Source: Eledone cirrhosa
Lineage: Eukaryota
Reading direction: 5' to 3'
NCBI GenBank assembly: GCA_964016885.1
Contig: OZ024745.1
Coordinates: 30,876,001-30,940,000 of the forward strand
DNA: 64,000 nucleotides
Within the stretch, counting starts at the first letter, position 1. Every line of letters begins with the position of its first letter. Under the pieces are notes generated by a model. That model did not search any database. It worked only from the letters and a program-made list of their open reading frames with translations, and was not told the DNA's origin. Both the position numbers and the translations under genes were made by a program. Positions 1-64,000 of this stretch are shown here, piece after piece.

Positions 1-490
1 TTTGGACATCCTGTAGGACTAAAAACAAAACCTGTCAAAGGGCAAAGGAGCTCTTAAGAGTCATTGGCCATCCAAAATCACCGGGAGAGATGACCCCTTA
101 GCCTTTGTCAAGGCAGAATTCTAGAAGGAAAACTCTGATATAACACCTGCAACCCTGGTGGTATCCAATGATGTTTATTTGTTCTTCTTTTTGGTAAATA
201 TCATCTTGGTTAAGAGAGTGGGACTGGCTTTGTGCAGTGCCTTTGTTCACTATAAAAGCTTCACGGCACAGGCATTGCTTTATATCTGGAGATCTCTCTG
301 CACTTGTCGTCACATGGTACCGTGGGCCCAGCACTATGTGTCAATAATTGTCACAAGTGTAGTGTTTGTACCAGAGTTTTCAAGTCGCTCGCTGGACTAA
401 AAAGTCACACTCGTTCAGCGCATCGGTAGGGGTTCTCCTACATGGATATAAAGTAGTGGCCATACTCGAAAACGAGTTGGCAGCCACCAT
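1..490 (+). mobile_element. Family A RTE-derived non-autonomous retroposon, copy 1 (cut by window edge)
   Basis: Near-identical to 12831-13440; ends GGCAGCCACCAT followed by a (GTAT)n tail. Confidence 0.85.
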
Positions 491-798
491 GTATGTATGT
501 ATGTATGCATGTATGTATGCATTCTACGCAATAATAAACGTTCACAGTACGAATCAACCAACGAAAGGTTGTTACGATTTTTTCGTTCGCTCGTGTTGTT
601 TCACAGAACGGTAAAAACCTGATGGTCCTCGCGGACAGAATTGCAAAGACTTTCACTCGGAGAACAGTGAGGGAGGTGCATTAAAAGAAGCAGTCCAACT
701 TGCGGAGTCATTCTTGCAGCTGGTCAAAACCATCCCAATCGCTGTAAGTAAGGAGGTAGTACGGATACCAAATGCACCAAAAGTTTCTACCTCTAAAG

Positions 799-1073
799 CA
801 GGTGTGTCTCAAACTCAAGGATTCAAAGGGATCATTATGCCCTTGGGGTGATGCACAGTGAGCCAGTTATTATATTAATCTGTATTTTAGGCTGCTTTTT
901 TCATCAAAATTGAATACACATATGATTGTATGTTGGATATGTGAATTAGTACAAAATGTAGGACAAAATGTAGGACAAGATTTTCGTTTCAAATTTTTCT
1001 CAAAAACTCACGAAAATGGTTCTGCCGCGGGCCAATGAAAAGTAGTGTGTGGGCCACATGTTTGAGGTCCCCA
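799..1073. mobile_element. hAT (Charlie-like) MITE
   Basis: Imperfect TIRs CAGGTGTGTCTCAAAC / GTTTGAGGTCCCCA; 8-bp TSD CTCTAAAG (791-798) / CTCTATAG (1074-1081). Confidence 0.6.
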
Positions 1074-1150
1074 CTCTATAGGTTGGGTTTATTATTTGAT
1101 CTGTTGGAAAGTGGTTGTTTGGCTTCATTTTATCACACCTCGGACTCACG

Positions 1151-1220
1151 GCTTTTCACGATTTTTCACGACTTTTCGCGGCTTTTCGTGGCTTTTCACA
1201 AATTTTTACGGATTTTCATG
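1151..1220. repeat. 10-bp period tandem repeat, about 7 units (RCTTTTCACG-like)
   Basis: gcttttcacg atttttcacg acttttcgcg gcttttcgtg gcttttcaca aatttttacg gattttcatg. Confidence 0.8.
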
Positions 1221-1394
1221 GCTGAATCATTTTAATGTTTATTAGCATCAGATGTTATTAATGAACACCAACGATGTTAGCGTTACTCGGCGCCTTCCTA
1301 TCGACATGTGGCGAATAGATGTTACAAGATAAAGTCATTGAAGATATTCTATATAATATATATATAAATATAACAAGTGTGTGGAGTGTGTGAT

Positions 1395-1649
1395 AGAGGG
1401 GCAGAGGAATATGGTGAGGGGTGAGGAGATGGGTGGGGAGAGATGGGGATAAGGAGAGGGGGAGATGGGAGTGAGGAGAAGGGGGATTGAGGAGAGGAGA
1501 GAGAGAAGGAGATGGAGAGGAGGCAGAAGGTGAGAGAGGGGAAAAAGGAGAGAGTGGAGAGAATGAGAGAGAGGGAGAGAGGGAGAGAGAGCGAGAGACA
1601 GAGAGAGAAAGAGAGGGAGAGAGAGGGAGAGACCGGAGAGAATGAGAGA

Positions 1650-1685
<36 letters not shown>
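1395..1685. repeat. Purine-rich GA/GGAGA low-complexity tract (similar tracts at 44835-45152 and, as CT, 54253-54775)
   Basis: Direct reading of the sequence. Confidence 0.9.
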
Positions 1686-1686
<1 letters not shown>

Positions 1687-1828
1687 GTTAATGTGGTTGC
1701 CTTACAATATTGCTTTGTTTACTTGTAGAAAAAAGTATAAACGTTGATTTAGGTCAGATGTTAACGATCATGTAAACAGTTTTAACCCACAAGTACTGTT
1801 ACAGTGGAAATGTAGAATCACTCTCTCT

Positions 1829-1893
<65 letters not shown>

Positions 1894-1927
1894 TCTCTCT
1901 CTCTCTCTCTCTGTATATATATATAAA

Positions 1928-2008
1928 GAGGGTGTGGTAAGATACCAGGTGGACCAGCTGTCGAAACGGCCACAGCTCAGTCATCGGTGTCCTGACTCTT
2001 TTCCTATA
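1928..2008. mobile_element. Family C (half-hammerhead PLE-like repeat), collapsed copy
   Basis: GTGTGGTAAGATACCAGGTGGACCA joined directly to GCTGTCGAAACGGC...; homologous to 47058-47274. Confidence 0.6.
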
Positions 2009-2186
2009 TACATATATATATAATTATATATATATTGATATATATACCAAAAGTTTAACAAGGTTCATTGATTAATCAATGAATATAGTTTTATAATAGA
2101 TTAGAAGCACTCAACAAATAGTTTTTCTGGAGTTATTAATATTATTTCAAAATATTAATAAATATAGACATTCATGTGATCAAATA

Positions 2187-2252
2187 TATTTTATTACATA
2201 TATTTCAGAGGTACTGAGCTGTTTCATCAGTGCGTCCTCATCAGATAAAATA
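2187..2252 (-). ncRNA. Type I hammerhead ribozyme motif
   Basis: Minus strand: TATTTTAT-CTGATGA-stem II-GAAA-TATATG-TA-ATAAAATA. Confidence 0.75.
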
Positions 2253-2331
2253 AATTGATGTCTGACATACCTCAACTGTGCTGATGGTTCAATTCCAGTT
2301 TTGCACAGTTGAGGTATGTCAGACATCAATT

Positions 2332-2397
2332 TATTTTATCTGATGAGGACGTACTGATGAAACAGCTCAGTACCTCTGAAATATATATAATAAAATA
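2332..2397 (+). ncRNA. Type I hammerhead ribozyme motif with palindromic stem III
   Basis: Stem I TATTTTAT/ATAAAATA, CTGATGA, stem II GTACTGA/TCAGTAC, GAAA, TATATA, predicted site ATA. Confidence 0.8.
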
Positions 2398-2451
2398 TAT
2401 TTGATCACATGAATGTGTCTATATTTATTAATATTTTGAAATAATATTTAA

Positions 2452-2510
<59 letters not shown>

Positions 2511-2545
2511 TGTGAGAAAAACCACAGACCCTCCATCTCAACTCA

Positions 2546-2583
2546 CCTTTTGAAAAGCAGAAGAACTGCGAAACCGGTAAAGG
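2546..2583 (+). ncRNA. Type I hammerhead, U3-A8 variant (family D repeat, about 2520-2660)
   Basis: CCTT-TTGAAAA-GCAG AAGAA CTGC-GAAA-CCGG-TA-AAGG. Confidence 0.8.
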
Positions 2584-2758
2584 AACCAAATAAATAAATA
2601 TATATATTTTTTTTAAAAATAAGACTCCAGTTGCATTTTCGATTTCATCTCTTTTTCTTTATATATATATATATATATATTTCGGAAGTTGCGTTTCGCT
2701 AATTTCTACCCGCTAAATTTATATTTATTCTCGCTAAATTTATATTTATATATATATA

Positions 2759-2874
<116 letters not shown>

Positions 2875-2992
2875 TAAACGGAATAGAAAATGCTGACAAA
2901 TTGTTCACAGTTGAAAAATGGTTTAATTAGGAATAAAAGAGTATTAGTGATTGTATGGGTTAGTATTCAGTTGTGGTTTTAAGTTTTTAAGT

Positions 2993-3029
2993 TTTTACTG
3001 GTTGCGCATTTCTAAATGCTTTTCAAAAA
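2993..3029 (-). ncRNA. Hammerhead-like motif, U3-A8 plus GCAA variant (family E repeat, about 2872-3065)
   Basis: Minus strand: TTT-TTGAAAA-GCATTT AG AAATGC-GCAA-CCAG-TA-AAA; homologous to 56813-56848. Confidence 0.6.
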
Positions 3030-3090
3030 TAATTTTGAGATAGAGTGTCAGTGCTGTTTGCTCTGATCTGATTAGTTTTGGGAATTCTAC

Positions 3091-3328
3091 CTGTTTTTAT
3101 GTTAAAAAAGTGGCTCCAGCGTTATTTTTGTGTTGCAAAAATGCTTGTGGTCAAAACAATTTTGATGGGTCGGTAGAGGTCATGTGAATGTATAAAGTTG
3201 ATTTTGCGCCAAGACTGTTTTTATGTTAAAATGTTAAAAAAGTGGCTCCAGCAAAAATTATTGGTCAAAACAATTTTGATTGGTCGGTAGAGGTCATGTG
3301 GATAAAAAATTGGTTTTGCGCCAAGATT
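3091..3328. repeat. Imperfect tandem duplication, about 120 bp x2
   Basis: AAAAAGTGGCTCCAGC...GGTCGGTAGAGGTCATGTG...TTTTGCGCCAAGA occurs twice. Confidence 0.8.
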
Positions 3329-3358
3329 GAGAAATGACTCTTTCACAACAAATATCTG

Positions 3359-3439
<81 letters not shown>

Positions 3440-3680
3440 TAGTAGTAGTAGTAAGGTGTTCGATGCTGCGACAATGGCCAGCAGCGATGTGTGTCAAATG
3501 GCTATTAAGATAAGAGCTCTGATTTTCGCCAACCACCGTGTAACAGACTGTTAGCTTCTCTCCCTTCTTTCGCCGAAAAGAAGTAAGTGACATAGTCACC
3601 ACTTTAAAACCGATAGCGTATAGTCTTCTAAATGTTTTTAATTAAACATACGGTATATTGCCAAATATACTATACATACA

Positions 3681-3757
<77 letters not shown>

Positions 3758-4698
3758 AGAGGAATGCTGATGAGTTTGGAGCAATCAAAACATTTTTTTT
3801 TTTTTTTTTTTTTTTTGATACCTCCAAATTCTTTGATATTCCTTTCAATACAAATTTAGGCTCTGTGGTGCTGCTTATTTTCCAATCTTTCAGATCTTAC
3901 CACCTGGACTTTACGTTAAATTTCTTTGATCTGCATGATTAATAATCGTAACAAACTATTGAGCTTTCAATTAGTCGACCCCCCTATTTTTAGCCCCAAA
4001 AATCTGAAATTTTCCATAGACTTCGTATAAATGTCGACCCTAGTATTTCACGGACAAATGTCAATATTTCTGAGTGAAGGTATCATCCTCTACGTAGAAA
4101 TAACACTTACAAAATAGTCATGAATTTAAGGCAAATTTATATTACTACAAATATATGTCTAAAACTAAAAATTTACCCAAACCAGTGCCAAAAGTTTGAT
4201 TGATACGAGCAAAAGAGCAAGTGTAAATATTTATAAGAGCTACGCGGTCTTGTTTATGGATTTTGTTATTTACTAGGACGTGTGTTTTGATACATAGAAT
4301 CGGTAATATTACTGTAATTCACTATTTTTTTGTTTTTATTCGTTTAAAGATCATTGGATTCTAGCTTGAATTTCAAACCTCACATAAGTAGTAACCACGT
4401 AATTATTGACCCCATAAAGTTATAAACAGAAGTTATACAATGGTGAAAATATTAAGAGAAGATAAAAACAAAATTAAGTAATGTAAATTAAGGGGAGAAA
4501 GGATAAAGAATGGCAGATCTGGGTGTATAGGAAAGTAGAGGAAAGGACTATAAATACCATAGATGTACAGAAAAGGGGGGGAAAAACAAGGACTATTAGG
4601 CAACGGGAGAAAGACTGCAAAGGCATTTCCGCGGACAAGGGCCAGCGACACCCACTGGTACAGCCACCCCACCTCGCAGGGCTCCTTCTTCTGGCGGG

Positions 4699-5266
<568 letters not shown>

Positions 5267-5569
5267 ATATTCAAAACAACGAACAGCGGAGGACACGTTT
5301 CGCACCTTTCCGACAGACAACCCCCCCCCCCCCCCCCGGAAAAAACCCAGTTGATGGATGTGAATCCGAAATATATAGGGACAATTAAATCTCTCCCAAG
5401 GTAACTCTATCTCGTGTTATTATTTTTTATTTTTTACGCTCTTTCCTACGTTCTTCTACACACTATACATCTCATTCTACATTCACTTACATCTCTCTCT
5501 CCACCACCGGATCTTGTTACCTGGAGAATTACCCATCTGCATTGTTGAGGCTTCCAAAACGACCTAAAG

Positions 5570-5657
<88 letters not shown>

Positions 5658-5661
5658 ATAT

Positions 5662-5792
5662 ATAAATGGAAAAAAATGAAACGAAATTTCATTTCTCACT
5701 CTTAGTACGGCTGATACCTAAATATAAGTATGTATACGTACATACATATATGTGTACAGACATACAGTAGAGTGTATATATATACATACATG

Positions 5793-5831
<39 letters not shown>

Positions 5832-6278
5832 GAATGGATTTACCGAACATTTATTATAATGTTCGGTTTGTTTGTAAACAAACAGCCCGAATTACGCCGT
5901 ACAGTGCTCGGCAACCATCGTCGCCCTTTTGTTCAACACTGACACAGGAACGATGCATAGAACGATGAATATTAATGGCTGAGCAGCCGAATTTGCATAT
6001 TGAGTGAGTTAGTCGGCCGGGCGCACCGAAAACGATAAATGGAAAAGAATGAAACGAAATTTCATTTCTCACTCTTAGTACGGCTGATACCTAAATATAA
6101 GTATGTATTCGCACTGTACGGCATAATTCGGGCTGCTTGTTTACAAACAAACCGAACATTATAATAAATGTTCGGTAAACCCATACGTATATATATATAT
6201 ATGTGTGCATGTATGTATATATATACATACTACTGTATGTCTGTACACATATATGTATGTACGTATACATACTTATAT
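5662..6278. repeat. Unclassified element with nested direct and inverted duplications
   Basis: Direct repeat 5662-5736 / 6035-6108; inverted repeat about 5722-5907 / 6111-6278. Confidence 0.8.
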
Positions 6279-6391
6279 ATATGTAATGTATATATATATA
6301 TATATATGTGTGTGTGCGTATGTATGTACGCACGTATGTATGTCTGTCTGTCTGTATATATATAACCCACAGACCCTCCATCTCAACTCTA

Positions 6392-6427
6392 CTTTTGAAA
6401 AGCAGAAGAACTGCGAAACCGGTAAAG
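6392..6427 (+). ncRNA. Type I hammerhead, U3-A8 variant (family D copy 2, about 6363-6560)
   Basis: CTT-TTGAAAA-GCAG AAGAA CTGC-GAAA-CCGG-TA-AAG. Confidence 0.78.
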
Positions 6428-6586
6428 GAACCAAATAAAAAAATTTTTTTTTAAAAATAAGACTCCAGTTGCATTTTCGATTTCATCTTTTTTTCTTTAT
6501 ACTTTCACTCGTGTAGGACACCTCGGTTATTTTCATTTTGTAAAAAAACCTCACTTTCTAATATATATATATATATATTTATATAT

Positions 6587-6643
<57 letters not shown>

Positions 6644-6799
6644 GGTGTCTGTATTTGTTTCATTTCGAACTGCAATTTACTCTTGTTGGTGAAATATTAA
6701 AATGGACATACGGCTATAAACATAGAATTTCGTTTCTTAGGAAACATGTTTTGTGCTCTAAAGAAATAACTACAACGGAAACATCTCTTCTTCTTTTTC

Positions 6800-7290
6800 T
6801 ACTAATACTACTACTTCTACTACTACTACTACTACTACTACAACTACTACTACTACAACTACTACTATAACTACTACTACTACTACTACCACTACCACTA
6901 CCACAACTGCCAACACCAGCACTAACACTACTATTACAACAACTATCAACACCACTATCACTTCTACTATCCCTCACTACAACCACAACTACCAACATGA
7001 CTACCGCCATTGTCACAATTATAACCTCTATTCACCATGCCCAACACCACCAACATTACCACCACCAACACCACCACTACCGCCACCACCACAAACACTA
7101 CCTCCACCACCACAACACCACAAACACTACCTCCACCACCACACCATCACACCGCCACTACCACCACCAACACCACCACTACAACTAACACCACCAACAC
7201 CACCAACAACACCACCAACACCAACACCACCAACAACACCAACACCACTACCAACACCACCACCACCACCACCTCTACCTACACCCTCCT
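6800..7290. repeat. (ACT)n grading into (ACC)n degenerate triplet repeat
   Basis: Direct reading; source of the poly-L/V/T/H pseudo-ORFs. Confidence 0.9.
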
Positions 7291-7646
7291 CATCATTACC
7301 TAGGAATCAGTGCCAAGTTCACCATCTGTCTTCATAATTTCTTACTGATAATCTACTGAAAGTAAACAATTAGAATCCTTCACAAGTGCTAGGTTTGTTT
7401 TTATTTTAATGTTTAAATAAATATAGTGATGATACACAACCTACTTCATCGCCTTTTAGATCTGATCGGTAAAACCTACCAAATATACGTAATAAAGTCT
7501 ATTCTAACATACTTAATGTAGTGAACCAAGAAATTTTAACTGATTAAAATTACACCCGTAGTGAGGAGGAGGAAAAATCACTATTTTAAAGGTTAACTAT
7601 GGTCGAGAAAGTCTGGGGAGTCAACCGCGCAATTTAAATTAATAAC

Positions 7647-7832
7647 TGTTTCTACTTTTGGCACAAGGCCAGCAATTATCAGTACATGACTGGTACTTTA
7701 TTTTATCGACCCCGTAATGATGAAAGGCAAAGTTAACCTCGGCGAGATTTGAACTCACATCATAAAGGGACGTAACTCTATGCTTCAAAGCATGGCGTCT
7801 GACCCTCTACCGATACTGCCAATCCACCGCCC
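7647..7832 (-). mobile_element. tRNA-derived SINE, abundant family with Nin/Deu-like central domain
   Basis: A box TGGCAGTATCGG, B box GAGTTCAAATC, central GCCTTTCATC..GGGTCGATAAAATAAAGTACCAGT; flanked by TTAAATTAATAAC TSD. Other copies near 7880-8075, 9770-9895, 14540-15130, 25310-25472, 32820-32910, 35545-35810, 43975-44215, 46262-46483, 49088-49240. Confidence 0.85.
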
Positions 7833-8543
7833 TATTAAATTAATAACCGCAATTTAAATTAATAATGTCATTAAAATTATAATGGCTTCTGATTTAGGCA
7901 CAAGGCCAGTAATTTTGGGAGGAGTGTGGGAAAGTCGATTAAATCGGTCCCAGTGCGTGACTGGTACTTTATTTTATCGACCCTGTAAGGATGAAAAGCA
8001 AAGCTAACCTCGGTAGAATTTGAACTCAGAACGTAAAGGGCAGTAACTTTATGCTGCAAAGCGTAGTGTCCGACAGTAGAAATTGGGTTGGTCTAATGTT
8101 TCACATTACGATAAAAATTCCTGCCTCAGATACATCATCCTCCGTCATGAGCCACTTACGGCCACAGTAACCAACAATGGAGCATCTACCCTACTAGATA
8201 TAGCAGCCAAATACCCTCAAATCGCTCCCTACCATTTTAAAAAGGAAACAAAATATTGGGCAATGTTGTCTAACATACTTAATATGGTGGGATAGGATGG
8301 CCATTGCTGGAATGTCTTTAATTATAGGTATCCTCGGTCAGGAGGTAAACAAGGGAGACCGATCCAAATAAGAGATTGCAAGATGCTAGATATAACAGCC
8401 AAATGTACCTCAAATGGCACCATAGTCTTAGGGCTGCGAACCGGCAGGCTCATAAGCGCATCAAATAGAATGCCTTGCGGTATTTGTTCTTTCGTATATT
8501 CGTAATCAATAAAATAAAATACTAATCAAGGACTAGAGGCGAT

Positions 8544-8605
<62 letters not shown>

Positions 8606-8661
8606 AACATACTCTCTCTCTCTCATACACACACACTCTCTCTCTCTCTCTCTCACACACA

Positions 8662-8778
<117 letters not shown>

Positions 8779-9049
8779 ACTCTCTCTCTCTCTCTCTCAT
8801 TCTCAAAATTGTTTATAGATGGTGTCTTGTAAAAATCACACAAAGGAATGCAGCGATAAACCCCCATTTTATTCTCTTAAGAACATTTCCATGAGAGGTA
8901 CATAGACAGAACTTGTCAAAAGTATCGTTTCCCGATCCGAATAACTAAAGTGAACCACGACTTGTTTTATGCGTTAACAACAGCAACAGCCGTCCTATAA
9001 AAGTGACGAATAAGTTATAAAGTAAAGTATAGGTCACGAGTTCAAATTT

Positions 9050-9452
9050 AATGCAGACGTAGAAATGTTACCTCTCTGTTACTATCTTATAAATATTTCC
9101 ATGGGAATTGTTCTGATGTTCTTTCTACTTTGTTGCCTTGTCTTCATGGGTTTAAATGTAGCACCAGATTGGTGACTACAGTTTCATCTTTTTACAGTTT
9201 AAGTTCCTAAATGTTATCACAAATTCTATTCTGATAGGTTCTTCCTTCGTACATCTCGCCAATGGAATTTTCTTCCGGCTTCTTGCTTTCCTGAACACAC
9301 CACAATTTTCAAAATTTCAAATGCGACATCAATCGTCATCTTCTCTCCCCTTGAATTATGTCTGCTCTGTCTTGTCTTTTTCCCTTCTCGGTAACCACTT
9401 GAATTTGCGTGGTTATATTGCCAGGCATGGGGTGAGTAGATTAACAAAAAAG
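9050..9452 (+). mobile_element. CR1/L2-group LINE 3' fragment, degenerate
   Basis: Homologous to about 28420-28810; RRRNV.SL...YKYFHG.CSD remnant. Confidence 0.65.
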
Positions 9453-10211
9453 ACATCTCGTTCAGTTTCTAGACAGGTCGCTTCATTCTGGACAGTCCCA
9501 GCTTAATTAGCTGTTGAAAGTAGATACCAGATTACGTGGAATTGTTGTTTTTATGATGACTCACACCTACGTAGGTTTAGCCGGTCACCTAAGATGTTGC
9601 ATCATATTTGACGTTACATAAGTATTTTAAAGATAAGTATTCCAGTCAAACTATATCATTTTTCCAGTCACAGAAAACTTTATTCGAACTTAGAACACAC
9701 AAAGTCGGAACAGGTATCCGATGCTCTATCAATTTCATCAATATAACGCTTTGAACTTGCAGTATATCTATCGAGCCTGAAAGGACGAAAAGTCGACCTC
9801 GACCTGATTTCAACTCAAGTCGTTAAGAGCCGAAACAAATACCTCAAAACATTTAATCCGACGCTCTGGCGATTCTGTCAATTTACCGCCGTTAAGGAGA
9901 ATGCTACTTGCAATACATTAGCTGCCTGTCTAAGGGACAATTTATCTGTCATCTGATTCAATCCTTGAAACCAGAAGTTAATATATATAGCTTATTAAAA
10001 GCCCCACGGGGCTCTAGGGTCACTTATATTTAGTTTTTGGTCATATATATATATATATATATATATGATTTATTTCATACGCATGAAACAGTTTTAATCC
10101 TGTAGAAGTCATTCTTATATTTAAAAGAAATGAATATATTCATTCTCTAGTAACGTATTGGGTACCTTATTTAACTGTATTTTTTCCCGTTCCGTTCGGA
10201 ATGCCATCCCC

Positions 10212-10252
<41 letters not shown>

Positions 10253-10974
10253 GTGTGTGTGTACGAGAGAATGATAACAAGAGGTATAGCCTTACTCGTA
10301 GGCCTGCTCAATTAGAGCTGACCTCGGGTTAACCACCACCAACAACGACAACAGCAATAACAGTTCTCCATACACTAGATAAAGACAAAGTATTCATTAG
10401 TGGCCCTTTAACCTAATCAGATATGGGACTTACATATATACATCTATATACACTGTTGTCTCATAATCTCTCCTTGTTTTTGAAATATCATTGCAATCTG
10501 TAAATCTTTCAGCTGCCATAATCCCTTCTACTTCCGCTGTTTATTTATAGAAATCCTGTTCTAGTCGTTTACTCCCCCCCCCCCCCCCCACACACACACA
10601 CACACATTATTTGGGGTCTGTTATTTTGTTTTATGGTGTTTATTGCCATCATATGTTAATAATCAGAAAATACTTGCTTCGAGACGACAGATTGTTTTGT
10701 TTTTTTTTCTCTTTCTATATTGTTGTTGTTGCTTATTTTATGGGGGGGGGGGGGGTTATTATTGATGTTGGTGTTGTTGCTTTGTTTTATTTTCTTCTCA
10801 TAAACAACACACTTGAGACTTGAGAGAAGTCATTATTTACTATCACATGGCACTCCACATAGATTCACAAATATGTTATATTTGTTTGTGTGTGCTGTTA
10901 TGTGTTGATGGATGGGTCTGATGTCTGATGTCTGTGTTTTCATGTATGCATTTATATATATATATGTGTATATA

Positions 10975-11070
<96 letters not shown>

Positions 11071-11412
11071 TGTGTGTGTGTGTGTGTAAATGTGTAAATT
11101 TCACAAGTAGACGAAACATGACTACCGTAAGTATGCGTGTAATATGCAAGGCACATGTAAAATAACCCCATCTCCTTCTCATTCCAACCATGCTAACACC
11201 CAATTTAGACTCTGTAAAATCGAGATAAATATTTTATTCTTAACTAAAATATGACCTCAAATTTTAACAAGACCTTGATATGCTTGAATCTGACCTGCAA
11301 TTATGAAATATATTCCAGGCAAGTTTTCTTGAAAGTAAGATATGTATAAACATATTGAATAAATGCATATATAAGAAAAAGTATAACCAAGACTAGCATA
11401 CGCATACATACG

Positions 11413-11480
<68 letters not shown>

Positions 11481-11484
<4 letters not shown>

Positions 11485-11571
11485 GGAACAAGTATGACCC
11501 ACTCTACTACCCTAAGTATTGAGTACTTTGGTGCGTTATGGTCCATCTGGTTCCTTACCACATTTCCTTCG

Positions 11572-11575
<4 letters not shown>
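11481..11575. mobile_element. Family C, collapsed copy
   Basis: Left-arm piece ATAGGAACAAGTATGACCC fused through ACCC to the downstream tail ACTCTACTACCCTAAGTATTGAGTAC... Confidence 0.7.
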
Positions 11576-11615
<40 letters not shown>

Positions 11616-11884
11616 ATTATGTGTGTGTATGTATATATCCTGAAGTAAGTACTCAACATCCCGAAGCATCTCAGATTACATCTGGTGGTCCAGGGGAAGT
11701 ATATGCAGTGAAGAATATGTATGTAAAATGGGTTTTTACAATTTATTCGGAAATTTTCCATTACAAATGTTTCAACGGGTTTGACGACTATTCAGCCTGT
11801 TGGTTCCATAGTGTCAATCCAGCTTCTTCAAATGGTCTTCCGAACAATGAATGTTATCAGTTCTCTCATCTCTCCACCACTGCG

Positions 11885-12000
11885 CCATTTTCGCCGTTAA
11901 TCTGTCAAGTTGTCGGCAATAGACGTCAGAGGTTATGCTGGTGTTTGGTGGGAATTGCTCGTAGTGGATGACATCTTTCCACTTTCACCAGATGCACAGT
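11885..12000 (-). pseudogene. Mariner transposase fragment
   Basis: Translates as LCIW*KWKDVIHYEQFPPNTSITSDVYCRQLDRL, matching the mariner WW..G.I.YE.L..N.TI.S..YC.QL.RL segment; contains a stop. Confidence 0.8.
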
Positions 12001-12029
12001 TCTTCTTTTTGTGTTGTTGAATTTCCACT

Positions 12030-12140
12030 TACCTTCCTCGACAGTCCAGGGACTGGTGAGAGAGCCGGTTTAGTCGCCGACCACCCGACCATGAATCAGG
12101 TTGTACTGGGCTAAATGTTACCAGTAGTCGCCTCAGACAT
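12030..12140 (-). mobile_element. Third variant of the RTE-type 5' head
   Basis: Minus strand: CTACTGGTAACATTTAGCCCAGTACAACCTGATTCATGGTCGGGTGGTCGGCGACTAAACCGGC, homologous to the family A/B heads. Confidence 0.75.
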
Positions 12141-12155
12141 GTATATGTATATGCC

Positions 12156-12237
<82 letters not shown>

Positions 12238-12283
12238 TGTGTGTGTGTGTCTGTGTCTGTGTACATATATAGATGTATATACG

Positions 12284-12497
<214 letters not shown>

Positions 12498-12830
12498 TAC
12501 ATCGTTTGCATGAACCGTTTTCGAATAGAGTAATAATATTTATGAAAGCCACAACAAAGCATGTATGGAAATAAGAAGTGTAAACAGAAGCAAAGTTACA
12601 AGTGAAGAGAATGGTTCATATGTTGACCTTTTATTACAATATTTCGGATTTAAAAGCCGACTACTATTAAGAAAGCGGAAGACGAGCTCGCTTCATCTAC
12701 AAATATCAAAATCGCAAAACCCGAAGACAGTAAGCTGTCAACGTAAAAGCCGCACTCCGACTGGTATTATATTCTATCGATCCCAGAAATATGTATATAT
12801 GTATGTATGTATGTATGTATGTCAGGTCAT

Positions 12831-13440
12831 GTCAGGTCACCAGTTGGTGCTACTGGTAACATGTATCCCAGTACAACCTGTCTCATGGTCGGGTCGTTGG
12901 CGACTAAACTGGCAACCCCACCAAGGTTTCTTGGTGAGGAGGGTGACTTTGGACATCCTGCAAGACTAAAAACAAAACCTGTCAAAGGGCAAAGGAGCTC
13001 TTAAGAGTCAATGGCCATCCAAAATCACCGGGAGAGATGACCCCTTAGCCTTTGTCAAGGCAGAATTCTAGGAGAAGGAAAACTCTGATATAACACCTGC
13101 AACCCTGATGGTATCCAATGATGTTGACTTGTTCTTCGTTTTGGTAAATATCATCTTGGTTAAGAGAGTGGGACTGGCTTTGTGCAGTGCCTTTGCTCAC
13201 TATAAAAGCTTCACGGCACAGGCATTGCTTTATATCTGGAGATCTCTCTGCACTTGTCGTCACATGGTACCATGGGCCCAGCACTATGTGTCAATAATTG
13301 TCACAGGTGTAGTGTTTGTACCAGAGTTTTCAAGTCGCTGACTGGACGAAAAAGTCACACTCGTTCAGCGCATCGGTAGGGGTTCTCCTACATGGATATA
13401 AAGTAGTGGCCGTACTCGAAAACGAGTTGGCAGCCACCAT
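12831..13440 (+). mobile_element. Family A copy 3, full length (about 610 bp), bipartite RTE-derived
   Basis: 5' part is homologous to the RTE 5'UTR at 34905-35322; 3' part encodes C..C.RVFKSL..LKSH..SAH like the RTE C-terminal zinc finger; (GTAT)n on both sides. Confidence 0.88.
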
Positions 13441-13477
13441 GTATGTATGTTTCTTTGTATGTATGTATGTATTATAT

Positions 13478-14254
13478 GTCGGGTCACTCTTGAGTGCTAC
13501 TGGTAATATGTAACCCAGTACAACCTGTCGCATGGCCGGATCGTTGGCGACTAAACCGGCAACCCCACTAACTTTACTTGGTGAGGAGGGTGATTTTGGA
13601 CATCCTGCAGGACAAAAAACAAAACCTTACAAAGGGCGAAAGAACTCATAAGAGTCAACGGCTATCCAAAAATGTGTAAATATGTATATACACATGTACA
13701 TATGTATGTATATATGTATATGCATGTGTGCGTATATATGTGTATATATGTATATGCATGTATATGTATGTATATGCCCGGAAACATAGAAATAGTTGGG
13801 CTGGATACCCAATCGCGTGGTTAAACCACTGGGAATGAAGGACCCCTAGCCTTTGTCAGGGCATTCTTCTAGGAAAAGGCAACTCGGGAAACTAGGATAA
13901 CTCCGATATAAAACCTGCGGCTCAGTAGTTACCGATGATGTTGATCTTTTCTTCTTTTCGGGTTATAGCTACTGTCACTCAGAGAGTGGGATTGGCTCAG
14001 TGTACAGTCTTTCCTCACTTTAAAAAAATCTTCACGCACAGGCATTACATGATAGACTTAATTAATTGTTTCTACTTTAGGCACAAGGCCAGCAATTACC
14101 CAGTACATTACTGGTACTTTATTTTATCGACCCCGTAAGGATGAAAGGCAAAGTTAACCTCGGCGGGATTTGAACTCTGTAGAATTAATTAATAATTATT
14201 AATAATGGTATATCGTGCAACGGCTATACTCGATAACGAGGGGGCAGCCATCAT
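13478..14254 (+). mobile_element. Family B bipartite RTE-derived element interrupted by a SINE
   Basis: About 13590-14022 closely matches 34905-35322 (minus strand); 3' tail ...CTCGATAACGAGGGGGCAGCCATCAT + (GTAT)n; a second tail copy at 19051-19126 (minus). Confidence 0.8.
14067..14178 (-). mobile_element. 5'-truncated tRNA-SINE nested in family B
   Basis: TSD AGACTTAATTAAT (14054-14066) / AGAATTAATTAAT (14181-14193). Confidence 0.8.
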
Positions 14255-15307
14255 GTCATGTATGTATGTATGTATGTATGTATGTATGTATGTATGTATG
14301 TATATATGTATGTATGTGAGTGTGTGTAGTATGTGTGTGTATATACATGCACATTTATTCATAGATGTATGTGTGCATATGTGAGGCAGACAGAAAATGA
14401 GAGTTAAAGCATTAAAATAAACAGAGAACGATTATTTAATGTCTATATGTCAATACATGTTTTAGGAGGTGTTGGTGATACACAAAAGTCATATGAAATA
14501 AAGCACAAGAAAATAGTACTTTATATTTCGTCTGTATACATGTTTAGATACCAGTATTTGTTCTGGCTCTTTACATTCTGAGTTCAAATCCCACAATAAT
14601 AAACTTCGCCTTTCATCCAGTACCAGTCCTGTATTCGGGTCGATATAATCAATCAACTCCCATCCTTTTCTAAATTGCTGGTCTTGTGCTTTAATTAGAA
14701 ACCATGAGTGGTGGACTGACAGAATTGGTAGAGCATCTAATAAAATGCTATTGCGCTATTTATTCCAGCCCTTTACGTTCTGAGCTCAAATCCTGCCGTA
14801 GTCAACTTTGCCTTTCATCCTCTCGGGGTCGGGTCTATAAAATAAAGTACTTGTCATGTACTCAGGTTCATATAATCCATTCTACTCCCTTCTCAAATTA
14901 CTTCCTTGGGTATTAATTAGAAACCATGGGTGGTTGACTGGCAGAATTGGTAGAGCGTCCAATAAAATAGCATTGCGATGTATAGTCCGGTCCTTTGTGT
15001 TCTAAGTTCAAATCCTGTCGAGGTTAGCTTTGCCTTTCATTCTTCCAGTGGCCGGGTCTATAAAATACCAGTAAAGTACTGGGGTTGAGTTAACTTTATT
15101 CTTTCCCCCAATTTGCTGGCCCTGTGACAAAATAGCTGCCTTTGGAGGAAAGTTGAGCATTAAAAATGATTGCATAACTTTTATTCTAACACCAGTCAGG
15201 GTTTCCCGCCCCTTAACTCTCACCCCCTCTCTCTCTCTCTCTCTCTCGCACTCGGTCTCCCACCCTCTTTCTTTCTTTCCACCTTCCTCCTCTCTCTCTC
15301 ATTCCCT

Positions 15308-15633
15308 CTCCATCTCTCTCTTCCCCTCTCCCTCTTAATCACACTCTCACTCTCGCTCCCTCGCTCCCCCTCTCTCTCTTATTATACATATCTCTTTCCA
15401 TCTCTCTCGTTCCTCCATCTCTCTCTTCCCCTCTCCCTCTTTATCACACTCTCACTCTCGCTCCCTCTCTCCCCCTCTCTCTCTTATTATACATATCTCT
15501 TTCCATCTCTCTCGTTCCTCCATCTCTCTCTTCCCCTCTCCCTCTTTATCACACTCTCACTCTCGCACCCTCTATCCCCTTCTCTCTCTTATTGTACATA
15601 TCTCTTTCCATCTCTCTCATTCCTCCATCTCTC
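15308..15633. repeat. 105-bp CT-rich tandem repeat, 3 units
   Basis: Unit starts at 15308, 15413, 15518 and 15623. Confidence 0.9.
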
Positions 15634-16013
15634 CTCTTCTCCCTTTATCATTCCCTCTCTCTCTCTCTCTCTTTATGTCTACGCTATTCATACTATTGTT
15701 ACTGCTGTTGCTGTCGTTGTTCTATAGACAATACACAGTGAATATAAACCAGGTAAGTTGTGGGCAGCAATCCTAGTTCACCTTTATTTTATTTTATATA
15801 GTTTATGACATATTTTCAGTTTTTTTAACCTTCATTCGTTCAAGCGTATCTGTGTCAACCGGCGTTAAAAAGAAAGACACATACACGCATACAGGTGCAC
15901 GCGCACATACGCATACACACGCATATACACACTCACGCGCATACGCACACACACATACACAAGCACACACACATACACGCACACACGCACATATATATAT
16001 ATATATATATATA

Positions 16014-16059
<46 letters not shown>

Positions 16060-17034
16060 CACACATACACACACACATACATTTCAAAAGTGGAAGAGAG
16101 AGACCGAGATAGAGAAGAGTTACAGTGAAAGAGAGAGAAATATGAAGTTTAAGAAAGACTTGGAGAGTGAGGGAAAGAGAGAGAATGAAGATGGGGAAGA
16201 GAGAGATTAATCGAGAGTGAAAGAGAGAGAAAGAGAGACTGAATAAGAGAAAGAGAGACTGAATAAGAGAAAGATATTTTATAACATTTCTAAATCTTGT
16301 TAAACCATAGTTTCCTGGGAATCACTGATGCAACTGAAAGGAAATGATCTAGAATTGAAACCATCTCATTACATTCACGATTAACCAGAAGCTATCTTCT
16401 TCGTTTAAAACACTTATGGAAGCAACTCACAGAGCGTCACACATCTACACACACATTCAACCACTTACATAGTAAAGTTTGAACTAAATCAGACAGCTAG
16501 TTATTAAAGGATTTTTTTCTTTTCTTATATGTGAATCACAAACAAAAATGTATTGTGTATATAATTGATGGATTTCTCTGTCAATTGCAATGGTGAGCAA
16601 TTGTGTTGTTTGGTCAACTGGTTTCGTACTCGGGAAATTAACGTGTAAGCGGTTGAGGATTCCAAAGGCACGTGTACTCTTATGCCGCTAGAACAATTTT
16701 CCTAAAACTTGGTAATTTAGAAAATGTGCGCCCCTATATTTTGTATTAATTCACATACCCTTACTTTCATATGCGTATTTATTTTGGTGAAAAATAAAAT
16801 AAAGATAATGATATCAGTCTATCAGTTGTATTACAGATTAGCATTATAACTGATGGAGATTATGCCATCCCAACCTCATCTTCCTCTTGGCCCACTCTGG
16901 CTCCTCCCAGGATGTTGTGGCCCTTTTGAGTCCTTAAGTGGGAGACTAATTTGAATATACGATATGTTTAAATATAAAAAGAAACACACGAGAATGTTGC
17001 TATGAATTTCTAAAGCTGTGATCAAGACACAGGT

Positions 17035-17345
17035 AGGCGGTGAATTAGCAAATTCGTTAGAACGTCGTATATATCCGTATTTGCAGTATTTGTTCCGGCT
17101 CTCTGCAATCTGAGTTCAAATTCCGCCGAAGTGAACTTTGCCTTTCATCCTTTCAAGGTCGATAATAAACGTGCCAATCGAATACTGAGGTCGATTCTTT
17201 CTTTATATCGTTTTTCTCACTTCTCTTTATCATTCTCTCTCCTTCTCTGGAAGAAATCGGTTGTGTTCAGACTTAGAGAGAAGATAAGCTCCACCAGGTT
17301 TAATAAATGCCCAAGAAACGCTGTATGACAATCGGCACCCATACG
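17035..17345 (+). mobile_element. tRNA-SINE variant with an alternative 3' tail (second copy at about 26435-26735)
   Basis: Same head and central domain, then a shared tail CTCTGGAAGAAATC..TGTGTTCA...GCCGTATG.CAAT.GGC.CCC.TAC in both copies. Confidence 0.7.
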
Positions 17346-17440
17346 ATGGTGTTATGGGTTCGTTCGTTTGTACGTACGTACGTATACATACATACATACA
17401 TACATACATACATACATACATACATACATACATACATACA

Positions 17441-17471
<31 letters not shown>

Positions 17472-18273
17472 GTGATAACAAGTGCAGACTCTGCAGAACT
17501 AACATCGAGGATATAACCCATGTCATCAGCAGCTGTCCAAAGATGTCATCGCGGTACTATCTACCTATGAGGCATGATGTAATGGCCAAAACACTATACA
17601 ATGCAGTTCGTAAAAAAGATAGCCCCAATAATTAAAAGCTACAGCAATGTGGAAGACATCCATGTACATATTATGAAAGAGTACTGGTGGAATGTTCCAG
17701 TAAAAACCCCAATAAAATGCAGGCACAACAGACCAGATATTATGATATGGGACAGGGAGAAGAAAGCATGCACAGTAGTGGAAATTAGCTGCCCAACAGA
17801 TGCCAATATAATATCAAAGATTAGCGAAAAGGAGAATATTTATGCAGAACTAATGAGAAATCTGCAGATACTCCATCCTGATTACACCTTCAGATGTATG
17901 CCTGTGATTATTGGGGCACTGGGGTATGTTAGTAACTGCCTCAATACAAATCTTGAGAAGCTAGATTTCACAGGAACAGAAAGAACACAACTAGTTAGGA
18001 AATTACAAGTACAATCCATTAATGGAACAGTAAAAATATGTAAAACATTCCAAAGATTTTGCATGTACAGATGCAAATCATATACACATGCACACATACA
18101 ACTCAAAACATACACATCCACACATACAATAACATCCATATCTACACATGCATGCATACATAATCTACCTAGTTGATGTTGTGTAAATTCCAATGAGAGA
18201 GTCTTGTAACTATGTTAGAAACCGACCCTCTCTCTCTATTGGCAAAAATTTGTGAAATTATAAAACCAGAAGA
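17472..18273 (+). mobile_element. R4/Dong-like RLE LINE 3' fragment in (TACA)n
   Basis: CRLC...EDITHVISSC zinc knuckle, RHD, then NRPDIMIWD...VEISCP restriction-like endonuclease and IIGALG; one frameshift; (CATA)n on both sides. Confidence 0.9.
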
Positions 18274-18307
18274 ACATACATACATACATACATACATACA
18301 TACATAC

Positions 18308-18912
18308 ATGGTGGCTGCCAACTCGTTTTCGAGTACGGCCACTACTTTATATCCATGTAGGAGAACTCCTACCGATGCGCTGAACGAGTGTGACTTTTTA
18401 GTCCAGACAGCGACTTGAAAACTCTGGTACAAACACTACACTTGTGACAATTATTGACACATAGTGCTGGGCCCATGATACCATGTGATGACAAGTGCAG
18501 AGAGATCTCCAGATATAAAAAATGCCTGTGCCGTGAAGCTTTTATAGTGAGCAAAGGCACTGCACAAAGCCAGTCCCACTCTCTTAAACAAGATGATATT
18601 TACTAAAAAGAAGAACAAGTCAACATCATTGGATACCATCAGAGTTGCAGGTGTTATATCAGAGTTTTCCTTCTCCTAGAATTCTGCCTTGACAAAGGCT
18701 AAGGGGTCATCTCTCCCGGTGATTTTGGATGGCCATTGACTCTTAAGAGCTCCTTTGCCCTTTGACAGGTTTTGTTTTTAGTCCTGCAGGATGTCCAAAG
18801 TCACCCTCCTCACCAAGAAACCTTGGTGGGGTTGCCAGTTTAGTCGCCAACGACCCGACCATGAGACAGGTTGTACTGGGATACATGTTACCAGTAGCAC
18901 CAACTGGTGACC
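18308..18912 (-). mobile_element. Family A copy 4
   Basis: Reverse complement of 12831-13440; (CATA)n flanks. Confidence 0.88.
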
Positions 18913-18913
18913 A

Positions 18914-18947
<34 letters not shown>

Positions 18948-20139
18948 CAAGATTTTCCTCAAAATCGATGTTGCATGGTTGCTGTGGGACCTTCTTAGTT
19001 CTTGGGCCCTGGAACAAAGTACCGGCTGGACCCCCTCTCATAGGCCCTGAATGATGGCTGCCCCCTCGTTATCGAGTATGGCCATTGCACGATATAACTT
19101 TATTAATAATTATCAATTAATGCTAGCGTGCAATGAATAAAGTAAGCCCAAATCATAGTAGATTCAAATATCACAGAGAGACGGAGGGGGGAGAAATGAA
19201 GTGCAACAGAAATGAAACATAGATTACAGGTTAAAATATAGTCTAGTTAATGTGAAACAAAACGAGGATGTAGTTTATGGAACACCCAAATGATTTAGAA
19301 GTCGACCTTAAGTAGGAGAAATAACATTAAGAAAGACATGAACGACACCACATCATTTTGTTTTGAAAATTTTGAAAGTAGGTTTATAAGTATGAATTTT
19401 CATAAGCTTTTCGTAGTTGTCTCTGTGGACTAACGCTAGGTACTTGAGACGGTGGAAATCCTGGTCAAGAGGTACATGTAACCATTATCTTGTTTTTATT
19501 TTACAACCAATAGAAAAAAAACTGAAAATGTTTACCGGGAACCCTATTTCCGATCAAGATCGAACTTCAGACCAGGATCACCACCGTCTACGATTCCTCC
19601 AACTAGGTCACCGAGACAGCTACAAAAGTATAATGAAAATTGATAATTATAAACCTACTTTCAAAATCAAAGTTAAAAAGATGTGGTGTCGTTCATGGCT
19701 TTCCTAGAGCTATTAGTAATATTTACGGTCGACTTCTGGTCATTATTGAAAGTCTCTAGATTTCGCAAAATACAAAATATTTTTTATTGGAGAAGGTAAC
19801 ATATTTTTCCGCAAAAATTTGATTGCACTGTTTTGTTTCCACTTATGTATTTTTCGAAAATGTTATTTATTCATTATGAAAATTAAATGATAGCATTCTA
19901 TGTGTAGGTGGGCCCCCTTCATCTCCTGGCAACCAATATTTTTAGACCCAGTCCGCCACTGTACATACATACAAACATACATAGGTATCCCAGTAGAAAA
20001 GGTAAAGTCAATCGTTTCATCGGGGAATTCTGTCTCGTGGAATTCGAAACGGTTGACAACTTTCATTTGTAATGTCTTATTCAAAAAACATTTTACCGCA
20101 TGAATCTTACCAATCGGGAAGTCGGCAATCTATATATAT

Positions 20140-20556
20140 ACATTATGTGGAAGAGTACGGCAAAAATAGAGAGACGGTTGAACGCTTTCCACCAGCGTTG
20201 CCTGCGAAAGATCCTTCGTGTGTCCTGGCGCGACCGAGTGCGAAACGAGGAGATCCTGCGGAGAGCCGAGTCGTGGATGCTACAGAGAGTGGTCACGGAG
20301 CGTCGGTGCTGTCTGGCTGGCCATATTCTGCGTCTGCCAAATGAACGGCATTCGAAAACAGCGATGAACTGGACTCCGCCTGGCGGTAAACGGAGGCGGG
20401 GTTCTCCAAGGATCACCTGGAGACGAACGTTCCAGAAGGACCTGATGGCAGTCAACATCACCTGGCACGGTCTCGAAAAAGTTGCCGCTGATCGTGACCG
20501 TTGGCGAGTACTTACTGCTCGATGAGCCGAACGGCGCGGAAGAATCTAAGACTAAG
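20140..20556 (+). mobile_element. RTE LINE 3' fragment
   Basis: LNAFHQRCLRKIL.VSWRDRVRNEEIL...GHILR...KRRRG.PR.TW...DRDRWR is a typical RTE C-terminus. Confidence 0.88.
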
Positions 20557-20671
20557 ATACATACATATACGTATATAAATATATGTGTGTATGTGTATGT
20601 GTGTGTATATATATATACACACATATATATATATATATATATAGGGAGAGATGTGTATATATATATATATA

Positions 20672-21078
20672 GGGAGAGATGACCCCTTAGCCTTTGTCAA
20701 GGCAGAATTCTAGGAGAAGGAAAACTCTGATATAACACCTGCAACCCTGATGGTATCCAATGATGTTGACTTGTTCTTCTTTTTGGTAAATATCATCTTG
20801 GTTAAGAGAGTGGGACTGGCTTTGTGCAGTGCCTTTTCTCACTATAAAAGCTTCACGGCACAGGCATTGCTTTATATCTGGAGATCTCTCTGCACTTGTC
20901 GTCACATGGTACCATGGGCCCAGCACTATGTGTCAATAATTGTCACAAGTGTAGTGTTTGTACCAGAGTTTTCAAGTCGCTGGCTGGACTAAAAAGTCAC
21001 ATTCGTTCAGCGCATCGGTAGGGGTTCTCCTACATGGATATAAAGTAGTGGCCGTACTCGAAAACGAGTTGGCAGCCA

Positions 21079-21082
<4 letters not shown>
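20672..21082 (+). mobile_element. Family A copy 5 (5'-truncated)
   Basis: Matches 13030-13440. Confidence 0.88.
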
Positions 21083-21135
<53 letters not shown>

Positions 21136-21239
21136 GGCGTGCGTGTTTAGTGGGTTGTGTAGTTTTTTTGTATAGCGTGCGGTTTAGGGTAAGGTAAGAA
21201 GAGTAAGCTATAGGGAGAAGCTAGAATAGAATAAAATAC

Positions 21240-21279
<40 letters not shown>

Positions 21280-21547
21280 TATATAAGATATTAGTTAACG
21301 TTTATTAGGCTGATATTTAACACCAGTCTCGTCGGTGGGGGGTATCTTTCCACCTCGATAGTTTTATTATGTCCAATAAAAACTTACTATTACGATTTGT
21401 CTTACAATTAAAGTATGCAGAACACGTTTACAATAACGCCGTAGGATTTACATTAATGATTACAGATATGTGACTAAGCGTGGTAATCTATTTATTTATT
21501 TAGATTTTATTTATTTACTTATTGTTGTTATTATTATTATTTTTATT

Positions 21548-24500
21548 CCTTGAGTCTCGGTCATTGATGTTATTTAACTGGAAAGTTTGTTGAAATGAAT
21601 ATCAAGCCGCTACCTGCAGCCTCAGATATTCAGGACGTATCGGAGGGTTCTTGCTGTTCCCAGCAAGCATGCCTTTTGAAGTGTTCCAAAAAGCGGGGCT
21701 GGACTAATCTTCTTTAACCATCCTTGGAAACTCTTTGAGATAGTACCTAGTGCGCCTATGACTTCATGGCAGTTCCAAATCCTTTGAGTCCTGGTATCGG
21801 TTAATTTTCTCCCTCTCCTTTTCTTGCACTCTCGTGTCAAATAGGGAGGCTACATCTACAATCAGGCACGATCTTTTTTCCTTGTCCAAAACTACCAGGT
21901 CAGGCCTATTGTGTTCTAATTTCTTGTCCGTCTGTATCCTAAAATCCCATAGCACCTTCACCTGATCGTTTTCTATCACCGACTCTGGCTTATGCTCATA
22001 CCACTTCTCAGAATGTGGTAAATTGTTTACTTTGCATAGGTACCAGTGGATCACCCTGCCTATCACATCATGTCTCTAGCCTTTATAGTGAGTCTGGGCT
22101 AGGTGTTTACACTCGGATACAATATGAGCTACAGTCTCCTCTCTCTCTCTCCACAGATCCTACACAGTGGGCTAGCCTCCTCCTTGTAAATATGGTGTTT
22201 CACCCACTTCGTTCTGAGGGCCTGCTCTTGCGCAGCCATTAGCATTCCTTCTGTAACCTTTTTAAGGTCTCCTCTTTTTAACCAGTTCCATGTCTGTGGA
22301 TCTCTAAATTCAGTTTTCTTAAAGAAGGTACTATGAAGGGATTTTTCATGAAGGTTGCTCTTCCTCTTTGTTGTTATTTCCTCCTTGGACATCCCCTGGT
22401 CTATTGTCTTCTCCTTCAGTACAATTTTGAGCATTGGCTCCCTACTGTCAGTCACGTATTTGTGCAGGTTGTTTTTCTCCATCTGAACACAGTCCTCTAT
22501 GCTAAGTCCTCTTCCACCTTCAGTGGAACATGTTGTAGATAGTCAATAGCTTCATAGTCTTCCTATCCATTTCTTTTTGTTCAGCAACATTCCATTTCAG
22601 AATTCCCGCACTGTACCTAATAATAGACACAGCTCGGGAATTCACTGAACTTATGACATTCCTACTATTTAGATGTGATTTTAATACGCTCCTTACTCTC
22701 CTAATGTACTCATATCTTATCAATTCCTTCATTTTTTTTGTTCTTGATGTCATCTGCCTCCAGAACACCTAAATATTTGTATCCTCCTTCAGAGTCAATT
22801 TCCTTTATCATCTCACCCGTTGGTACCTCGATTCCGTCGCTTCTGCTCAATTTACCCCTCTTCATCACTAGGACTCCACACTTATTAATACCAAATTCCA
22901 TACATATATCATTGCTGAAAATACGGACAGTGTTAACAAGTGCATCCAACTCCTTCTCACTCTTCCCAAAGAGTTTAAGATCGTCCATGAAAAGAAGGTG
23001 GTTGATGGTAAGCTCTCCTTTTCCCAACTTGTATCCTGCTCTCACTTTTCGCAATATAATGGTCAGGGGTATCAGGGCAAGGACAAACAGCAGAGGGGAC
23101 AAACTATCTCCCTTGAAGATACTTCTCTTGATCTTCACGCCTCCCAAGGATTCTCCACCCGATGTTAATTCTGTTTCCCAGGACTTCATACTTTTGCTCA
23201 ACAACTGTTTGATGTTATCTGCCACCTTGAAGATCTCTAGGCTTTTAGTTATCCAAGAATGAGGTACCATGTCGAATGCCTTTTTGTAATCTATCCATCC
23301 CATGGCAAGACCAGTGTGTCTCCTCATGAAATTCCTCATTACCATCTTATCAATAAGTAACTGGTCTTTTGTACCACGGGACTTCTTTCGGCATCCTTCC
23401 TGTTCGTCCGGTAACAAGTTGTTTATGTGGAGGTGATGGTAGATTTCCTCAGACACAATGCTTGTTAACAGTTTCCACATTACGGACAGACATGTGATAG
23501 GTCTATAGTTGGTAACATCATTACCCTTGGTTCGGTCTTTCATTACCAGAACTGTGGTACCTTTTGTCAACCACTCTGGTACTTCACCTGACATCAAGCA
23601 GTCATTGAACATGGTTGTCAGTTTCGGGTGGAGGGATTTTATATTTTTAACCCAATACCCCTGCACACCATCTGGGCCTGGTGATTTCCAGTTGGTTAGT
23701 TTACTGGCCTGCCCCTTAAGAGTTTCAACTGTGATACTCAAATCAGTTTGTTGGTGTACCTGTTCACTAATCTCCTTTTGTACTGTCTCAATCCACACTG
23801 CCTGATCATTATGTTCAACATCCTGCTCCCATATTCCTCTCCAGAATGTCTTAGTTTGTTCCGCCTCAGGGATCAAGTCGTTGCCTCTTTCTTTCCCTTC
23901 AAGCTGTCCAAACAACATCTTCTGGTTGTTGTCAAACATGCGGTTCTGTCTATACTGACTGACTCTGCTCTCGTATCGCCTAATCTTTGCGCTCTTTGCT
24001 ACAATGCGTTGCTTCAGTTCCTCTATGATAATATTTAGCTTTTTCCTCCTAGTTTTGTACTTTATTTCCAGTCTATTTTTAGTGTCTATGTTTTGTAGTG
24101 TCCCACTCAGTAGGGACTCAAGCTTTCCAATGTCATTTCTCATTTCCCTGATTTGACCATTCAGTTGTTTCTTCCACCAAGGTTCTGATCTTTCTTGTTT
24201 GTTGTTTCCTCTCGCTTTTATGCGAAGTAATTTCCTCACCACATTTGAAGTTGCTTTGAGGATATTGTTGCACTGGTGAAGGTTCCTCGCCTCAAGGTAT
24301 GGGATGACTTTGTTTACCTTAGCTGTTGTTTCTTTTAACTTTTTTCCTGTCTACAAATCTTAGGTTCATAGGGTTTCGACTATCATTGTTCATTTCATCT
24401 ACCACTAAGTTTAGGATATCAACCAAATCTTGTCCTAGCCCGTCAGCATTCATTTCCTCAATGGCCGTATCTTTGTTCCAGGTATTATTTATTTCAGCAT

Positions 24501-24564
24501 TCAGATCATTGTCTGCTTCGGATGCTTCCTCCGTTCTCTCAACCTCTTCACCGTCATCTCCTTC
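21548..24564 (-). mobile_element. R4/Dong-like RLE LINE, 5'-truncated and frameshifted, in (TAA)n
   Basis: RT ORF 22710-24242 (KSPGPDG, NYRPITCL, WIDYKKAFDMVPH, GDSLSPLLF, HLLFMDDLKL, YKYLG); CRICG knuckle; HNRPDLVV...IVDVA endonuclease; TTA repeats at both ends. Confidence 0.93.
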
Positions 24565-24603
24565 ATTATTATTATTATTATTATTATTATTGTTGTTATT
24601 ACT

Positions 24604-24748
24604 CTTTGAGTCTCAGTCATTGATGTTAGTTAACTGGAAAGTTTGTTGAAATGAATATCAAGCCACTACCTGCAGCCTCAGATATTCAGGACGTATCGGA
24701 GGGTTCTTGCTGTTCCCAGCAAGCATGCCTTTTGAAGCGTTCCAAAAA
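24604..24748 (-). mobile_element. Second short 3' fragment of the same Dong-like LINE
   Basis: Near-identical to 21550-21692; separated from the main copy by (TTA)n. Confidence 0.9.
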
Positions 24749-24969
24749 GAGTGAAGGGGCCAATTTTCTTATTATTATTATTATTATTATTATTTCAATT
24801 TTCATTTTTATTGTTTATATATATATATGTTTCTATGTCCTTATTTTTCTTTTCTTATATAAATAATAAAAATATTTACACGCACAGAACCCACATCGTA
24901 CCGTCCTGTACCGTCCTGTGCCGTCTGTAATGTTTTTCTTGATGTCAGCCTTTGTGACCAATAAAGAAA

Positions 24970-25010
<41 letters not shown>

Positions 25011-27984
25011 TTGCTTGCAATGATGAATTTGTTAGCTATACTTAAATATTTCTAGTGACTTTAGTGAAGGGATTTGTTGATAGTGATGAGAGTTGTGATA
25101 GTCATTCGACAGTCATCTCGTCTCACAATGTTTTAATGATCCAAACAAAGCCTTGGTGTATTAAGGGGCTTTTGGGGGCTTAAGTCCCTCCAATAATGTG
25201 GAAACTTGTTGAATGATCTTGGTTTTTACTCTAAATATGTTAGTATGATCATGTTTTTAATTTCTATCTTGGCCTCGAATTGGTGATAAAGAAATTTGAG
25301 CTAATAATAATTGTTTATACTTTTGGCACAAGGCCAGCAATTATCCCAGTGCATTACTGGTACTTTATTTATCGACACCCTTAAAAATGAAAGGCAAAGT
25401 TAACCATAAAGGGCCGTAACTATGCTGCAAAGCGTGTTGTTCGATGCTCTACTGATACTGCCAATCCACCGCTGTATGATCTAATAATAATACACATGTA
25501 CAGTATATATACTTAAAACCCTCCAACCTCCAAACTGTAACGGAAGCTCTGCAAATGATAACGAAGATATTCTACCAAAAATCGACAGTTTTTGGCGACG
25601 GCTGTCCCAGTCGTTCCATCAAAAGAATAACCAGCTCGTGAAATTAGCGAACAAGTTGCTGAGAATTCCTTTGTACCTTAATATAATTCTCAGAAAGATT
25701 CAACATAACAAGATGTGAAGTGTATGACAGGACTAGCGCTTTGAATTTACACATACAGATCATCTAATGGTTATCTTAATGTCACCATAGTCAGAAACGT
25801 TGATATGATAGTCCAGTCTTATAAGAAGGATATGGAGTAGAGCAAGCTCATTAGTAGACAGGAGTACTGTATAAATAATGATTATTTCGTTAACTTATAA
25901 TGATGGTAGTATGATAATTATAATAATATGATATAATGGTGATTTAGGCACAAGGCCAAGAATTTCGGAGGGAGAGGAAAGTCGATTAAATCGACCATTA
26001 TAATAATATAGTATAATAACAATAATAACTATTATAATTATATTATATAATTATTGACACACTGCCATAATTGTGGGGAGAAAAAGGTAGAGTCGATTAA
26101 ATCCATCTCAGTATTTAACTGGTAAATAAACCAACGACGGAATTTGGGCAAATAAGAGACGTCTCTACGACAGCAGCGAAGACCTTTTCAGTATCAGGTG
26201 CATGCCGGGACACAAGGAGCTGTGGGACCGTATTTTCCTATGGATATGAAGAAATTACTAGGAATTCACTCTAATGTAATTCCTGTTATTGATTAATCTA
26301 GGGGGGGGGGGGGGGGGCTTTCAAATATCACCAACGACACCATGATGCTCTGAATTCGTCAACAAGGGCGTAGATTTCTTAATTTCACTCTAGAATAAAA
26401 TGGGAATGTGTGACGTTCGGGTATTCAATAAGATACGCGGTGAATTGGCAGAGTCGTTAGAACGTCCAACAGAACGCTTTGGGGGTGTTCGTTTCAGCTC
26501 TCTGAACTCTGAGTTCAAATCCGCCGAGGTCAATTTTGCTTTTCATATATTCGAGGTCGATAAAAAAAAGTACCAGTCTAGTACTGGGGGGCGATACTTC
26601 GTCTATATGTCTCTTTCTCATTCACTATCTTTCTCTGGAAGAAATCTGCTGTGTTCATATCTGGAGAAGAAATGAGCTCCGCGAAGGTTAAAAAAACGGT
26701 CAAGAATAGCCGTATGTCAATATGGCGCCCCTACAACTCAATCAAAAGTTAAGTGTAGATACATATATACATACATTTAACAAAAGCATTAAGGACGTGG
26801 GTGGGCTTAAATTAATCTAACTATAATTAGAAACTGGGTCGTAGAATCACTCCATCGAAAACCTCCAATGAACACCGAAAGTTGATCTATTTATAAAAAG
26901 ATCTGTCTGATAATTCGAGATATTGATTTCACCTCAACGTTGTAAAGGTTGTAAAGATGTCTGACTTCATGACAGTCATGTTATCTAAGTGACTTGTGTT
27001 TCGCAGGCCGAAAGGTAAAAGGTATCCTATTTCTGGAAGAGAGCCTCGAACCATTTGCAATAATTGAATGAAACTAATATTTCCGTCTCATCAAACATTG
27101 AAAGTCTAAAGCCAGTGTGGTGAGATTTAATCAGTTGATCAGTGTGATGGTATTATGAGGTTTTTACATTGCCAGTTTGGTGTTGATATTTTGAGGAGTG
27201 TGGATTGTGTTGAAACTATTCTATAGTAAATGTGTTTTGGCATGTATGCATGTTTTTATAGTAACTTATTATAGTTGATATGCTGACATTTATATAACTG
27301 TGCGTTTACAGAGTCACCACAAATAACGGTACCAATGGTATGGTATCTTACCAATGGTATGGTACCTTCTTACGACAATGAGGACCAAATGTAGAAAAAA
27401 AAGTATTTTGACAAGAAAAATACAACTCCAAAAATGATAAAATAGAAAGAAAGAAAATCGAGAAGAAAAATAGAGTAAGGGAAAAGGGGAGAAGGGAACA
27501 ACAGACCGCCCCTATTTCCCCCTTTACTTTTTCATGGGGGCGGCAAGACTCACCGCAGAGCGTGAAGAAAAATTTGGGGAGGGTAAAACAATTTCTCAAA
27601 AGAAGAACGCAAGATGCGTATGAATGAGGTGTAGTCTCTCCATCATTCTTGCCAGGTCACCTTGTTTGGTCTCCAGGAATTCTTGTATGGCTTTCAAGTT
27701 AGGTGTTCCCTAGCCAGGACAGGCTGAATGCTGCGTATGATGTCAAATTGAGTTTCGTCGTAGCTCACATTTATCACATCGAACATGGACGGGTTAATCT
27801 CAAGTCCGAGGAATGATAGGGCTGGGATGATGTTCTGATAGTCGACAGAGTCACCTAAGTCACCCAGTGTCCATACTCCAGACATTGAAAAATATTTTCT
27901 CAACTTGGTATCTATCCTGTTGATACAACTCTTTATTCTTGTCTTAATGGCAAGTATGATATGTTGGGTAAATTCAAATTGACA

Positions 27985-28810
27985 GCTGATCTTGAATATG
28001 ACATTCGATCTGTTGTTGAGTGAGGCAAGAAATGGCCTATTACCTCTAATGCATCTAATATTAAACTATCTTTTAATCGCCATAGAGAACTACTTTTACC
28101 CTCGATTAATATGGCTGATCATCTCCAAGAGAGCAACCCTATAAGCCTTCTTGGTCTGACATTTTCTGACGGTTTGAGCTGGAATGATTATATAACGTTG
28201 ATTGCCAAGTCTGCTGCTCAGAAAGGCGGTTCATATGCCAGCATATTTTTCACAACTGAAAATATCTACAAATATACAATTCGTCCTTGTATTGAGTACT
28301 GTTGCCACATCTAGTCTGATGCTTCTATGGTGCACACCTTGAGAGTCTAGATAAGATCTAAGGGAGAATCGTCAACATTATTGGTCCTGGCTTATAATGT
28401 CATCTTCAATCATTATCACACCGTCGAAAAGTTGCCCCTCTTTGCCTTTTTATATAAATATTTTCATGGGAATTATTCTGATGAGCTTTCCACTTTGTTA
28501 CCTCCTATTCACGAGTTTAAACGGAGCATTAGATTGGCGGCTAGGTCTCATTCACATTAATTTACAGTTGAAGTTCCTAAATGCAGTTGCTAATTCTGAT
28601 TTGATAGTTTCTTCCCCCACACATCTCGCCTTTGGAATCTCTTCCGGTTTCTTGATTTCCTGACCACTACAATTTGCAAAAATTCAAAAGTAGCATCAAT
28701 CGTCATCTCTCTCTTCTTAAATCATGTTCTTTCTGTCTCATCCTTTTCCTCTCTCAGTAACACCTTACATTTTAGTAGCTTTATTACTTTGCTAAGAGTG
28801 AGCAAAATAA
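27985..28810 (+). mobile_element. CR1/L2-group LINE 3' portion, degenerate
   Basis: LLGLTFSDGLSWNDYI..IAK.A, YK..IRPCIEYCCHI, LQSLSHRRKVA..FYKYFHG; stops and frameshifts. Confidence 0.8.
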
Positions 28811-30489
28811 TAATTCGATCAACGCTTCCCTGGCTTGGTTATTAGACCACTCTAAACATATCACAACCTGTCGTGTATTTTATTACATAAGATTTTAATG
28901 ATACAAAATTCTAAACACGATAACAAAACGTTTATTTCCGGTTATTAATCTTATCTTAAGACTTCCTTTCATGACTGCCTTTTCATGTTGATTTACACTT
29001 TTCTAGTAGGTAACTTCTTTTTCTGTGAAGGTAACCTAAATATTTATATCTCAATGCATTATAGTAAACAGCTTTAAAAGATTTTTTTCTTTCTCAACTT
29101 GAAAGTTGTAAAACAGCATTTACGTTCTGTTTTATTTATTTTGTTCTATTATTTGTTATTATTCTCTTGAAGCAGAGAAGTATTTCTATGGATTTTAATG
29201 TGTCTGTAGAGAAAAACAAATTACCTAAGGACTACAGCAGCGCCTCGAATAAGCAAACGGGCGGAGTTAGGTAATATGTTGATTAAAAAAAATTGCGGAT
29301 TAGCGAATCGTTTGGTGAATGTTCGTCTGTTCGACAGAAGGCGACCTTTTCTAAGAAGAACGAAGTGTGTGCGGGGAAGGGAGTCGTGTTCAGAAACGAA
29401 AATGCGAAAAGTATGACACAACAAAGCACTGTAAAGAAAAGTAACTTTCAAAGCAATAACGTCATTATAGAATTTATAGAATAATTATAGGACTGATAGG
29501 ACACTGCATCCATGTGAAGTCTTCTTCTTCTTCTTCTTCTTCTTCTTCAACCAAATCTTACTGACTTCAAACAATGAAGGACACGTTAGATAATTTAGTC
29601 CAAAAAAGACGTCACGGTTCCAACGTGGATTGGCTATTGATAGTAAAACGTCTTATTACAAAATACATCAACATAGAACACTTATGACAGCATACAAACC
29701 ACCAAGTACTCGTCTAGCTCTTCTACACCTTATCCACTCAGTCGTTCAAGCATTTATGTCAAGCGAAGTAAATTCTTTGTTACGAGCGTTTTCTGGTAAG
29801 GAGCGAGTTTGTCCTAATTCACTAAAATAAATCAGGTTTCTGTACCACTAGAAAATATATTTCAGTTTTTCTTTTAGAAATATCTAGAAATATCTTTTCA
29901 GTTTTCTAACAGCTAACACCTACACATCAATTAGGTAAATATTTCATTTCAATCATCGCCTCTTAGTAATAAACCGAAGTTGTTTTTACAGAGGTGTCTT
30001 TCATTTCATTAACTGTACGTAAGCCTTCTTAGAACATGTATAAGTTTCATATGGCGAGTTGTTTAGGAAGAATTATTATACATGTTGTTTCATTGGTAAA
30101 GAACATTTGCAGACGACAGCTCTCTCTCTCTTTCTGGCATTCTCCTGACAGCTGCATCAACCAACTAAAATCTTGACTTGAAAACGATCAAATTACGTTT
30201 AGCTTCTACGAAAGCCACCATAATCATTCTTGCCAGCAAGGTCAAAATATTTCAAATACAAACAAAAATCACATTAAGCATCTTAAACCACAACTAAAAC
30301 ATACAGTAGCCAGTGAGGGAGCTTGCTTCTGCATTATCGCTGGACCTGCTAGTAATAGTAGTAAAATACTTTATTTTGCGCGAAATACTGGAAATCAAAT
30401 AAACTATGGACATATGATAGATATTCTAGCTCCAGCTAATAATTGGGAGTTAATACATTGTTATTGAAAGTCGTAGTAAATATATCTGA

Positions 30490-30660
30490 GGTGAAGGCAC
30501 ATGGCTTAGTGTTTAGCATGTTAGGCTTATGATCGTCGTGTCCTTTAGTAAAACACTTTATTTCATGTAATTACAATCCACACTGTTGATAAAGGTGAGT
30601 TGTACCTGTAATTCAAACGGCCAACCTTGTCACGCTCCGTATCACCCTGAATATCCCTGA
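30490..30660 (+). mobile_element. Second tRNA-SINE family (CORE/V-like domain), degenerate; another copy at 50420-50537 (minus)
   Basis: GTGAAGGCGTGTGGCAGAGTGGTTAG...GTTCGATTCC...GTCCTTGAGCAAGACACTTTATTTCAC, clearest in the 50420-50537 copy. Confidence 0.65.
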
Positions 30661-31493
30661 GCGTTGTTCAAATAACTGAAATACTCGTCGTCAGGACCGA
30701 CGGAAATCCAACACACATTCGCACACAATATATCTGAGAAAGGCTTTAGATCACCTGGTGCTCGCGTGTCTTCTTTAACGGTGTAATATATAAGTCTCGA
30801 CTAGACAAATAAATATTATTGTTTCTTCCTAAATAGGTCACCTGGTTCCTAAGCTGTACCGATTATAAGAGAATATATATAGTATTACGGAAAGAAAGCT
30901 GATGTAAAATTGAGATATTTGAAGAAATATGAGAAATATCGGTTTCTCTTTCGTTAAGTAAAGGTTCGTTAGGTTATTCAAAGGCATAAAAATCGAGACA
31001 AGCCTTTCGAAATTTTGTTTGATAACTGTACTGGGTTAAGATTGGAGGAAAATAACTTTGTGCAGATTATGTTCAATGCCTGGAAACTATTTAGAAAATA
31101 ACATATATAAGTGATCGTTGTTTTGAGCCACGAATAGAAAGAAATACCGAACATTCCTAAGGTGCGGGGAAATGTAACGAACAAAAAAAAAGAGCAAATC
31201 TATAATGGGAAATCAAAGGAGAGAACATTATAAGCTGAGCCGTTACACAGAGCAAGAGAAAGCTTTTGTTCATGTATCATTGTTGATGTTGTGGCTTTTT
31301 TTTTCATGCCATTTTTTCTTCCACGGCAAAAAGCACATTACATTAGACAAAGAAGGATAACAAAAGTTGTTTGGTGTGTATGGGGATTAAAAGTTTGCCA
31401 CAGTAACAACCACTAGAGGATTCTCCATATGAAAACGTTTTCAATATTCTTTTTTCGTATATTTCCCTTCCTTCTTCTGGTTTATACTATATA

Positions 31494-31616
<123 letters not shown>

Positions 31617-31790
31617 TGCGTGTGTGTGTATGTATATAACTGTATATGTATATATAAAACACACACGCATATATATATATTGTGTTGGTGGTCGTGTTGG
31701 TGGTCGTGGTGGTGAAGGAGGTGGTGGCGGTGGATGTGGTGGTTTAGCTTCCTGTTAGCCATAATCGAGCAACCTTGTCTTTATAGTACA

Positions 31791-32637
31791 CTAGCAGTGG
31801 TACCCGGCGTTGCACGGGATAAGATATTTTAAAACGCAAGCCGCCAATAGACCTAAAAACTGCATGCCTGGACAATATGTAAAGAAAATAAACCGAATAC
31901 TCAGATGGCTAGATAATCTTTAAGATTTTCCTCGATGAAGCAGGAAAAATGCAGGGTTTTTTTATGTGCATAATATGCCTTGAAATTTCGGGAAAATCGG
32001 CTAGACGTAATGCCTCCAAAAAGCCCTAAGAGGCTGAAAAAATGAAGTTTTAATCACCTAATGCTGGCCCTAGGCCATAAGAAAGTTGGATTTTCTTTGC
32101 TTACGGTATGAAGAAGAGACTGACTAATGCATAGTTACAATTTCAAGGAAATTGGTCTGATGTAACGCCTCAAAAAAACCCTAAAAATGTTAAACAACGC
32201 AGTTTTTCACCTAATGCGGGCCCTAGGAGATAAAAAAAAGTTGAATTTTTGTATGTGCATAACACTCCCTGAAACATAAGTAATACACATGTAAAGTTTG
32301 AAAAAAATCGGTTAGGTACTTCTCGAGTTTTAGGGATTCAAACTCACACACATACACAGACATCCTCAAGGAAGTGACGCAATGCAGACAGTCAGACATA
32401 CAGACAGATATTATAAGGGTGCGACGTTATAAGTATGTATCTATCTAAAAAGAGAAAGACTAAGAATTAAGAGCGAGATCGCTAAATCGCCTAATGTGGT
32501 CCCTGGGGCATAGAAAATTTGAAATTCTTTTGCTCAGACCACTCCCTGAAACATAAGTATTACATGTGTAAAGTTTGAAAACAGTGATTCGAACTCACAC
32601 ACACACAGACAGACATCCTCAGTTTTATATATATAGA
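31791..32637 (-). mobile_element. Non-autonomous Helitron
   Basis: Minus strand starts TCTATATATATAAAA and ends CCCGTGCAACGCCGGG hairpin...CTAG; inserted between A and T; three internal CCTAATG.GG.CCT.GG repeats. Confidence 0.88.
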
Positions 32638-33159
32638 TAAGTTAAAGGGCTCTTAACTACCTGTGGAGACGTAAGAGCATCCTCCTGACACACGGCACAT
32701 GTTGAGCATTTTAAACCTAGCGGAGCCCATCTCGTACCAAGTGGTAACACAGCTGATGTCTTCCAAAGGAAGAAAGAAAGCTGGTAATAAAGAGAGATAG
32801 AAGAAACAAATTCATCCTAGTATTCATCTGGTACTTTATTTATCGACTTCAAAACGATGAAAGACATTTTTAATCCGAGACCCTAACGAGTCTGCCAATT
32901 CGTCGGCTTCCTTTTTGTATATACAACACTATTTAACAAAGTGTTCTTTTTTTTATCTAAGATGGTAGATTGTTGTTTCGGGGAAAACTGACTACTTTTT
33001 CTAGCAGACCGGGTGTCCATATAGAGGTTGGTCGCGTAGTCACGTAGCGTTGATTTCTTTCATTGCAGTAACAAAATAGAGCGAAAGCTAAATAACTGAG
33101 CGCTGGCACGTAATGAACAATAAACTTCATTGAAACACTTATATGCACCCTTACACACA

Positions 33160-33230
<71 letters not shown>

Positions 33231-33449
33231 GTATATATATATATATAATATATATATATACACACAAACACACACATACACATAACGCACCCACCCACAC
33301 ACCCACACACACTTATATATACATACGCACACCCACATGTACATTACACAATACATGATTGAATGACGACACAAGGCACGACTACATACATACATACATA
33401 CATACATACATACATACATACATACATACATACATACATACATACATAC

Positions 33450-35322
33450 ATGATGGCTGCAAACTCTGCTAAGAGTATTGCAATCGCTTGTCAGATTCAG
33501 ATGTGTGACGCTCGGATATGGCTTTTCAAGCCTGCTAGAGACTTGCACTCCTTCACACACTGACGACAACTCTCCCTGGCTTGAGGTCCGGCATCAGGTT
33601 GCCCGTGAACCCTCACAACACCGTGGAGATCATAGTTCACTGGTTCTCTTTGAACATGGCTGCAACTGTGGCTCCTGAGACCAGATTTACTCAAGCAAAT
33701 TTTTCCACACTCAGGGCACTTCAATTCAATGGAGACACCGATCGTTTCGAGAGATACACCAGGGCATTGCTTGCGCACATCCCGTTTGATCTTCTCGTGC
33801 TCTATGCGTCTGTCCTCAAAATTATGGACCCCATCATTCACCATTCCACGCCAAGATTCTCTTTTAAGAGCTTCTATCTCCCAGTCAGCCATCATCAAAC
33901 CAGTTTTGTCAATGAATCCTTTACACAATCCTTGAATCGGAGCCTTGGCTTGTGAGGTGGTCTTTTACCCTCACAAAGCTTGCCATACAAGACTTGTTTT
34001 GGGATTCGATCATCCTCCATTCTGCAGAGGTGTCCGGTCCATCGCAAACGCCGTTGGTGGATGATAATCTCAATGCTCCGACACTCACATCTCTCAAGGA
34101 CTTCAACATCACTCACATGCATCTGCCACTTGATACCGAGTATCTTTCTGAGACACTGCTGGTGAAACCGTTCCAGTCTGTGGATATGCCGTTTGTAGGC
34201 AACCCATGTCTCACATGCATACAGCAAAGCTGACAATATACAAGCAGCATACACTCTCACCTTGGTCCTCATTGTGATTCCTCGCCTGCACCAAAGACGG
34301 TCGTTGAGCCTTCCAAATGACTCACTTGCCTTACTAACACGTAGACCAACTTCTGCATCCAGAGAACAGGCCACACTCAGAGTACTCCCCAAATACACAA
34401 ATGTGTCAGCAGCCTTCAGCTTTTGACCGTATACGTATATGGAGGGTTCATTGAAAACTTTATCCGGAGCAGGTTGGTACATACGACAGTCTTCTTCAGA
34501 CTGATTGTCAGTCCCAAAGCACTGCACGCATTGGAAAAAGAATCCATAAGGTGTTGCATGTCACTCTGGGAGTGTGCAAAGAGATCACAATCATCTCCAT
34601 ATAAAAATTCTCTGATCAAGTTACTCAGTACCTTAGTGTTGCCAGTGAGACACCTACGGTTAAACAGCTTGCTGGAAGTGCGATATCTGAGATAGATACC
34701 GTGTTGACAATACCTGAAAGCCATGAAGAACACCATTGCGAAATACAATGCAAACAAAGTTGGTGCAGGTATATCACCCTGCTTGACACCATTTTCAACC
34801 GAGATTGGCTCAGACAGTTTACCTCCAGCATTTACCCATGCCTGCATGTCATCGTGGAAGAGTTTCAGAATGTTCACAAACTTTTCAGGTGAGATCGACA
34901 AAAACTTAAAATGAGGAAAGACTGTGCACTGAGCCAATCCCACTCTCTGAGCGACAGTAGCTATAACCCGAAAAGAAGAAAAGATCAACATCATCGGTAA
35001 CTACTGAGCTGCAGGTTTTATATCAAAGTTATCCCAGTTTCCTGAGTTGCCTTCTTCTAGAAGAATGCCCTGACAAAGACTAGGGTCCTTCACTCCCTGT
35101 GGTTTAACCGCGCGATCGGGTGTCCAGCTAGACTATTTCTATGTCCCCGCGCATATACATGCACATGCACCCATGTATATACACATATACATATACATAC
35201 ATATGTACATGTGTACATGTGTACATACATATTTACACACTTTGGGATGGCCGTTGACTCTTATGAGTTCTTCCGCCCTTTGTCAGGTTTTGTTTTTTGT
35301 CCTGCAGGGTGTCCCAAATCAC
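33450..35322 (-). mobile_element. Internally deleted RTE LINE (5'UTR fused to mid-RT)
   Basis: GVKQGDIPAPTLF, FLYGDDC, FVYLGS, LLYACETW, FHQQCLRKIL and two C2H2 fingers across three frameshifted ORFs; no endonuclease or N-terminal RT; (GTAT)n tail. Confidence 0.9.
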
Positions 35323-36596
35323 ATATATACATACATACTTACATACATGAACAGATCATACCAGATAGAAAATAAAAGTGAAAAGACAAAACTTTAGAAG
35401 GTGAATCATTAATTAAATTGGTTCCACATTCCACTGAAATCATAAGATGGTTGCTTTTGATCTTAACCATTGCTCTTCTCTCCTTTTCTGCCACTGATTA
35501 CTGAGTATTTCGATGAATGGATTAGTTAACAACCCTGAGAAAATGGTTTCTCATTTAGGCACAAGACCAACAGTTTTGTGAACGAGAAAGTAAAGGGACA
35601 TAACCCTATGCAGTAAAGCATGTTGTCCGTCTCTCTGTCGATACTGTCAATCCACCACCCTGAGATAATGGTTTCTCATTTAGGCACAAGGCTAACAATT
35701 TTGTGAGAAAGAAAGTCGATTAAAGTCGGCCCCAGTGCGTTACTCGTACTTTATTTTATTAATCCCGTAAGGATGAAAAGCAAAGCTAACCTCGGTGGGA
35801 TTTGAACTTATTTATCGACTCCAAAAGTTGACCTTGATGAGATTGCAATTCACAGTGCAAAAATCCGAAATAATTACCACAAGACATAAGTTTCGAAGCT
35901 CTAATGACTGGGCGCAGTGTTTAGCATGTCGTTTTTTGCAGATGTATTTATATCCGCCTGGTCGCTATGAAATACAAAGAATTAACCTGGGGAGTCCCAT
36001 ATTCAATGTTTTGAAGAGCAGAAAGTGTGTCTGCCGTTTAATAAATGTATATGACATATTTCATTTAGGTTACCTAGAATTTGTCTTTCAACGCCTTCAT
36101 AATATTATTTTTGAATTAAATGCAGTGATGACTTTCATGATAGTTTCAGAATTGTGAAACTGGTTTTTACGTACGCGGCTGCCACATTTCAGCTCGCTAC
36201 TATATCGCTCTATAATAGATAATCGCATTTAAAGTTCGTTAAAGGTTCTTGGCACTACCATTGTTACTATCGCTTTCCTCTAGCGATGGGACTTGGAGAC
36301 ATGAGCCGAATGCTACCATTCGATGTGGGACTGCTATTTCTAATAACCATCCTTTCACCTCTTATTAATTTGTGTGTGAGACACGTTGGCTGAGGACTTT
36401 TGACGGGAACGAAAAGATTTGTTTTCTATTCTCCCGCCACCACGTAAAGTTTGTAAATCGGTGGCTAGTCGAGGGACAGAGTTGAATCGGGTTCCAGTTG
36501 TTAATCACTTTACCGTGTCGGTTGTCACAAACAGTCATGACTGGCATGGGCTGGGGTTTGGATTCTGTCGATCGATTGGTTCTTGATTAGGCGATA

Positions 36597-36707
36597 CCCG
36601 CTGATGAAGCCGCATAAGCCGATTGTGCATTGTTGCATAATATATGCAGACGGATGGTGCAGTGCACCTTATTGCTGCATTAAGTGCGGCCGAAACTCGA
36701 GTCCGGG
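36597..36707 (+). ncRNA. Type I hammerhead with long stem II and palindromic stem III
   Basis: CCCG-CTGATGA-AGCCGCA...TGCGGCC-GAAA-CTCGAG-TC-CGGG; GUC site. Confidence 0.8.
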
Positions 36708-36862
36708 AACTATTATAGGCACCCGTTTTACGTGTGTTGTATTGAAGCGAATAACTATGTGTATACTCTGGGAATGTATCTTACATTGCCCATGGAGTAC
36801 GCTGAGATACAACCGGTCCTGGCATTGATAAATATTCTGGGTCCGTCAACTCCTTATCGATC

Positions 36863-37159
36863 ATGAATACCACGAGCTTGCTAGTTACGTAAGTCTGATA
36901 TTTGATTTCGGATTCATAGAAACACTTTAAACGGATAACGTTTGATTTGTCCAGGTGTATTTTTTCTCAACCTGTTAGTTCTTTCGTTACTTTGGTATTG
37001 AGTGTTAGATTTTGCCTACCACAATGTTCAATTTGTCAAGCTATTTAAACGTATGTTATTACTCTAAGGACCTACCTTGTCGAGTGCTTTGCTAACTCAT
37101 TCATATAGTAGGTCGAATTTGCTTGCACACCGCCAAAGATTCGATTTTACTAAGCATCC

Positions 37160-37165
<6 letters not shown>
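36863..37165 (+). pseudogene. Possible intron-containing 5' start of a PLE ORF downstream of the hammerhead
   Basis: ATG at 36863; GTAAGT..CCAG intron 36889-36954; spliced frame MNTTSLLVTCIFSQPVSSFVTLVLSVRFCLPQCSICQAI*; ends at (TA)n. Confidence 0.4.
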
Positions 37166-37250
<85 letters not shown>

Positions 37251-37254
37251 AACA

Positions 37255-37285
<31 letters not shown>

Positions 37286-37587
37286 GTGTTATGTGTGTTT
37301 GTGTTCTGGTGTGTCTGTGTGAGTGTCTGTGTGTGGGGAAGGTATTTGTGATAATGATAAAATCTATTGTTCTATGTTTGCGAATCTGGCCATTATTAAT
37401 CTTCTGTTGACTACGTTAGGCTGACGAACAACTCGTAAATGTTACAGTCCCTTCATGTTTAAAGATTAGCTAAGAGAGATAAGATAGCGTTTAATACTGA
37501 TAACAGGGCATAAACTAGAGAACACCAACTTATTATGTTCAGTAACCCTGCATCGTAAACCCGCATTGTAACCATACAGCTATAGGA

Positions 37588-37654
<67 letters not shown>

Positions 37655-37913
37655 GTGACAACATCGAAAATACCTGCCCTGAATATATTGCAGTGTGAAT
37701 AATTACATAATGGCTATATGGTGAGATCATATCAATTCGAAAATTGATGCCATTGAAATGTGCATAATAGCAATGACATAATTAATAAAATGGTATAAGA
37801 TTCCAGAATACGGTCTTATTCTTCATTCTTTTATTTATATATATATAGAAAGATAGAAAGATAGGTAGATAAATAGATAGATAGATAAATAGATAGATAG
37901 ATAGATTGATAGT

Positions 37914-37976
<63 letters not shown>

Positions 37977-38215
37977 GGGCACAAAAGAAGGGGACAAATA
38001 CAAAGGGGGAGGTTTACATACAATGAAAACGTGATATATAAATAGCTAGATAGATAAATAGATTGATTGATTGATAGATAGATAGCACGCATGAACAAGA
38101 ATACCTTGACGATCGAACATTTTAAAAATAGAAATAGAAGCTATCACTGTAAATTGACTTCACTCTAATGTCATATAAACCCCTATAACGGGAAAATGGG
38201 CATTAGCGTATATTT

Positions 38216-38317
<102 letters not shown>

Positions 38318-38444
38318 CCACTCTCAAGCGTGAAACTAATACTAATACTAATATCATTAGTATTAGTAAACTAATACTAATATCATTTGTACTGCCTCTT
38401 CGTTTTTCTGTTTTTTGTTCTCTGTTTATTTATTAAACTATATA

Positions 38445-38490
<46 letters not shown>

Positions 38491-38499
<9 letters not shown>

Positions 38500-38597
38500 G
38501 CAAGTTTTAAGAACTATTAGTTAAAATATATACAATATTTCCTCTCCTTATTGTATAGATTTTATCCTATAGTTCTTCAAACTTGTAATTTTATATA
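38491..38597. repeat. Imperfect foldback palindrome (about 47-bp arms) abutting (TA)n
   Basis: TATAAAATTGCAAGTTTTAAGAACTAT...TACAATA versus TATTGTA...ATAGTTCTTCAAACTTGTAATTTTATA. Confidence 0.8.
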
Positions 38598-38719
38598 TAC
38601 CTCTGATTAACGATTATTTGCTTATTTAATTCTTCATTGAGCCACACCGTGAAGGGTAGCCAAACTTTTATATGTATCTGTGACTATGTCTAATTATATA
38701 CATATATCCCTTTGAATTT

Positions 38720-38816
<97 letters not shown>

Positions 38817-39349
38817 ATGCCTGTATGTTGTATGCATAGGTATATGTATATATGTATGTATGTAGTATGTATTTATGTATGCATGTATATATGTATGTAT
38901 GTACATACATATGTATGCAGTGTATAATGTACATATATAAGTTCTTTGATGATTTCTATATATAAGTAAGAATGGATATATTATGCCATAGTAAATTGAA
39001 GCTAATGTGTCGTCATAGGTGGCATAAGATAATGTTTATACCTGCCTGTAGGGCGTATTTTGATAATTTCAATACAAACTGGTCTTGTGAGATGGTGGGG
39101 TAGAAATATTGGCTCTGAACCGGCCTAAATAGACTTATTATTATTGGTAGTATTGACATAGTAATTCTTCAACTGCTGTTTGAAAATTATACACCTATAT
39201 AAACACTAAATACGTATGTATGTGTGTACGTAAATATGTATGTATATATGCATGCATGCATGTATGCATGCATAGGGATGGATGGATGGTCGGACAGACG
39301 GATGTATGTAATATGCATGCATGTTATGTATGTATGATGTATGTATAGG

Positions 39350-39540
39350 GGCGGTGAATTGGCAGTATCGGTAGAGGGTGGGACGCCATGCTTTGACGCA
39401 TAGAGTTACGGCCCTTGCCATTCTGAGTTCAAATCCCGCCGAGGTTAACTTTGCCTTTCATCCTTACGGGGTCGATAAAATAAAGTACCAGTAATGTACT
39501 GGGTAATTGCAGGCCTTGTGTCAATAGTAGAAACAATTAT
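39350..39540 (+). mobile_element. Full-length tRNA-SINE (main family)
   Basis: GGCGGTGAATTGGCAGTATCGG (A box), GAGTTCAAATCC (B box), GTAGAAACAATTAT tail. Confidence 0.88.
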
Positions 39541-39886
39541 GTATGTATGTATATATATATGTATATATATATGTATGTATGTATCTACATATGTATATAT
39601 ACTTATATGTGCGTGTGTGGGCGAAGTGGTGTTCGTGTGTGAGTGTGTAAATGTGTGCCTGCTGAAAGACACTAGGAAATGTTAAATGGGACAGGCACAC
39701 GTACAATTACGCACACGTACAATTACACACACACACAATCAACAAATGGTAGTTATCTAGCTTGTTTATTATTCCTATCAACAACTTGTATTGAATACCT
39801 TTACTAGTTTACCTGCTCTGTGTACAAATTCCACCTTACCTAAACTTCTAAATCCATTTATATGAATTATCAAAAGAAAATGATAC

Positions 39887-40499
39887 GTCCGGCCAATAGT
39901 GACCACAAGTAGCTTACCAGTGTGTTGATTGGTCAATCTCATGTCCGGCCAATAGTGACCACAAGTAGCTTACCAGTGTGTTGATTGGTCAATCTCATGT
40001 CTAGCCAGTAGTGACCACAAGTAGCTTACCAGTGTGTTGATTGGTCAATCTCATGTCTAGCCAGTAGTGACCACAAGTAGCTTACCAATGTGTTGATTGG
40101 TCAATCTCATGTCCGGCCAATAGTGACCACAGGCAGCTGGCCAGTGTATTGATTGGTCAATCTCATGTCTAGCCAATAGTGACCACAAGTAGCTTACCAG
40201 TGTGTTGATTGGTCAATCTCATGTCTAGCCAGTAGTGACCACAAGTAGCTTACCAGTGTGTTGATTGGTCAATCTCATGTCTAGCCAGTAGTGACCACAA
40301 GTAGCTTACCAGTGTGTTGATTGGTCAATCTCATGTCTAGCCAGTAGTGACCACAAGTAGCTTACCAGTGTGTTGATTGGTCAATCTCATGTCTAGCCAG
40401 TAGTGACCACAAGTAGCTTACCAGTGTGTTGATTGGTCAATCTCATGTCTAGCCAGTAGTGACCACAAGTAGCTTACCAGTGTGTTGATTGGTCAATCT
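39887..40499. repeat. 56-bp minisatellite, 11 units
   Basis: Unit GTCTAGCCAGTAGTGACCACAAGTAGCTTACCAGTGTGTTGATTGGTCAATCTCAT; no spacers. Confidence 0.97.
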
Positions 40500-40958
40500 T
40501 CTGGAGAATTTGTCCAGTTTTGCAAACTGTAGTTTAAAACAAACTGAGGTGATTTGTATACGTTGGTCTAGCTTTATTTGAACTCAAATCTAGCAAACCT
40601 ATACCGAAAGAGAATCCAGCCGTGATCATCACACCTTTATGTCTATCAAAGACCATATTAGTCAATGTGTTTTACCTCTTTGTTTTAAAACTATAATGGT
40701 AAGGGAAATTTGACTGCTATTGCTAGTATATCATGTCATCTCATAGAGGCTCCTTGTGGTAATAGTATATAATAGTTGTTTTGGTTGCGTTACAAATGTT
40801 GTAGAATCTATAACTGTCCAGTAGATATTATACCAAAAAAATGGTGTTACAGGATTTGTAGGCTGCAAATAAAACAAGCGATGAATTTAATCTTTTTTTT
40901 CGAGATCGATATATAAAATATTAGTCCTGTACCCCCCCCCCCCCTCTCTCACTCACTT

Positions 40959-40992
<34 letters not shown>

Positions 40993-41598
40993 CCCCACTC
41001 CCTCACTCCCTCCCTCTTTCTGAAATAAGAAATTGGCTTCGTTCAAAGCTGGGAACGAGTGATCTCTGCCAAGTTTAAACACGTCGTATATCACAACGAC
41101 GCCCCAATAACTCCACCAAGAGTTAAGGGCAAATAAATACATAAATAACGAAGTAGAGTATATTTAGATGTAATCCCTACTGAAAAGATCCAAATTGCAC
41201 TGGATTAATACATCTCATTTGTGTCGGGAGAATAGAGAAGGATATAGAACGTAGAAGAAAACCTTTTAAAACAATATTCTGTGAGGTAGCACCTTACACT
41301 CTCGGTGGAATCTCAGTGAAATCCCATTGCCTTCTTGAAAGAGTTTATGTATTTTTAGCTTTGTTCCGTCACATCATTAAAGACTGACAAATACATATTT
41401 CACGAACCAGATGTATTTTACTACCAAGATCCCCAAATATAATGTGTTAAAGGGACAGCTTGATATTTTATGTCTAAATATGTCACATTGCTTAGTGATA
41501 ATGTAATATAGAGCAAGGATAATTTGGGAATAAGTGTAGGTATATAACTGTAGTTACGCACATAACTGCCACACACACGCATATATATATATATATAC

Positions 41599-41636
<38 letters not shown>

Positions 41637-41866
41637 GTTTTTAGACTTTTTTTAGGAGAGGAAGTTATATAGAGGGAAGTTATATAGAGAATAAAGATGA
41701 GCAAGGATTTAAATTTAGTCATTTAACTGATTTGCGACCATTTCGTTAGACTAACTGGAATGGTCTTTGCCTTTATATGGTTGTATTATCAACTCATTTA
41801 AACTCTTATATATACACATAGATACATGCATATATATATTGAGAACTTCTCATACACATATATATA

Positions 41867-42035
41867 CGGCAGAGCTCTTGCCGTTTCAATAGCTAGTTCC
41901 TACACTCTGGAACTAGCTGTTGAAACGGCAAGAGCTCATAGTCATAGTCGGGTCCTGACTCTTTATAATATAACCATACTATATTACCCCAAGTATCGAG
42001 TACTCTGTTGAGTAATGGTCTAACCAGTTTCAAAC
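41867..42035. mobile_element. Family C-related foldback with 3' half hammerhead (related single-arm copies 44708-44835, 56600-56670)
   Basis: GAGCTCTTGCCGTTTCAATAGCTAGTTCC-loop-GGAACTAGCTGTTGAAACGGCAAGAGCTC. Confidence 0.75.
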
Positions 42036-42051
42036 TGAATCCATCAGGATT

Positions 42052-42552
<501 letters not shown>

Positions 42553-42683
42553 CTTAACTCTGTTTTCCGTTTATTTTTCACCGAAAGTAGTTTTTGAATG
42601 CATTTTCTCTTTTCATGATATCCGGATTACATTGAGTTCTTCATACGGATTGGACACTACCGTAAACTGTTGGTAGATTTTTC

Positions 42684-42718
<35 letters not shown>

Positions 42719-43336
42719 AATGAAAGAGTGGAAGAGGGGGTGAGAGGGAAGAGAGAGGGGGAGGAAGAGAGAATGAAAGGGTAATTGAGAGACATAGTTA
42801 GAGGGGAAGAGAGAAAAGAGAAAGTATGAGGGGTTTTTTTTATAGTTTTACGTGCAACAGCTTTGAACTACTTAATACTCGCACGGAAGTATGTAGAGAC
42901 AGACGTATGTGTGTATGTGTGTATGTGTGTGTGTGTCTGTGTTTAATTATAGTCATTTTTTCCATGGAAGATGACCAACATCCAATCAGATTAACATCCC
43001 ACCCGGTCATGAACACGTGACCATAGTATAGACTTATTGGTACAGTTACTGGGATATATTACATACAAGCATATATATATATGTGTGTAATTGTGTATGT
43101 AACTGTGTGTGTGTATGTGTGCGTGTGCATGTCTGTGTGTATGAAAGTGTGTGTGTAAGTATGTAAGTGTGCGGGTGTGTGTATCTATGTACTCTAGTAT
43201 TGTACTGATTACATATTAAATACCGTGTCAATCTGTAATTGAGAGTAGCAAGGGACAAGTTTTGCTATTTTAACTGTATGATGTCTAAATCATATTACAA
43301 GATATTTCACTCTGGCCTCACAAAACCATTAATATA

Positions 43337-43528
43337 CGAGGGTTGGCTGAAAAGTTCATAGGCTGACCAAAATACTCTCATGGAATGACCAAATGAGGTT
43401 TATTTCTCAACATAGCTCTGGAAAGAAACAATGCAGTTTTTGAAGAGTTAAAATTAATGCATGTAAGATATCACAGCTCTAGCATCGCTCCTTCATAGTC
43501 AGCCTATGGACTTTTCAGCCCACCCTAG
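43337..43528. mobile_element. Mariner-type MITE
   Basis: About 31-bp TIR CGAGGGTTGGCTGAAAAGTTCATAGGCTGAC / GTCAGCCTATGGACTTTTCAGCCCACCCTAG; TA TSD. Confidence 0.88.
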
Positions 43529-44675
43529 TATTTCCAAGTTTTTCCCAAACACCTCTTCAAAATGTACTTTGGCTATATTTACTAGTATGTCAATTGATTG
43601 CATAGAAACTCTCTCAATAGTTTATGTGTACTTTTTCTTGTATTCAGCATTGAATCAGTCTTGAAATATAACCTATTATCAAAAGTTTTATAGCCTTGAC
43701 TATCATGTCTCTTTGTATATCGAACACTACATTTCTCGATGTATTCATTCTTTTTTTAAGATATGGAGGTGTTATTTTGAGGGAGGTTTGGTTATTATTA
43801 CTAATAGGTCAAACGATGACGTAAAGACCTAAGTCTTTTTTATTGATTAATCAGGAAATAGGACAGTGCGCATGACCCATTTCATTGCCTCCTATAGAGA
43901 CGATATACACAAACCGGAAATCTTGTCAGATTGCTTGCACCTAACTGGTTTCCGTTAAAGATGAATTAAGTCCAAAGTAGGCGATGGTGAAATTTGAACT
44001 CAGAATGTAAAGAATCGCAATGAATACGGCAAGGCAGGCATTTTGTTCGATGTTCTAATGATTTCACCAGTCCATCGCCCCAGATTTATACCTTATTTAT
44101 CGAGTCTGGAAAAATGAAAAACAAATTTAACCTACCTCGGCACGATATGACTGGAACGCAAGAAGCCTGAATAAATACCACGAAGCATTTCGACCCATAT
44201 TCTAACTGTTCTGCTATAATTGGCAGCAGTCGTATCAAGATTCTGAACATGTTCTATCTAAGATGATTGATAACAATGTGCAACATGAGATTGCAAGACA
44301 AAGGAACAAACACATTACTCCCTACTGTTACGTCAGTGTTAAGACAATGCAACCAGTATTAAAAAGCTAACTAAAAATAATTATGCAGAGAGGAAAAACA
44401 ATATTTAAACACAGACTAATATTATTTTCATTTTTAATCAAGTGCAGGAGATATTTGTAGAGACGTTTCAGCCATATTGTGATCCTCATTAGCAAAGCAG
44501 AAATGTCACCACATTTACTGAAATAGAGAAGGAAAAATGACTAAACAAGTTAAAAAGTTTCTCCGTGTAGGAAAGTGAGATGCCATCAATACAGAGAGCA
44601 ATATTTAAGATAACTTTAACATATATAATATAGAGAGTATTTAAACGTTATATGAATGTCATCTTGACACTGTTG

Positions 44676-44708
<33 letters not shown>

Positions 44709-44955
44709 GAACTAGCTGCTGGTGAAACGACAAGAGCCCAGCAGTCGGGCCCTAACTCTTTCTAATATAGTCATACTCCACTAACACAAGTATCGAGTAC
44801 TCCGTTGAATAAGGGTCTAACTAGTTTAAAACTAGAGAGAGGAGAGAGAGAGGGAGAGAGAGAGAGAGAGGGGGGGAGAGAGAGAGAGAGAGAGAGAGAG
44901 AGGGATAGAGAGGGATAGAGAGAGAGAGAGGGGGAGAGATAGAGAGAGAGAGAGA

Positions 44956-45003
<48 letters not shown>

Positions 45004-45028
45004 TAGAGAGAGAGAGAGAGGGAGAGAT

Positions 45029-45073
<45 letters not shown>

Positions 45074-45100
45074 TGAGAGTGAGAGAGAGAGAGAGAGGGA

Positions 45101-45155
<55 letters not shown>

Positions 45156-45369
45156 GGGTATGGTAAGATTGCTATAGAAGTATTATCTATATTTATAGGA
45201 ATTAGGAGGGCGGGGATTCTACCTTACACATAAAATATTACAGTAACAGCAAAATATTCTTGATTAACATCGGTACGAGTTTCTTTAAACATCTGGACAA
45301 ATATTTGAATGGGCGAGTTTTTTCTTCTTTCCTTCTATCTTCCCCTAGCTATCTATCTGTCTGTCGGTT

Positions 45370-45416
<47 letters not shown>

Positions 45417-45802
45417 CTATCTATCTATCTATATCTATCTATCTATATATATATATATATATATTTCTATCTGTCTCTCTGATCTGAATAAAATATCAAT
45501 GGAAAATATGAAATCTTGAGGGAGTCATTCTAATTCCGAATACCAGAATGATTTCAAGATGGCTTAAGAAAACAAGCGCTGGAGATATTCAATTTCTTAG
45601 CGGATGGTGTGAAGTGGCTCAGAGTTATCACGTTCACACATATTTGTGATATTTCGTAACGCCGGTTATAATGTAAAATTTGTCTCTTAACCCTTCAACT
45701 GTGACGGCTTCAGCTGTGATATTTATACACGACATTAAGCTATTGTCTGCAACATGTGTAAAGAAAGCATTTTGTTAAATCAACAACAATATTAATAATT
45801 GT

Positions 45803-46165
45803 TGTTTCTACGTTTGGCACAAGGCCAGAAATTACTCAGTGCATTACTGGTACTTTATTTTATCGACCCCGTAAGGATGAAAAGCAAAGTTAACCTCGAC
45901 GGGATTTGAACTCAGACCGTAAAGGGACGTAACTATGCTAGAAAGCATGGCGTCCAACCCTCTACCGATACTGCCAATTCACCCAATATCGTTAGAGCGT
46001 CTGACACCATGCTTTGCAGCATATAGTTATGGCCCTTTGCGTTCTGAGTTCAAATCCTGCCAAGGTTAGCTTCGCCTTTCATCCTTAAGGGGTCGATAAA
46101 ATAAAACACCAGTAATGCACTGGGGTAGTTGCTCGCCTTGTGCCTAAAGTAGAAACAATTATTAT
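45803..46165. mobile_element. Head-to-head pair of tRNA-SINEs (minus 45803-45985, plus 45987-46165)
   Basis: Two diverged copies in opposite orientation with almost no spacer. Confidence 0.8.
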
Positions 46166-46625
46166 TAATAGTTTCTGATTAGGGTTTCTGAGCCGGAATA
46201 AATGCCACAAAACATTTTACTCAATGCTCTACCGACACAACCAATCCACCGCCTTAATAATACATTTTTCTACTTTTGGCACAAGGCCAGCAATTTGAAG
46301 GAAGGGAGAAAAAGTCGATTAAATCGACCGAGTGTGTTACTGGTACTTTATTTTATTGACCCGGTAAGGATGAAAGGCAAGGATAAACCTCGGTGGGATT
46401 TAAAGGTAAAACGTAAAGGGACGTAACTATATGGCACAAAACATGTTGTCCGATGCCCTAACAATTCTGTCAAATCACCGCCCAATAATAATATCTCTTA
46501 CAAAATATGTTGTATTTTGAAAGATAATTCTAACCCCCGTTGTTACCAAGGAAACTATATATGTAATTAGAAACTGAGATAATCAAATCCTCATTGCCAA
46601 TATATATTTCTATATACATATACTC

Positions 46626-46728
<103 letters not shown>

Positions 46729-47057
46729 CATACTCGTATGTACATATATATATTTATATATAGTAATAATAATAAATTTGAAGACTAAAATCCAAAGAGG
46801 GCTCGATAAGGATAAATATATATCAAATATATAAGAGCCGTAGAGAAAATATTTATTAAAATAACAGATTAAAGTTTAAGCAAAGAATCGCTGCTTTCAC
46901 CCTTAACGGGATCTTCTGAAACTCTGAGTTTCAGAATTTGCAGTATAGCAATATAAGGTTGTACTTACCAATGAAACGGTCGTAAATACCTGGATAAAAT
47001 CCTTTTCTTAATGCTTACCTGTGTTTTCTCTTTTATATATATATATATATATATATA

Positions 47058-47274
47058 AGAAAGGAATTGTGGTAAGGAACCAGATGGACCATAACGCACC
47101 AGAGTACTCAATACTTAGGGTAGTAGAGTGGGAAATAGGAACAAGTATGACCCCGACGGCAGAATTCAAGCCGTTTCGACGGCTATTTCTGGACTAAATT
47201 AAAATTGTAATTTAGTCCAGAAATAGCCGTCGAAACGGCTTGAGCTCTGCCGTCGGGGTCATACTTGTTCCTAT
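47058..47274. mobile_element. Family C foldback, best-preserved copy
   Basis: Arms 47135-47200 / about 47209-47274; contains AGCCGTC-GAAA-CGGC-TTGAGCTCT-GCCG-TC-GGGGTC; (TA)n on both sides. Confidence 0.88.
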
Positions 47275-47284
47275 ATATCTATAT

Positions 47285-47322
<38 letters not shown>

Positions 47323-47330
<8 letters not shown>

Positions 47331-47796
47331 ATACTTGGGGAGGGTCATATTGATTGTTGTAATACTATTGCCAGAACACACGGACTGTTTCGTTGGTTTT
47401 CGCTTCTACATCTTTTATATCTCCTTAGTTAATTCATTTGGCCATCAATGTTTATCATTGACTGACCAACGGTCAAAAATACAGATATAAATATATATAT
47501 ATATAGTCTAAGAAAGTTCTTTCGTTACACATCTGCAACATCATCAGTGGTACTATTATCATGTTTCCTCCTATTGTGTCGTGTTTACGCCATTTTTATT
47601 TTATCTATTTATTTATTTATTTATTTATTTATTTTTGTCTCCGTCTCTGCGTATGCGTTTGCGTGTGTGTATAGTGTTTGGCGTGTGTGTTCTGTTATTA
47701 TTTCTGGCAATAGTATTACAACAATATGACCCTCCCCAAGTATAATAATATTTGTTTCGACACACGATTTCATATCAAAAACCTCGCAAAACAAAT
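47323..47796. mobile_element. Non-coding PLE derivative related to the 51714-53990 element; degenerate hammerhead at 47505-47551 (minus)
   Basis: Inverted ends carrying ATGACCCTCCCCAAGTATAA; shared tail ACACACGATTTCA; minus strand CTGATGA-T-GTTGCA..TGTAAC-GAAA. Confidence 0.75.
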
Positions 47797-47827
47797 ATAT
47801 ATATATGTGTATATATATCTATGTATG

Positions 47828-47942
<115 letters not shown>

Positions 47943-47944
47943 AT

Positions 47945-48320
47945 ATGTAAAAGCCAAACTCGCTATCTTCAATTCGGTTTTCGTGCCAACCCTTATCTAT
48001 GGTCGTGAATTGGGTAACGAGTGGAAGAATACGATCGCGAATACAAGCAGCTGAAATGGGATTCCTCCGAAGGATCTTTGGAGTAACGTTATTCGATAGA
48101 GTTCATAGCTCGGAGATGAGAGAGTCACTCCAGGTAGAGCCGCTTGAGAGATCGCAGCTCCGATATTATGGGCATGTGGTTAGAATGTCTCAGGAAAGAA
48201 TCGCTGGACAGATTTTACAGGCAAAACCAGCCGCCAAGAGACCCAGGAGTAGACCCCGAGCAAAAGGGTTGGATAACATCCATGAGCTTGGCTGGTCACG
48301 CTTGGGGTTCCAGCCGGTTT
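47945..48320 (+). mobile_element. RTE LINE C-terminal fragment (different family)
   Basis: KAKLAIFNSVFVPTLIYG..W....RSRIQAAEMGFLRRI.GVT..DRV...SQLRYYGHVVRM. Confidence 0.88.
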
Positions 48321-48509
48321 GCCCCCTAAACTAACCAATATTTTCGTGAACTGGTTCATTAAACTAACCAGTTCACGAAAATACTAGTTAGTTTAACTAC
48401 AAAACAGTGAAAAGAAGTTAAACACATTAAGTTGAATAACTGTGAAAATAGAACAAACTTACAGGGGGGATGAACCACGCCTAGAAAGACTCAACAACAA
48501 AGATGATAA

Positions 48510-48915
48510 TAATTGTTTCTACTTTTGGCACAAGGCCAGCAATTATCCCAGTGCATTACTGGTACTTTATTTTATCGACCCCCGTAAGGATGAAAGGCAA
48601 AGTTAACCTCGGCGAGATTTGAACTCAGAACGTAAAGATAATAATAATTGTTTCTACTTTTGGCACAAGGCCAGCAATTATCCAGTGCATTACTGGTACT
48701 TTATTTTATCGACCCCCGTAAGGATGAAAGGCAAAGCTAACCTCGGCGTGGGTTGAAATTATAATAATAATAATCATTATTTCTTGTCCCTTTACGGTCT
48801 GAGTTCAAATCCCGCCGAGGTTGACTTTGCCTTTCATCCTTACGGGGTCGATAAAATAAAGTACCAGTAATGCACTGGATAATTGCTGGCCTTGTGCCAA
48901 AAGAAGAAACAATTA
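48510..48915. mobile_element. Cluster of three truncated tRNA-SINEs (two tandem on minus, one on plus)
   Basis: Central domain repeated three times, separated by (AAT)n. Confidence 0.85.
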
Positions 48916-49399
48916 TTTCTTTATTTATTTAATGATAATGATAATAAATCATAAAACCAGCCAAGCGTTTTACCCAGACATAATAATGGTTGACTAGGTG
49001 AGAAGAAACAACAAAACTAAAAACACGTAGGAAGTTAACTAACTTGTTTGTACTCTCCTGTTATTACGATGTATTTTAACGACCATGGATTGGCAGAATC
49101 GTTAGACCATCGGACATAAGCATACCAGTATTTATTCCAGCTCTTTACGTTCTCAGTTCAAATCCCGCGGTGGTCAACTTTGCCTTGCATCCTTTCGTGG
49201 TCGATGAAGTAAAGTACTAGTTAAGTACGGGAGTTGATAAGATAGACTTTCCCCTTGGCTGAAAATTGTGTTAATGCTGGGAAAATATTATTACTACGAA
49301 GTCTTATTAATAGTTCGTGTTAACTTGAAATGCTTTATGGGGTGTATCTATAAATAAGACATGGAGAAATAGTGTCACAGAGAGCCATAATGTTTTTAT

Positions 49400-49790
49400 T
49401 GAGTAGTAGTAGTAGCAGCAGTAGTAATAGTAGTAGTAACAGTAGTATTAGTAATAGCAGCAGCAACAGTAGTGGTAGTAGTAGCAGCAGCAGCAATAGT
49501 AGCAGAAGCAGCAGCAGCAGCAATAATAACAGTAGTAGTAGTAGTAGTAGTAGTAGTAGCAGCAGTAGTAATAGTAGTAGTAACAGTAGTATTAGTAATA
49601 GCAGCAGCAGCAATAGTAGTGGTAGTAGTAGCAGCAGCAGCAATAGTAGTAGAAGCAGCAGCAGCAGCAATAATAACAGTAGTAGTAGTAGTAGTAGCAG
49701 CAGCAGCAACAATAGTAGTGGTAGCAGCAGTAGTAGCAGCAGCAGTAGCAGCAGCAGCAGTAGTAGTAGTAGCAGCAGCAGTAGTAATCA
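49400..49790. repeat. (AGT/AGC)n triplet array with a higher-order internal duplication
   Basis: Block AGTAATAGTAGTAGTAACAGTAGTATTAGTAATAGC...AATAATAAC occurs twice. Confidence 0.9.
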
Positions 49791-49897
49791 GAAAACATTG
49801 TTATCTCCATCATTCGTATTTTTTTCTTCAATATCACGAATCATATTTAATGTAAGAAATAATGTAATAATACTGACACACCTCAATGTAGTTAGTG

Positions 49898-49934
<37 letters not shown>

Positions 49935-49937
<3 letters not shown>

Positions 49938-50085
49938 CGAAGGAAATGTGGTAAGGAACCAGGTGGACCATAACGCACCAAAGTACTCAATACTTAGGGT
50001 AGTAGAGTGGGTAATAGGAACGAATAGGACTCCGACGGCAAAGAATTAGTCCAGAATTAGCCGTCGAAACGGCCTGAGCTCAGCT
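49935..50085. mobile_element. Family C, collapsed foldback copy
   Basis: Left arm ends at GACTCCGACGGCA, then TTAGTCCAGAATTAGCCGTCGAAACGGC. Confidence 0.8.
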
Positions 50086-50276
50086 ATATATATATATATA
50101 TATATATATATGTGGGGCAATATCGAAGTAGAGTTTAAATATCCATTTATTATGGCTAAGCCTTGTTACTCTGGAGTCTCACCTGCGTACTCACCAGACA
50201 AGACTGGTGAATCCTGTGATTGCGCAGGTGAAACTTTAGAGTAGCAAAGCTCACCAATAGCCATAATAAATGAATG

Positions 50277-50310
<34 letters not shown>

Positions 50311-50558
50311 TTTTTTTGGATCGATCGACTTTCGTCAAATCGGACCTAGGAAACAATGTTTCCGTTGGTCTTTCCAATTGCTATTACTATCTATCGGTCG
50401 CAACTCCAGGTAGAAGGAGCAACGTGAAATAAAGTGTCTTGCTCAAGGACATAACGCATCGCCCGGTTCAGGAATCGAACTCACAACCTCAAGATTGTGA
50501 ATCCAATTCTCTAACCACTCTGCCACACGCCTTCACATATATATATATACATATATAC

Positions 50559-50684
<126 letters not shown>

Positions 50685-50934
50685 ATAAATTGGGTATAAT
50701 ACCAGTTTCTTACCAAATGCGAAGACGCTCGATATATTAATGGTGGAACTGGGAGAAGCCTCCAATAATTATATTTTCTCCCCAAACTATTAAAACACAC
50801 ATCTATTTGGGTATGCGCTACAATTTATGTACATGTTATGTTTATCGCATATCAAAGTTTTCTCACCATTGTCCAAATTTGGTTACCCCCCCCCCCCCTC
50901 CAATTCAGAAATGTTTCCACTGCCCCTGTATATA

Positions 50935-51125
50935 CGGTGATGAAATTCCGTTATAACGAAATTCATGGTATATAAAAAATATTCGTTGTAATGAAAAATT
51001 CTTTATAACGAGATCGACCGAAACAAATCGAGTGTTTGGTTGGTATTTCCTCAGAGATTGAAAAAATGTTGTCATATTGAAAAATTCGTTATAAAGGTAT
51101 TCGTTATAAAAAGGAATTTTACCTG
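50935..51125. mobile_element. Probable Tc1/pogo-type MITE
   Basis: Degenerate TIRs with repeated TTCGTTATAA; TA flanks. Confidence 0.5.
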
Positions 51126-51248
51126 TATATATATGATAATATAATATAATATAAAGATTGATGTTTTCATGCGCGGAAAGGCTATAAAATATCTTATGAA
51201 GTAAAGTGAAGACCCTTAGAGACGGATAAAGAAGTTTCCATCGGCATT

Positions 51249-51332
<84 letters not shown>

Positions 51333-51500
51333 GAGGTATCAAAAAGTATCAGATATGTTTGATTTAAGTGCTTCTCAATAAAAAGGCTCAATAGAGCTAT
51401 AATAATTCAAAATTTAAAGATATATATCTATATATCTCTCTATATATATATACATATATCTTTTAATTTTGAATTTATATATATATATATATATAGATAG

Positions 51501-51595
<95 letters not shown>

Positions 51596-51649
51596 ATATA
51601 TATATATAGAGCACTCTTTTTTCCTGGACTTTTCCGACGGAATTACTTC

Positions 51650-51721
<72 letters not shown>

Positions 51722-51879
51722 ATACTTTGGGAGGGTCATGTTGCCAATAAGAAACACACGCACCAGTTGCTTTCACTTCAATTTATTATATATTTATAAA
51801 TTTATAAATTTACAAATCTACAAATTTATAAATTTCTGGTTGGTTGGCTGGTTCCACAACCAGATAGTTGTTTATATAT

Positions 51880-51924
51880 AGTCATAGTCCTTTCGTCACA
51901 CACTCTGTGACCTCTTCAGTGACT
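51880..51924 (-). ncRNA. Hammerhead in the inverted left arm
   Basis: Reverse complement of 53729-53773. Confidence 0.8.
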
Positions 51925-51931
51925 GGGGAGA

Positions 51932-53524
51932 ATGATCAGCGAGAGCAAGGTTGAGTTCCGTGGGATTGATACCAGTGAGCTGGGACTTCTACTTAAGCTT
52001 ACCCATAGTAATAGTTACCTAGACACATATGACCTTAGCAACCTGTGCCCTACAAGACCAGCAAGAGGCAGACCACCTACCATTACCTCAATGGCCAAGA
52101 AAACCCACACAGATAGATGGAACGGGTGGACCAGAGCCATACGGACACCCGAAAACCACGATGAACTGAAGAAAATGATTGCACATGCGGTAGGGGCCAG
52201 CATAAAATTAACCCTTAAGGAACATATGTTCAAATTTAATGGAAAAACATATGCCCAAGAGGAAGGAGCAGCTATTGGTGTTAGCATTGCAGGCGACATA
52301 GCTAACTTATTCATGGTATGGTGGGACAGTAGACTTAAATTTAAACTTAAAGAACAATTAGAAGACAGCTTAACCCTGATAATGTACTCCCGCTACGTAG
52401 ATGATATAAACATCGTAGTTAAGATACCCCCACTAGAGAACAGTCAGGAACTAGAGAAAAACACAATGGAAAGCATCCAGCAAATAGCAAACTCCATCCA
52501 CCAGAGCATTAGAGTTACTATAGACTACCCAAGTAGACACCCCAACCATCGATTACCTGTACTAGACACAGAGCTCTGGTTAGATACCATTAACAACCAA
52601 AAACAAATCCTCCATTCCCATTATGCCAAACCCATGACTTCCAAACATCTGATCCACCGAAACTCGGCCATTTCGGACCATACCAAAATCAACATACTGA
52701 TTGCGGATTTGGTACGGGTGATGAGAAATGTGTCCCGCATGTGCAACCCCGAAGAACTAGAGAGACACATACAACACTTCATCCACCGTATGCAGTTCTC
52801 TGGCTACAATCAGAGAGATAGAATCAGAGTGTATAGAGGAGCCAGAACCAAATGGGAAAAAATGGTAAATAATGACATAAATGGGACCTGCCCCTTGTAT
52901 AGGAGCAACTTTTGGAATAGAATAGAAAGAACTAGGAACAAGGCCAATAGAATAAACTCATGGTATGATAGCAATAAATACCAGAGTGTAATGTTCATCG
53001 ATACAACCCCTAGAGGCGAACTAGCCTACAAATTTAGAAGGGCCCTAAATAAACATAAACTCAATATTAAGATAGTAGAAAGACCAGGTACCTCCGTAAA
53101 AACACTTATTAGCAAGACATACCCGTTCCAAAGACCCTCATGTATAGATAAGAAATGTATAACCTGTAAAATAAGCCCCCATATTAACTGTAAAACTAGA
53201 AATGTAGTGTATAGCATAAGATGTACTGAAGGACAATGTAGAAACAAAAATATAGTGTACATAGGTGAGACAGCTCGTAGTATAGGGGAACGGATAAATA
53301 AACACTGGCGAGACCTTCAAGATAATAAAGAATCATCTGTACTCTACCAACATGCTAAGATAGAACACAAGGGTAAATTAGAGAACATAGAAATAAAAAT
53401 AGAATCTACACACAGAAAAGATGCAATGTTTAGACAAATTACAGAGGCAATAAACATAAAAGAATTACAACCAAAATTAAATAAAAAATATGAGTGGAAC
53501 AGCAACATCACAACTTACAATTAA
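51932..53524 (+). CDS. PLE protein, C-terminal RT half plus GIY-YIG endonuclease (530 aa open)
   Basis: YAQEEGAAIG, RYVDDI, LPVLD, thumb domain, C-x4-C-x2-C linker, NVVYSIRC...YIGETARSIGERINKH...H...EAINI...P.LN; upstream RT motifs missing. Confidence 0.92.
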   Translation: MISESKVEFRGIDTSELGLLLKLTHSNSYLDTYDLSNLCPTRPARGRPPTITSMAKKTHTDRWNGWTRAIRTPENHDELKKMIAHAVGASIKLTLKEHMFKFNGKTYAQEEGAAIGVSIAGDIANLFMVWWDSRLKFKLKEQLEDSLTLIMYSRYVDDINIVVKIPPLENSQELEKNTMESIQQIANSIHQSIRVTIDYPSRHPNHRLPVLDTELWLDTINNQKQILHSHYAKPMTSKHLIHRNSAISDHTKINILIADLVRVMRNVSRMCNPEELERHIQHFIHRMQFSGYNQRDRIRVYRGARTKWEKMVNNDINGTCPLYRSNFWNRIERTRNKANRINSWYDSNKYQSVMFIDTTPRGELAYKFRRALNKHKLNIKIVERPGTSVKTLISKTYPFQRPSCIDKKCITCKISPHINCKTRNVVYSIRCTEGQCRNKNIVYIGETARSIGERINKHWRDLQDNKESSVLYQHAKIEHKGKLENIEIKIESTHRKDAMFRQITEAINIKELQPKLNKKYEWNSNITTYN

Positions 53525-53728
53525 GGACAAAATGAAAACACACACACACATAGAACAAACAACCAACCAATAACATGTAAATAAATAAACAAATAGATAA
53601 ATGAACACAAACACACACAGACACCCGGATGTGGCGCATGCGCAAACTGAGCACACAACACACACACAGAAACAAAATGGCGTAGGACAGAAGAAAGGAA
53701 AGGCACAGAAACAAAGAAAGGAATCCCC

Positions 53729-53773
53729 AGTCACTGAAGAGGTCACAGAGTGTGTGACGAAAGGACTATGACT
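53729..53773 (+). ncRNA. Type I hammerhead in the PLE 3'UTR/pLTR
   Basis: AGTCA-CTGAAGA-G-GTCAC AGAGTGT GTGAC-GAAA-GGAC-TA-TGACT. Confidence 0.82.
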
Positions 53774-54247
53774 ATATATAAACAACTATCTGGTTGTGGA
53801 ACCAACCAACCAACCAGAAATTTATAAATTTGTAGATTTGTAAATTTATAAATTTATAAATATATAATAAATTGAAGTGAAAGCAACTGGTGCGTGTGTT
53901 TCTTATTGGCAACATGACCCTCCCAAAGTATAACAATATCGGTTTCAACACACGATTTCAGATAAAGAATCTTGCTAAACAAATTCAGAAACGAAATATA
54001 TATATACATGTGTGTGTGTGTTTCATTAGTGTAATATAGGTGTTTGTTGTTGACCTCGCTCCAATTTCTCTTCTATTAGATACTGTTTCATACTCAAAGC
54101 CCTCTGTGTCTGCTAAGAATGATAAAACTGCTAGAGACTGACAGCTCGGCCAGTGCAGAAATTGTGGCTTTTTATCTGCTGCACGCTTTTCATAATGGTG
54201 GAATTTAAATTTAGTTTAGTTATGAGAGAAGTTTACGTTTCATTGTA

Positions 54248-54325
<78 letters not shown>

Positions 54326-54417
54326 TCTCTCTCTCTTTCTCTCTCTATCTATCGATTTATCTAATTCTCTCTCCCTTTCTCTCTTTCTGACTCTTCCTCT
54401 CTCTTTCTCTCTCTCTC

Positions 54418-54453
<36 letters not shown>

Positions 54454-54652
54454 GTACATTATCTTACTCGTTCTCTCTTTTTGTACCTCTCTCTCTGTTT
54501 CTCTCTTTTGTCCCTCACTCCCTTGCTCTCTCTCCTCTCATTCTTTCTCACGTTCACACATTCTCTCTCTCTCTCTCTCTTTATCTCTATATCTCACGTA
54601 CTCTCTATCTATCTATCTCACTCGTCCTCTCTCTCTCTCTATCTCTCTCTCT

Positions 54653-54695
<43 letters not shown>

Positions 54696-55135
54696 TCTTA
54701 CTTGCTCTTGCCCAATTATTCTCTCCTTTCTTCCTTTCTCTCTGCTGTCCATCTTATCTCTCACACTCTCCTCCACCACCACCACCACATGACACCCCAA
54801 CTCAAACACACACTCACACTCATACTCAACTGTTAAAAGCTCGTTTAACTCTCCAGCAACAGGGAATCAACAATTAAAGACAGTGTCTCGCACAATGAAA
54901 CCACCATTGAAACTTAGTTGCAATTCCTGTTTATAGATACAATTAACTGTTTGTGCACCGAAGGACTAATGGGCGGGTTACTTAGTTACATGAACTCATT
55001 TCTAGTGATAGCAATCAAGCTTCATCCCGTAAACATCCTGTAAACTACTGGGGTCATGATATTTCTGATATATTACTTGGTTATTATATATATATATGTA
55101 TATATGCATGTATATTTGAATATATATATATATTT

Positions 55136-55232
<97 letters not shown>

Positions 55233-55262
55233 GTGTGTGTGTGTGTGCATATGTTTATATAT

Positions 55263-55309
<47 letters not shown>

Positions 55310-55556
55310 TATACAACCCACACAATGATTTATGGCTGTTTTCATTTTCTTAATAGCAAGGAATGTAGTTTGTCTGTGTATTCATGTCTAGCCATATTCG
55401 TCCTCCTACAGGAGGATTTTTACTGTCAATATATATATGCATACATAGATACATACATATATATACATAGATACATGCGTACACACGCATACATACATAC
55501 ATACATACATACATACATACATACATACATACATACATACATACATACATACATAC

Positions 55557-56166
55557 ATGGTGGCTGCCAACTCGTTTTCGAGTACGGCCACTACTTTATA
55601 TCCATGTAGGAGAACCCCTACCGATGCGCTGAACGAGTGTGACTTTTTAGTCCAGCCAGCGACTTGAAAACTCTGGTACAAACACTACACCTGTGACAAT
55701 TATTGATACTTAGTGCTGGACCGATGGTACCATGTGACGACAAGTGCAGAGAGATCTCCAGATATAAAGCAATGCCTGTGCCGTGAAGCTTTTATAGTGA
55801 GCAAAGGCACTGCACAAAGCCAGTCCCACTCTCTTAACTAAGATGATATTTACCAAAAAGAAGAACAAGTCAACATCATTGGATACCATCAGGGTTGCAG
55901 GTGTTATATCAGAGTTTTCCTTCTCCTAGAATTCTGCCTTGACAAAGGCTAAGGGGTCATCTCTCCCAGTGATTTTGGATGCCCATTGACTCTTAAGAGC
56001 TCCTTTGCCCTTTGACAGGTTTTGTTTTTAGTCCTGCAGGATGTCCAAAGTCACCCTCCTCACCAAGAAACCTTGGTGGGTTTGCCAGTTTAGTTGCCAA
56101 CGACCCGACTATGAGACAGGTTGTACTGGGATACATGTTACCAGTAGCACCAACTGGTGATCTGAC
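55557..56166 (-). mobile_element. Family A copy 6
   Basis: Full-length reverse complement; (CATA)n flanks. Confidence 0.88.
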
Positions 56167-56245
56167 ATACATACATACATACATACATACATACATACAT
56201 ACATACATACATACATACATACATACATACATACATACATACATA

Positions 56246-56582
56246 AGCTAAGCTTCACGGAAACAGAAAGAACACGACTAGATAGGAAATTACAAGTACA
56301 ATCCATTAATGGAACAGTAAAAATATGTAAAACATTCCAAAAATTCTGCATCTAATAACTACATGTACACATGTACAGATACAAAGCATATGCACATGCA
56401 CATATATAACTCAAATCCACACATACATTGACATCCGTACCTGCACACATACGCATGCATGCCGACATGCATATATATCTACTTAGTTGATGCTTTTTTA
56501 GATTCCAATGAGAGAGTTTTGTGTCTATGTTAAAAAACGACTCTATTGGTAAAAAATTATAAAATTATATAACCAGAAGAAC
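56246..56582 (+). mobile_element. Short 3' fragment of the (TACA)n-associated RLE LINE
   Basis: Homologous to 17958-18273 (RKLQVQSINGTVKICKTFQKF; ends AACCAGAAGAACATAC). Confidence 0.88.
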
Positions 56583-56680
56583 ATACATGTAATTTTTCAT
56601 ATTACCCATTCTACTATTCCAAGTATTGAGTACTCTGGTGAGTAATGGTCTAACTGGTTCTTACCACCTCCATTTCTGAT

Positions 56681-56778
<98 letters not shown>

Positions 56779-56812
56779 GAGCAAACATCACGAGCGCTCT
56801 ATCTCAAAATTA

Positions 56813-56848
56813 TTTTTGAAAAGCATTAGAAATGCGCAACCGGTAAAA
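56813..56848 (+). ncRNA. Hammerhead-like motif, U3-A8 plus GCAA variant (family E, about 56775-56995)
   Basis: TTT-TTGAAAA-GCATT AGA AATGC-GCAA-CCGG-TA-AAA. Confidence 0.62.
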
Positions 56849-56987
56849 ACTTAAAACTAAAACTAAATACTAACCAATACTTATTACTAATTTATACTTA
56901 TTCCTAATTAAACTATTTTTCACTGGGAAAAATTTGTCAGCATTTTCTTTTCCTTTTACTAATATATCACAACTCGTGTGTTACACC

Positions 56988-57070
<83 letters not shown>

Positions 57071-57142
57071 AGAAGTGTGTTACACAGTGAGATGTGTGTA
57101 AAGAATTATTACAAGTTAGATGTGTGGTGTTCAGTGTTCGCA

Positions 57143-57220
57143 TTTGCTGACTGAGGATCCTGTGACCTGATACACTTCACATATAATGTGGTGAAACGAA
57201 GTGAGATTCGTATCAGCAAA
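57143..57220 (+). ncRNA. Degenerate hammerhead candidate
   Basis: 8-bp stem I TTTGCTGA/TCAGCAAA and CTGAGGA, but GAGA replaces GAAA and stem II pairs poorly. Confidence 0.4.
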
Positions 57221-57675
57221 ATATAGTTATAAGGTTGGTATTTTAAAACTCTAATCCAGAGATTTGACTCTGACTTAGTTTTTTTCTATTTAATTACTAA
57301 ACCTGTAGATATTGTTCCCTATACAGTAACGGTAAACGTTTTGTATTGCAAACTTTTATAATATTTCGTAGACAAGAGATAGAAAAACAAAATTTACTCT
57401 ACTTTCTACACTAAAATTAGTTGGTGCCCACCACAGAACCCCTTGTAACGTTTCATATTATTTATTTCTATAAGGATCTGAGTTTCAATGACTTTTTCTT
57501 AATTTCTATACCACTTACGTATTTTTTTCTCTTTATTCAAAAAGTGCCATTTTTTCCAAAGGCATCTGTAAAAGATTGTAAATATTATATATATTGCCAG
57601 CAGAATTCAATTTCTTTATAAAATTTATATACATATCTTTACCACACCCTACATATGTGCCTACACATACAGGCG

Positions 57676-57741
<66 letters not shown>

Positions 57742-57810
57742 ATATATACGTATATTATATATATGTGTGCGTATATATATATATGAATATATATATATCA
57801 TACACATATA

Positions 57811-57857
<47 letters not shown>

Positions 57858-57957
57858 GTATATATATATGTATATATATATACATATATGTATATATATA
57901 CATATATATGTATATATATGTATATATATGTATATATATGTATATATATATATATAT

Positions 57958-58033
<76 letters not shown>

Positions 58034-58075
58034 CTTCAAAATGTTAATAAATATAGACATTCATGTGATCAAATA

Positions 58076-58141
58076 TATTTTATTATACATATTTCAGAGA
58101 TACTGAGGTATTTCAACAGTACGTCCTCATCAGATAAAATA
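58076..58141 (-). ncRNA. Type I hammerhead, same family as 2332-2397
   Basis: Minus strand: TATTTTAT-CTGATGA-GGACGTACTG..CAGTATCTCT-GAAA-TATGTA-TA-ATAAAATA. Confidence 0.75.
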
Positions 58142-58259
58142 AGTTGATGCCTGACATACCTTGACTATGTTGATGGTTATAATTTAGTCATGGCAGTGAT
58201 TAGTTACGACAAAACTCGATATTTATATACCTTAAGTTGAAACATGAAAAATGTTAAAC

Positions 58260-58415
<156 letters not shown>

Positions 58416-58731
58416 GAAATGTATGCAACAACGTGCCACTCACAGTCCTACACAATGCTAACTATGGTTAAACGGTTGCAGAGAATATCTCTACAGAATT
58501 TGGTTTTGAGGTGGCAAAACTTGAACAAATTCATCAGGGCAATCAACAATAGTTCAATATGATCAACGATTTAACAATAATCAAATCATCCAATAAGGAG
58601 ATCAAAGTCATTGATATATCCCATAAATTAATTATGGTCATCAACAAAAATTTATGCAGTTAACATTAAACAATCAGTAAAAGGACCAAAGAAATTTATG
58701 GTTTATCGTTGAAAACCTGTATATGTGTGTA

Positions 58732-59417
58732 TCTAAACTATAATAAAAGAACGTCTGCGGGATTGCGTACGGTTTATTTTTTTTTATCCCGTTTGTAAAA
58801 TAAGTTGGATTACTTTGAATAAATAATTGTTTCTACTTTTGGCACAAGGCCAGCAATTACCCAGTGTATTACTGGTACTTTATTTTATCGACCCCGTAAG
58901 GATGAAAGGCAAAGTTAACCTCGGCGGGATTTGAACTCATTATGGAAAAGGCCGTAACTCTTTGCGTCAAAGCATTGCGTCCGACCCTCTATCGATACTG
59001 CCAATCTACCGCCTTTTGAATAAATAATGAATGAATATTACATAATTTATCTACTAAATTTCGTGGCTGTTCATTAAATATATTTCATTATTTATTTAAA
59101 GATTCACTTCTTTAAAATTTTCAAATGTCAACACTTCCGGTGGCGATCGCTTAAATAAACATATTAATTTTCTCTCACTAATTTTCTCCTAATGCAGTTT
59201 ATATATAATATCGTCTTTTTTTAAAATGTATCATGGATTACGTTACTGATTACATAAAACCGTGTAACACAGTCTTCGTTCAATTTCTGTGTATATTGTC
59301 AATTACGATTTTATTTGACGTATCATATCTACATGTATATATATACTTGCGTATTATATCAATATACACACTACACATGGTAGCAGAAAACCACCCGAAG
59401 GGTGGTTTTTCTGCTAG
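58732..59417 (+). mobile_element. Non-autonomous Helitron-like element containing a SINE
   Basis: A|TCTAAACTATAATAAAAG start; CTAG|T end; 16-bp terminal hairpin 59381-59416. Confidence 0.7.
58828..59014 (-). mobile_element. Full-length tRNA-SINE with 14-bp TSD
   Basis: TTTGAATAAATAAT at 58814-58827 and 59015-59028. Confidence 0.9.
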
Positions 59418-59728
59418 TGTGTGTAATGCAGAAGGAAAAAATGGAGCGCAATGTTTGATATTTGCTTTCTATAACATTTGTAGCAGAAATATTATAGGCG
59501 AAAAGGCTAAAGACCATTTGTAAAACTTGGATTGATGTTGTTCGCCGAATAGGAAATATATCTAAGATTACACTATCAAATGAATCCTTTCTCTTTTAAG
59601 TGTGTAATGCAAGGAACGTTTTTTTTTCGTATTTTTTTTTTCTTTCTCAGCTTTTTTTTCCAAAAGCCTTATTTCTAATCCTCCAGGAAAGTAATTTTCC
59701 TTCACATTTTTCGTATTGTTTCTTTCAG

Positions 59729-59884
59729 CTAAAACTCAAACGTTTTGTGGATTTGAAGATGAAGGTATATGTGGCTTTCAACAGGAAAATAGTACAGACT
59801 TCTTTGACTGGTCGCGAGGTAAAGGTGAAACTCCATCTTCAGGAACAGGCCCAGAAAACGATCATACATGTCAAACACCAAACG
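59729..59884 (+). CDS. Host exon: N-terminal part of a MAM domain
   Basis: TTTCTTTCAG acceptor, GTAAAT donor, phase 1-1; KTQTFCGFEDEGICGFQQENSTDFFDWSRGKGETPSSGTGPENDHTCQTPN(G). Confidence 0.95.
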
Positions 59885-59960
59885 GTAAATAATACATTTT
59901 ATTGAGAATATTACAAGTGTAATTTAAAATAAATATTGTGAACCTAAACGTATATGTATG

Positions 59961-60032
<72 letters not shown>

Positions 60033-60100
60033 TTAAGTGTTATTTTTGAAAAAAGGACAAAACACTTTTTTAAAAAAGAATGTTTTATAAAATATATAAT

Positions 60101-60139
60101 ATATTACCGGTTTCAATGTTAATTCATCTTATCAAATAT
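60101..60139 (-). ncRNA. Type I hammerhead, U3-A8 variant (intronic, antisense to the host gene)
   Basis: Minus strand: ATAT-TTGATAA-GATG AATTAA CATT-GAAA-CCGG-TA-ATAT. Confidence 0.7.
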
Positions 60140-60522
60140 TAAATATTAAAATTTAAATTTAAAAATAAAAAATTCAAAATTAAACGTTCATATTTCGTGT
60201 TGTGAGGTCAAAAAGATCAATATATAATATAATGCGATCATGTGGCTCTATGAGAGAATTAGAGCTAAAAATCCAAGACCTCAGAGCTTTGCACACATCC
60301 AATATCATAGGAAACCACATATCTAATATTTTACTGAGAAAAATCAATTAGGTTAAAAAAATTTACCAACAGAATAAGTATTATACTTCCATAGCCACTA
60401 AGTTTTTATAAGGCCTCCGTGGTACCATTTCGTTCAGCAAAAATCATCATTTACCGTTGATTAACATATATATATGAGCTTCTGGCTTGTATCTGCCGTT
60501 ATTACTTCTTGTTGTTTGAATT

Positions 60523-60560
60523 GCCCTGATGAGTCCTTAATAGGACGAAACATTGTCGGC
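60523..60560 (+). ncRNA. Canonical minimal type I hammerhead (intronic, sense to the host gene)
   Basis: GCC-CTGATGA-GTCCT TAAT AGGAC-GAAA-CATTG-TC-GGC; AATAAA at 60562. Confidence 0.85.
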
Positions 60561-60707
60561 TAATAAAGACTTTTGATGTATTGAAGGCTTCTTTGTTTTA
60601 CTCTCTTAATTTTTCGGCTCTGTTTAACTACATTGAGCTATACCTTTTACTGTCATTTCTATAATACGAAGAGGGTGTTTAACTCCAACACGCTCCAGTA
60701 TTTTAAC

Positions 60708-60750
<43 letters not shown>

Positions 60751-60751
<1 letters not shown>

Positions 60752-60938
60752 CGAAGGAAGTGTGGTAAGGAACCAGATGGACCATAACGCACCAGAGTAC
60801 TCAATACTTAGGGTTGTAGAGTGGGTAATAGGAAAAAGTTCAAGACCCCCGATGGCAGAGCTCAAGCCGTTTCGACGGCTATTTCTGGACTCCAGAAATA
60901 GCCGTCGAAACGGCTTGAGCTATGCCGTCGGAGTCTTG
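60751..60938. mobile_element. Family C foldback (intronic)
   Basis: Arms 60841-60889 / 60891-60938; GAAA-CGGC-TTGAGCTAT-GCCG-TC-GGAGTC. Confidence 0.88.
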
Positions 60939-61310
60939 GTTTGCTATCGCTGTGTGTCGGTGGGGATTCGGCACCCAGAAACTCTATCAAATGTTAATTG
61001 ACTTCAAGTACGGCTCTATTTGCTCGGAGAAAGTCAAATCACACAAACTATATCTTCCTACATGAAGGTGATGTGTTTCGTGATGATCTATTGATTCAGG
61101 CTAGATGATGCGATGTCTCCATTCCCTTTGTTTTATATGTCTATACAATACAGCTAAGAACCATTCAATCATGTCTACATCAAAAGCTACATAAATCAGT
61201 TGGATCAGTCTCCTGGCTGTTTAGTCTTCCCATCATATTTTAACTACCAGATGTCTAAAAATGTCCATGTATTGTTAATGTCTATTTCATCTCTTTTTGT
61301 TTACATTTAG

Positions 61311-61462
61311 GTCACTTTATGTTCATCGAAGCTTCAGCTAAAGGACGTGGACACCGAGCCGTTCTCAAGTCACCAATTTATAGAGCCTTCAATAAGCAAT
61401 GTGTGCAATTCTTTTACCATATGTATGGCAATCATATTGGTACACTTAACGTTTTCACACAG
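61311..61462 (+). CDS. Host exon: central part of the MAM domain
   Basis: TTACATTTAG acceptor, GTTTGT donor, phase 1-0; (G)[50 protein letters not shown]; in frame with the previous exon. Confidence 0.95.
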
Positions 61463-61507
61463 GTTTGTTATTTTTAGCTATTTCGCTATTTTGTAAATCT
61501 CCGTGTT

Positions 61508-61539
<32 letters not shown>

Positions 61540-61573
61540 CGTGTGGTGTGTGTATATATATATATATATATAC

Positions 61574-61642
<69 letters not shown>

Positions 61643-61826
61643 TGTGTGTGTGTATATATATGTATATATATATATACATATGTGTGTATGTGTATATATA
61701 TATATATCGGCCTGCCCGCCCAGCCAGTGGGATGGCGTTATATTATGGCTAAAACAGCACGACGTGCTGTGACCAGTGGCGCTGAATGGACGCCCGACAG
61801 ACTGGTCGGTCAAGGTGATCAAGGTG

Positions 61827-61918
<92 letters not shown>

Positions 61919-61999
61919 GGTAAACAGAAATAACTACACAATCGGTACAATATATGGAAGGAATATATTAGGTTAACGCTTGAAATAGCAGGAAGAGGG

Positions 62000-62036
62000 T
62001 CTTAACGTTTCGGATGCTGAGTCCTTCCTCAGAAGA
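62000..62036 (-). ncRNA. Minimal type I hammerhead in the 3'UTR of the second PLE
   Basis: Minus strand: TCTT-CTGAGGA-A-GGA CTCAGCA TCC-GAAA-CG-TT-AAGA. Confidence 0.75.
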
Positions 62037-62249
62037 AAGAATCAGAAATAAGATAGATTGAGGGGATGGACGGGTTGGAATTGGAAAAAATGTCTTTAGA
62101 TAAAAATAACAGGTCCATTCATGTTGATATCTCTTGCAAAACTGTTGGTGCTGGCGTTTTGTGTATGATTTATGTTTTAGAAAAGTGGATGATGGAGTGC
62201 ATCTTCCTGAAATGGCAAAAAAACCGTGCGTAAGCATATGTGTGTAAGC

Positions 62250-62320
<71 letters not shown>

Positions 62321-62584
62321 CGTCCGTACGAAGCTAAGAAGAAATGTGTGTGTATATGTAAGTAAAAGAGTGTGTATGCATGTAAGTACGAAGCTATGAG
62401 CAAAAGTATGTTAATATAAGGGTGTGTAAGTGTGTATACAGAGCAGTGAAGGGAAAAGCGGAGTGAGCATATATAGTCGGTCTGTATTAATTGTAAGAGA
62501 GGATGTTAATGATCATGAGAGAGCGATAGGAATCTAGGGATGAATTTACAAGCGCGTGTGATAATGGACGGGGTATTAAAGAAA

Positions 62585-64000
62585 TTAGGGAGGTGAGTTG
62601 AGTCCACGGGGGGAATAGGACACAAGGCGATGAATCAGACTCTGTTCAATCGTAGTGCGCGACGCCTGTGATCCATCATGTAAAGGGACACCCAAGACTG
62701 AAACATGTAAGGAAGAGTGACCAGGAGAACAGAAATGACGGGCGACAGGAGTATCCAAACCGAGTCGAATGTCCCTCAAATGCTTAGCAAAACGGTTATC
62801 TATACGGTGTCCTGTTTGTCCGATGTATAAAGACCCGCAAAGGGAACACCGGAGGGCATAGACAACGTGGGAAAGAAAGAAAGAAAGAAAGCAGTCGAGC
62901 TGTTCTCGAGATAGAGAGGTGCGGCCGATACAGTCGTCGATATAACAACCGTATAACTCAGGAGTCGACCCAGCGTACTGAGAGAAGATCTGGGTTTCGA
63001 CGTAACCAACAAACAAGTTGGCATAATTTGGACCCATTCTGGTTCCCATCGCTACACCCAGAGACCTGCTGATAGCATTCACCCGAAAAGGAAAAGCTAT
63101 TGAGGGTGAGTACAAGCTCAGCCAGACGGAGAAGAGTGGTAGTGCTGGGTTATGGGGTAGGGCGTAAGTCTAAAAAATGTTGGAGAGCGTGGAGGCCGTC
63201 ATCGTCAGGGATGACAGTATAGAGAGAGGGTAAAGAGAAGGCGAGAGGGACCAGGAGGAAAGGAGAAGGAGATGAAGAGTATAAGGGCATGATTGGTATC
63301 GTGGATGTGGGAGGGGAGATTGACGACCAGTGTCTAAATATTCAGAAATTATCTCGGTGTGGCAGTTGGGAGGAAGTAGATGTTGGGTGTGCGAGGGGTG
63401 CGTACAATAAGGTTGGTGGCTGTGGGGGTAGGAGAGAGGGGGAGATGAGCTCGTGGATGGTGGAGGACACGAGTTGTTGGTCGCTAGGAGTGGGGTCGGA
63501 GGATAAAGGGCGGTAAAAGAGGGTATTGTGAAGCTGGCGGAGAGCCTCAGCCCTATAGAGGTCAACGCTCCAAACCACCACAACGCCACCTTTGTTGCGA
63601 AGGTTGCGAAGAGCTCAGTCCGCGTGATGTTAGAGCGACGAGAATGCTGGTGGAAACAGTACCGGTTCACAGTAAGCCGACAAATATCGACAAAGGAGTC
63701 GAGAGTGCTGAACTGGCCAGAGCTTGGTGTCCAATGTGATTGCCGGTGACTGAGACGAGTGAAGTCATCCGTCTGTGTCGATGATGGCGTGTCGTGAAAA
63801 AAAGCTTTCAGCTTTAATCGACGGAAGAACCCTTCAATCTCGACACGTGTGCGGAACTCGTCGCAGGTAGATGTGGTTGGTATAAGACGCAAACCACGGG
63901 CGAGGAGGGAGGGCTTAGCTTCAGAGAGTGGTAGGTCCTGGGGTATGGTGACTACAGGGCAGGGACGTGAGGGAATGAAAGAGACGGAAGTGGAGAGGTT
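62585..64000 (-). pseudogene. Degenerate Neptune-like PLE ORF (deletions, frameshifts; runs off the window)
   Basis: FFRRLKLKAFF N-terminal motif; GVAMGTRMGPNYANLFVG, YIDDCIG; VVYALRC..C..LYIGQT...RF..H...PVARHF...P.GLN. Confidence 0.9.

Follow-up and report, generated by a model that had tools for sequence, protein, structure and literature searches.

The window analyzed here, a 64,000-nt stretch of the Eledone cirrhosa genome, carries a 612-nt non-autonomous derivative of an RTE element, a bipartite unit that joins an RTE 5' part to an RTE 3' end without an ORF and has a TATG microsatellite as its tail. We call this element family A and its first 120 nt the head, with an xrRNA-like domain (12831-12887) as its 5' terminus. 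Near-identical copies are found on many contigs genome-wide. Over its 5' 400 nt, family A shares 71-72% identity with the beginning of full-length RTE LINEs (L117, L119, and L122), and the ORF of LINEs of this type has Pfam endonuclease and RT domains; in a related autonomous family, the element begins with the head in 6 of 12 fetched loci. The head has the setting of an RTE-clade LINE 5' UTR, being terminal, upstream of a single APE-RT ORF, and on elements with a microsatellite tail, where the clade is named from motifs and the single-ORF layout.

Five heads, not three, lie within the window (Table 1). An earlier note on this DNA had described three variants (12831+, 13478+, and 12140-) that keep their pairing, and we found all three in place with the named paired segments. 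Pairing is indeed kept at 12831 and 13478, but the copy at 12140 (minus strand) is from an older family and has lost the 5' strands of P1 and P2, so that our descriptor (below) does not parse it. This third variant runs, at 11700-12030 (minus), into sequence resembling a mariner transposase fragment; Pfam was blank for the one ORF submitted from this interval. Genome-wide, six head families (A, B, B0, C, D1, and D2) could be resolved from 119 copies. Random genome stretches of 400 kb held five full heads and one partial head, and extrapolation from these 400 kb gives roughly 40,000 copies in the 3.0-Gb genome.

Side features of the window at 22710-24350 (-), 51923-53524 (+), 62585-63169 (-), and 33450-35322 (-) comprise one RT ORF, two GIY-YIG ORFs (Penelope-like), and one family B RTE, the last headless and internally deleted. 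A young full-length RTE family with ORFs of up to 991 aa (L111, L112, and L113; G000 C4 and C2) is also without the head, starting straight after a T-run with its ATG about 10 nt in, and provides a natural contrast family. ARAGORN was blank for the head, and we set aside a tRNA-derived SINE head; a bacterial promoter and terminator scan of the sequence, which is not relevant to this DNA, was likewise blank.

The composition of family A is that of the bipartite RTE derivatives Bov-A, RTESINE, and WALLSI3, which consist of RTE 5' and 3' ends without an ORF (Kojima 2018, PMC5786205). That account, in its available part, describes no structure of the head's kind, and the core motifs of the head were not found in its supplement; the D and F1 families have a downstream motif resembling the RTE/Ceph conserved domain that it quotes.

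Table 1. Heads in the window and parts of the family A head with its structured leader
Feature	Position in window	Strand	Remark
Family A head, 612-nt element	12829..13440	+	intact first variant
Family B head (second variant)	13475..13564	+	complete xrRNA-type domain
Old family D head (third variant)	12060..12146	-	5'-truncated, P1 and P2 lost
Further family A head	18830..18919	-	head matches in window
Further family A head	56080..56169	-	head matches in window
G3 and U4 equivalents	12831..12832	+	5' strand predicted to thread ring
P1 helix CAGGT/ACCTG, closing the three-way junction	12833-12837 with 12876-12880	+	80/80 cells paired
P2 variable hairpin, 4-6 bp at junction, 12-28 nt across families	12838..12849	+	compensatory changes, pairs 2 to 5
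Single junction C between P2 and P3	12850..12850	+	C in 15/16 rows of alignment A2
P3 TACYGG/CCRGTA and loop L3	12851-12856 with 12868-12873	+	97.9% of cells paired
PK2 5' strand CATG, inside L3	12860-12863	+	pairs with CATG after P1
C-N dinucleotide joining P3 to P1 (equivalents of C44 and position 45)	12874..12875	+	C in 18/18 parses
PK2 3' strand CATG, 2-3 nt past P1	12884..12887	+	64/64 cells paired, invariant
Second domain	12888..12913	+	hairpin 12896-12900/12909-12913 around CGACTAAA
P5 variable hairpin	12916..12939	+	different sequence and length, hairpin in nearly every family
Rest of structured leader	12940..13023	+	hairpin 12941-12958, loop 12948-12953 can pair with 13018-13023

Fold and covariation of the head

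The 5' domain of the head likely folds into a three-way junction, running through P1, P2, a single C, P3, and a C-N dinucleotide, with the loop pseudoknot PK2 added. Numbering residues as in PMC7603331 (G3, U4, A24, U42, and C44), we predict a PK1 pair between G3 (12831) and the C at 12874 and a U-A-U triple of U4 with the A12852-U12872 pair. All of 50 young-family copies have G3, whereas F7 lacks it and only 2 of 5 copies of D2 show it; across 16 representatives, PK1 is G-C in 13, G-U in 2 (copy-level decay), and unpaired in 1. The bases of the predicted triple are similarly constant in alignment A2 (U4 in 15/16, A in 16/16, and U in 15/16), and the sole exception to the single junction C is one decayed B0 copy, the B0 family consensus having C. 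The C of the C-N junction occurs in 18 of 18 parsed representatives, as the descriptor requires, and is followed by A, T, or C. PK2 could extend to 4-6 bp depending on the family (18/18 parses); its CATG core is invariant and palindromic, showing no covariation, and could instead pair between molecules.

The stems listed in the earlier note are part of this topology, but it did not list the two features by which the fold can be recognized, a closing helix (CAGGT/ACCTG) and a loop pseudoknot (CATG/CATG). Its hairpins CACCA/TGGTG and CACTC/GAGTG do pair, but as 4-bp stems with tetraloops, since a fifth pair would close a 2-nt loop. For the GYCGG stem of the second domain, the outer register that it gave pairs and is the better one for family A, but the inner register GTCGG/CCGRC around CGACTAAA is better supported overall and covaries in families F2 and F3. 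The final hairpin that it described as changing in sequence corresponds to P5, a hairpin of differing sequence in nearly every family.

The description of the leader as a conserved, covarying structure on RTE elements was borne out: across the 16 representatives of alignment A2, pairing is kept in 98.1% of 467 cells and two-sided changes occur at 6 of 30 pairs, compared with 2.6 +/- 1.3 such pairs in shuffled alignments, 4 of 500 of which reach the observed six, in a control that ignores relatedness. These two-sided changes are confined to P2, P3, and the second-domain hairpin, with no two-sided change in P1 (one one-sided change), PK2, or the second pseudoknot helix. In P3, pair 4 goes from U-A to C-G in 2 of 16 representatives; in P2, A2 leaves two pairs gapped in four families, and reading by hand from the junction showed pairs 2-5 to be compensated throughout. 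Nearest-neighbor folding, a method that omits pseudoknots, the triple, and Mg2+, returned the three-way junction as the MFE structure in 6 of 8 isolated heads. Of 15 heads folded in isolation, only 6 had pair probabilities above 0.5 for P1, P2, and P3 together, and in 230-nt context P1 passed this value in 1 of 15, and the energy z-scores of the heads are unremarkable (-1.9 to +0.4).

Likeness to flavivirus xrRNAs and occurrence elsewhere

RF01415 (Flavivirus_SLIV) gave a weak match at both intact window copies, leading us to compare the head with xrRNAs of subclass 1a. These have a 5-bp P1, a P3 of 4-8 bp, and a variable P2 (PMC7527734), are distinguished by a conserved single C between P2 and P3 (PMC8374639), and contain a U4-A24-U42 triple, the G3-C44 pair (PK1), and a PK2 of 2-7 bp (PMC7527734, PMC8374639, PMC7603331, PMC8571300, and PMC13161572). 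All bases required for the subclass 1a ring are found in the head, which shares with SL-II/SL-IV the 5-bp P1, the variable P2, a 6-bp P3, the junction C, and the bases of the triple and of G3-C44, as well as much junction sequence that aligns with canonical pairs; a PK2 between a loop and downstream sequence (4-6 bp possible in the head) is a putative further likeness. Head and viral class also have the same pattern of constraint, with P1 and the junctions fixed and P2 free. The subclass 1a ring places 15-16 nt around the 5' strand, and in all 18 parses of the head the distance separating PK2 and the P1 end is 16-17 nt, a related but non-identical measure. In contrast to the flavivirus structures, the head has a longer L3, U-A as both the first P3 pair and the last P1 pair, and a different second domain, and it occupies the 5' terminus of a cellular retrotransposon, 5' of the endonuclease and RT of LINEs, rather than the viral 3' UTR in which RF01415 is located. 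Taken together, the 5' domain of the head is probably a subclass 1a-type xrRNA in a cellular retrotransposon.

To this comparison we applied a descriptor, written after the sequences were seen, in which the ring bases are fixed and the P1 sequence is free. It parsed 18 of 19 family representatives (F7, lacking G3, failed) and none of 1900 dinucleotide shuffles; its only matches in random genome strands totaling 800 kb were 3 sites, all of family A. RF01415 was the top match for 9 of 15 genome heads, with no match for the other 6, and for 0 of 5 downstream controls; for metagenome families F4 and F3 it was the sole match. Its alignments hold P1, P2, P3, and both junctions in register, with scores of 19.1-28.7 bits (E-values 0.03-2.8) that stay below the gathering threshold of 54.5, and we therefore do not file the head as a member of RF01415. 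The Rfam check that the earlier note had called for gave nothing at gathering score across the 64 kb. A scan of 12 whole loci (25 kb, E up to 10) found neither ribozymes nor RF01415, the latter because the larger search space hides 20-bit matches.

How the likeness arose can be argued in two directions. De novo xrRNAs work without a conserved P1 sequence, according to the available subclass 1a literature, which favors shared ancestry of head and flavivirus structures; P1 and junction bases of xrRNA also bind Mg2+ (PMC7603331), which allows for convergence. We put forward tentatively, as possible rather than probable, a reading in which the xrRNA of RTE LINEs in several lineages of animals is genuinely of subclass 1a and has a common origin with the flavivirus structure, through exchange between RNA viruses and retrotransposons, and in which host Xrn1/Xrn2 mature the 5' end.

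Scanning metagenome contigs with a pattern in which the P1 and PK2 3' strands were set and their partner strands left free, we obtained 49 matches, and the free strands in the metagenome members are still complementary. A covariance model of the head, itself built partly from these matches, fitted 35 of the 49 at E below 0.01, and we discarded the other 14 as chance by the same model. The metagenome heads make up about nine further families, and RTE-type protein sequence lies downstream in 10 of 29 loci examined. Among 11 families, the head core is 82% identical and the next 110 nt 64%, with identity dropping 200-400 nt downstream to 51%, equal to random (50%); the endonuclease fragments of five families below heads are only 27-66% identical. 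At L177/L214 and L178, an almost unchanged head is found on endonucleases with only about 28-33% identity to the others, hinting at exchange of the 5' module between LINE lineages. Extra GTCAG units precede the head in five metagenome loci (L172, L173, L181, L188, and L196), where slippage on the short repeat formed by the P1 and P2 5' arms is the likely origin. In sequencing run X5, record 3 is a high-depth 1061-nt contig with the core and a P2 that is long and different but still follows CAGGT, from a head family absent from the Eledone cirrhosa genome. Viral contigs gave 0 matches with the first pattern; a looser one gave 12 in viral contigs and 1 in prokaryotic genomes, all at no more than 14.4 bits with model R1 and taken as chance.

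Element start, competing readings, and possible function

Xrn1 stops 5-6 nt ahead of P1 in flaviviruses carried by mosquitoes (PMC5760640), which puts the expected halt in the head 3-4 nt before G3. We looked for the element boundary in several sets of copies. Four upstream bases are common to 65-82% of 17 copies of family F1, the fifth falling to 47%, and three upstream bases to 64-71% of 14 copies of family D1. Among 12 incidental copies flanked by periodic (microsatellite) sequence, 33-50% show a break in the period at offsets 1-4, compared with 0-17% at offsets 5-15; 16 copies of families B and C showed no enrichment of phase breaks. At L059:1080-1630 (minus), three tandem 205-nt leaders lie inside a 10-bp target-site duplication, and the internal units begin 3-4 nt before G3. 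Searches for target-site duplications were otherwise mostly uninformative because the flanks are microsatellites, although 6 of 36 unique-flank copies have a duplication-like match, five of them (credible or near-credible) ending 0-1 nt before G3. These observations place the element boundary 0-4 nt before G3, around the expected Xrn1 halt site, a position compatible with an exonuclease halt there but no proof of it. RTE enzymes have a target preference (PMC6007223), and this may contribute to the boundary signal.

The analysis establishes that the head lies terminally on RTE elements, that it is conserved far more strongly than the rest of the 5' UTR, that P2, P3, and downstream helices covary, and that the ring nucleotides are present. 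On these grounds we consider it probable that the first 57 nt fold into a subclass 1a ring that blocks the 5'-3' exoribonucleases Xrn1 and Xrn2, protecting or fixing the 5' end of the RTE RNA; resistance of the head to Xrn1 is a prediction of this model from sequence. Many LINEs have internal promoters at their first bases, L1Tc being an example, and the leader might instead combine an internal Pol II promoter with a structured RNA that serves translation or is bound by the RT, its viral likeness being convergent or incidental and exonucleases passing unblocked. Consistent with such a promoter, the most invariant parts of the head are without covariation and could be DNA or protein-binding motifs, the structured region extends over 200 nt, well past the ring domain, and target-site duplications end 0-1 nt from G3. 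We nonetheless judge this arrangement unlikely, as it leaves unexplained the compensatory changes in P2 and P3 along with the fixed single C, the C-N junction, the triple nucleotides, and the PK2 spacing; a promoter and an xrRNA can, moreover, coexist. Far less plausible is that the stems are a by-product of recent common transposon ancestry, none of the RNA structure being under selection. Neutral decay of individual genome copies, unremarkable energy z-scores, and a shuffle control that takes no account of relatedness would all fit; yet P2 and P5 are replaced wholesale between families and still pair, identity is random 200 nt downstream while the core remains at 82%, and across two alignments there are two-sided changes at 14 pairs, making this a very improbable account.

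The earlier note had leaned toward a new self-cleaving motif, and the head could in principle be a new or very diverged HDV-like ribozyme cutting at or just before G3, so that the element would be released from the transcripts of its host. A sharp 5' boundary speaks for this, and a CTAAA segment resembles an HDV J4/2 strand. Among candidates tried and rejected, a relaxed HDV-like descriptor parsed 3 of 15 families (sense strand) at unrelated places, against 28 of 120 shuffles; the core patterns of hammerhead, pistol, and twister-sister were found in 0 of 15, and these three, together with hatchet, had no Rfam match; manual and scripted fits to the cores of HDV-like, twister, pistol, hatchet, twister-sister, and hammerhead ribozymes failed; and twister, including T-variants, has only GAGGG in common with the head, a loose loop pattern occurring in 2 of 15. 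An HDV-like ribozyme would call for a nested double pseudoknot (P1-P2-P3-P1.1-P4) and a catalytic C in J4/2, kept across homologues. The twister layout calls for L1 with (n)AA, P2, and P4 with an L4 loop of the UCCCAAGC type, followed by GAGGG, in cyclic order (PMC8501958). The further conclusion of the note, that no known ribozyme class fits, stands, as core descriptors were at chance level or blank and Rfam scans with E up to 10 returned no ribozyme family. Some RTE elements have an HDV-like or twister ribozyme at this same 5' position (PMC5786205, PMC6765202, and PMC8501958), which speaks for a ribozyme; the conserved bases of the head are already accounted for by the xrRNA architecture, and its 5' domain maps feature by feature onto the subclass 1a xrRNA, a known non-catalytic fold that serves to block 5'-3' exonucleases, so that we regard a ribozyme as improbable and its self-cleavage as the part of the earlier proposal that was not supported. 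The HDV-like ribozymes of R2, RTE, and L1Tc and the twister variants of Perere-3 occupy the same position at the element 5' end and likely serve the same purpose, a defined and protected 5' end made from a longer transcript. They do so by self-cleavage, whereas no catalytic core fits the head and its end would come from a halted host exonuclease.

Under the xrRNA model that we favor, the 5' strand would thread a ring closed by PK2. Uncapped element RNA, whether inside a host read-through transcript or decapped, would be trimmed by a 5'-3' exonuclease that would halt 3-4 nt upstream of G3, and the outcome would be a stable full-length template with a fixed start, to be copied by reverse transcription into the next insertion. 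Such a fixed start is the job done by HDV-like and twister ribozymes in other RTE and R2 elements, and the R2 5' ribozyme, which is thought to confer exonuclease resistance (PMC12222951), offers a functional precedent. An internal promoter may coexist with the ring.

Characterized xrRNAs are confined to viruses in the available part of a 2021 review (PMC8374639), which raises the question of their existence in eukaryotic genomes and names endogenous viral fragments as the sole candidates there. We found no report of an xrRNA in a LINE or other retrotransposon in the full-text literature searched (subscription journals, Repbase, Dfam, and bioRxiv supplements lying outside it), and the available parts of PMC12397905, PMC13282606, and PMC10085705 do not mention one in a LINE; the fold class is known, and its retrotransposon setting is new as far as this search extends. 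The head is a high-copy, conserved candidate for a cellular xrRNA of the best-studied class, with tens of thousands of copies in one genome. If the model is right, it would be the first functional cellular xrRNA of subclass 1a and would join internal promoters and ribozymes as a third means of defining the transcript of a LINE, with a new explanation of how RTE elements, which are poor in promoters, come to have a stable and defined 5' end. It would also raise the question of exchange between flaviviruses and retrotransposons, suggest a native stabilizing module for retrotransposon-based gene insertion tools, and mean that RNA decay and transcription termination in the host could be influenced by tens of thousands of Xrn-blocking folds lying in its introns and UTRs.

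The remaining 140 nt of the structured leader would, in the same model, serve translation or RNP assembly. Of the 5 pairs in the second-domain hairpin, 2 show two-sided and 3 one-sided changes, and 12888-12891 could pair with 12901-12904 as a possible H-type pseudoknot, a helix that is invariant. Farther downstream, in the rest of the leader, 8 of 18 pairs change on both sides among 13 representatives, and the covariation score is 0.377, compared with 0.188 +/- 0.022 in shuffles. The long-range pairing listed there in Table 1 would enclose two further helices. This pairing of a loop with a strand about 70 nt away (window 12941-13023) covaries strongly, at 4 of 6 pairs, and is a third candidate for a pseudoknot, one that might act in translation or as an RNP element.

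Follow-up and report, generated by a model that had tools for sequence, protein, structure and literature searches.

Foldback copies of a Penelope-like element in Eledone cirrhosa and a case for fixed-site twin priming on an RNA that probably begins inside its own hammerhead ribozyme

The Hydra clade of Penelope-like elements (PLEs) comprises units that are generally shorter than 3 kb, with hammerhead loops listed as 3-10 nt (File S2 of Craig et al. 2021, PMC8557442). In the available text of that study PLE tails are given as 30-40 nt, and the function of PLE hammerheads is called unclear. For the Poseidon element PAc of Anolis, the PLE protein has been shown to cut and extend both target strands in vitro, with RT starting from two internal positions that mark the limits of the tail and with a dimer predicted (Frangieh et al. 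2024, PMC11167929). Priming took place without target homology, and the accessible part of the paper reports no reads at the ribozyme cut and draws no link to inverted copies. In L1 twin priming, both sides of the break prime cDNA, and a head-to-head inversion results (Ostertag and Kazazian 2001, as cited in PMC2246262).

Ribozymes and promoters of related elements have also been described. The Cercyon PLEs of Schistosoma carry U3-A8 hammerheads that are minimal motifs and are thought to be dimeric, and cleaved, circular templates have been proposed for their tandems (Cervera and de la Pena 2014, PMC4209133). The pLTR of Drosophila virilis Penelope is a promoter with an initiator, transcription starting 46 nt ahead of an intron that ends where helix I of the hammerhead has its 5' end; in the portion of that paper available, no obvious mechanism is seen for pLTR regeneration (Schostak et al. 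2008, PMC2377424). The Drosophila initiator is given as TCAGTT (PMC10290830), and in a plant retrozyme the ribozyme removes the transcript's 5' end and prevents its translation (PMC12029980). The locus described below bears on PLE inverted copies, on their tails, on the role of the hammerhead and on pLTR regeneration. A literature search, with subscription papers and the supplement of PMC11167929 (Fig. S2, genomic ends) lying outside it, turned up neither a transcription start placed within a hammerhead nor twin priming by a PLE.

The window analysed here is a stretch of 64,000 nucleotides from a (TA)n-rich, 3.0-Gb assembly of Eledone cirrhosa, and it contains foldback repeats that, judged from their sequence, are short pLTR insertions of a Penelope-like retrotransposon with Hydra-clade motifs. 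Positions in the element are numbered on its sense strand, 0 being the first base 3' of the GUC, where the ribozyme is predicted to cut. The copy at 47055..47274 consists of (TA)n, a minus-strand long arm, an inverted short arm and (TA)n again. Its long arm (47055..47201, minus strand) spans pLTR positions -47 to +99, ends in TAT against (TA)n and was matched to the long copies L003 and L194, and its short inverted arm (47201..47274, plus strand) spans about -54 to +19 and ends in TTCCTAT against (TA)n. An initiator-like TTAGTC lies in hammerhead loop II at 47212..47217 (plus strand), with a mirror at 47192-47197 on the minus strand; the A at 47214 is position -41, the putative capped start. 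The 3' strand of stem II follows at 47221..47231 (plus strand, -34 to -24), its partner strand being absent from the copy, and 47232..47258 (plus strand) holds GAAA, stem III, GUC and the stem I 3' strand GGGG. The predicted cut is at 47254/47255, and in the minus-strand mirror of this segment between 47155 and 47154. Both arms carry GAAA-CGGC-loop-GCCG-TC-GGGGTC (GAAA at 47232 on the plus and 47177 on the minus strand), and the one-sided tail of 80 nt (47055..47134, minus strand, +20 to +99) is bounded by two fixed outer ends. Three contig runs over 46900-47450 gave loose ends at 47213-47215 and no piece spanning the locus, and are not used as evidence.

The second copy (60748..60938) has a long minus-strand arm reaching -41 at 60891 and a short plus-strand arm from -39/-38 to about +8, with the GAAA-CGGC-loop-GCCG motif, here with GGAGTC, on the plus arm (GAAA at 60907). 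The third (41866..42052) belongs to an older subfamily; its long plus-strand arm starts from -41 (41904), and the motif is present on the short, minus-strand arm only. The initial annotation had described these three copies, at 47058, 60751 and 41867, as foldbacks, with the continuation TC-GGRGTC in the first two, and both points can be read directly in the window sequence. Five further pieces of the family are found at 1932, 11482, 44707, 49937 and 56590. The arms do not overlap at 11482..11575, where the short arm covers +19 to about +1 and the long arm begins at about +21, nor in the older copy at 1932..2007, where the tail end alone is followed by about -31 to +19. At 49934..50087 the long arm starts from about -8 and the short arm extends to -43, 44707..44833 (plus strand) is an older non-inverted copy starting a few bases below -41, and 56590..56667 (plus strand) is an older fragment of tail only. 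As the annotation had noted, CTGANGA is absent from every family copy in the window, and the intact CTGANGA hammerheads found there belong to other families. It was also right that the repeats keep the 3' half of a genuine hammerhead; the complete ribozyme occurs in long copies. The fold point itself, which had been placed at stem II just upstream of GAAA-CGGC-loop-GCCG, lies 7-20 nt further 5', in loop II.

Genome-wide, two mutually exclusive exact tail patterns of 38 and 45 nt gave 7,052 and 15,485 matches, or at least 22,500 tail matches for the pLTR family, and their reversed-pattern controls gave 0, so the family is not due to chance. Sets A and B are the first 90 matches to each pattern along contig C1 (180 copies), set A being the subfamily of the 47058 copy, and an inverted arm is present in 71/90 and 69/90 of them, respectively. 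Junction classes and several of the counts below were scored by eye, on the first 50-100 entries.

Upstream of the pLTR, long copies contain a pyrimidine-rich 3' UTR and an ORF. A protein search, in which 150 of 26,099 candidates were scored, found many of these in open frames of at least 784 codons. The unit of one tandem array is 3,542 nt long and holds an intact 717-aa ORF (ATG at +190) that encodes RT plus GIY-YIG at the C terminus, with the motifs RWR, DKT, YRDD, CxCx5C, CxxC and CxH. A single ORF with FDIESYY, YRDDG and VIYQ...AYIG, in an element with pLTRs, partial tandems, a 5'-truncated inverted copy and a one-sided tail, is that of an EN+ PLE. Features in common with the Hydra clade, as set out in the accessible text of PMC8557442, are the C-terminal GIY-YIG, DKT (117), the CxCx5C linker (CNCPDRSIC, 572), the absence of CCHH, CxxC (CNLC, 670) and CxH (CKH, 698) around E and N, (TA)n targets, a hammerhead in the pLTR, the 5'-truncated inverted copy and the one-sided tail; there is one Cys between VIYQ and AYIG, and RWR replaces the RWK of the clade. 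Unlike the elements described there, this one has a 3.54-kb unit, a tail of 80 nt, a loop II of about 33 nt with an initiator-like motif, a U3-A8 core and copies most of which end inside the ribozyme. The length of the unit lowers the claim only slightly, and the element is, as placed by its motifs, a new family within the known Hydra clade. Assignment to Neptune was rejected on protein motifs. Of 8,000 database candidates scored, 2,031 reached E<=1e-10, the top ones being 38-53% identical, and one candidate among these matches is listed with PF01541; the 717-aa protein itself had no match in Pfam or PDB sequence searches.

Two other classes of element were considered. The repeats are not ordinary TIR MITEs, in keeping with the initial annotation, given an RT master, unequal outer ends (+19 versus +99) and variable inner ends. 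A non-LTR retrozyme was rejected on the grounds that 158/180 sampled long arms end below the core and that the tandems are of a 3.5-kb coding unit. The array of 3.5-kb units also has, at the inner end of an arm, at least 15 tandem repeats of a 55-nt ORF piece (L194:9171-9999). Three set-B copies (L268, L313 and L332) have a common junction at -118, which suggests that they form a derived, non-autonomous subfamily whose ribozyme is complete.

In long copies, and only there, a complete type I hammerhead runs from stem I through a UUGANAA core and stem II, whose loop has about 33 nt, to GAAA, stem III, GUC and stem I again, including the 3-8 pair, UGAN-A, GAAA, NUH and three covarying stems. The UUGANAA core pattern has 2,729 matches, with all four bases at N7 among the first 100, part of the core being preset by the search pattern itself. 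Among 23 natural copies picked for diversity, 88.6% of cells pair and both bases change in 9/19 pairs, the 3-8 pair being C3-G8 in 11 and U3-A8 in 9; the covariation score was reached by 0/500 shuffles, a control that ignores relatedness. This covariation at a U3-A8 core in a PLE terminal repeat recalls Cercyon, as far as the available text of PMC4209133 describes it; unlike Cercyon, the present ribozyme has a full stem III, and its junctions hint, indirectly and from sequence, at cleavage in vivo. The MFE fold of a young copy has hammerhead topology, the fold z-scores of three copies (-0.3, -2.3 and +0.7) being unremarkable in two. The full ribozyme gave no match to Rfam models, and a pattern for older full ribozymes gave 15 matches versus 13 in the control, 8 of them family members on inspection.

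A master with canonical CTGANGA had been expected. It is found for the 41867 subfamily, with CTGATGA (CUGAUGA as RNA) in its long relatives (14/30 by exact parse, 15/29 in a second count), and not for the young subfamilies of 47058 and 60751, which have the U3-A8 core UUGANAA instead; only 31 G8 copies of these occur genome-wide, 10 with C3, and they are scattered. Sub-lineages with a mismatched C3-A8 core (CTGAGAA) were also observed (L224, L229, L268, L079, L089 and L090), accounting for 13 of the first 100 matches to the core pattern, and are possibly weakened ribozymes that still spread. The RNA from -41 is predicted to fold with the 5' half into a full hammerhead (-27.7 kcal/mol, versus -14.8 and -1.0 for the two apart). 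The suggestion that an intact copy could cleave the short copies in trans is thus kept alive by good folding in silico, while the transcript through a short copy is predicted to be a long hairpin (-123.8 kcal/mol), as had been anticipated.

How, then, do the foldbacks arise? In our reading, to which we assign a probability of roughly three in four from genomic sequence, they are formed by twin priming at fixed sites on an RNA whose start likely lies within the hammerhead of the element itself. Pol II would start at the loop II initiator (-41), so that the capped RNA would begin with the substrate half of the ribozyme only, and the copy at the RNA 3' end would be complete. If transcription does start inside the hammerhead, the 5' copy would be unable to remove its own cap in cis, and the loss of the 5' end seen in the plant retrozyme (PMC12029980, available text) would be avoided. 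The endonuclease would cut both (TA)n strands, and RT would prime one strand at the UAU of +99 and the other at the UAU of +19. Both cDNAs would run off the RNA 5' end, in many cases with an extra C copied from the cap, or alternatively run off at a ribozyme-cut 5'-OH end (0), where an A may be added, and the two cDNA ends would be joined head to head by end joining, with microhomology or short inserts. The reading predicts a capped start at -41, a 5'-OH end at 0, and RT initiation at +19 on one strand and at +99 on the other. In common with Penelope of D. virilis, there would be a promoter with an initiator in the pLTR, as described in the accessible text of PMC2377424; the start lies upstream of the ribozyme there and, it appears, inside it here.

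The outer ends are consistent with two fixed priming sites. The short arm ends at +19 in 50/71 set A and 62/69 set B inverted copies, the long arm at +99 in 82/90 set-B copies, and at both ends TAT lies against (TA)n. Forty stretches selected for a long ORF include 19 insertions whose two ends can both be seen, and each of these pairs a +19 with a +99 end (scored by eye). Two-strand priming with starts that bound the tail would be shared with PAc, here on the strength of genomic junctions; in contrast to PAc, as described in the available text of PMC11167929, both ends carry TAT and genomic ends cluster at the cut. Compared with L1 twin priming as outlined in PMC2246262, the priming sites would be fixed and internal, each used once in an insertion, and the arms overlap because the two cDNAs can both extend to the RNA 5' end.

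The inner ends fall at a wall. Of 320 sampled arm ends, 288 lie within -100 to +19, of which 206 are in -48..-33, 72 below this range and 10 in -100..-49; the modes are -42 to -40, and a few assignments to -45 to -48 reflect alignment over-reach. Non-inverted copies end at the same wall in 13/40 cases, and the older 41867 subfamily stops at the same AGTC in the top 30 matches of a query that begins at this point. Inversion points had been expected to track stem II; they are indeed non-random, and cluster near -41 in loop II rather than in stem II. The wall motif is TTAGTC or TCAGTC (TYAGT), kept while the surrounding loop II changes between subfamilies, and it resembles a TCAGTY-like initiator, whose A is the first transcribed base; junctions with an extra C are present in the DNA as well. 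A 3' splice site at TTYAG (-40/-39) was considered and rejected, there being no constant upstream exon in the junctions. Counting against a start at -41 are the spread of inner ends over -48 to -33 and the arms of the 47055-47274 copy, which overshoot it by 6 and 13 nt.

The junction letters distinguish two kinds of end. Genome-wide, with both arms ending at one position and at most 4 letters between them, there are 830 loci at -41 and about 285 at 0, versus 57 and 5 at the control positions -29 and -18. By eye, the first 50 loci at -41 have a single C/G in 18, C on both cDNA ends (spacers CG, CAG/CTG or CCAG) in 11 and no spacer in 9, the remainder being AATT-type (6), single A/T (3), CAGT (1) and other (2). 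The reverse, G...C, which templating from a TCAGT variant would give, occurs in 0 of these 50, and among the -41 spacers of 2-4 letters in the subfamily of the 47058 copy (312 loci) the first 50 hold 16 C...G versus 0 reverse. The first 51 loci at 0 have no spacer in 19, a single A/T in 13, other A/T spacers in 7, one arm extending to -3 in 8 and an extra C in the run in 4. The ratio of single C/G to A/T spacers is accordingly 18:3 at -41 and 1:13 at 0 (p 5e-6). In the older subfamily a single C/G spacer is found in 9/11, a figure that is ambiguous since the -42 base is C. Reverse transcriptases copy the RNA cap as an extra C, a point for which the literature search found no paper. We read -41 as the probable capped 5' end of the RNA and 0 as a probable uncapped end made by the ribozyme. 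Short copies may in this way record, indirectly but at base level, two kinds of RNA 5' end together with two-strand priming.

The peak at 0 differs between subfamilies. It accounts for 10/42 set-B ends between -32 and +19 (p 1e-4) and is weak in the subfamily of the 47058 copy, with 0/161 sampled ends and 30 loci genome-wide. Among the first 100 of 182 entries, 39 ends are at 0 versus 9 at -1, at least 15 of those at 0 being unambiguous, and 4 set-B copies combine an arm that ends at 0 with one that ends further 5'. The haplotype with the weaker stem III (a G-U pair; 43 of the first 51 loci) is the richest in ends at 0, and the subfamily with more of them has a better closed stem II as well. 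Given the better closed stem II and the weaker stem III of this subfamily, cleavage appears to fit the peak better than stalling. The family thus offers a young intact ORF together with subfamilies that differ in their cut-site footprint.

The most serious alternative accepts two cDNAs but takes -41 to be a stop imposed by protein or structure, or a processing site, with the extra C a context-dependent untemplated addition and the peak at 0 a stall at the foot of stem III. That -38 to -45 forms a small hairpin in young subfamilies would suit such a stop, as would the spread of ends over 15 nt. The copies abutting (TA)n are also on its side, since a cap test on the first 100 of 364 found T in 75, G in 12, C in 11 and A in 2, with no excess of G. 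The wall is nonetheless hard to explain as an obstacle. On the first pass about 86% of arms (206/239) stop there, and on the second pass only 1/34 ORF-bearing arms do (by eye, with 5 loci ending below -33 or cut off omitted; p 4e-21 for an earlier count of 1/31), so the -41 sequence itself is no barrier. The retention of TYAGT in subfamilies with an otherwise different loop II also speaks against it, and a stall at stem III runs counter to the excess of ends at 0 over -1 and to their abundance where stem III is weaker. This alternative is, in our estimate, improbable.

Less probable again is fold-back self-priming, in which a new DNA strand would snap back and copy itself at a site set by the ribozyme hairpin; the initial annotation had proposed it with stem II as the primer. 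Diagnostic variants are common to both arms in 38/39 scorable copies, so the arms come from one source, and this would follow from self-copying but is, on sequence grounds, compatible with one RNA or two. Inserts of 7-9 nt that look like snap-back occur at some junctions (L129, L149, L156, L160 and L173), and self-priming on an antisense template has been proposed for head-to-head Penelope palindromes (PMC3846280, available text). Against stem II as the primer, its 3' strand holds only 20/320 arm ends, and its 5' strand is missing from the copies, so that the new DNA could not form that hairpin. The loops of 0-1 base, with an extra C often borne by each arm, are unlike a priming hairpin; across 140 copies the arm junctions show microhomology in 64, inserts in 58 and neither in 18 that are blunt. 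In addition, 5/140 pairs do not overlap, as at 11482 and 1932 in the window, and the short arm often contains sequence absent from the long one: in 44/140 it outreaches the long arm by 10 nt or more on the 5' side (about 6 of them by alignment over-reach), the reverse holding in 12. Later deletion could mimic some of this asymmetry, but would not supply both ends with an extra C. The fixed stop at +19 would call for a signal of its own, and the non-inverted copies that end at the same wall would be left unexplained. An extrachromosomal hairpin or dsDNA intermediate, trimmed by the endonuclease at +19 and +99 and then integrated, is just as doubtful, for although the tail has been attributed to endonuclease resolution of an intermediate (PMC8557442, accessible text) and both ends finish in a target-like TAT, the tail limits of PAc correspond to RT start sites in vitro (PMC11167929, available text), and the model does not itself give two independent inner ends, each with an extra C.

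Twin priming on an RNA with a 5' end at -41 leaves the long copies to be accounted for, which pass -41 into partial tandems. They would come from templates without an end at -41, most likely circles or multimers made by the ribozyme. Retrovirus-like strand transfer, in which the capped-end cDNA moves to the repeat at the RNA 3' end, predicts a G at -42 in long copies; with 5 G versus 4 A at -42, and 3 G versus 2 A at -43, no such signal is seen, and the transfer is therefore unsupported. Ribozyme-released circles or multimers would appear to fit the long copies better. A broader proposal, which we put forward tentatively and with less than even confidence, is that the element splits its own ribozyme, the capped 5' end being the substrate half, cut only by an enzyme half from the far end of that RNA or from another copy. 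The cut would switch a capped message to a template that forms circles, fixed-site twin priming carried out by an RT-endonuclease dimer would explain inversions and one-sided tails in PLEs generally, and thousands of junctions would record cap and cut in vivo.

Other repeats are present in the window, several with hammerheads of their own. A young insertion of another Penelope-like family lies at 51714-53939, with 216-nt arms that are 100% complementary and an intact CTGAAGA hammerhead on each, and with a 5'-truncated ORF of 530 aa for RT and GIY-YIG that has a CxxC linker and two Cys inside GIY-YIG (Neptune-like). Its left arm reaches no further than CCAGTC, which lies about 10 nt above the core and is likewise an initiator-like motif. 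A family end of the 51714 type and a CTGATGA hammerhead (47547, minus strand) are found at 47328-47560 in the same (TA)n cluster as the 47055-47274 copy. About 190 nt from the 60751 copy, 60520-60564 (plus strand) is an intact type I CTGANGA hammerhead of another family, scoring 31.7 bits (E 6e-4) with Rfam Hammerhead_1, below the gathering score of 34. Another head-to-head family at 2160-2420 has intact CTGATGA hammerheads on both arms (2244, minus strand; 2340, plus strand), and a single arm of it, at 58133, is found in 58050-58170. At 42153-42552 there is another near-perfect foldback, with 184-nt arms that are 99% complementary and 32 nt apart. A 56-nt tandem repeat of about 15 units occupies 39775-40614, and the repeat listing of the window is dominated by microsatellites. 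A dispersed repeat of 300-650 nt occurs in both orientations at 84-99% identity (80-522, 4802-5227, 12829-13671, 18276-18919, 20672-21130 and 55509-56169).
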